Shown here piece by piece: positions 1 to 64,000 of a stretch of 64,000 nt of DNA. The stretch is taken from NCBI RefSeq assembly GCF_032444005.1, contig NC_091283.1, positions 401,884,001-401,948,000 of the forward strand, read 5' to 3'. The stretch comes from Ranitomeya imitator (taxonomy: Eukaryota). The notes below the pieces were generated by a model that ran no database searches, had not been told where the DNA came from, and saw only the letters and a program-made list of their open reading frames with translations. The position numbers and the translations under genes were made by a program. Every line of letters starts with the position of its first letter. The first letter of the stretch is position 1.

Positions 1-571
1 GTTGCAGCAGATTTGGACTCATGTGGTGGACAATTTGACATTGTCCCAGGAGAAGGCTCAACGTTTCACTAACCGCCGGCGCTGTGTTGGTCCCTGACTT
101 CGTGTTGGGGATTTGGTTTGGTTGTCATCTCGTCATGTTCCTATGAAGGTTTCCTCTCCTAAGTTTAAGCCTCGTTTCATTGGGCCATATAAGATTTCTG
201 AGGTTCTTAATCCTGTGTCATTTCGTTTGGATCTTCCAGCTCCTTTTGCCATTCATAATGTGTTCCATAGGTCGTTGTTGTGGAGATACGTGGCGCCTAT
301 GGTTCCCTCCGTTGATCCTCCTGCCCCGGTGTTGGTCGAGGGGGAGTTGGAGTATGTGGTGGAGAAGATTTTGGATTCTCGTGTTTCGAGACGGAAACTC
401 CAGTACCTGGTCAAGTGGAAGGGTTATGGTCAGGAAGATAATTCCTGGGTTTTTGCCTCTGATGTTCATGCTGCCGATCTAGTTCGTGCCTTTCATTTGG
501 CTCATCCTGATCGGCCTGGGGGCTCTGGTGAGGGTTCGGTGACCCCTCCCCAAGGGGGGGTACTGTTGTGA
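1..571 (+). mobile_element. Ty3/Gypsy chromovirus pol 3' end (integrase GPY/F tail + chromodomain), then polypurine tract
   Basis: ORF 113..571 has KFKPRFIGPYKI (GPY/F motif) and YVVEKILDSRVSRRKLQYLVKWKGYGQEDNSW (chromodomain); purine run AAGGGGGGG at 552..560 just before the LTR. Confidence 0.92.
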
Positions 572-1356
572 ATTCTGTTGTCGAACTCCCTCCTGTGGTC
601 GTGAATGGTACTTCGGCGAGTTCTGTCCATGGACTCCCTCTGGTGGCTGTGAGTGAAGCTGCTGCTTCTGAGGTTCCTTACACAGGTGACATGGTTTATC
701 CTTTGGTTGGCTGCTCTATTTAACTCCACTCAGATCGTTACTCCATGCCAGCTGTCAATGTTCCTGCATTGGTTCAGTTCGCTCTTGGAACTTTCTGGTG
801 ACCTGTCTTCTCCAGCAGAAGCTAAGTTCCTGATAGTTATTATTTGTTAATTGTTTCCTTGTCCAGCTGGTTATCATGATTTTGTCTTGCTAGCTGGAAG
901 CTCTGGGATGCAGAGTGGCATCTCCGCACCGTTAGTCGGTGCGGAGGTCTTTTTGCACTCTCTGTGTGGTCTTTTGTAGTTTTTTGTGCTGACCGCAAAG
1001 ATTCCTTTCCTATCCTCTGTCTGTTTAGTAAGTCTGGCCTCCCTTTGCTGAAACCTGTTTCATTTCTGCGTTTGTGACTTTCATCTTTACTCACAGTCAA
1101 TATATGTGGGGGGCTGCCTTTTCCTTTGGGGAATTTCTCTGAGGCAAGGTAGGCTTTATTTTCTATCTCTAGGGCTAGCTAGCTCTTAGGCTGTGAAGAG
1201 GTGTCTAGGGAGAGTCAGGAACGCTCCACGGCTATTTTTAGTTGTTGTGATAGGATTAGGGCCTGCGGTCAGCAGAGTTCCCACATCCCAGAGCTTGTCC
1301 TGTGTGAGTTTAACGATCAGGTCGTGCCGGGTGCTCCTAACCACCAGGTCATAACA
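564..1356 (+). repeat. 3' LTR of the chromovirus
   Basis: Starts TGTTGTGA right after the PPT and ends TCATAACA (imperfect terminal inverted repeat); L2 sequence resumes at 1357. Confidence 0.85.
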
Positions 1357-4348
1357 CCACCCACGGAGAGGGAAATGTCAGATTTAGGGAGGTTAGTAGA
1401 TGGCGGGAGCAGAAGAAGTTCAGTTTTGGAGAGGTTGAGTTTCAGATAGAGAGCAGACATGATGTTGGAGACTGCAGACAGACAGTCGGTAGCGTTCTGT
1501 AGTACAGCAGGGGTAAGGTCAGGGGATGATGTGTATAGTTGTGTGTCATCGGTATAAAGATGGTACTGAAAGCCAAATCTGCTGATGGTCTGTCCAATTG
1601 GGGCCGTGTAGAGGGAGAAGAGAAGGGGGCCAAGCACTGAGCCCTGAGGTAACCCCGACAGTGAGAGGAAGAGGAGATGAAGTGGAGCCAGCAAACAGAA
1701 CACTGAAGGAGCCGTCAGAAAGGTAGGAAGAGAACCAGGAGAGAGCAGTGTCCTTAATGCCTAGTGACTGGAGCCTAGAGAGTAGGAAAGGGTGATCAAC
1801 AGTGTCGAAAGCTGCAGAAAGGTCGAGAAGAATGAGCAGAGAGTGGTCACCGTTACGTTTTGCTTTCAGAAGGTTGTTGGTCACTTTGATGAGTGCAGTT
1901 TCTGTTGAATGTAGGGGGCGGAAACCGGACTGTGAAGGGTCTAGGAGGGAGGGAGTGGAGAGGTAACGGGTATATCAGGCGCTCCAGGAGTTTAGAGATG
2001 AAGGGGAGATTGGAGACTGGTCTGTAGTTGTTTGTGCAGGATGGGTCGAGGGTGGGTTTCTTTAGTAATGGAGTAATGATAGAGTGTTTGAAGTAGGAGG
2101 GGAAAATGCCAGAGGAGAGGGAGAGATTAAAGTTTGTTGTTAGGTGAGTTGTGATTACTGGAGAGAGAGACTGGAGGAGGTGTGAGGGAATGGGGTCCGT
2201 AGTGCATGTACTCGGACGAGGAGAGGAGCCTGGAGACGACTTCTTCTGTGATGGGATCGAATGTGGAGAGTGAGTCAGGGGAGATGCAGGTAGGGATGGG
2301 AGTCACTGAACTTGGTGTCTGGGAATGGATTTCCTGACAGATGTTATCTATTTTCTCTATAAAGTGGGAGGCCAGGTCATCAGCACAAATGTCTGTGATA
2401 GGGGCTTGTGCTTTTGGCCTGAGGAGGGAGGAAAGGTGTCAAAAAGTTTCCTGGGGTTGTTGGATAGTGAGGAGATCAGGGTGGTGAAGTAGGTCTGTTT
2501 TGCGAGGTGAAGGGCAGAGTTATAGGTCCTTAACATAAATTTGAAGTGTATGAAGTCTTCTGGTGTGTGTGTTTTCTTCCATAAGCGTTCAGCACACCTA
2601 GAGCATCGCTGGAGAAATCGGGTTTGCAATGTGAGCCAGGGCTGTTTCACTCTGTTTGGAGGTTCTGAGGGTGAGGGGAGCTACTTGGTCCAGGGTGCTT
2701 CTAAGAGTGTCATTAACCCCTTCATGACCTTGGGATTTTTCGTTTTTCCGTGTTCGATTTTCGCTCCCCTCCTTCCCAGAGCCATAACTTTTATATTTTT
2801 CCGTCAATATGGCCATGTGAGGGCTTATTTTTTGCGGGACGAGTTGTACTTTTGAACGACATCATTGGTTTTAGCATGTCGTGTACTAGAAAATGGGAAA
2901 AAAATTCCAAGTGCAGTGAAATTGCAAAAAAAAGTGCAATCCCACACTTGTTTTTTGTTTGGCTTTTTTGCTAGGTTCACTAAATGCTAAAACTGACCTG
3001 ACGTTATGATTCTCCAGGTCAGTACGAGTTCATAGACACCTAACATGACTAGGTTATTTTTTACCTAAGTGGTGAAAAAAAATTCCAAACTTTGCTAAAA
3101 AAAAAAAATTGTGCCATTTTCCGATACTCGCAGCGTCTCCATTTTTCATGATCTGGGGTTGATTGTGGGCTTATTATTGGCGTGCCGAGATGACGTTTTT
3201 ATTGATAGCATTTTGGTGCAGATACGTTCTTTTGATCGCCCGTTATTGCATTTTAATGCAATGTCGCGGCGACCAAAAAAACGTAATTCTGGCGTTTCAA
3301 ATTTTTTTCTCGCTACGCTGTTTAGTGATCAGGTTAATGCTTTTTTTAATTGATAGATCGGGCGATTCTGAACGCTGATTTACCAAATATGTGTAGATTT
3401 GATTTTTTTTATTGATTTATTTTGATTGGGGCGAAAGGGGGGTGATTTAAACTTTTATATTTTTTTATTTTTTTAACTTTTTTTAACTTTATATTTTTTA
3501 CTTTTGCCATACTTCAATAGCCTCCATGGGAGGCTAGAAGCAGGCACAGCACGATCGCCTCTGCTACATAGCAGCGATCTGCTGTTTGCTGCTACGTAGC
3601 AGAAAATCAGGTGTGCTGTGAGCGCCAACCACAGGGTGGCGCTCACGGCTACCGGCGATCAGTAACCATAGAGGTCTCAAGGACCTCTATGGTTACAATG
3701 GAGAAGCATCGCCGACCTCCGATCATGTGACGGGGGTCGGCGATGCTGTCAATTCCAGCCGGATGCGGTAGTTAAATGCCGCTGTCTGCGTTTGACAGCG
3801 GCATTTAACTAGTTAATAGGCGCGGGCAGATCGCGATTCTGCTCGCGCCTATTACCAGCACATGTCAGCTGTTCAAAACAGCTGACATGTCCCGGCTTTG
3901 ATGCGGGCTCACCGCCGGAGCCCGCATCAAAGCGGGGCTTCTGACCTCGGACGTACTATACCGTCCGAGGTCAGAAAGGGGTTAAAGTGATGTACAGCCA
4001 GATCAGGACAGGAAAAAGAAGAGATTGGGGGCAATGATGAGTGTAGGGAGTCTGAAAGTGTATGAGGGTTAATGGCATGTAGATTTCTGACTGTATGGTA
4101 GTTTGGAGGGTGCTGGGGTGAGCGAGGATTTGTGAGCGTGAAGGAGAGAATGTTGCGGTCAGAGAGGGGAAGCGGTGAGTTATCTAGGTAGGAGATTAAG
4201 CAGAGTCGGGCGAAAACCAGGTCAAGGGTGTTACCGTCTTTGTGTGTTTCAGAGGTTGAGAGCTGTGAGAGGCCGAGAGAAGTGGTTAGTGATAGAAGCT
4301 GGGATGCAGATGTGGGAGTGGGGCTGTTAATGGGGATGTTGAAGTCCA
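1357..4348 (-). mobile_element. L2-clade LINE ORF2 fragment (EN/RT), disrupted
   Basis: Minus ORFs with [42 protein letters not shown]; the frame AVHHFN|DTLRSTL rejoins across the 2717..3981 insertion. Confidence 0.92.
2717..3981. mobile_element. piggyBac-like non-autonomous element
   Basis: TTAA at 2713..2716 and 3982..3985; TIRs CCCCTTCATGACC / GGTCAGAAAGGGG. Confidence 0.85.
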
Positions 4349-5521
4349 ATTTGACATTCTGCGCTACAAAAGGTAAAGTCAGCAGAAATTAAACCTCTGA
4401 AGATGTCAAATCCACAGATGCAGTAAATTTACGCTGCGGATTTTCTCTGCAGCGCATAGTTTTAATGAAATCTCACCTACAACGCTAGTACTGTGATACA
4501 CACGCAGCAGATTTTCCGAAGAAAAAACCTCAGACAGAATATCCACAGCATATCCGATGACACAAAGCTCAGGTCAACGGACCGCTGCAACCAATCACAG
4601 TCCAACGTGGTCCTACCGCTGATGAAAACCCTGGATAACTTTTCCCTTTATCCGGGCAACCCCTTTTAAGGCTTGTCAGCCTCATGGCCAAACATGTCAA
4701 TTTACCCAGAAATATCAAGAGTTTACTGTTTTTCAGGTCCCCTTACTCAATCACCCTAAGAACAAGGCTTTTCACCCGGCTTCCTGATGTCTTGATTATT
4801 AATATTTTTCTTGGCTTATTTTAACTTATCAATGAGGAGGCATATTGTTTTTGTGCCACCATATTCTGAGAGCCACAAGTTTTACTTTTTTCATTTGTCC
4901 GATTTTAGATTAATTACGACTTTTGATCATTTTTTGTTACACCTTTTGGGAGATGAACACAAAAGTGTCAATTCTGTTCTTACATCGGTCATCATTTAGT
5001 ACTTTGGCTGATTAATTTTATTCTGTTGGTCAGTGCGATACAGATAATACCAATTTTATATTTTTTTTTACATATTTTGGTATTTTTTACCCTGTGTCCC
5101 CAGCATTGAAAATAAAAATCCTTTTTTTTGTCACCATATTCTTAGACCTTTTTCTACAGATATTGGCACTGTCCCCATTGGGACTCATAATCTTAGATCC
5201 CTATCAAAGTGATCTATTTCAAGTGTTTCTGTTAATGTTGATGATTATGGCTTACAGCCAATGAAAACCCAAAAGTCGTTATCTCAGTAAATTAGAATAC
5301 ATTATAACACCAGCTTGAAAAAATTATTTTAAAATCTGAAATGTTGGCCTACTGAAATGTATGTTCAGTAAATGCACTCAATACTTGGTCAGGGCTCCTT
5401 TGGCATCAATTACTGCATCAATGCATCGTGGCATGGAGGACGATCAGCCTGTGGCACTGCTGAGGTGTTATGGAAGCCCAGGTTGCTTTGATAGCAGCCT
5501 TCAGCTCATCTGCATTGTTAG

Positions 5522-7788
5522 TATATACCCCAAAGAAAATATTTACTAACAACAGATGCCAAATTTTTAATTAATAAATTTTATTATTATAAAGACATAA
5601 CACAATCAATAACATTTTTATTAAAAATATATATATATATATATGTGTGTACAATCTAAAATAGAATATAAATAAAAGTATGCATGTACAGTATAGATCA
5701 GTATGCGAGGGGGCTAGGGCGCACAAAAACTGATTGATAACACTACAATAGTATATATCAAATAAATAAAAAAATATAATCGAGTAGAAACATATAAAAT
5801 TAAATGATAACACGGCTGACAAAATATATGAACAACTATTCACAATGAAATGTATATATAAATAATATCAAATAAATAATATTTCATGTGATAAAATAAA
5901 TAAAAAAATAAATAATAAACAAATCAATTTAATAAATGTGCATAAACCAAACACCAAAATTTAATAAGGTCCAATAGTAATTAAACGCATATCCATATAT
6001 GATAAGCCTGTAATTGATATATAATTGGTGACATGATAAAAGAAAAATTGATGAAATAATATGATTGAGTGAAAATAAATTCAACAACTATGTGAAAAAA
6101 TATATATACTACAAACCATACAAATTAATAAAAAGGTGTACTGAAAACTGTGTCACAAAATAAATAAATAAAAACGTGATGTGTGCAAAAAAACAATGAA
6201 TGTGATGAAATAGTGGAAAAATATATAATAATGAGTAGTAACTATAATATAGTGATGTAATATATATGAATATAATAAAAGTGATGATATTCTGTCAAAT
6301 GCAAAACAAAGTCTATACTGAGGTGTAAAATTAATAACCGGAATGATGTATGTATGAGGTGTTGAAAGGTGGAGATAAGATGAACTAAACCAGTAACCAA
6401 CTATATATCATAAATACTAGATATGACAATCAGTGTAACTTGCTCTCATATAAGTCCTCCAGAGGATATGCGCATAAGTGGTATAAGGAAAAAATAATAT
6501 ATAATGCACATAAGAGATGATGTAAATACTAATTAAATATAATAATAGTGAATTGAAATAAATAAAGATCAAATATATAAATATTGAGAATAGAGAAGGC
6601 AGAGGAGGAAAACAGTCCTTTCAGGAGACAAACAAGTGGAATTTTGGGAGAAAATCCACTATCAATGGAAATCCATGAGGGCAATAAATGGCCGCAATAT
6701 GCACAGGCCACAAAATACTATTACTACTCCCTGTCTCGGCGCCATGTAATTATGGCGTCCCTGATTGTGGAATAGTCTGCAGCTGTGAGTATGCTATATG
6801 ATGCGGTCGCGCCCTACACACGCCACTCCCTGACGAAGCGGTTGCGAAACGTGCGTTGGAGTGGTGTGTGAGGGGGCTGTGGCGCGCATATCTGGTTGGT
6901 ATTCACGGCTGATTTTCTCTTATGTGCATTATATATTATTTTTTCCTTATACCACTTATGCGCATATCCTCTGGAGGACTTATATGAGAGCAAGTTACAC
7001 TGCCTGTCATATCTAGTATTTATGATATATAGTTGGTTACTGGTTTAGTTCATCTTATCTCCACCTTTCAACACCTCACACATACATACATCATTCCGGT
7101 TATTAATTTTACACCTCAGTATAGACTTTGTTTTGCATTTGACAGAATATCATCACTTTTATTATATTCATATATATTACATCACTATATTATAGTTACT
7201 ACTCATTATTATATATTTTTCCACTATTTCATCACATTCATTGTTTTTTTGCACACATCACGTTTTTATTTATTTATTTTGTGACACAGTTTTCAGTACA
7301 CCTTTTTATTAATTTGTATGGTTTGTAGTATATATATTTTTTCACATAATTGTTGAATTTATTTTCACTCAATCATATTATTTCATCAATTTTTCTTTTA
7401 TCATGTCACCAATTATATATCAATTACAGGCTTATCATATATGGATATGCATTTAATTACTATTGGACCTTATTAAATTTTGGTGTTTGGGGTTTATGCA
7501 CATTTATTAAATTGATTTGTTTATTATTTATTTTTTTATTTATTTTATCACATGAAATATTATTTATTTGATATTATTTATATATACATTTCATTGTGAA
7601 TAGTTGTTCATATATTTTGTCAGGCGTGTTATCATTTAATTTTATGTTTCTACTCGATTATATTTTTTTATTTATTTGATATATACTATTGTAGTGTTAT
7701 CAATCAGTTTTTGTGCGCCCTAGCCCCCTCGCATACTGATCTATACTGTACATGCATACTTTTATTTATATTCTATTTTAGATTGTAC

Positions 7789-7820
<32 letters not shown>

Positions 7821-8010
7821 TTTTTATTTTTTTTTATAAAAATGTTATTGATTGTGTTATGTTTTTTTAATAATAAAATTAATTAATTAAAAATTTGGCA
7901 TCTGTTGTTAGTAAATATTTTCTTTGGGGTATATGCTTGTTGTGGAATATTTACTTGATTGGATATTTTCAATATTATTTGGTATTTCTTTTCTATATAG
8001 GATTTCTTTG
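5522..8010 (+). mobile_element. ORF-less Penelope-like fold-back insertion with 13-bp TSD
   Basis: TCTGCATTGTTAG at 5509..5521 and 8011..8023; arms 5522..6517 and 6916..7934 are reverse complements; hammerhead motif in the spacer. Penelope class is inferred from the ribozyme and inverted layout. Confidence 0.7.
6817..6870 (+). ncRNA. Type I minimal hammerhead ribozyme
   Basis: 13-bp stem I (6817..6829 with 6858..6870, one G-U), core CTGACGA 6830..6836 plus extra A, stem II GC-GGTT-GC, GAAA, stem III AC-GTGC-GT, cleavage triplet GUU ending 6857. Confidence 0.85.
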
Positions 8011-9570
8011 TCTGCATTGTTAGGTCTGGTCTCTCTCGTCTTCCTCTTGACAATACCCCATAGATTCTCTTTGGGGTTAAAGTCAGGCGAGTTTGCTGGC
8101 CAATCAAGCACAGTGATACTGTTGTTTTTAAACCAGGTATTGGTACTTTTGGCAGTATGGACAGGTGCCAAGTCCTGCTGGAGAATGACATTTCCATCTC
8201 CAAAAAGCTTGTCAGCAGAGGGAAGCATGAAGTGCTCTAAAATTTCTTAGTAGACGGCTGCGCTGACTTTGGTCGTGATAAAACACAGTGGACCTACACC
8301 AGATGACATGGCTCCCCGAACCATCACTGATTGTGGAAACGTCACACTAGACCTCAAGCAGCTTGGATTGTCTGTCTCTCCATTCTTCCTCCAGACTCTG
8401 GGACCTTGATTTCTAAGGTCTAGTGTGAAGTATCCACAATCAGTGATGATTTGGGGAGCCATGTCATGTGCTGGAGTAGGTCCACTGTGTTTTATCAAGA
8501 CCAAAGTCAGTGTAGCCATCTACAAGGAAATTTTAGAGCACTTCATTCTTCCCTCTGCTGACAAGCTTTTTGGGAATGGAAATATCATTCTCCAGCAGGA
8601 CTTGTCACATTTTCACACTGCCAAAAGTACCAATTCTTGGTTTAAAAACAACAGTATCACTGTGTTTGATTGGGCAGCAAACTCGCCTGACCTTGTCAAG
8701 AGGAAGATGAGAAACACCAGACCCAACAATGCAGACGAGCTGAAGGTTGCTATCAAAGCAACCTGGGCTTCCATAACACCTCAGCAGTGCCACAGGCATG
8801 CCACGCTGCAATGATGCAGTAACTGATGCAAAAGGAGCCCCGACCAAGTATTGAGTGCATTTACTGAACATACATTTCAGTAGGTCACCATTTCGGATTT
8901 TAAAATCATTTTTCAAGCTGGTGTTATAAAGTATTCTAATTTACTGAGATAATGACTTTTGTGTTTTCATTGGCTGTAAGCCACAATCATCAACATTAAC
9001 AGAAATAAACACTTGAAATAGGTCACTCTGTTTGTAATGACTATCTAATATATGAGTTTCACTTTTTGTATTGAAGAACTGAAATAAATTAACTTTTTGA
9101 TGATATTCTAATTTTGTGAGATGCACCTCTATATCCGCATTACTTAACAGGCCATTGAAAAAAATGGCCGAAAACCTAGTCGGCAAGTCACCACAAGTAT
9201 GCAGGTTCCACATTGAGCCACGTGATCATCAATCTGTCAAGTGAGTAGGATCCTGACAGTTTGCCAAGTTTCGACAATCTGCAGTCACTGTGCGACTACC
9301 AAAATTTACCTTAACATGGAAAACCCCTTTAAGGCAATACGCTACCACAACTATAGGGAACAAGCTGAACAATGGAGATTATTTAGGAAGAGACCTGATC
9401 GGTAGCCTAAATAGATATTTTCTGATTACTATATGTGCCGAGTATTCATTTGCACATATAGAATTAATATAGGGGTCTGATATTAATAAAATAGCCCTAA
9501 TATATTAATCCACAATGTCAAAAATTCCTCTCCCTCTTTTGCTGTGATGGCTTCTTAATATTAACCCTAT

Positions 9571-9762
9571 GGCTACATTCAAACGTTCAGTATTTGGTCA
9601 GTTTTTACCTCAGTATTTGTAAGTCAAAATCAAGAGTGGGTGATAAATGCAGAAGTGGTGACGTGTTTCTATTATACTTTTCCTTTGATTGTTCCACTCC
9701 TGATTTTGGCTTTCAAACAGTGTTGTAAAATACTGACCACATACTGAACATGTGAACATGTG
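9571..9762. mobile_element. Degenerate Harbinger-type MITE
   Basis: GGCTACATTCAAACGTTCAGTATTTGGTCAGT is roughly inverted at ACTGACCACATACTGAACATGTGAAC. Confidence 0.45.
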
Positions 9763-9864
9763 TGACAGATAGAAGCTGCACTGGTGATTTAGAATCATCC
9801 AGCAACTATAGGGGTAAAATATGGTTATGTGGAAAAGAATTCTCCAGCGTGGTCAAATATCATG

Positions 9865-9902
9865 GACCATGATTAAGACCTCACAGTCGAAACACGATGG
9901 TC
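9865..9902 (+). ncRNA. Degenerate hammerhead motif with A3-U8 core
   Basis: GACC-ATGATTAA-GAC(CTCACA)GTC-GAAAC-AC-GAT-GGTC; stems I and II pair, but U16.1 is replaced by A. Confidence 0.55.
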
Positions 9903-10181
9903 GTTAATCCCCTGGGATTCCTTTATCTGTCTACAACGTGTCCTTTTAATGCTTTACTAATTAACGTGAAGTTTTATTTCACCACCCTGGAGAATTCTTT
10001 TCCATATTGCTTTCTGCACACGTCTAGGACCAAGGCAGCTCCGTGCTTGGATTCTACTTCATTGAAGAGACTTCAAATGGTGAACTGACTCTCCCATTTC
10101 CCCCCTTCGCTCCACATATGTAAAAAATGGTTATAGCTGACAGGGAGTAGTTAGCTCAGCCCCAGGGGAAACTCGGAAAGT

Positions 10182-10871
10182 TGTTATGTCCGGGAGATCC
10201 AAAAGAAAGATGTGTTAGAGAGTGTAGCGTTTCACCTACTACGTGTCTTGGGGGACACTCGCTTGGCACGGGAATAACGCACATGAGCGGTTACTTCACA
10301 AAAGCAGGCAATCTGGTTTATTTAAACTCTGCATAAACCAGATAGAGTACAGTCCGTTTCATTACATCCACAAAACATTATAGGACATCAGTCAGTTCAT
10401 ATAGCAGATAGGCTTCTCTGCCATATATCATAATCCCCTTGCATGGGGTTACCTTTTACGAGTTCCACTCACACTGATTTCACGTCAGTCCCAGGTCCTT
10501 AATACAGACCGTCCAGGTCCACGGTCTCTAGGTGCTTCCAGGACGTCTCCACTCCCAGGAGACTCCAACACTGACCATCCAGGACCTACAGCACACAAGC
10601 CACTCAGTGCCAAAGCCCAACCATGTGCTATTCAGGAATTCCCAGGATTTCCAACACACGCTTCCAGGGCCTTGCACTTGGACCATTCAGATCCAAACAG
10701 GAACCATGTGATCCACACCCTGGTCACATTACATACCTGTAACCACTCCCCTGGGTGGGAGTGTGGGTGTGTGTGGCTAGTTTGACCCACCCATCTCTCA
10801 TAACTAGCCCTGCCAGTCTCCCAATAAAACTACGCATTTACATGTGGGACTACAGGTCCTAGACCACAACA
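10182..10871. repeat. Possible solo LTR
   Basis: TGTT...AACA termini and a minus-strand AATAAA; no convincing TSD found. Confidence 0.3.
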
Positions 10872-11515
10872 TAATCTTCAGACTGACAGCGCAGAGGGTC
10901 CTCCTCTGCGACACACATACCGGCCATCTACAATTCTGCCGGATTTTGTCTCATCACAACTATACCTCCAAGTGCATCTTGAAGTGCACACGCAGCGCTC
11001 CCTGGCTGTAACATTGGTCACTGCACCACAAGAGTCTTCTGTCAGGCACTCTGTATACACCAGTTCTACCACAGAAGTGATTGCTGTAATCAAAGAAGCA
11101 GTTAGGACAGCCAGGAGCATCTTTATTACCTCAAGATATGTGAGTGAGCTACAGCACTGGACTCATCCTCCTCCCCCAGCTCACTGCATGAGCAAGGTAC
11201 AGTTCTGCTTAGGTTAAGACACAGTGTGTGGAAAAAAAGTTATCTGTAAAGAGACTTTCATATATGATGAAGGAGAATTGCATGAAGAGAAGTGATCCTG
11301 TGTGATGAAAAGAAGCTTGAATAACACCCTTGTTATCAACTTCAGCTCAAAACTGTATCATACCTGTGTGCCTGTAAACTGTTACATCCCCTCTGCTGTG
11401 AAGAATTATAATTAATGGTTGCACTGTGTGTGATTTCCCAGGATTCCAAAAGAATTCATGTTTCCTTTGTATCGCATTCATATATTGAGTGTCATACATG
11501 CAACACACAGCCTAA

Positions 11516-12041
11516 GGCTACTTTCACACTAGCGTTAACTGCAATACGTTAAAATGCGTCGTTTTGCAGAAAAAACGCATCCAGCAAAATATTTTGCTGG
11601 ATGCGTTTTTTCCCCATAGACTTGTATTGGCGACGCATTGCGACGGATTTGCATACGTCGGTATACGTCTTTCGACGGATGCGTCGAAATTAGGCGACAC
11701 GTCGTCTGGAAAAACGTAGATTGTAACGTTTTTTGGCTCCGACAAAAAAACGTGTCTCAGCGCATCCATCGGCATGCGTCTTTGGCTACAATGAAAGTCT
11801 ATGAGCGACGGATGCGTCGAGACACGTCGTACGACGCAATGCAGCGCTGCAATACGTTTTTTTCTACTGAGCATGCTCAGAAACAGGATTTTTTTAGCTA
11901 ATTGGCCAGACATCCCCAAATAGACGGATAAGTCGAAATGCTGTATGCGTTGCATACATTTTGCACTTTTTTGACGAATCCGTTTTTTGGGCAAAAAGAC
12001 GTTTATGTGACGGTTTGCAGTTAACGCTAGTGTGAAAGTAG
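11516..12041. mobile_element. PIF/Harbinger-type MITE
   Basis: TAA|GGCTACTTTCACACTAGCGTT ... AACGCTAGTGTGAAAGTAG|TAA; internally palindromic. Confidence 0.8.
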
Positions 12042-12301
12042 TAAGCCGGTCGCTCCCAGGTTGACATCTCTGCATAGCTACTGCTTTGGGCTGCCTCCGT
12101 TCTATGTGGGATTGATTGGCCAGTGCCTGCTATGGGTCTGTCCATACAGAACAGACATGATCAATCAATCATTCAAGCTACAGAAAATAAAAACTACCTG
12201 CAAACACAAGCTCAGTGTCAGCGTTTGGGTCCAGATCTAACATGTATTGGTTAGTTAGGGCATTACCTGGGCACAATAGAAATCCCCTATAAGTGACTTA
12301 C

Positions 12302-12463
12302 CTCGGTGAGAGTGTTATAAGGTGCGGATTTATCTATCTGGTGCAGGTTACCGATAACAGGCCAGGGAGTCGGGCCCGGAGGTAAATTTTGCCTTTTCCT
12401 CCTTGAGGATATGAAGAGATAAATCAGGACTGTGAAGAGTCCGATGAGCAGGCCGGACAGCAT
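12302..12463 (-). CDS. Cytochrome P450 family 2, coding exon 1 (rest of the gene not found in the window)
   Basis: Hand translation MLSGLLIGLFTVLIYLFISSRRKRQNLPPGPTPWPVIGNLHQIDKSAPYNTLTE: signal anchor, basic linker, PPGP hinge, GNL. In-frame TAG 3 codons upstream of the ATG; phase-0 donor GAG|GTAAGT where CYP2 intron 1 normally falls. Subfamily cannot be assigned. Confidence 0.93.
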
Positions 12464-12648
12464 GTTCCTCTATACTTGACTGTCACACTGTGGGGTGCAG
12501 CCGCCCTGGAGCTCAGTGTTTAACACTCTCCTGCCTAGTGACTCCTCCTCTGAACTTTCCTCTACTGATGTAAGAGAATGTAATCGAGCAGAGGGCGTGC
12601 TGTGTACACATTATTAACTCCTCGTAAAGCTTCACTGTTTCAGGTTTT

Positions 12649-13848
12649 TTGAAGACACAAAAAGAGCACAGCGAGGTGAAAAATACTCTGTTGTAAAGAA
12701 GTCACAGTAAATAAGCAAGTGCTAGACAAAAAATGAAAAAATACAGGGTATTTAGTTAATACTTTTTTTGCAAAAAAATGTACATTAAGCTGCTCCACCA
12801 ATTGTCAAGGAATACCCATAATAGAACAGTCCTATCTAGTGTATATAATCCCTATCTGATGTATTTAAAAACCTGATCATCTGTATAGTACATGTATAAG
12901 CAGGGTTCAGAGAGAAAATATCCATGTGGACATGCTGGATGGAACAGCTTCAGTGCAAATGGCCCACAGAGGAGTGGTGGACTCCCCAGTCTTGTAGAAA
13001 CAAGAGAACAATTATAGAACCAAAAACACATGGGCTACTTGCACAGTGAACAAGTCTGTAGAAACCTGTTCACACCACCAAGAAACTTGAAGACACAAAA
13101 AGAGCACAGCGAGGTCAAAAATACTCTGTTGTAAAGAAGTCACAGTAAATAAGCAAGTGCTAGTCAAAAAATGAAAAAAATACAGGGTATTTAGTTAATA
13201 CTTTGCTCCACCAATCGTCAAGGTATACCCATAATAGAGCAGTCCTATCTAATGTATATAATTTCTACAATAATTTTTTATTGTTATAGCGCCATTTATT
13301 CCATGGCGCTTTACATGTGAGGAGGGGTATACATAATTAAAACAAGTACAATAATCTTAAACAATACAAATCATAACTGGTACAGGAGGAGTGAGGACCC
13401 TGCCCGCGAAGGCTCACAATCTACAAGGGATGGGTGAGAATACAGTAGGTGAGGATAGAGCTGGTCATGCAGCGGTTTGGTCGATCGGTGGTTACTGCAG
13501 GTTGTAGGCTATATATAGTATATATATAGTACTATACAGATGATCAGGTTTTTAAATACATCAGATAGGGATTATATACATTAGATAGGACTGCTCTATT
13601 ATGGGTATACCTTGACGATTGGTGGAGCAGCTTAATATACATTTTTTTGCAAAAAAAACGTATTAACTAAATACCCTGTATTTTTTTCATTTTTTGACTA
13701 GCACTTGCTTATTTACTGTGACTTCTTTACAACAGAGTATTTTTGACCTCGCTGTGCTCTTTTTGTGTCTTCATGTTTCTTGGTGGTGTGAACAGGTTTC
13801 TACACACTTGTTCACTGTGCAAGTAGCCCATGTGTTTTTGGTTCTATA
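12649..13848. mobile_element. ORF-less tandem+inverted insertion with 15-bp TSD in the CYP2 upstream region
   Basis: ACTGTTTCAGGTTTT at 12634..12648 and 13849..13863; about 440-bp unit, partial direct repeat from about 13089, inverted copy about 13510..13848. Confidence 0.75.
13270..13510 (-). mobile_element. L2 3' end fragment
   Basis: Reverse complement of the L2 terminus at 53150..53420, including the GCGCCATGGAATAAATGGCGC hairpin. Confidence 0.8.
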
Positions 13849-14824
13849 ACTGTTTCAGGTTTTGCAGTTACATTATTTACCACTTTCAAGATCTCTGCTT
13901 GCTGTTAGTCAAAACATTATTATTCTCTCCCAGGTACTGAAAAACCTATATATTCAACTGATATCGGAGCATGGTTCGTTACAGTGTATCAGAAATCTCG
14001 AGCACTTGAGTGGGCCATGGAAGGCACAGAGCTGTCGGCCGAGGTGCAAGCCGTCCCATTGTTCACGGCGCCAGTCAATGGTTTACATTCATGACTGAGC
14101 CATTTTTCTTTTCCTCAGGATGTCCCTCATGTTAGCACGACAGAAGGTAGTCCTACTCATTCTTTATGGACAGGAACACACAAAAGAGGTTAAAAGCCCC
14201 CTTCCACCTCACCCCCAGTGTTTTTTTGTGTCCCTAGCAGGACAGAGCACAGCAAGAGGAGCGCAGGAGTGAGATCTACTTACCGGAGCCCAGTGGGATG
14301 GGAGGGGACTGGATCTCTTCCCTTCCAGCTGTCAAGAAGCTCCGAGGCTGATACCTCACTGAGCGGGGTCCCTCAGCCTGTCGGTGGAGCAGGACGGAGC
14401 TTCCGACTTCGCTGCTTCCCTCTCCGGAGACCTCTCGCCACCACGCTGCTGCCGGCCGCTGGACTTCTGGTCATGCAGACTGGTGTGCGTTCCAGCGTGG
14501 AATGCATTGCCGGCTGGGGGAGGCCTTCGGATGATGCGCGTGCGTTCCAGCATGGAGTGCACTTCCGGTTTAGAGGGGCACTTCCTATAAAAGCGGCGCA
14601 GCGTGCGTTCCAACCAGGAACACAAGAAAAGACTATGGGGTTAATGTGAAGGCCACTTGGACAAGGTAAGACCCTATAAAATGGTGCTGACAGAGTGGTG
14701 TGGAGTGAGCAGTCTGAACCATGGCGGTTAATCCATCACACTCAGAAGCACCAGCCGAGCAGTCCTTGGCCAGTGTAAGTAACACCCATAGCGTCTACTT
14801 CATCAATCTGTTTCATAGTGGCCA

Positions 14825-16859
14825 TGCAGCGCCCCAGAGACCTGGTCGTTGCAGTAGTATCGCTCTGCCACTAAGGGGAGTGATGGTACGTCTGATGGCA
14901 CTAAAGGAGTTCATCTGACCAGGTATCACCAGCACACATTACACTTCACACTCCGGCCACTAGGGGGAGCAAAAGATTTTATTTATTAGGCCACTCCTCA
15001 CACTGGTAAAACTAGGGGTTGGATAGGAAGTTAGTCAGAAGCTGACTGGGTTTTGTTCAGGCAACATCCCGTGGCAGGGGGTGTTGCGGGGGGGGGGGGA
15101 AGATTCAGGGGGGTCCCTGTCAGGCGTGGGAACCTGGCAGGCACCTAGCGACAAGGATAGAACGTTACAGAGCTGCGCCTGCGCTATCTGCGGCGGCATC
15201 CAAAGAAAGGACATGAAGCGAAGGATATTGTGGACAGTGAGAAACCAGATAAAAGCACAAAGGAGAGCCAGTAGGAGTCATGCCCGGAGAACGGCAACAT
15301 CCTACTGAGGCGCGTAGCCGGTGCCCGAAACACCGAGGAAGTGACTGACTTTATGCCTTACTTCAAATACCGCAGGACAATTAATTATAGGTTGGCTGTC
15401 TACCTTACATCACCTAAGCAGACATAGGGGGCAAGCGTGGAGAGGGGCGTCTCTAGGGTCCCAGAATAGCTCCGAGCCTTCCCGTCAAACGGGTGTGTCC
15501 TATCCAGATAACATTGGGGGACAGAGAAAGAACGAGAATAGAAGTTGTGAGGACTATCCAGAATGCTCAGCAGGGAAGCACTACAACACACCTGCAAAGG
15601 GCACTCTGGATGTGTTTTCGGACCGGCCGGTCTCAGACAGCCCTGTTAACTGTGCTCTGGATTGCGGATCCTGAAGTCTTCAGTAAAGAGGTAAAGAGAC
15701 TGCAACCCTGTGTTCTCGTTATTGTCTGCACCTCACACCATCACCATCCACCTTACTGGGAAGCCCTGGGGACATACTTTCCTCAAGGATCCGTCCTTTC
15801 CTCAACCCCCAATCTACTAAAATGCTTGTGCACGTCCTCATCATTTCCCGCCTTGACTACTGCAACATCCTTTTCTGTGGCCTCCCTGCTAACACCCTTG
15901 CACCTCTCCAGTCCATCCTTAACTCTGCTGCCCGACTAATCCATCTCTCTCCTCGCTACTCCTCCGCTTCCCCCCTCTGCAAATCTCTTCACTGGCTCCC
16001 ATTCCCTCAGCGTATCCAGTTCAAATTGCTAATACTGACCTACAAAGCCATCCACAACCTGTCTCCTCCATATATCTCTGAACTAATCTCTCGATATCTT
16101 CCCTCACTTGATCTCCGGTCCTCCCAAGACCTCCTTCTCTCCTCCACACTTATTCGCTCCTCATCCAATCGCCTCCAAGACTTCTCCCGAACATCCCCCA
16201 TCCTCTGGAACTCTCTGCCCCAACACGTCCGACTATCAACCACAGTCGGATCCTTCAGACGGAACCTGAAAACTCATCTCTTCAGGAAAGTCTACAGCCT
16301 GCACTGACACCGCTGCTGCCTCATCACTATCGAAGCTACCGCCTCACCAACACCGGAGCTACCGCCTCACCAACACCGGAGCTACTGCTTCACCAACACC
16401 GGAGCTCCTGCATCCCTCAACCTACTGTCTCCTTCCCCATAATCCTGTATAATGTAAGCCCGCAAGGGCAGGGTCCTCGCCCCTCTGTATCAGTCCGTCA
16501 TTGTTAGTTTGTTTACTGTATGTGATATTTGTAACTTGTATGTAACCCCTTCTCATGTACAGCACCATGGAATCAATGGTGCTATATAAATAAATAATAA
16601 TAATAATAATAATACTTCACCTGTGGGAAGGTATACCATCTAGCTGACATCACATCACCCCAGTGGACCCCAAGCAGCGTCGGTCACCCTGACCGAACAC
16701 CACAGGTGGCGTCACAAACCCTTCACAGACTCGTATCACCTTTTATTGGACGCCCCTTAGCAGGGTCACGGACCGGGTCCAGCCACCGTGCAACCCCAGA
16801 ACTGAGCCGGAGAGGACCAGTACCGAGTAACCCACGGCCCTGCGTCTGGGGGCGCTCCA
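14825..16859 (+). repeat. Solo LTR (family copy A) containing an L2 insertion
   Basis: TGCAGCGCCCC...GGGGGCGCTCCA; 4-bp TSD GCCA at 14821..14824 and 16860..16863. Confidence 0.85.
15780..16612 (+). mobile_element. 5'-truncated L2 LINE
   Basis: ORF 15822..16307 (LIISRLDYCN..LHWLP..FRRNLKTHLF), 3' hairpin, (TAA)n tail. Confidence 0.9.
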
Positions 16860-17208
16860 GCCACTTAGTAAAAGTACGAAAAATGTTCTATCTTTTAATT
16901 AGGATTAAGAGACTCCCTTAAGATCAGGCTCCTCTTCCCGGAAAAGACAGATGAAATGCCAGACATGCAAAAAAAAAAGCTCGCAGCTATGTGCTGAGTG
17001 TGTTGCGAAATTCCTGAAGAACAAGCACACATCCTTTTTTTTTTTCAACAATAAGTTTTTATTGAAACATTTTCAAGTTTACAAATGATGCAATAACTAA
17101 GGTATCATTACAAACTGTAAATTCAACATGTGCATAAAAAGCGTGTAAGCAAGTAACACGTAGTTCTTTGATCAAACAACTACAAGGGGTAGGGGGGAGA
17201 TGGAGTTA

Positions 17209-17967
17209 TGGTACCGTCACACTATACAATTTACCTACGATCACGACCAGCGATACGACCTGGCCGTGATCGTAGGTAAATCGTAGTGTGGTCGCTGGGG
17301 AGCTATCACACAGACAGCTCTCCAGCGACCAACGATGCCGAAGTCCCCGGGTAACCAGGGTAAACATCGGGTTACTAAGCGCAGGACCGCGCTTAGTAAC
17401 CCGATGTTTACCCTGGTTACAAGCGTAAAACTAAAAAAAAACAAACAGCACATACTTACATTCTGGTGTCCGTCAGGTCCCTTGCCGTCTGCTTCCCGCA
17501 CTCACTGACTGCCGGCCGTAAAGTGAAAGTGAAAGCACAGCCGCTGTGCTCTGCTTTCACTTTACGGCCGGCAGTCACAGTGTGGGAAGCAGACGGCAAG
17601 GGACCTGACGGACACCAGAATGTAAGTATGTGCTGTTTGTTTTTTTTTAGTTTTACGCTTGTAACCAGGGTAAACATCGGGTTACTAAGCGCGGCCCTGC
17701 GCTTAGTAACCCGATGTTTACCCTGGTTACAAGCGAGCGCATCGCTGGATCGCATCGCTAGATCGGTGTCACACACACCGATCTAGCGATGACAGCGGGA
17801 GATCCAGCGACGAAAGAAAGTTCTAAACGATCTGCTACGACCTACGATTCTCAGCAGGATCCCTGATCGCTGCTGCGTGTCAGACACAGCGATATCGTAA
17901 CGATATCGCTGGAACGTCACGAATAGTACCGTCGTAGCGATCGAAATGGCACAGTGTGACGGTACCC
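17209..17967. mobile_element. Harbinger-type palindromic MITE in the L1 3' UTR
   Basis: TTA|(T)GGTACCGTCACAC ... GTGTGACGGTACCC|TAA; internal arms are inverted. Confidence 0.8.
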
Positions 17968-18056
17968 TAAGGCACAAAAGGGGGAAAGAGGAAAGGGGAG
18001 GGGGGGGGGGGGAGGCCCGAGGATGAGATTGCGTTGTGTACAGTAGTTATGAAGAG

Positions 18057-21000
18057 TTATTCTGAATCAGACAGTTCAGGGTTAGTTAGGTAAAGTGCAG
18101 GTACCGCAAAGGAAGTGTGGTTGGTGTATTCCGCCCAGGGAAGCCATACTCTTTCAAATTTACCAACTTTGTCCATAAGAATAGCCGACAGTTTCTCATT
18201 AATCATATACCAGGAGAGGCGAGACTTAACTGCGGAAAAATCTATAGCTGTTTTTTTCCAGGCCAAAGCTATTGTTTGCTTGGTTGCTAGAAATATAAAT
18301 GATATAAGAGCCTGGGTGTGTTTGGGAATGTTGGGGATGCTTTTATTGAGCAGGGCCTCCCAAGGGTTCTTTCTGAGGTTTATATTTGTGACCGAGAAAA
18401 CTAAATGGTAAACTCTGATCCACAGTCTCCTAACAGTCGGGCATAGCCACCAGATATGGAACATGTCTCCAGTAGAGTTGCATCCTCTGAAGCAGTTTGG
18501 GGGGTAGTTGGCCACTGCCTTAGCTACTCTCGCTGGGGTCAGGTACCAACGGGTTAATACTTTATAGTTAGTTTCTAACATAAGGGTATTGAGGATTCCT
18601 CCAGTTGAGGAGGACCAAATTTGGGACCATTCGGAGTCAGTCAGGGTAGATCCAATATTGGACTCCCATCGAGATGTATATTTTAAACAATTTCTATGTG
18701 AGGGGGAGTTGATTTGCGAATAGAGGAGAGATATAGTACCTGAGGCGTGGGGGTTTTGGTGGCATCTTTGTTCAAATGGAGTGAAAGAGTATGGGGGGAT
18801 CAGAATTCTTCAGTAAAGAGCTGATAAAGTTCTTAAGTTGCAAATATCGAAATACCTCTCCGGGGGGGAAACCATATTTTTCTCTAAGGGTTGGGAATGG
18901 GATAATCACGTCTACATTAAAGAGGTGGTGGACTTTAGTTATCCCCGCTTCAACCCACTTATAGAAGTATCTTAGGGGACCCATACCTGGGGGAAATAGA
19001 ACATTGCCCCAAATTGGGGCGAGAGGCAAGACGGGTGAGATTAATTGTGAGGAGTACTTGTGGGAGTCCCAGATTGTAAGGGAATGCTTTATTATGGGGT
19101 TTGAAATATGTTTACGTTGGGTTGGGAGAATCCATAGTATTGTGTCTAGAGTGTCGGGTTTTAGCTCTGCGGCTTCTAGAGAAAGCCATAATGGGCGGTG
19201 TAGGCATGATACAGGGTCAGTTGGCTTAATTGAGCTGCGCGATAGTATTTAGAGAGGTTGGGAACTCCCAGACCTCCTTTTAGGCGATGTCGGTAGAGAG
19301 TAGCTTTGTTAACCCTGGGGAGACCTCTCCAAACAAAGGCATCTGTTGCTCTTTGGGCCATTTTAAGGAAGTGCGATGGGATGGGGATTGGTAGGACACA
19401 AAATAAGTAAAGTAACTTGGGAAGGATAGACATTTTAAGGGCTCGCACACGGCCTAACCATGAAAGATGCAATTTCTTCCAAGACTGTAGCAAAAGGCGA
19501 AGTTTTCGAAACATGGGGGGGATAGTTGGCCGTATAGAGAGAGTCTAGGTTAGCCATCAGTTTCACTCCCAAATAGTCCAAGTGTTTAGTAACCCACTGG
19601 AAAGGAAAGTCGTTTTGGAGATTTGTTATAGTTGATTGTGGGAGGGATATATTCATAGCGTAGGATTTGGTGGTGTTTATTTGCAGGCCGGATAATGCTC
19701 CAAAGTTTTGTAAGGCTTGGAGAAGGGCCGGTAAAGACTTCTGGGGGGACGATAAAAGGAGCAGGATGTCGTCTGCAAACATGAGTAGCTTGTGTGGGAC
19801 CACCGCTACCTCTACCCCTTGTATGCTGGAGTTGAGGCGTAGTTGGATGGCTAGTGGTTCGAGCGCTAGAAGAAACAGTAGGGGTGAGAGAGGGCAACCC
19901 TGTCGGGTGCCTCTGCTGATTGGAAAAAGCGTAGAGGAAAAGCCACTATAGCGCACATAGGCGGAAGGGGAACTATAGAGTGCGTGAATCCAGGAGAGAA
20001 AATGGTCGGGAAACTTCCATCTCTGCAGCACCGCAAACAGATAGGGCCACGATACAGAGTCGAAGGCTTTTTTAATGTCTAATGACAGTAGCATACTTGA
20101 TATATTACGGTGTTTGCAGAGATGTAGCAGGTGGGAAACCCTCTGTATGTTGTCAGAGGCCTGTCGACGCGGAACAAAGCCTACTTGGTCTTTATGGATT
20201 AATGCACCTAAGCCTGAGTTCAATCTTTGGGATAGGATTTTAGCCAATATTTTAAGGTCTATATTAACTAGAGATATCGGCCTATAATTAGACCAGAGTA
20301 AGTGATCTGTGTTGGGCTTAGGTATCATAGAGATTGCAGCCATTAATGAGGCCGCACCTGGTTTGTTTCCGTCTCTCAGGGAATTGAAGTAATTGATGAG
20401 GTGGGGGATCAGTACCGGGGCGTATTTCTTATAGTAAAGGGCCGTGAACCCATCGGGGCCTGGTTTTTTGTTAGTTTTCAAATTTTTAATGGCTATCTCA
20501 ATTTCGCTAGGAGTTATGGCTTGATCAAGGAGTTCGATCATGTCGGGGCTAAGGGCTGGAAGGGGAACCGAGTCCAAAAAGTTCTTCAGGGTGTCTGTGT
20601 CTGTGGCAGTTGGGGCACTGTACAACTGTCTAAGTTTCTGTTGAAATAAACAGACAATTTGTTGTGGGTTGGTTGTGACACCTGTGGAGGTGCGGAGACG
20701 TATGGGGGGTCTAGGTAAAGGTTGGCATTTCAAGCGGTGAGCGAGGTTGGAGTTATTTTTATTGTTAAGGGCATAGAAGTGTTGCTGTGACCAGCGTATA
20801 GCTCTGTCAGCATTCTCAGAGAGGTGTAGATCTAATTCCGTCCGTGCGTGGAGAAGATCTCGATACGTAGCAGGTAGGGGTACAGTTTTCATCTGGGACT
20901 CCAAAGTTGACACCCTGCTCTCCAATTCCGCTATCTTCGCGTTTCTATCTTTTTTCTTACGAGAGGCCTCTTGGATACAGAAGCCTCTGAGTACTGCTTT

Positions 21001-21862
21001 GTGTGCCTCCCATAGGGAAACTGGCGAAGAAGCTGATTGCTTGTTCAAAAAGAAATATTCTTCAATGTGGTTTTCAGTTTTTGGGCGATGTCAGGATAGG
21101 AGAGCAGAGAGTCGTTTAGGGTCCAGTTGAACGAGCAGGGCCGCGGGTGGAGTGTTGAGCATGTGACCAGGTATGGGGAATGGTCTGACCAGGGGGTAGT
21201 TTGGATTGAGATGTTTGATATGTTGGGAATAAAGGAAGGATGGACTAAGACATGATCAATTCTGGTGTATACTAGGTGGCGTGCGGAGAAAAAGGTATAA
21301 TCTCTTTCGGTGGGGTGAAGTTCCCTCCATAGGTCTATCCAGTGATATTGGGAGAGAAGTTTGTTGAGGACAGTCGAGTCAGCCGAAGGGTATGGGGACG
21401 GAGGAGTAGGAGAATGGGGGCTTAAGGATTTGTCTAGGTTAGCTTTAAGTATGCAATTGGAGTCTCCACATAGAATTGTGGTGCCCTGTGCGTGTTCTGA
21501 AATTAGTTCCAATAGTTGAAAAGAAAAGGCAGCCTGATGAATATTAGGGGCACCAATTCGTCTATTATAGTGCCCGTCACCATAATATAGCAGCCTTCCT
21601 TATCAACTACTGAAGACTTAAAAACAAACGGGACAGATTTCTTGAAACAGATAGCTACGCCTTTGGTTTTGTTTGGGGCATCAGTGGAGTAAAAGAGCGG
21701 GTAAGAGGCGGACAAGAATCTAGGACAGAATTTAGTTGAGAAGTGCGTCTCCTGGAGACATACTACATCTGCCTGCTGGAATCTATAATAGCGGAAAGCT
21801 TTGGTGCGTTTGTGTGGGGAGTTGAGTCCCCTCACGTTGTGCGATAAGATTGTGAGTGGCAT
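18057..21862 (-). pseudogene. L1 ORF2 (APE endonuclease, RT, C-terminal domain), frameshifted
   Basis: Six ORF pieces: [59 protein letters not shown]. Confidence 0.93.
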
Positions 21863-22707
21863 TGTGGGAGGTTGGGAGGTAAGCTTGTGGTAATTATTAC
21901 TTGCGGTATATCAATGGGGTGGAGGACGTCCTATAGAATGGACTTGATGAGTAGTGTAAGCTCGGGCAGGTAGCTGGGTTAGGGGATGGGATAGATTGGA
22001 AAGTGCCTATGGTGTAGGTGGGGTAAAAAGGCTTGTTAAGGGGAAAGGAGGAACTGTAATATTGGCTAAGCACTATGTGCTGAGCAGCAGTGTGCGAGGA
22101 CACTGTGGGGTCGTTGGGGTCTGATAGGTGCAGCGAGTGAGAGAAAATTGTATGCGGTCGTAACGGGGTACTAGAGTAAATGGGTAATAACGACGAGCTG
22201 GGGGTCTGATTCTGCTATCCTGGGGATATTCAATGATGGCCTATCTTGTCAACTTATTATAGCTGCTAGTAAACGGGGGGCATAGATCTGATAACAAAAC
22301 ATAACAACTGTGCCTAAAAAATATAGCTAGCTAAGGCCATGGTGTAACTTTACAGTTTAAACATTACAGCAAGGTAGGATATGTGTAACCTGTCGCTAAA
22401 GCGTAACAGTTAACAGATAAAAAGAAGAAGAAACAACACTGTATTAACTAGTAGATTGAGCATATTCACTTGTCTGTAGTGAAGATCAGGTCCGGCGATA
22501 AGTTCAATCCAGTCCAATGTCCCAGCCGGGGTGAAGGAAGCAATAGTTTCCGGCAGGGGAATGTTGAAGTTGCGCAGTTCAGGAGCGTCTATGGAGATAA
22601 ACTAAGAAAACACATATAACCAAATTATCCTAGAACTGTGGAGTATCTGACAGGATAGCCAGTAGGGCATCAGGGGCCCAGAATAGAGCCAGCGGTTGTT
22701 AAGCTTG

Positions 22708-23691
22708 TCACGGGGGGTCAGGCGGAGCTCGCGTACGGGATCGGCGGCTCTCAGGCCGAGGCTGAGAGGGGGCAAGCGGAGAAGATGAAGCGGAATCCAT
22801 GAGCTGTAATTTGGCCAAGCAACGGCTCGCTCCCTCGGGGGAGAGAACCGTGTGGATCATATCGTGATGAGAGAATATCAATTTAAAGGGGAATCCCCAG
22901 CGATATTTGATATTGTTGGATCGCAGTACCTCCAAGTACGGCTTCATGGCTCGACGTTTGGCGATAGTAGTGGGGGCCAAATCTGAGAACAGCTCGTACG
23001 AGTGGCCCTGGAATGTTAGCGGTGCAGATTTTCTAGCCGCCTGCAGGAGCTGCTCTTTAGTTTTGTAAAAGTGCATTTTAAGAATGATGTCTCTCGGTGG
23101 GCCATCTGGCTTGAGCCTTCTCAGGGCTCTATGGATGCGGTCCATTTCTAGGCGCTCAATGGAGATTCCCGGTAGGAGTTCTTGAAACAGGGCAGTCGCG
23201 GTGGATTGTAGATCAGTGACCGTTTCTGGTATACCTCTGATCCTGATATTGCTTCTACGGTCTCGGTTTTCAAAGTTCTCTAGCTTGCTGTTGAGGGTGT
23301 GGATCTCGTCATGTAGCATCTCGATATCTTTTTCGTGGGTTGCTAGGTTTGCAATGGTTGAGTCCATTTTGTCTTCAAGGTCAGAGGTACGGGAACCGAG
23401 TTCTCTGATTTCTTTGGTTAGGTCCTTAGTCAATTTGTCTGACATCTTGAGCAGTTCAGAATGTAAAATAGATTGGAACTGCGACAGTAGAGCAGATTGA
23501 TCTGGGGTAGGGGTGTTAGGGGTCTTGGTTGTTGAGGCCGGGATCATCTCAGATTCTGCTCCGTCGGGTATAGAAGAGTTAGAGGACTCTGACTGCGAGA
23601 ACGGACCGGAAGACATGTCAGCCTCCAGGTCTGTTAATACGGCAAACCTGTTGCTGGATTGTTTTGAAGTGGTTCTGCGCGCTTTAGGCAT
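22708..23691 (-). CDS. L1 ORF1p (coiled coil, RRM, CTD), open 327 aa
   Basis: LENFENRDRRSNIRIRGIPE, DRIHRAL, PRDIILK, KYRWGFPFKL are typical L1 ORF1 motifs. Confidence 0.92.
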   Translation of the reverse strand: MPKARRTTSKQSSNRFAVLTDLEADMSSGPFSQSESSNSSIPDGAESEMIPASTTKTPNTPTPDQSALLSQFQSILHSELLKMSDKLTKDLTKEIRELGSRTSDLEDKMDSTIANLATHEKDIEMLHDEIHTLNSKLENFENRDRRSNIRIRGIPETVTDLQSTATALFQELLPGISIERLEMDRIHRALRRLKPDGPPRDIILKMHFYKTKEQLLQAARKSAPLTFQGHSYELFSDLAPTTIAKRRAMKPYLEVLRSNNIKYRWGFPFKLIFSHHDMIHTVLSPEGASRCLAKLQLMDSASSSPLAPSQPRPESRRSRTRAPPDPP

Positions 23692-23939
23692 GAGGTCAAT
23701 TAGAGTATGGGTGGGAGTAAAACCCCGTGATATTTTTCCCCCCCGTATTAAGAAGGCTATGGTCTAAGACAGGACATATTGCGCAGTAACCCCTAGCAGA
23801 TGCGCGAGGGTTCGGTTAGGGCATTGCAACAATCTTTATGTTATTCCGTATACTAAGTCTAATTAGATTGTGCCAGTGGAGGTTGGCTCGAGTTAATAAG
23901 TAGCAGGTCTGGAGGCCGGCAGAGCCAGAAGCTGTCCAC

Positions 23940-24902
23940 AGGGGCCAGGAAGGGAACCACGATGGTGACAGCCCGTCACGGGCTGTGCGTATCTAGCGGA
24001 GGAGGACAGCAACCCCCCTGTGTTCAAGGCTCAGACCCCTCACTGATGGCCCAGGTGGGGGAATATAGCATGAGGTGACCTCTCACCTCTTCAGTCCGGC
24101 GTCGGGAGGTCCTCTGTCCACCAGAGGGCTTCGGGTTTCCCACAGCAGAGCGGTGGAGCGATTGTGCTCGGGCGTGCAGCTTCAGGGGATCAGTGCACAG
24201 CGTCTGTGGGGCCGCAATTAATGGCGGCACGTCCCTCACTTGTCTTTCAAGCAGCCGGCCAACAGCATGGGCCGCGCGCCCCCTAGCGGCCACAGCCTCC
24301 GCCGCGAGGCCCAAGCGTCGGGAGAAGCCCAGGGGATCAGCAGGCGGCACAATGCGGCGGCAGTTCCGGGGCAGCCGGTGCGTGGGTGAGTACCGCCGGT
24401 TTGTCTCTTCAGCGGTGCAAATCGGGACGCACGCCGCCACCTTTATGGCCCAGGGGGAGGCAGGACAACACGTGGGCCCGCGGCGTCCGCCGCAACTCAC
24501 CGCCTGGCGGCCCCCGCTCTCACTCGGCGACGTCCCGACCCCGGCAGCAGGGATCCTCCGGTTCCGGGGTGGTGGGGGTGGACGGACTTCACTGCCCGTT
24601 GACGTCTGGGTCGTCCCGCTATTACAGGGAGGTGCAGGGAGCTCTCCGGCCGGAAGCCGGCCGCGCTGGTGTCTCACAGGCTTCAGGCCTGACTGTAGGC
24701 CTCGGACTGGCGCTGCGGTTCCAGACCGCTTTTTTTCACATCCGCGGCCAGATATTGCGTCCGTGGCCTGGGGGCTATATGTTGCTGCCCTTATTCCCTC
24801 TGGATGGGTGTCCGAATTATATTAAAGCGGGTGGATTACCCTAGCAGTTCAGGGAGCTCAGGGAAGCACGTCTTGCTTCTTTGGCAGCTGGCCATGCCCC
24901 TC
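23940..24902 (-). promoter_or_regulatory. CpG-rich L1 5' UTR / internal promoter
   Basis: Visibly dense CG dinucleotides and high GC upstream of ORF1; promoter role is inferred from L1 biology. Confidence 0.65.
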
Positions 24903-25999
24903 GCACACATCCTTTTTAACGGATATGTGTGCCATAATTAGGGATGATGTCCAGAAAACCGTTGCCAATCTCGTACCACCGCAGCCAGGCCCAAGCACCT
25001 CACATCATAAAAGAGCCAGGTGGGAGATGGAGGAATCCTCAGAGGAAGCATACCCGTACTGATACTATTCAGAGGAGGACGTTAAAGAGGGGGAAGAAAG
25101 TTTTTCCCACAGGCTGTCGGAGGAGTGGAAAAAGTATTTTTTCTCATCCGAGAAAGTCGAGGAGACTGAAGTGCCTCACACAATTCAGGATGAAATGTTT
25201 GGGGGGCTGAGAATGCAAAGGAATAGAGTGTTTCCGTTCAACCAGCACATTAAGGCAATGATCCTGGAAGAATTGGAAGACACAAGGAAGCGGCTTGTCA
25301 TTCCCAGACACTTTAAGGCCCGTCCCCCTTTGATCCGGTGGAAATCAAGGTTTGGGAAGAAATCCCCAAAGTGGATATTCCTATTGCCGAAGTTGCAAAG
25401 TAGACCCCAATACCATTTGAGGACTCTTCCTGCCTGCAGGATACTATGGATAGAAAGGCAGTGGGGCAGTTGAAAAGGAGTTGGGAGTCTTCGGCAGCCA
25501 TTAAGACCAATATAGCCCTCACCTCGGTAGCCAGGTCTATGTGTATCTGGATCGATAAAATCTAACACCCCTAGAGAAGTTATGTTGGAGTCCCTCCCTA
25601 TGCTTAAAATGGTGACGCAATTTATAGAAGATGCTTCGACTGAGTCTGTAAGGTTCGCGGCCAGGAGTAATGTACTATCTAACTCGGCGCGACGGGCAAT
25701 CTGGCTTAAAACGTGGTCGGGGACAGCCAGTCTCAAATTAAACTCTGCTCCATCCCTTTCTCAGGCACACATATCTTCTGCCCAGTGCTAGATGACATTT
25801 TAGAGAGGGCCGCTGATGACAAAAAGGGGTTACCAGAAGGGAAAACCAAAAAATACCATTCCTTTCGTAGGCCCCATCAGTCCCCCAGGCAGGACTGTAA
25901 GGGGAACGGAAAGAGGGGAAGGTGGAGTTACCCCAAGGGGGCAGAAGTAGATCCACCCAGTTTTCTTTGTGCCCACAGAGGAGATCTTGACGCCAGGAA

Positions 26000-27864
26000 G
26001 GTCGGAGGAGACTGCAGCTTTTTCTGGAAAAATGGCGGACCATTATGGACAATCAGTGGATCCTGCGAACCATAGAAGAAGGATACAGGATAGACTTCTC
26101 CCATCTCCCTCCTCAGTGGTTTTGCACCACCAAACCCCAGTCCCTCTCTGCTCTAAAAAGATGCTGGGTGGATGTCATAAACCTCTTCGAATTAGGTGCA
26201 GTCGAGCCGGTACCCATTTCAGAGATAGGTCAGGGTCACTACTGCTCCCTTTTCTCCATGAAAAAACCTTTGGGCAAATATATTACTATTATAAACTTAA
26301 AACCTCTCAATCAATGGGTCAGATACAAAAAATTCAAAATGGAGAAAATAAAACTAAGCATTCAGTTGATAGGGAAGGACTCTGCCTGCCATGTGCACGT
26401 TAGATCTAAGAGATGCATACTATCACATGCCAATTCACCCAAACTACCGCCAATATCTGAGGTTTGCACTAGATCACCAGGGAGCAAGCCGCCATTTCCT
26501 GTTTACATGCCTTCCATTTGGCCTCTCCTCAGCTCCTTGTATCTGTATGAAGATAATGACGGAGGTGGCAGCCTTTCTGATGAGGAAGGGAATTATTGTG
26601 GTTCCATATATAGACGACATCCTTTTAGTAGCGGACTCGGCTATCCTCCTCAAACAACAGCTCAGATTATCGACATTCTAGAGGGCCTGGGTTGGTACGT
26701 CAACTGAGAAAAATCCGACCTACATCCAGGTACCCAGAAGGTGTTTTTTGAAGTCCTCCTTAATTCGCATTGCAGGATGCCTTCTCTGCCCATCGTAAAG
26801 CAGGAGGAGATCAGAAGCAGGGTCCGGGCTTTACAGAGGAAGAGAACAGTTTCCATCAGATATGCCATGAGGGTCCTAGGCCTGGTGACATCCTGCATCC
26901 CAAGCATACAATGGAGTCAGGCCCACTTGAGAAAGCTACAAGGTACGGTCCTATCAGTCTGGAACACACATCACTCTGGTCTAGACAGGAAAATGAGAAT
27001 CTCGGTCAGTCTAAAGAATCCCCTATCGTGGTGGACATCCAGAAACAATCTCGGGGAATGAGTACCATGGATCTTTTCTCCCTACTTCCATATCACCACC
27101 GAAGCAAGTCTGAAAGGGGCGCAGAAGTGGAGGGACAATACCTGCAGGGTATATAGTCCCCATAAGACCAGGGAAGATCCTCCAATTACAGAGATCTAAA
27201 GGTGGTATGGGAGACTCTACAACGATGCAGAGATACGGTCAGGGATCGTCATGGGAAAATTATTTCAGACAACATTACAGCGGTTTCCTTTCTGCGTCGC
27301 CAAGGAGGTCTGAGAGGCCAATTCCTACAGACCTTAGCAGAACATAAAGTATATTTCAGTGGGCAGAAGAGAACCATTGGTCCATCTCGACAGTGCACTT
27401 GAAAGGCTTCGAAAACAGAACAACAGAATTTCTCAGCAGGGAAAAGCTATGGTCCTCCAAGTGGGAATTGAAGCCAGAAGTGTTCAACCAGCTGACCCAG
27501 AGATGGGGAATTCTGTGTGTATATCTGTTTGCAACCCGGAAGAACATAAAGGTGGCAAGGTCCATAGCTCCAAGAGACAACCCAGAAGGGGAAGATGCCC
27601 TATCTCAGAGTTGGGAAGAAGATCTTGTGTACACATTCCCTTTTTTCCCCTTATACCAAGAGTCCTAAGGAAGATCAAGCCACAGTAATATTGGTAGCAT
27701 CCTTCTGGCCCAAGAGGAGTTGGTTTCCAGTGTTACATTACATGGCCTTGGAGGATCCAGTCCCCCTTCCAGACAGATGCGACCTACTGTCCCAGGGTCC
27801 AACCTGGCATCAAGATTCTCGCTTTCTATGCCTGACTGTCTGGATCCTGAGCGGAAGATCCTAA
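26000..27864 (+). pseudogene. DIRS1 RT / RNase H / adenine-methyltransferase-like domain, frameshifted
   Basis: WILRTIEEGYRI, LDLRDAYYHMPI, PFGLSSAP, YIDDILL, SDNITAV; WELKPEVFNQLTQRWG..YLFAT and TFPFFPLIPRVLRKI. Confidence 0.88.
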
Positions 27865-28534
27865 GCTCCAAGGGATTATCAGACAAGGTGATAACTACCA
27901 TGCAGGCGAGTAGAAAACCAGTGACGTCAGCGATCTATTCCAAGATATGGAAGAAGTTCTGTTCTTATGTGGGAAAATCTACTTCGGACACATCCCGTAC
28001 ACACATTCCCTGAATATTGGAATTCCTTCAGAGCGGATTTGAGATGGGTCTGAGGCCTAGCACACTAAAGGTACTGATTTCTGCCATTAGCGCCTTTATG
28101 GACTTCCCTTTAACAGACCATCCATGGATTGCAAGGTTTACTTGAGCCGTTAATAGGTTAAGATCCATAATCAGAGAGACTGTTCCACCATGGGACCTAA
28201 ACTTAGTGTTAGGGACAATGTGCAGATCTCCCTTTGAACCCCAAGAAGAATCTAACATTAACTTTCTCTCCATGAAGACTGCATTCCTGGTGGCGGTCAC
28301 CTCTGCCAAATGGTTAGGTGAAATCCAGGCACTGTTGGTAAGGGATCCCTATTTACAGATCCTAGAGGATTGTTTAATATTTAGGTTTGACCCGTCCTTT
28401 TTGCCAAAGGTAGTATCAGAGACGAACTTGAGCCAGGAGATCGTTCTTCCATGATTTTGTCATCTCCCGAAGAACGAGAAAGAAAGGATATTTCACACAC
28501 TGGACTTAAGACGAGCAGTGATGCGCTATGTAGA

Positions 28535-29677
28535 TGGAGCGCCCCGTCAGGGCAAGGGGTTATTCGGTACCGGGTCCTGCGGTTCACAGGGGAATGTCAC
28601 GGTGGCTGACCCAGTCCGTGGCCCTGGAACATACATATAAAAGGGAAAGGTCTTTAAAGGGATAAGGTTTATGTTCGTGAGGCCACCTGTGGTATTCGGT
28701 CAGGGTGACCGACGCTGCTTTAAGGGGTCCGCTGGGGTGATGTTATGGTAGCTAGATGGTATACCTGCCCACAGGTGAAGTATATTCCCAGGGCTTTCCA
28801 GTATGTAGATGGTAGAATGGTGAGGGGTGCAATGAAGAACGAGGACACAGGATTGCAGTGTCTTTACCTTGTTTACTGTTGCTTTCAGCAGCCACAGTCC
28901 AAGGCACCAGATCACAGGGCAGGTAGAGTCCAGCTGCTTTGGAGGCAAGTCCAGAGTCCCCTTGTCCAGGTGGAAATCAATAGCCTTCCCTTGCGCTGTA
29001 GTGGTGTAGTCCCTTACTGCATAAGCTTCAAATAAGTTCCTCAAAGATGTGGTGTTTCTCTCTCTGTTCCCCATAGTCGGATAGGATAAAACCCCTATGA
29101 CTGCTGGCTTGAGGCGGTTTATAGGGACTCTAGCATGCCCCAGCTTCTGAGGGGTGCCACCATGCCTCCTAGGTGTAAGTGCGGGCAGGTAACATGCAAT
29201 TAGCTGTCCTGCCGGTCTCTGAAGTAAGGCGTAGAGGTCCTTACTACCTTGGTGTACCGGCTACCAGTTATCTGCGCCTCAGAAGGAGGCAGCCTGCTTG
29301 GGGCTGGTCCCCTTCTGGTATCCTCTCCTGTGCTTTGCTTTCCTGCATGCTCACTGCAACGTATTCTGCTTTCTGAAATGTCTCCTTCTGGGAGCTGTAG
29401 CTCTTAGGGCATGCACAGCTCCGTGGACCCTCTGTCCTCCTCAGACGAATGTCTGGAACTAACTAAATTTCCCTACAGACTACCAGTTATATACAGTATA
29501 TATGGGTAGTCACCTAGTAAATAGGATCAAAAGCTCCCCCTAGTGGCCTGGATTGTGAATATGTTGCATGCTTGTGGTACCTAGATGCAGTTATCCTTCA
29601 TTGCCTCCAAACGTAGCATCACTCTCCCTGAGAGGAAAGCAATGCCAATGTGATGACCAGAACCCTAGGGCGCCACA
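28535..29677 (-). repeat. Solo LTR (family copy B)
   Basis: TGGAGCGCCCC...GGGCGCCACA; 4-bp TSD TAGA at 28531..28534 and 29678..29681; reverse-complement homology to copy A. Confidence 0.85.
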
Positions 29678-29923
29678 TAGAGGTCACAGCTTCCTGGAGG
29701 CAGGACTCAGACTTGGTCATACAGTATGCAGGGAAGCATAGGGACAAGAAAGCCTCAAAGTCAACTTTATGTGGGTGGATTACATCAACCATATCATGAG
29801 CATACGAGTCAGAGAAAAGAGCCCCCGCTTAATATTAAAGCTCACTCCATGAGAGCGATTCCCATATCCTGGGCCGAAAGAGCAGGGGCTTCCATAGAAT
29901 AGATCTGCAGGCATGCCTCCCAA

Positions 29924-31031
29924 TAATAATAATAATAATAATAATTTTATTTATATAGCGCCAACATATTCCGCAGCGCTTTACAAATTTTAGAGGGGAC
30001 TTGTACAGACAATAGACATTACAGCATAACAGAAATCACAGTTCAAAATAGATACCAAGAGGAGTGAGGGCCCTGCTCGCAAGCTTACAAACTATGAGGA
30101 AAAGGGGAGACACGAGAGGTGGATGGTAACAATTGCTTTAGTTATTCGGACCAGCCATAGTGTAAGGCTCGGGTTTTCATGTAAAGCTGCATGAACCAGT
30201 TAACTGCCTAAGTATGTAACAGTACAGACACAGAGGGCTATTAACTGCATAAAGTGTATGAGAACATGATACGAGGAACCTGATTATGTTTTTTTTTTTT
30301 TTTTTTTTGTTTTTTATGATAGGTCACACAGGGATCGTTAGGTTAATGTGTTGAGGCGGTAGGCCAATCTGAACAAATGAGTTTTTAGGGCACACTTAAA
30401 ACTGTGGGGATTGGGAATTAATCGTATTAACCTAGGTAGTGCATTCCAAAGAATCGGTGCAGCACGTGTACAGTCTTAGAGACGGGAGTGGGAGGTTTTG
30501 ATTATTGAGGATGCTAACCTGAGGTCATTAGTGGAGCGGAGGGTACGGGTAGGGTGGTAGACTGAGACCAGAGAGGAGATGTAGGGTGGTACTGAGCCAT
30601 GGAGTGCTTTGTGGATGAGGGTAGTAGTTTTGTACTGGATTCTGGAGTGGATGAGTAGCCAGTGTAATGACTGGCACTGGTGAGGAATATGATCCTGGCT
30701 GCAGCATTCAGCACAGATTGGAACGGGGAGAGTTTGGCAAGAGGGAGGCCGATTAGTAGAGAGTTACAATAGTCCAGACGAGAATGAATAAGTGAAACAG
30801 TAAGAGTTTTTGCAGAGTCGAAAGTAAGAAAAGGGCGAATTCTAGAAATGTTTTTGAGGTGCAGATAAGAAGAGCGAGCCAGTGATCGGATGTGGGGGGT
30901 GAATGAAAGCTCGGAATCAAGGATGACCCCAAGGCAGCGGGCATGTTGCTTTGGAGTAATGGTGGAACCGCACACGGAGATGGCAATGTCAGGCAAAGAT
31001 AGGTTAGTAGAGGGAGCGAACACGAGGAGTT
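29924..31031 (-). mobile_element. 5'-truncated L2 LINE inserted in the TIR
   Basis: ARCLGVILDSELSF..SRLDYCN ORF, (TAA)n tail, TCCCAA duplicated at 29918..29923 and 31032..31037. Confidence 0.88.
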
Positions 31032-31189
31032 TCCCAACTTTTGAAGAAGGCAAAGAGGGATAAAGTTTGTGGCGCGTGCAAATTTTAGGCTATGCCTCTG
31101 ACCACACCCATGTCACAACTAGTCACACCCATATCCATGTCCCAACCACACCCATTTAGCACTGCTGATCACACTGTTTCATAAACAAT

Positions 31190-33165
31190 AATTATAAACA
31201 AAAAAATATGGCCACAGAGTAATCCATACTGTATAATAGCCACACATGATGCTCAATACTGTATAATGGCCACACAGTGATCCCTACTGTATAATGACCA
31301 CACATGATGCTCAATACTGTATAATGGCCACACAGTGCTACATACTGTATAATAGCCACACAGTGCTCCATACTGTATAATGGCCACACATGATGCTCAA
31401 TACTATATAATGGCCACACAGTGCTCCATACTGTATAATGACCACACATGATGCTCAATATTGTATAATGGCCACACAGTGCTCCAAACTGTATAATGGC
31501 CACACATGATGCTCAATACTGTATAATGGCCACACAGTGCTCCATACTGTGTAATGGCCATACAGTGCTCCATACTGTATAATGGCCACACATGATGCTC
31601 AATACTATATAATGGCCACACAGTGCTCCATACTGTATAATGACCACACATGATGCTCAATATTGTATAATGGCCACACAGTGCTCCAAACTGTATAATG
31701 GCCACACATGATGCTCAATACTGTATAATGGCCACACAGTGCTCCATACTGTGTAATGGCCATACAGTGCTCCATACTGTATAATGGCCACACATGATGC
31801 TCAATACTGTATAAGGGCCATACAGTGCTCCATACTGTATAATGGCCACACATGATGCTCAATACCGTATAATGGCCACACAGTGCTCCATACTGTATAA
31901 TGGCCACACAGTGATTCATACTGTATAATGGCCATACAGTGCTCAATACTGTATAATGGCCACACAGTGCTCCATACTGTATAATAGCCACACATGATGC
32001 TCAATACTGTATAATGGCCACACAGTGCTCCATACTGTATAATGGCCACACAGTGCTCCCTGTTGTATAATGGCCCCACATGATGTTCAATACTGTATAA
32101 TGGCCACACAGTGCTCCATACTGTATAATGGCCCTATATGATGCTGCGTACAGTATAATGGCCCCACATGAAGCTCCATACTGTATAATGGCCACACATG
32201 ATGCTGAATACTGTATAATGGCCACAGTGCTCCATATTGCATAATGGCCACACATGATGCTCCGTACAGTATAATGGCCCCAAATGATGCTCAATACTGT
32301 ATAATGGCCACACAGTGCTCCATACTGTATAATGGCCCCACATGATGCTCAATACTGTATAATGGCCACACAGTGCTCCATACTGTATAATGGCCCCACA
32401 TGATGCTCCATACTGTTTAATGTCCACACATGATGCTCAATATTGTATAATGGCCACACAATGCTCCATACTGTATAATGGTCACACATGATGCTGCGTA
32501 CAGTCTAATGGCCCCACATGATGTTCAATACTGTATAATGGCCACACAGTGCTCCATACTGTATAATGGCCCTATATGATGCTGTGTACAGTATAATTGC
32601 CCCACATGAAGCTCCATACTGTATAATGGCCACACAGGATGCTGAATACTGTATAATGGCCACAGTGCTCCATATTGCATAATGGCCACACATGATGCTC
32701 CGTACAGTATAATGGCCCCAAATGATGCTCAATACTGTATAATGGCCACACAGTGCTCCATACTGTATAATGGCCCCACATGATGCTCAATACTGTATAA
32801 TGGCCACACAGTGCTCCACACTGTATAATGGCCCCACATGATGCTCCATACTGTTTAATGTCCCCACATGATGCTCAATATTGTATAATGGTAACACAAT
32901 GCTCCATACTGTATAATGGTCACACATGATGCTGCGTACAGTCTAATGGCCCCACATGATGTTCAATACTGTATAATGGATACACAGTACTCCATACTGT
33001 ATAATGGCCCCACATGATGCTGCGTACAGTATAATGGGCCCACATGATGCTGAATACTGTATAATCACCTCACATGATGCTTTGTACAGTATAATGGCCC
33101 CACATGATGCTGCGTATAGTATAATGGCCCCACATGATGCTGGGTACAGTATAATGGCCCCACCC
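31190..33165. repeat. Minisatellite with 28/30-bp variant units
   Basis: CTGTATAATGGCCACACAGTGCTCCATA alternating with CTGTATAATGGCCACACATGATGCTCAATA. Confidence 0.95.
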
Positions 33166-33524
33166 CATCATTGCCATCTCCCCAACCCCCTCATTGCCAT
33201 CTCCATCACCACACACACACACCTCTCACCGTGCTCCCTCGCAGCAGCCGGCAGCTTCCTCTCCTGCGGCTCTGAATGATGTCATCCAGCTACGCCTCCA
33301 GTGCCCAACTGATAAAGACCTCTCCGTGTCTCCTGTGCCAGTCAGCGTCAGAGCGAGGAGCAATGTCTGCTCCAATCTGACACAGCGATCGTGCAAGCAG
33401 TTTGAAGCGGCGGTACATTTGGTCTGAGGCCATGCCGGAAAAGGAGGATCCTGGCCGGGATAGCGGGACAGAGTCTCAAAATTGGGACTGTCGTGCTGGA
33501 TCCGGGACTGTTGGGAGTCATGCA

Positions 33525-34285
33525 CACGCGACTCTGCTCGGTACACACACACTGCTCCGCTCCGTACACCTCGTACACACGCAGATCCGCTCCATACACC
33601 TCGTACACACGCGGCTCCGCTCTGTACACCTCGTACACACGTGGCTCCACTCTGTACACCTCGTACACATGCGGCTACGCACGGTACACCTCGTACACAC
33701 CCAGCGCCGCTCGGTACACCTCGTACACACGCGGCTCCGTAGACCTCGTACACATGGGGCTCCGCTCCATACACTTCGTACAAATGCGGCTCCGCTCCGT
33801 ACACCTCATACACACGCGGCTCCGCTCCGTACACCTCATACACACGCGGCCCCAATCCGTACACATGCGACTCCGCTCTGTACACCTCGTACACACGCGA
33901 CTCCGCTCCGTACACCTCGTACACACGCGACTCCGCTCCGTACACCTCGTACACACGCGACTCCGCTCCATACACCTCGTACACACGCGACTCTGCTCCA
34001 TACACCTCGTACACACACAGCTCCGCTCCGTACACCTTGTACACACGGCTCCGATCCGTACACCTCGTACACATGCGGTTCCACTCCGTACACCTCATAC
34101 ACATGCGGCTCCGCTCCGTACACCTCATACACATGCGGCTCCGCTCCGTACACCTCATACACATGCAGCTGCGTTCTGTACACGTCGTACACATGTGGCT
34201 CCGATCTGTACACCTCGTACATGGCTCTGCTCCGTACACCTCGTACACACACAGCTCTGCTCCGTACACCTCATACACACGTAGA
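33525..34285. repeat. Minisatellite, about 29-bp unit
   Basis: CTCCGCTCCGTACACCTCGTACACACGCG repeated. Confidence 0.95.
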
Positions 34286-34791
34286 TAATCTACACGGCTC
34301 TTTTACATCCACACTGTAAACCTCTCCTGACCCCACACATAAACTTACCCTCATCCAGCACCATGACAACCAGCACAGCAGATGCCTGCATACACGGAGG
34401 CCCCTGATCATGTGACCCCTGACTTCTCCCCTCCTGTAACCTCATCACAGGTCCTGTGCGCACAGAGCAGCCATCCGGATGTTGTACAAAGAAAAGCTGC
34501 AGAGGAAGTTTCCCATTGTCTCTTAACAACCAGTCGGTGAATGAATAATGGATCACAGTGCAGTGCGGGAAAATTAAGATCCCGGCCGTGACAGCAGGGC
34601 AGACTCTCAAAATCGGGACTGCTCCGCTGGTTCCGGGATGGTTGGAAGGTCTGCTGCAGGGCCGCATCTTGGTCTACTTTCTGTAGACACTACAAGCTAG
34701 ATGTGATGTCAGGCAAGCAGTAAGCTTACCGATGGAAGGGCCTGCAGGCAATGGCCCCGCCCTAAAATGCCATTTATTTGGTATTTCTCCA

Positions 34792-34883
34792 GTCGTGCTG
34801 TCATGACAGGGGAAAATGTCCTGGTGAAAATAGGAATTAGTCCTACCGGTAATTGTATTTCCAGGAGTCCATCATGACAGCAC
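34792..34883 (+). other. DIRS1 internal complementary region (ICR)
   Basis: First half is complementary to the start of the left ITR (about 14109..14141); second half TAGGAATTAG..CATGACAGCAC is complementary to the element's 3' end (about 35087..35140). Confidence 0.8.
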
Positions 34884-36094
34884 CATTACATTCCCTCCCC
34901 TTGAAGTCTGAAGCTGATGTGAGGTTAACATTTGTATGTAAGAATTCAATAAAATAAAGTTGCATCCATCCTGGCGTGGTTATTGGTAAAATACACAGGG
35001 AGGGGGGGGGGGGGTGAGGTGTAGGGGGGCTTTTAACCTCTTGTGTGTTTCCTGTCCCTAGAGGATGAGTAGGACTACCTCATGTTGTGCTGTCATGATA
35101 GACTCCTGGAAATACAATTACCGGTAGCACTAATTCCTATTTTTTTCCAAGGGTCATCATTTTTTTTTATTTTTCTATCATTTTTTGCATATTGGAATGA
35201 CGCCATTCATTTTACCATATAAAATACTGAAAAACAAGGAAAAAAATTCCAAGAGCGGTGAAATGGGAAAAAAAATCTCAGTCCGCCATTGTTTTTTGGG
35301 GGGAGGGTTTATATTTATGGCTTTCATTGTGCGGTAAAAGTGACCTGATAACGTGATTTGCCAGGTCAGTATGACTACAACATAGAAACATTTTTTATTT
35401 ATATTTTAGCTGTTAAAAAAAATTCTGAACTTTATAAAAAAAGATTTCTCTGACAACAAATGTGTTTTTTTTTTTAAATTGGGGAGTGATTTATAATTTC
35501 ATTTCTTTTATATATTTTGAAAAACTTTTTTTTTTTTGTAATTGCTTTTCATTCATTTCTTCAGTGGGACTTGAAGCTGCCATCGTTTGAGCCCTTGTAC
35601 TATGCACCGCATTGTTATACGACTGCAGTGTTTGGTTGAATTAACCTCTCTGAAATTAAGGAAATTAACGTAATGTAAAAAGATGTCGGCGGCGGGCACC
35701 ATTAGTAAGCCATTGACAGCCTGTGATCTCCTGACTAAACGGGTTAAATGCCAGTGTCAATGCTCGACTGCAGCATCTAAATGGTTAAACAGCAGAGAGC
35801 GAAGCTAGCTCTGATCATGGCCACTGCTGGCTGGATAACACAGCTGAGATGTGACCATCTCCAGAAGTGCACCTGCCCCCATGGGAGCCAGTGCCAGCGA
35901 GCAAGGTGTGTTACTTGTTATCAGGGCAGAGGTACAGTAACTTCTCTGGGTGTGACGGACACCGGATCTCCCACCATACTCCTACGCTTCTCTGCCCCAA
36001 ATGATGCAACTCTGAAGCAAGAGGAGTTAGAGAATGATAAAAATGGTCATTCGGCGAGGTAGGGTGTGAAATGGGACTACAATAATCAGCTTTA

Positions 36095-36430
36095 GGGTAT
36101 GTGCACACGTTGCGGATTCTCTGCGGATCCGCAGCGTTTTTTGAGGTGCAGAAACGCTGCAGATGCGCAATTGATTTACAGTTCAATGTAAATCAATGAG
36201 GAGAAAAAAATGCTGTGCACACTTTGCGGAAAATCCGCTGCGGAAACGCTGCGGTTTAAAAGAAGTAGCATGTCACTTCTTTTTTGTGAATCTGCAGCGT
36301 TTTTGTACCCATTCCATTATAGAAAACCGCAGGGGTTAAAACCGCGGAACCACAGTTGCGTTTTCTGCCAGGAGAGGCAGAATCCGCACCAGAAATTCCT
36401 AAGCCTAATCCGCAACGTGTGCACATAGCC
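36095..36430. mobile_element. Harbinger-type MITE
   Basis: TTA|GGGTATGTGCACACGTTGCGG ... CCGCAACGTGTGCACATAGCC|TTA. Confidence 0.85.
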
Positions 36431-36990
36431 TTAATAGAGCCTAGAGGTGATGACTTGTGCACCAGCCATACACTGCACATCAACTGCAAAGTCAGTAATA
36501 ATCACACATTCTCACTGACCTCACTCCTGAAATACTCTGTGCTGTATGAAGCCCTGTGCCATTCATCAGTCTGCTAACATCCACAAGAGTAGCTTGTTTT
36601 TCTTGAAATACTCTGTGCTGCTGGGTAACCTGCTCCTTCCTCTTTATGTAATTCTGTCTGTGATCTTGTATAAGTTCAGCTTACTTTTCTACATAAATAC
36701 TCCATGGTGTGTGAACCCCCCTGCATTTTTTTATCTGTCATCTTGAAACCATGGCCTCCTCTATGATCAGGGTGTTCTTATCCTGAAACACTCTGTGCTG
36801 CTGAAGACCCTGCTTCTTACACTATGTAATGTTCAGTCCGAGACTTCCCACAAGAACAGCAACTCATCTGCTGAATCACTCTGTGTTGCTGAGAATCCTG
36901 CCTTTTCCATTATGTAATTCATGGCCCCTCCATAAGACACTTCTCTCTTAAAACAAGAAGAAGCTCACAGCAGCACAGAGTGTTTTAAAA

Positions 36991-38008
36991 CCCCTTAATG
37001 ACAGCCAATACGTCTTTTAACTGACCTGAGATATAAGAGAATTACATCCCCATGCAGGTGACAATCCAGCAGCTGTCGGCTGTACACTATAGCGGACAAC
37101 TTGCTGCATCAGCCACGATCAGTGTTTGCACCGTCCAAATCTGTTTAACCCCTTAAGGTATGTGTCCACTTTCAGGATTGCATCAGGATTTGGTCAAGAT
37201 TTTATGCAGGTAAAATCCTGATGAAATCTGCACCTGAGGTCACTGGCAGGTCACCTGCGCTGTCCTTGCGTTGTTTCTGCAATGTAAGGACATGCTGCGT
37301 TCTGAAAAGACGCGCCGCATGTCCGTTTCCTTGGGTCTGCCGCATGCATCTTTTAACGAATAGAGGAGACGGGATTTCATGAAATCCCCTCCACTATGCT
37401 GTAACATCTGGATGCTGCATGTTTGACGCTGCGGCTCTACACAGCGTTAAACACGCAGTGTCCTGAACGTGGAAACCTACCCTAAGATGCTGCTGTCAAT
37501 AGTGACTACATCATATAAATGGTTAACAGAGTGAGGGGCTTCCTCTTTATCCCAATTGGTGCCCTCAGGTCATGATTTTGTGGTCCTGATGTTTGGCATG
37601 GTAATTCACGACCAAATAGCGGCCTTAGGGCTCCTTTCCACTTGCGAGGAAAACGGACGAGTGCAATCCGATAAAAAATCGGATTGCACTCAGACCAATG
37701 TTATTCAATAGGTGTCTTTTCATTTGTGATTTTTTTCTCAGCTGAAATCGGACTGAGAAAAAATTGCAGCATGCTGCGTATTGCTGCTATTCTCGGACGA
37801 GTCTCGCCAATGCAAGTCAATGGTGCGAGAAAAAAAACGCACAGCACTCGCACCATGCCAGTGCTGTCTGATTTTTACGCACCGGTGTCCTTTGAAAAGC
37901 CTGCAATTCAGCGCGGTGTACAGTAAAGTCACACTGACAGGTTAGAATAGAATAGATATATACACATAGAATAGGTATATATACATATATATACATGTCA
38001 GGGAGACA

Positions 38009-38050
<42 letters not shown>

Positions 38051-39843
38051 ATGCAGCGCTAGATAGCAGAAAAGCCGGTAATTCAATTGCCGGCTTTTGC
38101 TATCTCCTTCACAAACCCGACAGGATATGAGACATGGTTTACATACAATAAACCATCTCATATCCATTCTTTTATTACATATTCCTCTTTAGTAATGTAA
38201 GAACTGTCTTTCAGTCACATTTGGTGTTTATAGCTATTAAATTAAAGGGTTAAATCGCGGGGAAAAATTGGCGTGGGCTCCCGCACAATTTTCTCCGCCA
38301 GAGTGGTAAAGCCAGTGACTAAGGGCAGATATTAATAGCCTGGAGAGGGTCCATGGTTATTGCCCCCCTGGTTAAAAACGTCTGCCCCCAGCCACCCCAG
38401 AAAAGGCAGATCTGGAAGATGCGCCTATTCTGGCACTTGGCCACTCTCTTCCCATTCCCGTGTAGCGGTGGGATATGGGGTAATGAAGAGTTAATGTCAC
38501 CTTGCTATTGTAAGGTGACATTAAGCCAGGTTAATAATGGAGAAACGTCAATTATGACATCTATCCATTATTAATCCAATAGTACAAAATGGTTAATAAA
38601 ACACACACATTATTACAAAGTATTTTAATTAAATAAATAGGGTGTTTTAATATTTTATTATACTCGTAATCCACCTGAAAACCCTCGTTCTGTAAAAAAG
38701 GAAAAATAAAAAAAATCAACAATATCCCATACCTTCCGTCGCTCAGTCACGTCTCACGATGTAAATCCATCTGAAGGGGTTAAATCATTTTACACCCATG
38801 AACTCTGCTAATGCAGCTGTGCTCCTGGCTGTAAAATTCTATGAATGAATGGAATGCAGGGGAATGACCTGTTACCTTGAGTCGCGGTGATGCGCCCTCT
38901 GCTGGATGTCCTCATATGAACTCGAGCCTGGGAACTTTTCAGAATATTTTCCCAACATTACATTACATTCATTCCCCGGGTTTTTACAGGCAGGGGCGGC
39001 TGCATTAGCAGGCTTCTGCTTGTAAAATTAGTTAACCCTTTCAGATGGATTTACAGCGTGGGGCGAATGTAATTCGGATGTCATACGGATGTTGCGATCA
39101 AAAAATCGCATGACACTCGCATGACAATCGCATGATTTTCCTCCGTTTTTTCGGTCCGTAAATCGGACCGTTTTTTATCTCTCAAGTGGAAAGGAGGCCT
39201 TAGAGTCTGATGGCTGTAGTAATCTGTTCAGAAGTTAGAAGCATTTACTGTAGATGGTAAAAATACACATTTTCTTTTCTGCTGTGCCACTTTGCATTCA
39301 TTCCTGAGAAACACCTGAATGGTTAATAAACTACCTGACTGCAGTTTTCAATATGTCAGGGGGCGCTGTTATTAAAATGTTTTTCCCAATATATAGGACC
39401 CCTACAGTCACTTCAAACATGGATAAGTCCCTTAAAAAATAAATTTTGTAAATTTCCTTGAAAAATGAAAAATTACTGCTACATTTTTAAACTTCCTAAA
39501 ATGCTAACAGAATAAAATTACATTTTACAAATGGTGCTGATGTAAAGCAGACATGTGGGAAATGTTATTTATTAATGTTTTGCTGTGGTATGACTATCTG
39601 GAATAAAGGGATAATCATTCAAAGTTTGAAAATTGCAAATTTTTTAACATTTTTCTCAAATTTCTGATATTTTTTATAAATAAAAACAAAACATATCGAC
39701 CTATATTTACCATTATCACAAAGTATAATGTGTCACGAAAAAACAGTCTCAAAATCACTGGGATTTGTTGAAGCGTTGCAGAGTTATTACCACATAAAGT
39801 GACACTGGTCAGATTTTAAAAATTTGGCTCCGTCACTATGGGG
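36991..39843. mobile_element. piggyBac-like element with nested Harbinger MITEs (37157..37482, 37628..39199)
   Basis: CCCCTTAATGAC ... GTCACTATGGGG|TTAA; nested copies flanked by TAA and TTA duplications. Confidence 0.75.
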
Positions 39844-40270
39844 TTAAGAGAGGAGTATGCTGCTCATGTGGGAGGCCCAGTCTAAAAATGACATAGTAGA
39901 AGAAGCGGGGCTCTCAGCAGCACAGAGTGTTTCAGGAGAGGAGTGTGCTGCTCATATGGGAGACTGAGTGTAAAAATGACATAGTAGAAGAAGCGGGGCT
40001 CTCAGCAGCACAGAGTGTTTCAGGAGAGGAGTATGCTGCTCATATGGGAGACTGAGTGTAAAAATGACATAGTAGAAGAAGCGGGGCTCTCAGCAGCACA
40101 GAGTGTTTCAGGAGAGGAGTGTGCTATTCATGTAGCAGGCAAAGTGTAAAAATGACATAGTAGAAGAAGCGGGGCTCTCAGCAGCACAGAGTGTTTCAGG
40201 AGAAAAGTGTGCTGCTCTTGTGGGTGGTGACAGACTGACATAGTGGAAGCAGCAGGATCCTCAGCAGTAA

Positions 40271-40652
40271 GGTTATGTGCCCACTTTGTAGAATAGAAGC
40301 AGAATTTTCTGCTTCAATTCTGCATACCCTTGGCAGGAAAAACGCATGTGGATTTAGACGCTTTTTTTACTCGCTTTTAACACGTAATTGACGCATCTTA
40401 CATGCGTTTTTCAAGCGTTTTTCTAATGCATGTCTATGGGTGCGTAATTACCGCTATTCCGGAAAAATGATGAACATGCTGCGTTTTTTACGGCTATGTG
40501 TTTCCGCCGCGGAAAAAAATGCAGCATGGGCACAACAATTGCGAAATGCATTAGGAATTAATGGGATGCTGTTTGTAAGCGTTTTTTAAGCGTTTCCACC
40601 ATGGAAAATCGAGGCAAAAACGCTTAAAAAAACACAGCATGTGCACATAACC
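40271..40652. mobile_element. Harbinger-type MITE
   Basis: TAA|GGTTATGTGCCCAC ... GTGCACATAACC|TAA. Confidence 0.8.
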
Positions 40653-41369
40653 TAACAGTCTGGGGTCTCCCATAAGATTAGTACCTCTGTCTCCTAAGCA
40701 CTCTGTGCTGCTGAGGACCCTGCTGAGAGAGGTGGGGTCTTCTCCCACCATGTAACTTTCAGTCTGTCACCTCTCACCTCCCACTCCTGAAATGCTCTGT
40801 GCTGCTGAGGACACATCCTTTATGCAACTTTCAGTCTGACTACCCCACGATCATCGTCACACACTTCTTCCACTAAGTGACACTTGTACTGTGACCTCCC
40901 CCTTAGGTCAGCACATATTTTTCCTGAAATACTCAGTGCTGCTGGTTGATCCAGCTGTTTTCCCTCTTTGTGGAAACATATTAACCGTTCGTGTACAAAA
41001 CCGACAGTGAGCGGACTGCACAAGGACTGGTGTGAGTCAGTGTGACATTTTTCCACCCAGCCTGATGGACTTTGTGTATAAAATCGCAGCGTGCAGCACT
41101 TTTTGGGATGAGAAATGGCTGATTTTTCATACGATTGTCTGAACCCAGCCTAAAGCCACCTGCCCATTTTTCACTGCTGATGTACAGAATGTGATTTGCG
41201 GACCGGCCATGGGTCTACTTACCTGAAATTGACTGCCTCATCTTTTTAAAGATCAGCGCAGTTCTCTCCTGAAACACTCTGTGCTGCAGGGTGAACCAAA
41301 TTGGGAATGTGCATGTGACTTGAGGAAAACCTAACACAGGTTAGCCATGAAAGGAGCATCTCATCAATG

Positions 41370-41540
41370 AGTGGTGATCAATGAGTGGAACAGGCTGCCA
41401 CGAGAGGTGGTGAGTTCTCCTTCAATGGAAGTCTTCAGACTGAGGCTGGACAGACATCTGTCTGGGATGATTTAGTAAATCCTGCTTTGAGCAGGGGGGT
41501 TGGACCAGATGACCCAGGAGGTGCCTTCCATCTCTATTTA
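41370..41540 (+). mobile_element. CR1 LINE 3' end
   Basis: TGGAACAGGCTGCCACGAGAGGTGGTG..GGGGTTGGACCAGATGACC..CCTTCCA is a classic CR1 terminus. Confidence 0.85.
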
Positions 41541-42160
41541 TGAGATATCTGGGCTTCTTTACCCACTACTAATGTTTTCCTGACATCCTCTGCGCTGCTG
41601 TTCATTTAATGTTTTGCGCCCATCAGTCCATTTTGCTGCAGAGCCCGGTACGATTAAGATCCTCTGATACGAACCCGCGCTCACGGTGGTCGGGTAACCT
41701 GAGTGTGTTTTGAATTTTTGTGGTTTCCTCCCACACAAACATAAGAAGAGCAAGCAGATGTCTGTGCAGAACACAACCCGCACCCTGAATACGCCATATT
41801 GTGCCAAACCATAACCATACCCAACATGTAAAAATGGAGTCTCCAATTGATGACCTCCATACATGCCCCCATCCGCCTGAGATCCAGAATCTAGAATGAT
41901 CATTTCCCAAAAGATTGTCTAGATTGGATGCAAATGTAACAAACCCTCAGCTGTGAGAAGTGTTAGGCAAATTAGAAAAAAGGCAAACTTGGAGCAAGAA
42001 AGTAAAAAAATACCAAAAGTAAAAAAAATGAAAAAATTATTTTAAAAAAACAACACGCAAATGATGGGGGGGGACAAGGTTTATTAAAACGTTTATAAGT
42101 GAAGTTTGTTGTACTGGGGTGTGAAAATCCAGCAGTTGAGGACTTGATGTAATAAGATAA

Positions 42161-42179
42161 GCTGCCACTAGGGGGAGCA
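42161..42179 (+). promoter_or_regulatory. CTCF-like motif
   Basis: GCTGCCACTAGGGGGAGCA compared with the consensus CCASYAGRKGGCRS. Confidence 0.45.
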
Positions 42180-42375
42180 AATTGCATAGAGAATTTCACT
42201 GACTTATTTATAATCAGTCAAATTGTTTTTATCCAGAATTATGAGGATTAACTTTTTTTTTTTTTTGGAAACCCACATTTTTAACATTTTGCTGTTTCTT
42301 AGCTCATGTTTTTGCTCAATTATTATTTTTTTCAAAATCTTCGACCACTTTTCTCAATTGGTGTAATAAAAGAGT

Positions 42376-42394
42376 TTGCCAGCAGGTGGCAGTG
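42376..42394 (+). promoter_or_regulatory. CTCF motif
   Basis: TTGCCAGCAGGTGGCAGTG is a full match to the CTCF core consensus. Confidence 0.55.
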
Positions 42395-42604
42395 TTGTAT
42401 GTGAAATCTTTATTTGGCCATGGCCAACTTGCAGTAAGTTCTGAAAGTAGCGATGGTGCATGTGGCAAGACTTTTTCTTTTTGTCCACTGACAGAACAAG
42501 AATGATGTTTCTTATTCTTATTGTTTATATACAGTGAAACTCTGAAAAAAAAATATATTTTTTAATTTTTTGCCTCATATAGTCATCACTTCTCGCATTC
42601 CTAT

Positions 42605-42760
42605 ATTTTATTATTATTATAGCGCCATTTATTCCATGTCGCTTTACATGTAAGGAGGGGTATACATAATAAAAACAAGTAAAATAATCTCAAACAATAC
42701 AAGTCACAACTGGTACAAGAGGAGAGAGGACCCTGCCCGCGAGGGCTCACAATCTACAAA
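42605..42760 (-). mobile_element. L2 3' end fragment
   Basis: (TTA)n, hairpin and GGACCCTGCCCGCGAGGGCTCACAATCTACAA shared with other L2 ends. Confidence 0.8.
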
Positions 42761-42979
42761 TATGTTACTTTCATATTATTCAAATGTAAAAAAAAGAGAT
42801 ATGGGACATTTGTCATGTGACAACAGTAATAGAAATGAGCATCCAATATATTGTAATAATGGGTCGTAGGATGTGATTGGTTGCTTTGCTATGAATTCCT
42901 GTTGTACCCATCTGCTTTCTTTGATTTTTTGCCGGCTGGGAGATTGAGATGATTGCTGCCAGTTGTTTCGTTTTCTTCG

Positions 42980-43022
42980 TCATTTCAAGAGTAATCGATG
43001 GGACTTTCCTGCAAGAAGAAGC
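42980..43022 (-). CDS. aqp8: aqp8 last coding exon (43 nt)
   Basis: TATTATAG| acceptor, (R)[16 protein letters not shown], resembling the RLILK C-terminus of AQP8. Confidence 0.85.
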
Positions 43023-46000
43023 CTATAATAGACAAATGGAGACATCTCTCATTATTTAGTGGTATTGTTTGCAGCAGCTCTCTATTTTATCTAGAAGAGA
43101 GGGGGTCCTGTACGGACAGGGGTTGGCACACCTGGGCTAGTCGTGACATAGAAGTAAGCTTGTGATTGCTTGGAGACAAAATTAATGAACCTGTTTGTTG
43201 TGATCAACATTAGTAAAAGCCATAAGGGAGAGAGGGAAGCTGCAGATCTGCACTTGATCAAATTTAGAGGAGATCTCCATTGAGGGCATATAGGCAAAGA
43301 GTGTCCTTTCAGGGCCAGCCACAGCGTAGAGGTGTCCATGTGATTTCTTGGAGCCAAAATTAAAGCACCAGCTTGTTGTATTCAACCTCAACCCTTTCAC
43401 GCAGCAGCTCATTTTCGTTTTTGCGTTTCTGTTTTTTGCTCCCCTGCTTCCCAGAGCCATAACTTATTTATTTTTCTGTCAATATGGCAATGTGAGGGCT
43501 TGTTTTTGCAGCACGAGTTGTACTTTTGAACAATTGGTTTTACCATATTGTGTACTGGAAACCAGGAAAAAAATCCAAGTTCAGTGAAATTGCAAAAAGT
43601 GCTATTCTACAACTGCTTTTCACCATGTTCACCAAATGCTAAAACTGGCCTGCCATTATGATTCTCCAGGTCATTTCGAGTTCATAGATACCAAACTTGT
43701 ATAGGTTCTTTTCAATTAAAGTGGTGAAAAAAAAAATTTTGTTGTGTCGTTTTCCGAGACCTGTAGCTTCTCCATTTTTCATGATCTCCTCCAAAGGAAA
43801 CTAGAAGCTGCAATCATCCTTTCGCTTGTGCTACATACAGCAGGGCTGCAGCCCTGCTCTAAGAAGCAGAAATGCTCACTTGCTATGAAAAATGCTCATA
43901 GCTTTTATAGCACTGACAACCACAGGGGTCTGCTGCAGACCCCGGGTTGTCAAGTCAGGCCATCGGCGACCCGGGCGCTGATGGGCGGGATTAGTGTCAC
44001 GCTTCCAGCGCAATCAAATCACATTAAGTGCCGCTGCCAGAGATTGTCAGCAGCATTTAGCAGGTTAACAGCCATGGGTGGATGGCGATTCCACCCGCGG
44101 CTGTTAGGGGCAGATGTCAGCTGTTCAAATCAGCTGACATGTGCGGGGAAAGATGTGGGCACTGCACCGGAGCCCACATCAAAGGGAGGGACACGACATG
44201 CGCTGTACATGTACGGCGCATGTCGTAAAGGGGTTAGAAAAAGCAATAACAGGAAGGGCGAGAGGGAAGATGCAGATCTGTACTTTATTTAATAGAGAGG
44301 AGAAACATAGTTTGATTATATGGATAAGGGGTGTCCTCCATGACATTGAGGTGACCATGTGATCGTTGGAGACAAAATTGATGCAGCAGCTTGTTGTGAT
44401 CGACCTTAGAAAAAAACAACAAAGGGGAGAGAGGGAAGCTGCAGATCTGCACTTTATGTAATAAAGAGGAGATTCCTTGTCGGGGCATATTTACTAGCCA
44501 TGGTGTAAAGGTGATCAATGACCATGTGATTGCTCGGAGACATGATTAATGACAAGTTTGTTGTGCTCAACCTTAGCGAAAACAATATCTACGAGGAAGA
44601 AAGCGATGCTGCAGAAATGCACTTTCTCTAATAGAGAGGTGATACCTAGTTTGGTTATATAGATAAGAGGTGTCCCAAAAGGGTGTAAAGGTGAACATGT
44701 GAGTGGAGAAAATATTAATGTAATAGTCTGTTATGACCGATATTACCAAAAACAAGAAAGGGGACAGAGAATGGGAAGCTGCAGATCTCCATTTTATGCA
44801 GTAGAGTGGGGACACCGTGGGGACATGTGGATGGCAATGTGTCATCAAGGTTAACCATTGCATAGAGATAACTTTGGAGGCAAAATCAATTTGCCGGACT
44901 GTTGTCACCAACATTACCAAAAAAAATACAAATAAAGTGAAGGGTGAGAGAGAAGCTGCAGATTACTACAGTGTGTTATCTAATTTTACCTAGTACCATG
45001 GGGGTCCTGAATGGAAACACATGGACAAGAGGTATCCGCTCGGGTCAAGGCATGGCATAGAAATGGCTACGTGATTATTTAGGGATAAAATGAATGCATC
45101 TGTAGGTTTAGGGAAAGAAGGAAGTTGCAGATGATACAAAAAATAGATACCGTAGATCCATAGAGAGGTTCCTACCCTCCCTATCACTTTAGTTTTTTTG
45201 TCCTAACCCACATAAGCTGATTAGACAATCTCCTAAAGGGACAGAACCATCCCTGCAGTCCCTGACCAAGCTGTGACTGCACCAATAACCAAAGGAAACA
45301 TCTTACCTGTATATGAGAGACACTATGACTGCCCCAGAGACAGGGCCCACCCAGTACACCCAGTGGTAATCCCAGTAACCAGCTACAACTGCTGGGCCCA
45401 AAGCCCGTGATGGGTTCAAGCAGGAACCTGATATGGAGCCTCTGTAAGACACGAGGAAAGGGTCACAGACACCACATTAGATCCTATTGAAGTCCATACT
45501 CATCATAAATGCTGTCTAATCCATCATTACTCACAAAATGGAGCATGAAAGTAACAAATCGGGACCCTCACCCAGTCAAAATTCCAGTTACAACAGTGAA
45601 TCCAATAGAATAAGGTGCCAGAGGGGTCCGGCTACGCTCTCCCACCGCGCCCATCACTACAGCAAAAACCAGGAAAAAGCTGAAGACTATCTCCACTCCC
45701 ACTGCTTTGCCCAGTGATGCCTCGCTGTCCAACATGCAGACCGCCCCTGTGCGATTTAGATATGATGATTCATCTGCCAATCCCTGGAAGAAGTATGGAA
45801 ACAATCAGCAAAAAAACAGTAATGAAAGAGGGTAAAACAAAAACATCACAAGAAGCAAAAAACATGTCTGTACCTTGGCCAACAAAGCTCCCAGCATTCC
45901 TCCGGCTAGTTGGCACACCCAGTAGGGTACTAGCAAAATGGGAGTCAGTCCTCCAGAAACTACTACACCTAGAGTGACGGCCGGATTGAAGTGTCCGCCA

Positions 46001-47566
46001 CTATAAAAAAACAAAACAGAAAATAGAAAATATAAGAATTATCTATTAACTATAGAGCACCAATATACATATACCAACACGACTTTATACAAATGCTGCC
46101 CTACTCCTCCTACCTAGACTATTTATACATCTCGTTGGTATTTATGATATTCGGATGTGTCCTTACTTACGATTTCTTTTGTCTCGAGTGGCCTGGGGCG
46201 TAACGATTGTGGCTGCATAATGTGCAACCGAGCTGACGCCAGCATCTATTTCGGCTGCATGTGTGTGAGAGGACACACATTGAAATTTATTGCGGCGCAG
46301 AGACCCGCCGGCACCCTACACTGCAATATAAGCCATTGGCCAATCAGAGTTTGGCAGCTGATTGTGTCGTGCCAGTCATAGGGGGTGACACATGGCCATG
46401 ATGTCATGCGCCACCCATGGCTGGCACAGCGAAGTCAGCTGCCGGTCTCTGCGCTGGCTATGAAAGAGGATTCTGCATATTGGGGGTGGAGAAAGCTAAG
46501 AATTGTTTGTGGGATTTTTAAGTGTGCTGGCAAAGAGCAGCAGAGCGTGGGACATTGTACTAGGAAGGGGCCCAGGATAGGGGATCATTAAACCAGGAAG
46601 GGGTCTAGGATGAAAGACATTATTACTGTAAGGAGCCCAGGATGTGAGATATTATACCAGAAAGGGGCCAAGGATGGAGGACATCATACCAGGAAGGGGC
46701 AAGATTGGGGATATTTTACCAGTAAGGGGCCCAGAATGCATGACATGATTGCAGGAAGATGCCTAGAATGGGGGACATTATACCAGGAAGGAGCCTAGGA
46801 TGGGGGACATTATTTTTGGAAAAGGCCCAGGATGTGGGAAACTATATCAAGAAGGGGCCCAGGATGGAGGACAATGTTGCAAGAAGATACTTAGCATGGT
46901 GGACCTTATACCAAGAAGGGGCTCAGGAAGGAGGATATTATCACAGGAAGAGGCCCAGGATGGAAGACATCATTCAAAAAGGGACCTAGGATGTGCAACA
47001 TTACTACAGGAAGGCTAGAGCTCTACAAGGATCCATAATGTGACTAACATGCATGTGGGGGCCCAGATCCAAATTTTGCACTGGGGCCTATCGGACTTTA
47101 GCTATGCCACTGTGAGTGGCACAAGATGACCTGCTTTGAAAAAAACTTCAGTTAGGCGTTCTTTATGCTATATGTCTCTAAAACGGTTAGACACAGAGAT
47201 ATCTCCTCCTTTCCATCTTACTATTGCGTCATTGGTAGATTTTAAAGATTTGTTACTTATTTCTTGGCTTGCCATATGGTACTGCGAAACTTGCCTTATG
47301 TTGCCAAGAACAGAGATGACAATAGCTAACGCAAGACCATGGGCAAGAGCCGGTAGCAGCGGTCCAGCCCCTGTAGGATTGACCAGCACTGAGAGACATC
47401 CGATGGAAATGAAGAGAACACATCCTAGAAGCTCCACTATACATGGCTGGACAAACTTTTCGAAGACGTTGAGTTCATCTTTCTCTTTATCCTTCTCTGT
47501 CAAAGCCTCTCTCGATGTAGAGGCCATGTTCTGCAGCTCTGTCTCAAGAGTATAAGATTTAGCCAT
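42980..47566 (-). CDS. aqp8: Aquaporin-8-type channel, 262 aa, join(42980..43022,45307..45441,45572..45783,45874..46000,47295..47566)
   Basis: Five exons total 789 nt in one frame with matching phases; [58 protein letters not shown]. Could be the AQP8-related paralog AQP16 rather than the ortholog. Confidence 0.93.
43100..45150. repeat. Degenerate tandem repeat of about 170 bp in the last aqp8 intron
   Basis: GAAGCTGCAGATCTGCAC-like cores near 43237, 44268, 44435, 44606, 44776, 44952, 45121. Confidence 0.7.
43392..44233. mobile_element. piggyBac-like MITE related to 2717..3981
   Basis: Shares GCTCCCC..CCCAGAGCCATAAC and CAGCTGTTCAAA.CAGCTGACATG; ends TAAAGGGG|TTAG. Confidence 0.7.
45307..45441 (-). 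CDS. aqp8: aqp8 coding exon 4 (135 nt, NPS-R motif); not in the ORF track
   Basis: GTCTTACAG| acceptor, [44 protein letters not shown], donor |GTAAGA. Confidence 0.95.
45572..45783 (-). CDS. aqp8: aqp8 coding exon 3 (212 nt)
   Basis: CTTCTTCCAG| acceptor, [17 protein letters not shown], donor |GTGAGG. Confidence 0.95.
45874..46000 (-). CDS. aqp8: aqp8 coding exon 2 (127 nt, first NPA)
   Basis: TTTTTTATAG| acceptor, [15 protein letters not shown], donor |GTACAG. Confidence 0.95.
46555..47015. repeat. Purine-rich minisatellite, about 32-bp unit, in an aqp8 intron
   Basis: ATACCAGGAAGGGGCCCAGGATGGAGGACATT-like units, e.g. 46654 and 46686. Confidence 0.8.
47295..47566 (-). CDS. aqp8: aqp8 coding exon 1 (272 nt)
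   Basis: ATG at 47566 with an in-frame TAA upstream; ends GNI-AG|GCAAGT. Confidence 0.9.
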
Positions 47567-47691
47567 AACAGCACCTTACATCAGCTGTTGAGAAATTAGA
47601 TGAAAAATAGATCAAGAAGGTGATCACAAAAGTTTGTCTTCTTCCTCCACCCAACTTTTGAACAAGTACAAAGCCCTCCTATACACATTAA

Positions 47692-47910
47692 AGGGACTCT
47701 GTCACCTGAATTTGGAGGGAACAATCTTCAGCCATAGGGGCGGGGTTTTCGATTCACCCTTTCCTTACCACAGAGAATGAACTTCAATCCAATATTGCAG
47801 CCAGCATGCAGCATGCAGCCGGCGGGTAAGGAAAGGGTGAATCAAACACCCGAAAACCCCGCCCCTATGGCTGAAGATTGTTCCCTCCAAATTCAGGTGA
47901 CAGAGTCCCT
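47692..47910. mobile_element. T2/Kolobok-type MITE
   Basis: TTAA|AGGGACTCTGTCACCTGAATTTGG ... CCAAATTCAGGTGACAGAGTCCCT|TTAA with long inverted arms. Confidence 0.88.
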
Positions 47911-48449
47911 TTAAACTAATGAGAGTCCTGGAAAATGTATTGATGTCCGATTTTGGACTGCTGATCTGATTGTTCAGCTGGAGATATGCCTCTGCTGACA
48001 TCAGCTCTTTCACAGAGAACGCAGGAGCACTCAGCCAAATCTTTAGCTATATCATATATACACTGCTCAAAAAAATGAAGGAAACACTAAAATACCACAT
48101 TCTGGATATCACTGAATGAAATATTCCAGCCAGTTGCAAATCTTTATCTATTACATAGTGGAATGCATTGAGACAAAAAAAAAACACAAAAATAATCAAC
48201 GTAGAAAACTGAATTTCCCATGGAGGTCTGGATTTGGAATGATACTCAAAATCAAAGTGGAAAATCAAAATGCAGGCTGATCCAACTTCAGTGGACATGC
48301 CACAAGACAAGGAAATGATGCTCAGTAGTGTCTGTTGCCTCCATGTGCCTGTATGACCTCCCTACAACGCCTGGGCATACTTCTGATGAGGCAGCGGATG
48401 TTCTTCTGAGGGATCTCCTCCCAGACCTGGGTTAAATCATCCTCCAACT

Positions 48450-48635
48450 CAGTGGTCCCCAACTCCAGGCCTCGAGGGCCGCCAACAGTGCAGGTTTTCA
48501 GGATTTCCTTAGTATTGCACAGGGGTTGGAATCATCACCTGTGCAGATGATCACATTACCACCGATGCAATACAAAAGAAATCCTGAAAACCTGCACTGT
48601 TGGCGGCCCTTGAGGTCTGGAGTTGGGGACCCCTG
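48450..48635. mobile_element. hAT-type MITE
   Basis: 8-bp TSD CTCCAACT at 48442..48449 and 48636..48643; TIR CAGTGGTCCCCAACTCCAG. Confidence 0.88.
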
Positions 48636-48704
48636 CTCCAACTCCTGGACAGTCTGTGGTGCAACGTGACGTTGCTGGATGGAACAAGACATGGAAGTCT
48701 TCTA

Positions 48705-48866
48705 GAATGTACAGTGAGTCCGCAAGGACTGGGTCCTCTCCCCTCTGTACCAGTCTGTCATTGTAAATTTGTTTACTGTAAACGATATCTATATCTCTAT
48801 ACGTAACCCCTTTTCTCATGTACAGCACCATGGAATTAATGGTGCTATATAAATAAATAATAATAA
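48705..48866 (+). mobile_element. L2 3' end fragment
   Basis: Hairpin GCACCATGGAATTAATGGTGC followed by a (TAA)n tail. Confidence 0.8.
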
Positions 48867-49989
48867 GTCCCAGATGTACTGGATTGGATTCAGGTCTGGG
48901 GAATGGGCAGGCCAGTCCATAGCTTCAATGCCTTCATCGTGCAGGAACTGCTGATAGACTGCAGCCACATGAGGTCTGGCATTGTCCTGCATAAGGACGA
49001 ACCCAGGGCCAAGTGCACCTGCATAAGGTCTCACAATGGGTCTGAGGATCTCATCTCGGTACCTAATGGCAGTCAGGGTACATCTGGCGAGCACATGGAG
49101 GGCTGTGCGGCCCTCCAAAGAAATGCCTCCCCACACCATTACTGACCCACTGTCAAACCAGTCATGCTAGAGGATGTTGCAAGCAGCAGAATGTTCTCCA
49201 TGGTGTCTCCAGACATGTCTGTCACATGTGCTCAGTGTGAAAATGCTCTCATCTGTGAAGAGAACAGGGCACCAATGTCGAACCGGCCAACCTTGGTGTT
49301 CTCTGGCAAATGCCAATCGCCCTGCATTGGGTTGGGCTGTAAACACACCCATGTCAGGCCCTCATACCACCCTCAAAGAGTCTGTTTCTGACAGTTTGAG
49401 CAACACATGAATATTAGTGGCCTGCTGGATGTCATTTAGCAGGGCTCTGGCACTGTTCCTCCTTGCACAAAAGAGGAGGTAGTGATCCTGCTACTGGGTT
49501 ATTGCCCTCCTACAGCCTCCTCCACATCTCCTGGTGTACTGTCCTGTCTCCTATTATCTGCTCCATGCTCTGGACACTACGCTGACAGACACAGCTATCC
49601 TTCTTGCCACGTCTCGCATAGATGTGCCATCCTAAATTAACTGCACTACCTGTGGGTTATACGATAAACATCACCTTATGCTACTGTACCTCTAGGGGTG
49701 AGAGCAATGACTAAATGTGAAAGTGACCAAAACAACAGCCAAAAAGGATGATAACAGAGAAGTGGTCTGTGGTCACCCCTGCAGAACCACTCCTTTATAG
49801 GGGTTGTCTTGCTAATTGCCTATCATTTCTACCTGTTCTCTGTTCCATTTGCACAACAGCAGGAGAAATAAATTTGCAATCACTGTTGCTTCATAACTGG
49901 TCAGGTTGTTTTTTAAAAAATGTGATTGACTTGGAATTACATTGTGTTGCTTAAGTGTTCCCTTTATTTTTTGAGCAGTGCTTATACCT

Positions 49990-50330
49990 GGTCATATCAA
50001 CCAGATTCGAAGTTCTAGGCCAAATCTTGTGTAACAAATATAATGAAAAAAGGACTTTCATGGTACAAACACAATGAGTTCAAGTATATCAGAAAATTTG
50101 TCAATGCAATAACCATATCGGCAGTCATGGTCTTTAATCATGATTACTTCATACAAAAAGTTAGACAAATTTCGGGTTCTTGCAGTCAAAATTGTTGGGA
50201 TGTCAGCTATTACTTCATATTCAGTACGTGCTCGGCTTGTGTTTTCAATGGGAAGAGGAGAAGAAGCCATATCCCGACCCTTCCCATGGTGATTATTATC
50301 TCCAGCAAGAACAAGGAAACAGACAGGGTG
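49990..50330 (+). pseudogene. Highly degenerate L1-type RT fragment
   Basis: GDYYLQQEQGNRQG resembles the RT motif GTRQG; otherwise weak. Confidence 0.35.
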
Positions 50331-50899
50331 AAATTCAACATACCCAATTCTTTTTTTCACCCAACAACTACTACTGGGAGAGAGTTGAGACACCTCTATA
50401 CACATTAGTAGGCGAGATTGACTGAGTGACCCAAAAGAAGAAATTTGGGCAAGTAGCTACTAAAACAACTCAATTCTTAGCTATAAATTGGAATCATCCC
50501 TGGAAAATGATAGAGGTTCCCAATCTTTTTACCATGGTAAATTCTTTGTCTTCTCATGGAACCTGTCATCTTAAGTCAAGCAGACTAGGTCTTCAAGGGT
50601 GGGCAAAGCATTCAATAATTACCATTGTGGAATTTTCAGTAATCAACCCTTGTCTTCTCAATAACCCTTGAAGAAGTTCTAGGAAACTTCAAGTTTCTAA
50701 AAACCAAAACCCTAGTTGGGTAACATTGATGGATGGAAAAAAGTTTCCCTAGAGGGGAAATCGACTGCTAAACAAAGGTAGGACTTCAAATAAAAGCTTC
50801 TGAAATGACCATGTTCCCGGGTACAGGGATGAATTGAAATAGCCAAAATTAGGGAATCTTCCAGGAAAAAAAAGATGCAACAGGATTGTAACTCTACAG

Positions 50900-53428
50900 A
50901 GCTTTGGAATCTCTTGCCCCTCTCACACATACCAAAGCTCGCAAAATCAACAGACAGCCCTGGCACACCAGCCTGACCAAAGAACTGAGGTGAGCTTCCA
51001 GGGCTGCTGAGCTCAGATGGGAAATATCCCACTCCAATGAGCACTTCATCGCATTCAAACAGTCCCTCACTACTTTCAAGACCACACTCGCCACAGCGAA
51101 ACAAACCTACTTCTCATCTCTTATATCCTCCCTGTCTCACAACCCTAAGTCTAGGTTCACACTTGCGTTGTGCAGTCCGTTCAACAAATCCGTTAAACGG
51201 ACTGCACTAACGCAAGTGCCGACTTTGGCTCTGCGCTAGCGCAGATGGAGCATCTGCTAGCTCCATCTGCGCTAGCAGTGCGCTACTGGTGACGGACCCG
51301 GAAACGCTGCAGCCCGCATCACTCAATGACGGCACATCGCTAGCGCACGCCCATTGTGGGTGTGCGCTAGCGATGCGTTCGCCATTGCAAGTAATGGTGG
51401 CGTTAACGGACTACGTTACACCGTGTTATGCCGCGGTGTAACGTAGTCCGTTAAACGGGTTCACACAACGCAGTGTGAACCCAGCCTAAACAGTTATTCA
51501 ACACCTTCAATTATCCTCCGTCCCCCAGCACCTCCTCCCTCCCCACTCATCTCAGAACATCAGAGATAGTTTTAGTGGACAACCCCCAGAGCCCTTCCTC
51601 CCAATAGCCCAGCCCTCTACCTCCAAAACCAACTTCTCCACCAGTACAGAAGATCGACTCTCCACTCTACTCTCAAGATCGCATCTCACCACATGTGCAC
51701 TTCACCCGATCCCATCTCACTTCATCCCAAACCTCGCCACAGTCATCATCCCAACCCTAACCGATCTGTTCAACCTATCACTAACAACTGGTGTTTTCCC
51801 CTCAAGCTTTAAACATGCCTCAATCACACCTATCCTCAAAAAGCCCTCTCTTGACCCATCCTCTGTATCTAGCTATCGCCCTATATCACTTCTCCCCTAT
51901 GCCTCAAAACTACTGGAACAACACGTCCATCTTGAACTGGTCTCCTATCTCTCTTCCTGCTCCCTCTTCGACCGCTTATAATCTGGCTTCCGGTCACACC
52001 ACTCCACTGAAACTGCCCTAACTAAGGTCACCAATGACCTATTAACCGCCAAGAGCAAGCAACACTACTCTGTCCTCCTCATGGACCTGTCCTTTGACAC
52101 GGTGGACCATTCCCTATTACTACATTCCCTCTCATCCCTTGGCATCACAGACTTGGCCCTATCCTGGATTTCGTCATACCTAACAGACCGGATATTCAGT
52201 GTCTCCCACTCGCATACCACCTCTTCACCTCGCCCCCTATCTGTCGGAGTCCCGCAAGGTTCAGTTATAGGGCCCCTGCTCTTCTCTATTTACACCTTTG
52301 GCCTGGGACAGCTCATAGAATCTCACGGTTTTCAGTATCATCTCTATGCTGGCGACACGCAGATCTACATCTCTGGACCAGATATTACCAGATATTACCT
52401 ACTAACCAGAATCCCTCAATGTCTGTCTGCTATTTCATCCTTCTCCTCTGCTAGATTTCTAAAACTTAACATGAACAATACAGAATTCATCATCTTTCCA
52501 CCATCTCACGTTACCCCCCCCCCCCCCCAACAAACCTATCCATTACAGTAAACGGCTGCCTACTCTCCCCAGTCCCACAAGCTCGCTGTCTCGGGGTAAT
52601 CCTTGACACTGATCTCTCCTTTAAACCACATATCCAAGCCCTTTCCACTTCTTGCCACCTTCAACTCAAAAATATTTCACGGATCTATACATTCCTAAAC
52701 CAAGAATCTGCAAAAACCCTAGTTCATGCCCTCATCATCTCCCGCCTTGACTACTGTAACCTCCTACTTTGTGGCCTCCCCTCTAACACTCTCACACCCC
52801 TCCAATCTATTCTAAACTCTGCTGCCCGACTAATCCACCTGTCCCCCCGCTATTCCCTGGCCTCTCCCCTCTGTCAATCCCTTCACTGGCTCCCCATTGC
52901 CCAGAGACTGCAGTACAAAACCCTAACCATGACGTACAAAGCCATCCACAACCTGTCTCCTCCACACATCTGTGTCTTCCGGTACTTTCCTGCACGCAAC
53001 CTCCGATCCTCACAAGATCTTCTTCTCTACTCCCCTCTTATCTCCTCTTCCCACAATTGCATAAAAGATTTCTCTCGCGCATCACCCCTACTCTGGAACT
53101 CTCTACCACAACATATCAGACTCTCACCTACCATCGAAACCTTCAAAAAGAACCTGAAGACCCACCTCTTCCGACAAGCCTACAACCTTCAGTAACCACC
53201 AATCGACCAAACCGCTGCATGACCAGTTCTATCCTCGCCTACTGTATCCTCACCCATCCCTTGTAGCTTGTGAGCCCTCGCAGGCAGGGTCCTCTCTCCT
53301 CCTGTACCAGTTGTGACCTGTATTGTTTAAGATTATTGTACTTGTTTTTATTATGTATACCCCTCCTCACATGTAAAGCGCCATGGAATAAATGGCGCTA
53401 TAATAATAAATAATAATAGTAATAATAA
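50900..53428 (+). mobile_element. 5'-truncated L2 LINE with a Harbinger MITE at 51149..51486
   Basis: [39 protein letters not shown], 3' hairpin and (TAA)n; the MITE is flanked by TAA. Confidence 0.92.
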
Positions 53429-53454
53429 AAAATATACAGCGATGATTAATTTAC

Positions 53455-53520
53455 CTGTGTAATCTGCAGCGACTCCTTTGCTCTATTGTGACAGCTCTGA
53501 CTGTTGTCGATTCTGGATTT
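53455..53520 (-). other. Candidate non-coding first exon of aqp8
   Basis: Donor CAG|GTAAAT at 53455/53454 in a non-repeat island; HNF4-type CAAAGTTCA at 53535..53543; an unexplained acceptor precedes the aqp8 ATG exon at 47584. No transcript evidence. Confidence 0.3.
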
Positions 53521-53744
53521 TGAGTTTGATTTTCCAAAGTTCAACACCAAGTTAAAGGACAATGACCTCAAAAGCATCCAGACTTGAAAAAGACCTCAGA
53601 AAAATAATTCATTATTTGTTTTCCACTTTGACATCAGTTGAGAAACGTAAGATGGCACTGGTTGGTGAACCCTGTATATCGGCAGCAATATTATTTAGTA
53701 TTTATTTATGCACTTCCACCTCTGCAGTCAAGTATGGAAAATGA

Positions 53745-55102
53745 TAGTAGTTATGTTCTTGTACATAGTGGCAGTATTATAGTAGCTATATTTTTGTACA
53801 TAGGGGGCAGTATTATAGTAGTTATGTTCTTGTACATAGTGGCAGTATTATAGTAGTTATATTCTTGCACATAGGGGCAGTATTATAGTAGTTATATTTT
53901 TGTATATAGGAGCAGTATTATAGCAGTTATATTCGTGTATATAGGGGCAGTATTATAGTAGTTATATTCTTGTACATAGGGGCAGTATTATAGTAGTTAT
54001 ATTTTTGTACATAGGGACAGTATTATAGTAGTTAGATTCTTATACATATGTATTTTATACTTTGACAATGAAAATGTTGATTTTAAATGTTTATTTTTTA
54101 ACATACAAGTGTCCACATTATTTTGATTATATGAAAATAGCTACCAATGAAAGTCTTGGAGAAGACTATTTAACCTATGATTTTGCCCTAAATTTAGATA
54201 ATGACTAAGACCCAAGGTCGAAACGCGTTGATCGTTTCCAGGCTCTGAGCCAGTGTGTATACAGTGCTTGACACCGTATGTATAGATTATTTTAACTAAT
54301 GTTCATTAAAAATTAATTCTTACCTTCACCACTCACAGGACACAGCTGTTTTTTTTCGATTCATTACAGTTGCTTCGCCCTGGTCCGTGCAAGGTGTCGG
54401 TGAATAGGCAGGAGGTCAAGCCACAAGGAAATGGTGAGCTGACTCTTTTTTTTTATGATTTCAGTATTATAGGAGTTATATACTTGTACATAGAAGCAGC
54501 ATTATAGTAGTTATATTCTTGTATATAGGGGGCAGTATTATATTAGTTATATTCTTGTACACAGGGGCAGTATTACAGTATACTCTTGTACATGGGATCA
54601 GTATTATAGTAGTTATATTCTTGTACATGGGAGAAGTATTATAGTAGTTATATTCTTGTACATAGGGGCAGTATTATAGTAGTTATATTCTTGTATATAG
54701 GGGGCAGTATTATATTAGTTATATTCTTGTACACAGGGGCAGTATTACAGTATACTCTTGTACATGGGAGCAGTATTATAGTAGTTATATTCTGGTGCAT
54801 GGGGCAGTATTACAGTAGTTATATTCTTGTACATAAGGGGCAGTATTATAGTAGTTATATTCTTGTACATATAAGCAGTGTTATAGTAGTTATATTCTTG
54901 TACATACAGGGCAGTATTATAGTAGTTATATTCTTCTACATAGGGGTAGTATTATAGTAGGTATATTCTTGTACATAGGGGACAGTATTATAGTTGCTAT
55001 ATTCTTCTACATAGAGGCAGTATTATAGTAGTTATATTCTTGTACGTACAGGGCAGTATTATAGTAGTTATATTCTTGTACAGGGAAGTATTATAGTAGT
55101 TA
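53745..55102. repeat. Satellite with a 33-34-bp unit
   Basis: GGGGCAGTATTATAGTAGTTATATTCTTGTACATA repeated; interrupted at about 54045..54460. Confidence 0.95.
54197..54233 (+). ncRNA. Hammerhead motif with A3-U8 core inside a short Penelope-like insert
   Basis: GAT-A-ATGACTAA-GAC(CCAAG)GTC-GAAAC-GC-GTT-G-ATC; palindromic AACGCGTT stem III; stem I is weak. Confidence 0.6.
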
Positions 55103-55879
55103 TTATTATTATTTATATAGCACCATTGATTCCATGGTGCTGTACATGAGAGGGGGTTACATACAAATTACAGATATCACTTACAGTAAGCAAACTAACA
55201 ATTACAGACTGATACAGAGGGGCGAGGACCCTGCCCTTGCTGGCTTACATTCTACAGGATGGTGGGGAAGGAGATGTAGCGCCCCCAAGGGCTAGGGGGT
55301 ACTCGGTACCTGGTCCTTTGGTTCTCAATGGGGATGTCACGAGGGCTGACCCGGTCCGTGGCCCTCGGGAGGTTCGTTGTAAAAGGGGGAAAGGTCTTTA
55401 ACCCCTTAGTGACCGAGCCAATTTGGTACTTAATGACCGAGCCAATTTTTACAATTCTAACCACTGTCACATTATGAGGTTATAACTCTGGAACGCTTTA
55501 ACGGATCCCACTGATTCTGAGATTGTTTTTTCGCGACATATTGTACTTCATGTTAGTGGTAACATTTCTTCGATATTACTTGTGATTATTTATGAAAAAA
55601 AAACGGAAATATGGCAAAAAATTTTTACATTTTGCAATTTTCAAACTTTGTATTATTATGCCCTCAAATCAGAGAGATATGTCACAAAAAAATAGTTAAT
55701 AAATGACATTTCCCACATGTCTACTTTACATCAGCACAATTTTGGAACCAAATTTTTTTTTTTGTTAGGGAGTTATAAGGGTTAAAAGTTGACCAGCAAT
55801 TTCTCATTTTTACACCATTTTTTTTAGGGACCACATCACATTTGAAGTCATTTTGAGGGGTCTATATGATAGAAAATAA

Positions 55880-57420
55880 CCAAGTGTGACACCATTCTAA
55901 AAACTGCACACCTCAAGGTTCTCAAAACCACATTCAAGAAGTTTATTAACCCTTTACGTGCTTCACAGGAACTGAAACAATGTGGAAGGAAAAAATGAAC
56001 ATTTAACTTTTTTTTGCAAACATTTTACTTCAGAACCATTTTTTTTATTTTCACAAGTGTAAAAACAGAAATTAAACCATAAATTTTGTTGTACAATTTC
56101 TCCTGAATACGCAGATACCACATATGTGGGGGTAAACCACTGTTTCTGCGCACCGCAGAGCTTGGAAGTGAAGGAGCGCCGTTTGACTTTTTCAATGCAG
56201 GATTGGCTGGAATTGAGATCAGACGTCATGTCGCATTTGGAGAGCTCCTGATGTGCCTAAACAGTGGAAACCTCCCACAAGTGACCCCATTTTGGAAACT
56301 AGACCCCCATGGAACTTATCTAGATGTGTGGTGAGAACTTTGAATGCCCAAGTGCTTCACAGAAGTTTATAATGCAGAGTCGTGAAAATAAAAAATATAT
56401 TTGTTTTCCACAAAAAAAGATTTTTCAGCCCCCAAGTTTTTATTTTCACAAGGGTAACAAGAGAAATTGGACCCCAAATTTTCCAAGTTGTCCTGAGTAT
56501 GCTGGTACTCCATATGTGGGGGTAAACCACTGTTTGAGCGCACGGCAGAGCTCGGAAGGAAGGAGCGCCGTTTTGGAATGCAGACTTTGATAGAATGGTT
56601 TGTGGGCGTTTTCTTGCGTTTGCAGAGCCCCTGATGTACCTAAACAGTAGAAACCCCCCACAAGTGACCCAATTTTGGAAACTAGACCCCCATGGAACTT
56701 ATCTAGATGTGTGGTGAGAACTTTGAATGCCCAAGTGCTTCACAGAAGTTTATAATGCAGAGTCGTGAAAATAAAAAATATTTTTTTTCCACAAAAAAGA
56801 TATTGTAGCTTCCAAGTTTTTATTTTCACAAGGGTAACAGGAGAAATTGGACCGAAAAGTTGTTGTCCAATTTATCCTGAGTACGCTGATGCCCCATATG
56901 TGGGGGTAAACCACTGTTTGGGCGCATGGCAGAGCTCGGAAGGGAAGGAGCGCCGTTTTGGAATGCAAACTTTGATAGAATGGTCTGTGGGTGTTATGTT
57001 GCGTTTGCAGAGCCCCTGATGTACCTAAACAGTAGTAACCCCCCACAAGTGACCCCATTTTGGAAACTAGACCCCCCCAAGGAACTTATCTAGATGTGTG
57101 GTGAGAACTTTGAATGCCCAAGTGCTTCACAGAAGTTTATAATGCAGAGTCGTGAAAACAAAAAAATATTTTTTTTTCCACAAAAAAATTTTTGTAGCCC
57201 CCAAGTTTTTATTTTCACAAGGGTAACAGGAGAAATTGGACACCAAAAGTTGTTGTCCAATTTATCCCGAGTACGCTGATGCCCCATAGGTGGGGGTAAA
57301 CCACTGTTTGGGTGCATGGCAGAGCTCAGAAGGGAGTGAGCATCATTTGACTTTTTGAGCGCAAAATTGGCTGTCGTGTTTGGAGACCCCCTGATGTATC
57401 TAAACAGTGGAAACCCCCCA
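55880..57420. repeat. Tandem repeat of about 385 bp, about 4 copies
   Basis: GTGACCC.ATTTTGGAAACTAGACCCCC at 56281, 56664, 57049. Confidence 0.9.
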
Positions 57421-58428
57421 ATTCTAACTCCAACCCTAACCCCAACACACCCCTAACCCTAATCCCAACCCGATCCATAATCCTAATCACAACCCTAATG
57501 ATAATCACAACCCTAACCGCAAAACAACCCTAATGTCAACCCTAACCATAACCCTAATCAAAACCCCAAATCCAACACACCCCTAATCCTAATCTCAACC
57601 CTAACCTCAAACCTAACACTAATCCCAATACACCCCTACTCCCAACCCTAACCTTAACCCTAATCCCAAACCTAACCCTTATCCCAAGCGTAACCCTAAT
57701 GCCAACCCTAACCCTAATACCAACCCTAATCCAAACCCTAACCCTAATCCCAACTCTAACCCTAACTTTAGCCGCAAACCTAGCCCTAACTTTAGCCCCA
57801 ACCCTAACCCTAGGCCTAACTTTAGCCCCAACCCTAACCCTAGCCATAAGGCTACTTTCACACTTGTGTCGTGTGGCATCCGTCGCAATCCGTCGTTTTG
57901 GACAAAAAACGGATCCGGCAAATGTGCCCGCAGAATGCGTTTTTTGCCCATAGACTTGTATTGCCGACGGATCGCGATGGATGGCCACACGTCGCGTCCG
58001 TCGTGCACTGGATCAGTTGTGTTTTGGCGGACCGTCGGCACAAAAAAACGTTCAATGTAACGTTTTTTTGTACGTCGCGTCCGCCATTTCCGACCGCGCA
58101 TGTGTGGCCGTAACTCCGCTCCCTCCTCCCCAGGACATAGACTGGGCAGCGGATGCGTTGAAAAACTGCATCCGCTGCCCACGTTGTGCACAATTTTTAC
58201 AACGTGTGTGGGTACGTCGGGCCAACGCATTGCAACGGCCCCGTACCGACGCAAGTGTGAAAGAAGCCTAACCCTAAATTTAGCCCCATCCCTAACCCTA
58301 TATTTAGCTCCAATCCTAACCCTATATTTAGCCCCAACCCTAAATTTAGCCCCAACCCTAACCCTAACCCTAAATTTAGCCCCAACCCTAACCCTAAATT
58401 TAGCCCCAACCCTAAATTTAGCCCCAAC
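57421..58428 (+). repeat. Degenerate telomere-like (CCCTAA)n tract interrupted by a Harbinger MITE (57850..58268)
   Basis: AACCCTAACCCTAATCCC variants; the MITE is flanked by TAA. Confidence 0.85.
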
Positions 58429-60943
58429 TACTCCACCTGCTGGCCGGCAGAATATGGCGGGCGCACTGCTCATGCGCCCGCCATTTTCTTTCCGGATGAA
58501 GAAGCTGGCGGCCAGGAGAAGAAGCAGGAGGACCCAGGGACACCGGTAAGTATAGCAGGGTCCCCGAATCCCCCCTATTTCTCTGTCCTCTGATGTGCGA
58601 TCACATCAGAGGACAGAGAATGAAAGATCGCTTTTTTTTTTTTTTTTGCGATCGCCGGTAAACAGTTAATTACAGTTAATTACCGGTAAAAACCAACCCC
58701 GATCATGTTCTTCTACCCCCGGCAGCCGAGACCCCAAAGATTTTCCGGGTGCCGGCCGGCGGGCGCACTGCGCATGCGCCCGCCATTTTTGTAGCCAGAA
58801 CAAGATGGCGACCCCCATCGGGAGCCACGAGGAGCACCGGGGGAGACAGGTGAGTATCGAGGGGCTATTGGGGACCCCATTTCTCTGTCCTCTGATGTGC
58901 GATCACATCGGAGGACAGAGAAATTAAATGGGAAATTGCGTTTTGTTTTTTTGCGATCGCCGGTAAACGGTTAATTACCAGCGATCGCAACCCGGGGGTC
59001 GGTAAAAAAACCCCGAATCATGTTCTCTGGAATCTCGGCTACCCCTGGCAACCGAGACCCCAGAGAAAATCCAACTCTGGGGGGCGCTATTCACTTTTTC
59101 CAGAGCGCCGTTAATTAACGGCGCTGTGGTTTAAGTACCCTTAACTGCCGCCGATAAAAGGCGTATCGGCGGTCGTTAAGGGGTTAAAGGAATAATGTTC
59201 GTGATGCCACCTGTGGTATTTGGTCAGAGTGACCGACGCTGCTTAGGGGTCCGCTGGGGTGATGTTATGGCAGCTAGATGGTATACCTTCCCACAGGTGA
59301 AGTGTGTCCCCAGGGCTTCCCAGTGTGTAGATGGTGGATGGTGTAAGGCGCAGTGAAGAATGAGGACACAAGGTTGCAGTCTCTTTACCTTTACTGAAGG
59401 CTTCAGCATCCACAGTCCAGAGCACCAGATCACAGGGCAAGCAGAGTCCGGCCGGTCTGAAGGCAAATCCAGAGTCCCCTTATCCAGGTGGAAATCAATA
59501 ACCTTCCTCTAGCGCCTGGGTGTTGTAGTACTTTACTGCTGAGCTTCTCATAAGGTCCTCACAACTGTGTTAGATGTTCTAGATGTTGTGTCTCTCTCTG
59601 TCCCCCAGATGGATAGGACAAACCCGTATGACTGGTGGCCTGAGGCTTTTTACAGAAACGCGTCAAAAACGCATGAAAAAATGCGAAAAAAACCACATGT
59701 GGATTTCTGGCAGAAATGTCAGGTTTTTGTCAGGAAAATTTCTGCCAGAAAACCTGACGTGTGCACATAGCCTTACAGGTATACTATCTATTAAGTGCAA
59801 TGGCAAACATTTTATCTTTATTCAAGTGCAAACAATTATTCTTTCCTAAGTGCAAAGTTTTTAACTAACTAACTAACCCCCACGGGTTCACTTTATTGAA
59901 ATGCAGTCTACCAGCAGTCTATCAGCCGCCACGGGCTCACTGCATTTTTTTTCAATTTTATTCAAAGTACATTATATTAGTTTATCTAACTCTTAACTCT
60001 ATACTGTTAACTACATTCTATCGACTATGAAAAACACAATGCTATCTAACTACTCAATTCTTTCAAACATTATCACTTTAAGTAAAGTGCAACAAGTAAA
60101 CATTCCCTTCAAGGGCAAACTCAGTCTTTTCTGAGTGCAAAGTATCAATCACATCATCAATATTCAAGTCAATTGAGCACCAATGGTGATGTGATGCAAG
60201 GGACCCGTGACGAACCCCCAACGTTGGACTTGGGTGGGCTACAAGACCTGTATTCTGACCCGGAATTCTGCCACACCAACGGGTTTTTCTTCAGGTCCTA
60301 GAAAGCAAAGCAATTCTTTACAACAAGATTAACAGCAGTTTCTGTTAGAGGCAGTCTGTGTAAAAGCCTCCTTTGTAAAAGCAGTAGGAAGCACCCTTAA
60401 GAAGGTGCCAACTATTTACAATGGACAGTTTCTGATCATGCGCAGTTCATGATTCACAGTTCTTTAAGGCAACAATGAACTTTGTGCAAATTGAGGATCC
60501 CTTTAAGCATGGGACCTCTTTAAGAAATAACCCTGGACGGGTTTAAAGTAGAAAAAGGAAAGTTTAGTAACTATTTCCAGTCACATTCTTTCTTTTACTT
60601 TCCCTTATGCTTGGTGGGCCAGGGGCCACTGTCTCTCCATATCAGAGTCATGGTCCCAGGGAACCAGGCAATGGCCCAATCAGATCGGAGGGCTGATGGT
60701 GCTGAGAGCAGGCCTACCAGTGACTCATCGGCCTGCAGTGTGGCACAGTCAGGGGCCGTGGTAAGATCGCCCACGATGTCACGCCCTTCTTCTCCTGCGC
60801 TCTTCGTGGTGCTGTTATGACGGCAGTTTTGACAGGAATTTTGGCGGTCTTTTGCAATACACAGTCCTTTAGTAAATCACAGCTCAAGCACAATTCTGGC
60901 ACAGTTCTTAGGCGCACATGACCCGATTTTCAGGCTTAAGTAG

Positions 60944-60961
60944 ATACTGTTCGTGACGCCA
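60944..60961 (-). promoter_or_regulatory. Primer-binding site, tRNA-Ser(CGA)
   Basis: Minus strand TGGCGTCACGAACAGTAT; complementary to the 3' end of vertebrate tRNA-Ser(CGA), ATCCTGTTCGTGACGCCA (recalled from memory, needs a database check). Confidence 0.75.
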
Positions 60962-63091
60962 AAAGATTAGAGCACCCCCAAGGGCTAGGGGGTACTCGGT
61001 CCCGGTTCCTTCGGTTCTCAAGGAGGATGTCACGGTGGCTGACCCAGTCTGTGGCCCTCGGGAGGTCCGCTGTAAAAGGGGGAAAGGTTTTTAAAGGGAT
61101 AATGTTCGTGACGCCACCTGTGGTATTCGGTCAGATTGACCGACGCTGCTTAGGGGTCCGCTGGGGTGATGTTATGGCAGCTAGATTGTATACCTTCCCA
61201 CAGGTGAAGTATATCCCCAGGGCTTCCCAGAGTGTAGATGGTGGATGGTAAATGGTGTAAGGCACAGTGAAGAACGAGGACACAAGGTTGCAGTCTCTTT
61301 ACCTTTACTGAAGGTTTCAGCATCTACAGTCCAGAGCACCATATCACAGGGCAGGCCGGCCAGTCTGAAGGCAAATCCAGAGTCCCCTTATCCAGGTGGA
61401 AATCAGTAGCCTTCCTCTAGCGCCTGGGTGTTGTAGTACTTTACTGCTGAGCTTCTCATAAGGTCCTCACAACTGTGGTAGATGTTCTAGATGTTGTGTC
61501 TCTCTCTGTCCCCAGATGGATAGGACAAACCCGTATGACTGGTGGCATGAGGCTTTTTACAGGGACTCTAGCACGCCCCAGCCTCCACAAGTTGCCACCG
61601 TGCCTCCTGGGTATAGGGCGGGCAGGTAACGTGGAATTAGCTGTCCTGCCGATCTCTAGAGCAAGGCATAGAGACTGTTGCTCCCTCAGTGTATCGGCTA
61701 CCGAGGATCCTGCGCCTCAGAAGGAGGCAGCCTGTGTAGGGCAGAACTCCTTCTGGTTTCCTCTCCTTTTGCTATGACTTCGTTTCTCACCCTCTACAAT
61801 ACAGTTCGCTGTTCGTGTCTCTTTCTTAGGATGTTGCCGCACGTGGGGCAGGCGCAGCTCCGTGGCCTTCAGTCAAGACCTCTGACAGGATCCTACCCCT
61901 GTCAGGGACCCACTAACTGAGCGGAGCTCAGCTAGTAGCTCACTGGGTGAAGCCCAGCCAGCTTCTGCCTAACTTCCTTTCCAGACCACCAGTTTTACCT
62001 AATTGTGAAGAGTGCCCTAATAAATAGGAGCATAGCTCCCCCTGGTGGACTGGAGTGTGAATTGTGTTGCATGTTTGCGATACCTGGTAAAGAGATCTCC
62101 TTTATTGCCTTCAAATGTAACATCACTCCCCCCTAGAGGAGAATGATATTACTGCAACGACCAGGACCCTGGGGCGCTGCAGAGACAATAGGTTGAGGGT
62201 TGCAGGAGCTCCGGTGTTGGTGAGGCGGTAACTTCGGTAGTGGTGAGGAGGCAGCAGGCAATTTGTAGAAGGGGGAAGCGGAGGAGTAGCGAGGAGAGAG
62301 ATGAATTAGTCGGGCAGCAGAGTTAAGGATGGACTGGAGAGATGCAGTAAGACCACAGAAAAGGATGTTGCAGTAGTCGAGGCAGGAGATGATGAGGGCA
62401 TGTACAAGCATTTTAGTAGATTGAGGGTTGAAGAAAGGACGGATTCTGGAGATATTTTTGAGCTCGAGGCGACAGGAGGGGGAAAGAGCTTGGATGTGCG
62501 GTTTGAAGGGCAGAGTCAAGGGTTGCTCCGAGGCAGCAGACGTCCGGTACGGGGGAAAGCGTGATGTCATTTATTGTGATAGATAGGTCAGGTAAGAAGA
62601 TCTTTGAGATGTTGGAAAAATGATGGCCCAGATCGGCATGTGGAATGTGCAGAATGGGCAATACAAAAATTGGAACAGGACCCTCAGTTTACACAGAACA
62701 TTATGTTCAGTGATGAGGCAAACTTTTTTGAGTGGGCCATTTATAAGGATGCACCTAAATAACGTGGGAATGGTGACAGTTTTCTTGCGCAGGGTGTCTT
62801 GCATTGAAATCTGCTGCAATGACCAGGGTACTGCGTTCACCAGACATCAACACAATTTCTATCCCCTCCTCACGTGTTAACCTCTAAATCTCCGAACACA
62901 AATACTCGGAGACCACCCGAGCGTGCTCGTGAAATCTCGAGCAACGAGTATATTCGCTCATCACTAGTCACCACCCATCTTGAAAAGTTTTCCCCCTCCC
63001 ATATACTAATGTGCCACAAACAGGAAGTTGATATCACCAACCATTCTCATTTTATTTGAGTGGATGTACATGGCCCACCCTGTAGATATAT

Positions 63092-64000
63092 TCTTGTACA
63101 TATGGGCAGTATTATAGTAGTTATATTCTTGTACATGGAGCAGTATTATGGTAGTTATATTCTTGTATATAGGGGCAGTATTATAGTAGTTATATTCTTG
63201 TATATAGGGGCAGTATTATAGTAGTTATATTCTTGTACATAGGGAGCAGTATTATAGTAGTTATATTCTTGTACATAGGAGCAGTATAGTATTTATATTC
63301 TTGTATAGGGGACAGTATTATAGTAGTTATATTCTTGTACATAAGAGCAGTATTATAGTAGTTATATTCTTGTAAATAGGGGCAGTATTATAGTAGTTAT
63401 ATTCTTGTATAAGGGACAGTATTGTAGTAGTTATATTCTTGTATATAGGGGCCGTATTATAGTAGTTATATTCTTGTACATGGAGCAGTATTATAGTAGT
63501 TATATTCTTGTACATAGAAGCAGTATTATAGTAGTTATATTCTTGTACATAGGGGCAGTATTATAGTAGTTATATTTTTGTACATAGGAGCATTATTATA
63601 GTAGTTATATTCTTGTACATAGAGGCAGTATTATAGTAGTTATATTCTTGTACATAGGGGCAGTATTATAGTGATTATATCCTTATACATAGGGAGCAGT
63701 ATTATAATAGCTATATTCTTGTACATAGGAGCAGTATTATAGTAGTTATATTCTTGTACATAGGGGACAGTATTATAGTAGTTACAGTATATTCTTGTAC
63801 ATGGGGCAGTATTATAGTAGTTATATTCTTGTACATAGGAGCAGTATTATAGTAGTTATATTCTTGTACATAGGGGACAGTATTATAGTAGTTACAGTAT
63901 ATTCTTGTACATGGGGCAGTATTATAGTAGTTATATTCTTGTACATAGGAGCAGTATTATAGTAGTTATATTCTTGTACATAGGGGACAGTATTATAGTA
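63092..64000. repeat. Satellite with a 33-34-bp unit (same family as 53745..55102), runs off the window
   Basis: Same unit and same orientation. Confidence 0.95.

Follow-up and report, generated by a model that had tools for sequence, protein, structure and literature searches.

A U5 site complementary to the 5' end of its primer tRNA in a tRNA-Ser(CGA)-primed Ty3/gypsy family of Ranitomeya imitator: a candidate second point of primer contact

In a stretch of 64,000 nucleotides from Ranitomeya imitator (hereafter the window), copies of one long terminal repeat (LTR) carry, besides the primer binding site (PBS) that adjoins the LTR, two short segments complementary to the two ends of the same primer, tRNA-Ser(CGA), and placed about one tRNA length apart. 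What are these segments for, if anything? The preliminary description of the locus had offered multi-point primer capture, an internal switch, a target for tRNA fragments, or an antisense mimic of the acceptor stem. Here, the segment matching the tRNA 3' end is termed site 1 and the one matching the 5' end site 2. The features in the window are as follows.

60968 to 62181, minus strand: 5' LTR (copy D), 1214 bp, with a TCTC target duplication at its flanks
60944 to 60961, minus strand: PBS, 18 nt, complementary to the tRNA-Ser(CGA) 3' end including CCA, with a mismatch at 60946
60962 to 60967, minus strand: spacer between LTR end and PBS, 6 nt in copy D
61029 to 61039, minus strand: site 2 in U5, complement of tRNA nucleotides (nt) 1-11, about 65-70 nt upstream of the PBS
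61103 to 61116, minus strand: site 1 in U5, repeating the first 14 nt of the PBS; likely a relic
60968 to 61065, minus strand: long U5 stem-loop with site 2 in or near the loop (structure prediction only)
61304 to 61309, minus strand: poly(A)-signal-like hexamer (by eye)
61554 to 61559, minus strand: putative TATA-like box (by eye)
59181 to 59635, minus strand: copy C, upstream segment of the 3' LTR from the insertion that also contains copy D
55275 to 55401, minus strand: copy C, end of the 3' LTR, with TCTC directly after it
28535 to 29329, minus strand: copy B, LTR piece without PBS; site 2 at 28596-28606 and site 1 at 28672-28685
16612 to 16859, plus strand: copy A, terminal part of a subfamily b LTR, with site 1 at 16707-16719 and site 2 at 16782-16790

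Read on the minus strand, the LTR (62181 to 60968) is followed by the 6-nt spacer and the 18-nt PBS with its one mismatch. The motifs lie where they were first described and recur, with mismatches, in copies A, B, and C. The 11-mer of site 2 is exact at 61029 and 28596, and an exact 14-mer is shared by the PBS (60948) and site 1 (61103). Site 1 has one mismatch in each of copies A and B, and site 2 of copy A retains 9/11 matches. In copy C, site 1 (59196-59209) has one mismatch and site 2 (55336-55346) has two. By chance, such exact words would be expected with probabilities of about 5e-5 (an 11-mer within 200 nt of the PBS) and 5e-6 (a 14-mer inside the LTR). Copies C and D do not count as separate; sharing the TCTC duplication, they are the two LTRs of one insertion, and the upstream piece of copy C is 96% identical to copy D over 445 aligned bases. 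Both sites probably belong to U5, because both lie 3' of the poly(A)-signal-like hexamer, with the TATA-like box further upstream. The same hexamer is found in two other loci (L039 and L184). Copy C is interrupted between its two sites by a 3.8-kb insertion (55402-59180) that is bounded by TTAA, has inverted ends, and looks like a TTAA-targeting DNA transposon. Tandem minisatellite arrays occupy 31208-33163, 33517-34286, 53741-55118, and 63082-64000 of the window.

The element is a member of a Ty3/gypsy LTR retrotransposon family primed by tRNA-Ser(CGA). Paired TG...CA LTRs are flanked by short target duplications (TCTC for copies D and C; 4 bp at L184, L182, L183, and L168), a tRNA PBS follows the 5' LTR, and a polypurine tract precedes the 3' LTR. 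At one family locus (L036), two LTRs surround RVT_1, RT_RNaseH, and then rve (the last below its curated cut-off), which is the gypsy order; a protease motif there was identified by eye only. No open reading frame for reverse transcriptase (RT), RNase H, or integrase was found in the window copy, and several of 16 long loci are about 4.5 kb in length with two LTRs and no pol. The family is abundant, with 7374 first-look candidates and 13,582 exact matches in the genome to the context preceding site 1. Named relatives at the protein level belong to frogs, fish, an echinoderm, and molluscs. The LTRs of >1 kb and the length of 7.5-8.7 kb fit the Barthez clade as tabulated in PMC11117352, a comparison made by size only. 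A sister family has an RT-RH 77% identical to that of the window's family, and the two were grouped with 100/100 support in the tree. The LTR-PBS spacer is about 3-9 nt in the window's family (3-4 nt in 27/27 PBS-selected copies) and 4 nt in the family AGA-a (L168 and L173), longer and less uniform than the usual 2 nt. Despite these long spacers, the integrated LTRs end at CA with 4-bp duplications.

For the host tRNA, the genome contains one gene (82 nt) with the required 5' end, which ARAGORN identified as tRNA-Ser(CGA). This tRNA starts with the plus-strand reading of site 2 and ends with that of site 1, such that both of the tRNA ends given in the preliminary description agree with a real host gene. 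Exact 18-nt PBSs in the genome number 5862 for this isodecoder, 1222 for Ser(AGA), 197 for Ser(TGA), and 192 for Ser(GCT). On contig C4, the genes sampled from a large tandem array (1091 D-arm matches genome-wide) are of the type of the other Ser(CGA) isodecoder. No exact 18-nt PBS in the genome matches this array type, and all 5862 fit the isodecoder encoded by the single gene.

Conservation was scored in 50 loci retrieved by the PBS alone, which comprised 27 copies of the window's family, 21 of the sister family, and two with unrelated upstream DNA that were left out; the first 30 copies collected had been selected by likeness across the motifs and were set aside for this purpose. Among the 27 family copies, site 2 is exact in 19, has one mismatch in seven, and is missing in one. 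The modal-letter fraction is 0.96 in site 2, compared with 0.89 in the adjacent stem, 0.80 in the 3' flank, and 0.65 in the middle region between the sites. Site 2 is thus the best-kept block of U5, and the stem adjoining it is conserved nearly as well. Nucleotides 6-11 of the tRNA can be paired with site 2 in 26/26 copies, and the CpG of site 2 is retained in 20/26. In the sister family, the LTRs of which align with those of the window's family only in short patches, site 2 is present in 21/21 copies with one bulged extra base.

Site 1 is kept less well. In the same 27 copies, its 13-mer is exact in four, has one to three mismatches in 18, and is missing in five. The core of site 1 is conserved no better than its 5' flank (0.81 vs. 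0.78), and its second CpG is retained in only 9/22 copies, compared with 20/26 for the CpG of site 2 (p = 0.018). Site 1 is absent from the sister family, confined to the window's family, and eroding in sublineages of the latter. The kept core of site 1 (61109-61116), like the start of the PBS, can pair with itself across 8 nt, two of the pairs being G-U (-10.5 kcal/mol); as DNA, this segment presumably resembles CRE, E-box, and RUNX motifs.

Site 1 is directly preceded by an LTR-end-like CA and two further bases, and this context allows its possible use in priming to be traced. Both bases are changed in 36 loci; among the 30 examined, of which 16 keep site 1, none has an LTR that ends at the CA of site 1 with a target duplication (two of the 30 are ambiguous). 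Plain priming at site 1 was rejected accordingly, with no product among 30 of the 36 loci. Five LTRs of four elements (L342, L355, L356, L359, and L362), with both LTRs of one element among them, have in place of these two bases the three-base spacer found before the true PBS in 18/27 family copies. TT is found before site 1 in five more loci, and AT, TA, AA, or CA in six, for which about five double substitutions are expected by chance. One locus (L337) has lost about 130 nt and shows site 1 joined to a full PBS and leader. Sequence has thus moved from the PBS junction into site 1, though in only about 5-10 cases among 13,582 contexts. Such exchange may reflect occasional mis-pairing between the repeats by template switch or primer slip, with no function attached.

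The exchanges might instead be read as traces of a working second PBS, or of a decoy by which another tRNA is captured or the primer is passed on. The 13 nt of site 1 would bind the tRNA 3' end at -23.4 kcal/mol, and the second PBS of Drosophila Gypsy is described in PMC1635307 as binding the tRNA. Against such a role stand the few exact copies, the eroded CpG, the lack of distinction from the flank, the sister family without the site, the rarity of the exchanges, and the 30 loci without an LTR end at CA. The second PBS-like site, as first proposed, is very unlikely to work as a PBS on these grounds. Site 1 is likely a decaying duplicate of the LTR-PBS junction.

The tRNA-sized spacing raises the possibility that both sites are the ends of a whole antisense tRNA, copied when plus-strand synthesis read through the primer, and that they are now functionless. 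The order, strand, and length agree: CA and two bases are followed by the 3' complement and then by the 5' complement, with a span of 84-90 nt in 20/22 copies, compared with 85 nt for the tRNA with CCA. Read-through to the tRNA 5' end does occur with an unmodified tRNA, according to PMC13191261. The middle, on the other hand, has no residual tRNA likeness. ARAGORN called no tRNA gene, and alignment of the middle with the tRNA did no better than shuffles (z = -2.0 for the window copy; mean of -0.96 over 22 copies), which bears out the initial impression of a middle that is not tRNA-like. A tRNA gene or pseudogene at the locus was ruled out by the same results. Further sets gave mean z values of -0.8 (26 copies), +0.76 (21 sister copies), and -0.67 (16 copies of AGA-f, an AGA-primed family described below). 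Moreover, a functionless 11-mer would not stay intact while the middle was erased and the RT sequences diverged by 23%. As an account of both sites without function, read-through is quite unlikely, and it fails for site 2. As an origin it is possible: an old read-through copy of the primer could have left site 1 as its 3' end and would account for the tRNA-sized span, although the middle gives this no support.

Could 5' and 3' tRNA fragments restrain the element by way of these sites, or could the opposite strand act as an acceptor-stem mimic? Repression of LTR elements by 3' tRNA fragments via the PBS is reported in a preprint (bioRxiv 10.64898/2026.01.22.698655), and a 7-bp stem followed by a 3' tail of 4 nt can form on the plus strand. 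However, 181 of 200 shuffled sequences fold as well as the plus strand (z = +1.05) and the ends of the would-be mimic are unmarked; the antisense mimic was rejected. In addition, one would not expect an element to retain a silencing target that fits its own primer. Both versions appear very improbable.

If site 2 contacts the primer, families primed by other tRNAs might be expected to carry a 5'-end site matched to their own primer. One such family is AGA-f (17 copies), which has a 16-nt complement of tRNA-Ser(AGA) nt 1-16, mismatched at nt 11, about 41-26 nt before the PBS; 14/16 positions are paired in at least 15/17 copies. The AGA-f site binds its own tRNA at -24.2 kcal/mol and the CGA tRNA at -14.2 kcal/mol, and site 2 binds its own CGA tRNA at -21.5 kcal/mol and the AGA tRNA at -9.3 kcal/mol. 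The AGA-f copies were retrieved with a query containing the site, and conservation within the family is no higher in the site than in the flanks (0.90 vs. 0.87 and 0.92). Pol was not found in 14 long loci of AGA-f and the family AGA-h. A second AGA family, represented by one locus (L266), has an exact 10-mer counterpart. In a TGA-primed family, tRNA nt 4-13 are fully paired in 17/25 copies, with the pair at nt 5 scored as a wobble with the L061 gene because no TGA tRNA gene with C at that position was found; this site doubles as one arm of a local hairpin. L262, a metagenomic animal element in which the gag is related and the CGA PBS is the same, carries an exact 9-mer for the CGA tRNA, located at -175.

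The generality of these matches was assessed in 16 families, one copy each, by comparing tRNA nt 1-17 with the 200 nt of U5 before the PBS against dinucleotide shuffles. The families were drawn by eye and are partly dependent on each other. They include four judged by eye to be LTR-PBS junctions among 29 matches of a metagenome scan; L244, which is like L240, and L250, which is without signal, were left out. Six of the 16 reached p <= 0.05, with a combined p of 3.6e-5, or 2.8e-4 without the two discovery families. The controls gave combined p values of 0.55, 0.49, 0.036, and 0.032 for four other tRNA windows, 0.64 for the leader, and 0.057 for the next 200 nt upstream. The other ten families, which do not reach p = 0.05, show no 5'-end site; among them are the most common AGA family and a further four AGA families in which pol is present or nearby, so the site is not required clade-wide. 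The positions of the counterparts relative to the PBS also differ (about -16, -33, -41, -75, and -175), and the sites are therefore not one homologous element. No T-arm or anticodon matches stand out in the families scanned, and no counterpart of site 1 lies one tRNA length upstream in AGA-f, AGA-h, or L262. Two further observations come from metagenomic sequences. In L239, U5 contains a complement of tRNA nt 7-17, and the LTR end resembles the sequence before site 1. In L248, an element with the same primer, a stretch of U5 about 104 nt before the PBS resembles a second PBS, with wobble pairs (p = 0.01). Viral contigs yielded one match, without an LTR junction.

Folding of U5 suggests how site 2 could be presented. 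In subfamily b and the sister family, a long stem-loop is predicted for the last 110 nt of U5, and its loop takes in most of site 2; in subfamily a, to which the window copy belongs, the structure is weak or less clear. Site 2 is predicted to be partly open, with a mean unpaired fraction of 0.53-0.66 by group, and of 0.20 in the window copy with the PBS occupied. With the PBS occupied and loop closure not counted, the added site 2 helix is worth -3.8 to -12.7 kcal/mol in four family copies. The same calculation gives a gain of 6.7 kcal/mol in the sister family and 14.6 kcal/mol in AGA-f, and a loss (+1.6 kcal/mol) in the TGA family.

A different role for site 2 would be pairing within the RNA, in which it is kept to mask or present the PBS and follows the primer by way of the PBS. 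In the consensus fold of 20 copies, the core of site 2 pairs with the core of the PBS over 6 bp. This pairing is automatic because of the complementarity of the two acceptor-stem strands, and it would covary with the primer as well. It is nevertheless a weak helix, at -9.0 kcal/mol compared with -21.5 kcal/mol for site 2 with the tRNA, and at -12.0 compared with -24.2 kcal/mol in AGA-f, and no two-sided change was seen. It is also unable to account for the pairing of nt 8-11 in the window's family (26/26), nt 13-16 in AGA-f (16-17/17), and nt 8-13 in the TGA family. The tRNA 5'-end matches extend to nt 8-16, beyond the acceptor stem, and contacts at nt 8-16 cannot share a helix with the PBS. 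Intra-RNA pairing as the reason for keeping site 2 is thus unlikely. The pairing may simply be the state of the free RNA before contact with the tRNA, rather than an alternative to such contact. The internal switch suggested earlier is compatible with this: the cores of site 2 and the PBS can pair, only far more weakly than site 2 and the tRNA.

The most probable reading, held with moderate confidence, is that site 2 pairs with the 5' strand of the tRNA once the PBS has annealed, forming a two-point primer-template complex, with site 1 as a decaying duplicate. Annealing of the PBS would open the acceptor and T stems and free tRNA nt 1-7. These nucleotides, together with nt 8-11, would then anneal to site 2 in the loop of the U5 stem-loop. 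The resulting complex may steady or time initiation, and a match at two sites would favour the one isodecoder that fits both. Site 1 would rarely mis-pair with PBS-end nucleic acid during reverse transcription. Multi-point primer capture, as originally suggested, thus finds support in site 2, which is best kept and changes with the primer, and none in site 1. What the compared genomic sequences establish is the complementarity, its conservation, and the primer-matched counterparts in other families.

An antisense tRNA-like relic in an LTR is also reported for HIV-1, where a tRNA-Lys3-gene-like sequence in U3-R would aid minus-strand transfer from the RNA 3' end. The sites of the window's family differ in lying in U5 and in matching the tRNA at two ends only. 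The closest parallel is feline immunodeficiency virus (FIV), for which pairing of the extreme 5' nucleotides of tRNA-Lys3 with a U5 stem-loop has been proposed (Miller et al. 2001, as cited in PMC3230847). As in that account, the primer 5' nucleotides here are complementary to a U5 site upstream of a full 18-nt PBS, with 11/11 pairs in the window copy. Here, by contrast, the elements are Ty3/gypsy, the primers are serine tRNAs, 9-16 pairs are possible, and primer-matched natural variants exist, all of this known from sequence alone. Ty3 and Ty1 are also similar in that pairing between retrotransposon RNA and primer extends beyond the canonical PBS, including the D arm (PMC5371799). According to the same source, the Ty3 PBS is split, with one part at the 5' end and the other about 4800 nt away in U3, whereas the window's family has an undivided PBS and an extra site in U5 that targets nt 1-11. 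Drosophila Gypsy likewise has two tRNA-complementary sites, one of them dispensable for cDNA synthesis, but as described in PMC1635307 its second site lies at the 3' end of the genome and forms a bridge between the ends; the extra sites of the window's family are in U5, at the RNA 5' end only. A 5'-3' bipartite PBS of the Ty3 or Drosophila Gypsy kind was rejected, both sites being 3' of the poly(A)-like hexamer and hence in the putative U5. In HIV-1 (the PAS and A-rich loop), HIV-2, and RSV (U5 with the T arm), U5 contacts primer parts freed by PBS annealing; as reported in PMC3185550 and PMC5066621, those contacts target the T arm or the anticodon, and the tRNA 5' end in HIV-1 refolds within the tRNA. 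The literature searched, a scope outside which most subscription journals and repeat databases lay, contained no account of a site like site 2 in gypsy elements of vertebrates. Judged by its complementarity, site 2 is likely a variant of the known extended primer-template pairing that is new in vertebrate Ty3/gypsy elements.

A broader scenario is conceivable, if on balance doubtful. Vertebrate serine-primed gypsy elements may repeatedly gain a U5 complement of the primer 5' end (here by way of a whole read-through copy, the ends of which are still one tRNA length apart) and may load the primer by a double strand swap, in which the site 2-PBS stem and the acceptor stem exchange partners. If true, such a swap would explain why 5862 PBSs exist for the single-gene isodecoder and none for the array isodecoder, which differs in the acceptor stem.

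The extra primer-template contacts of HIV-1 are disputed, with evidence that is mostly mutational and from one virus, as discussed in PMC3185550. Families with different serine primers that carry a matching 5'-end site amount to a natural swap, and provide comparative evidence that the contact is selected. Taken together, these findings would extend an FIV-type contact to vertebrate Ty3/gypsy elements, and they offer a short, testable RNA pair for how retroelements may pick one tRNA isodecoder.
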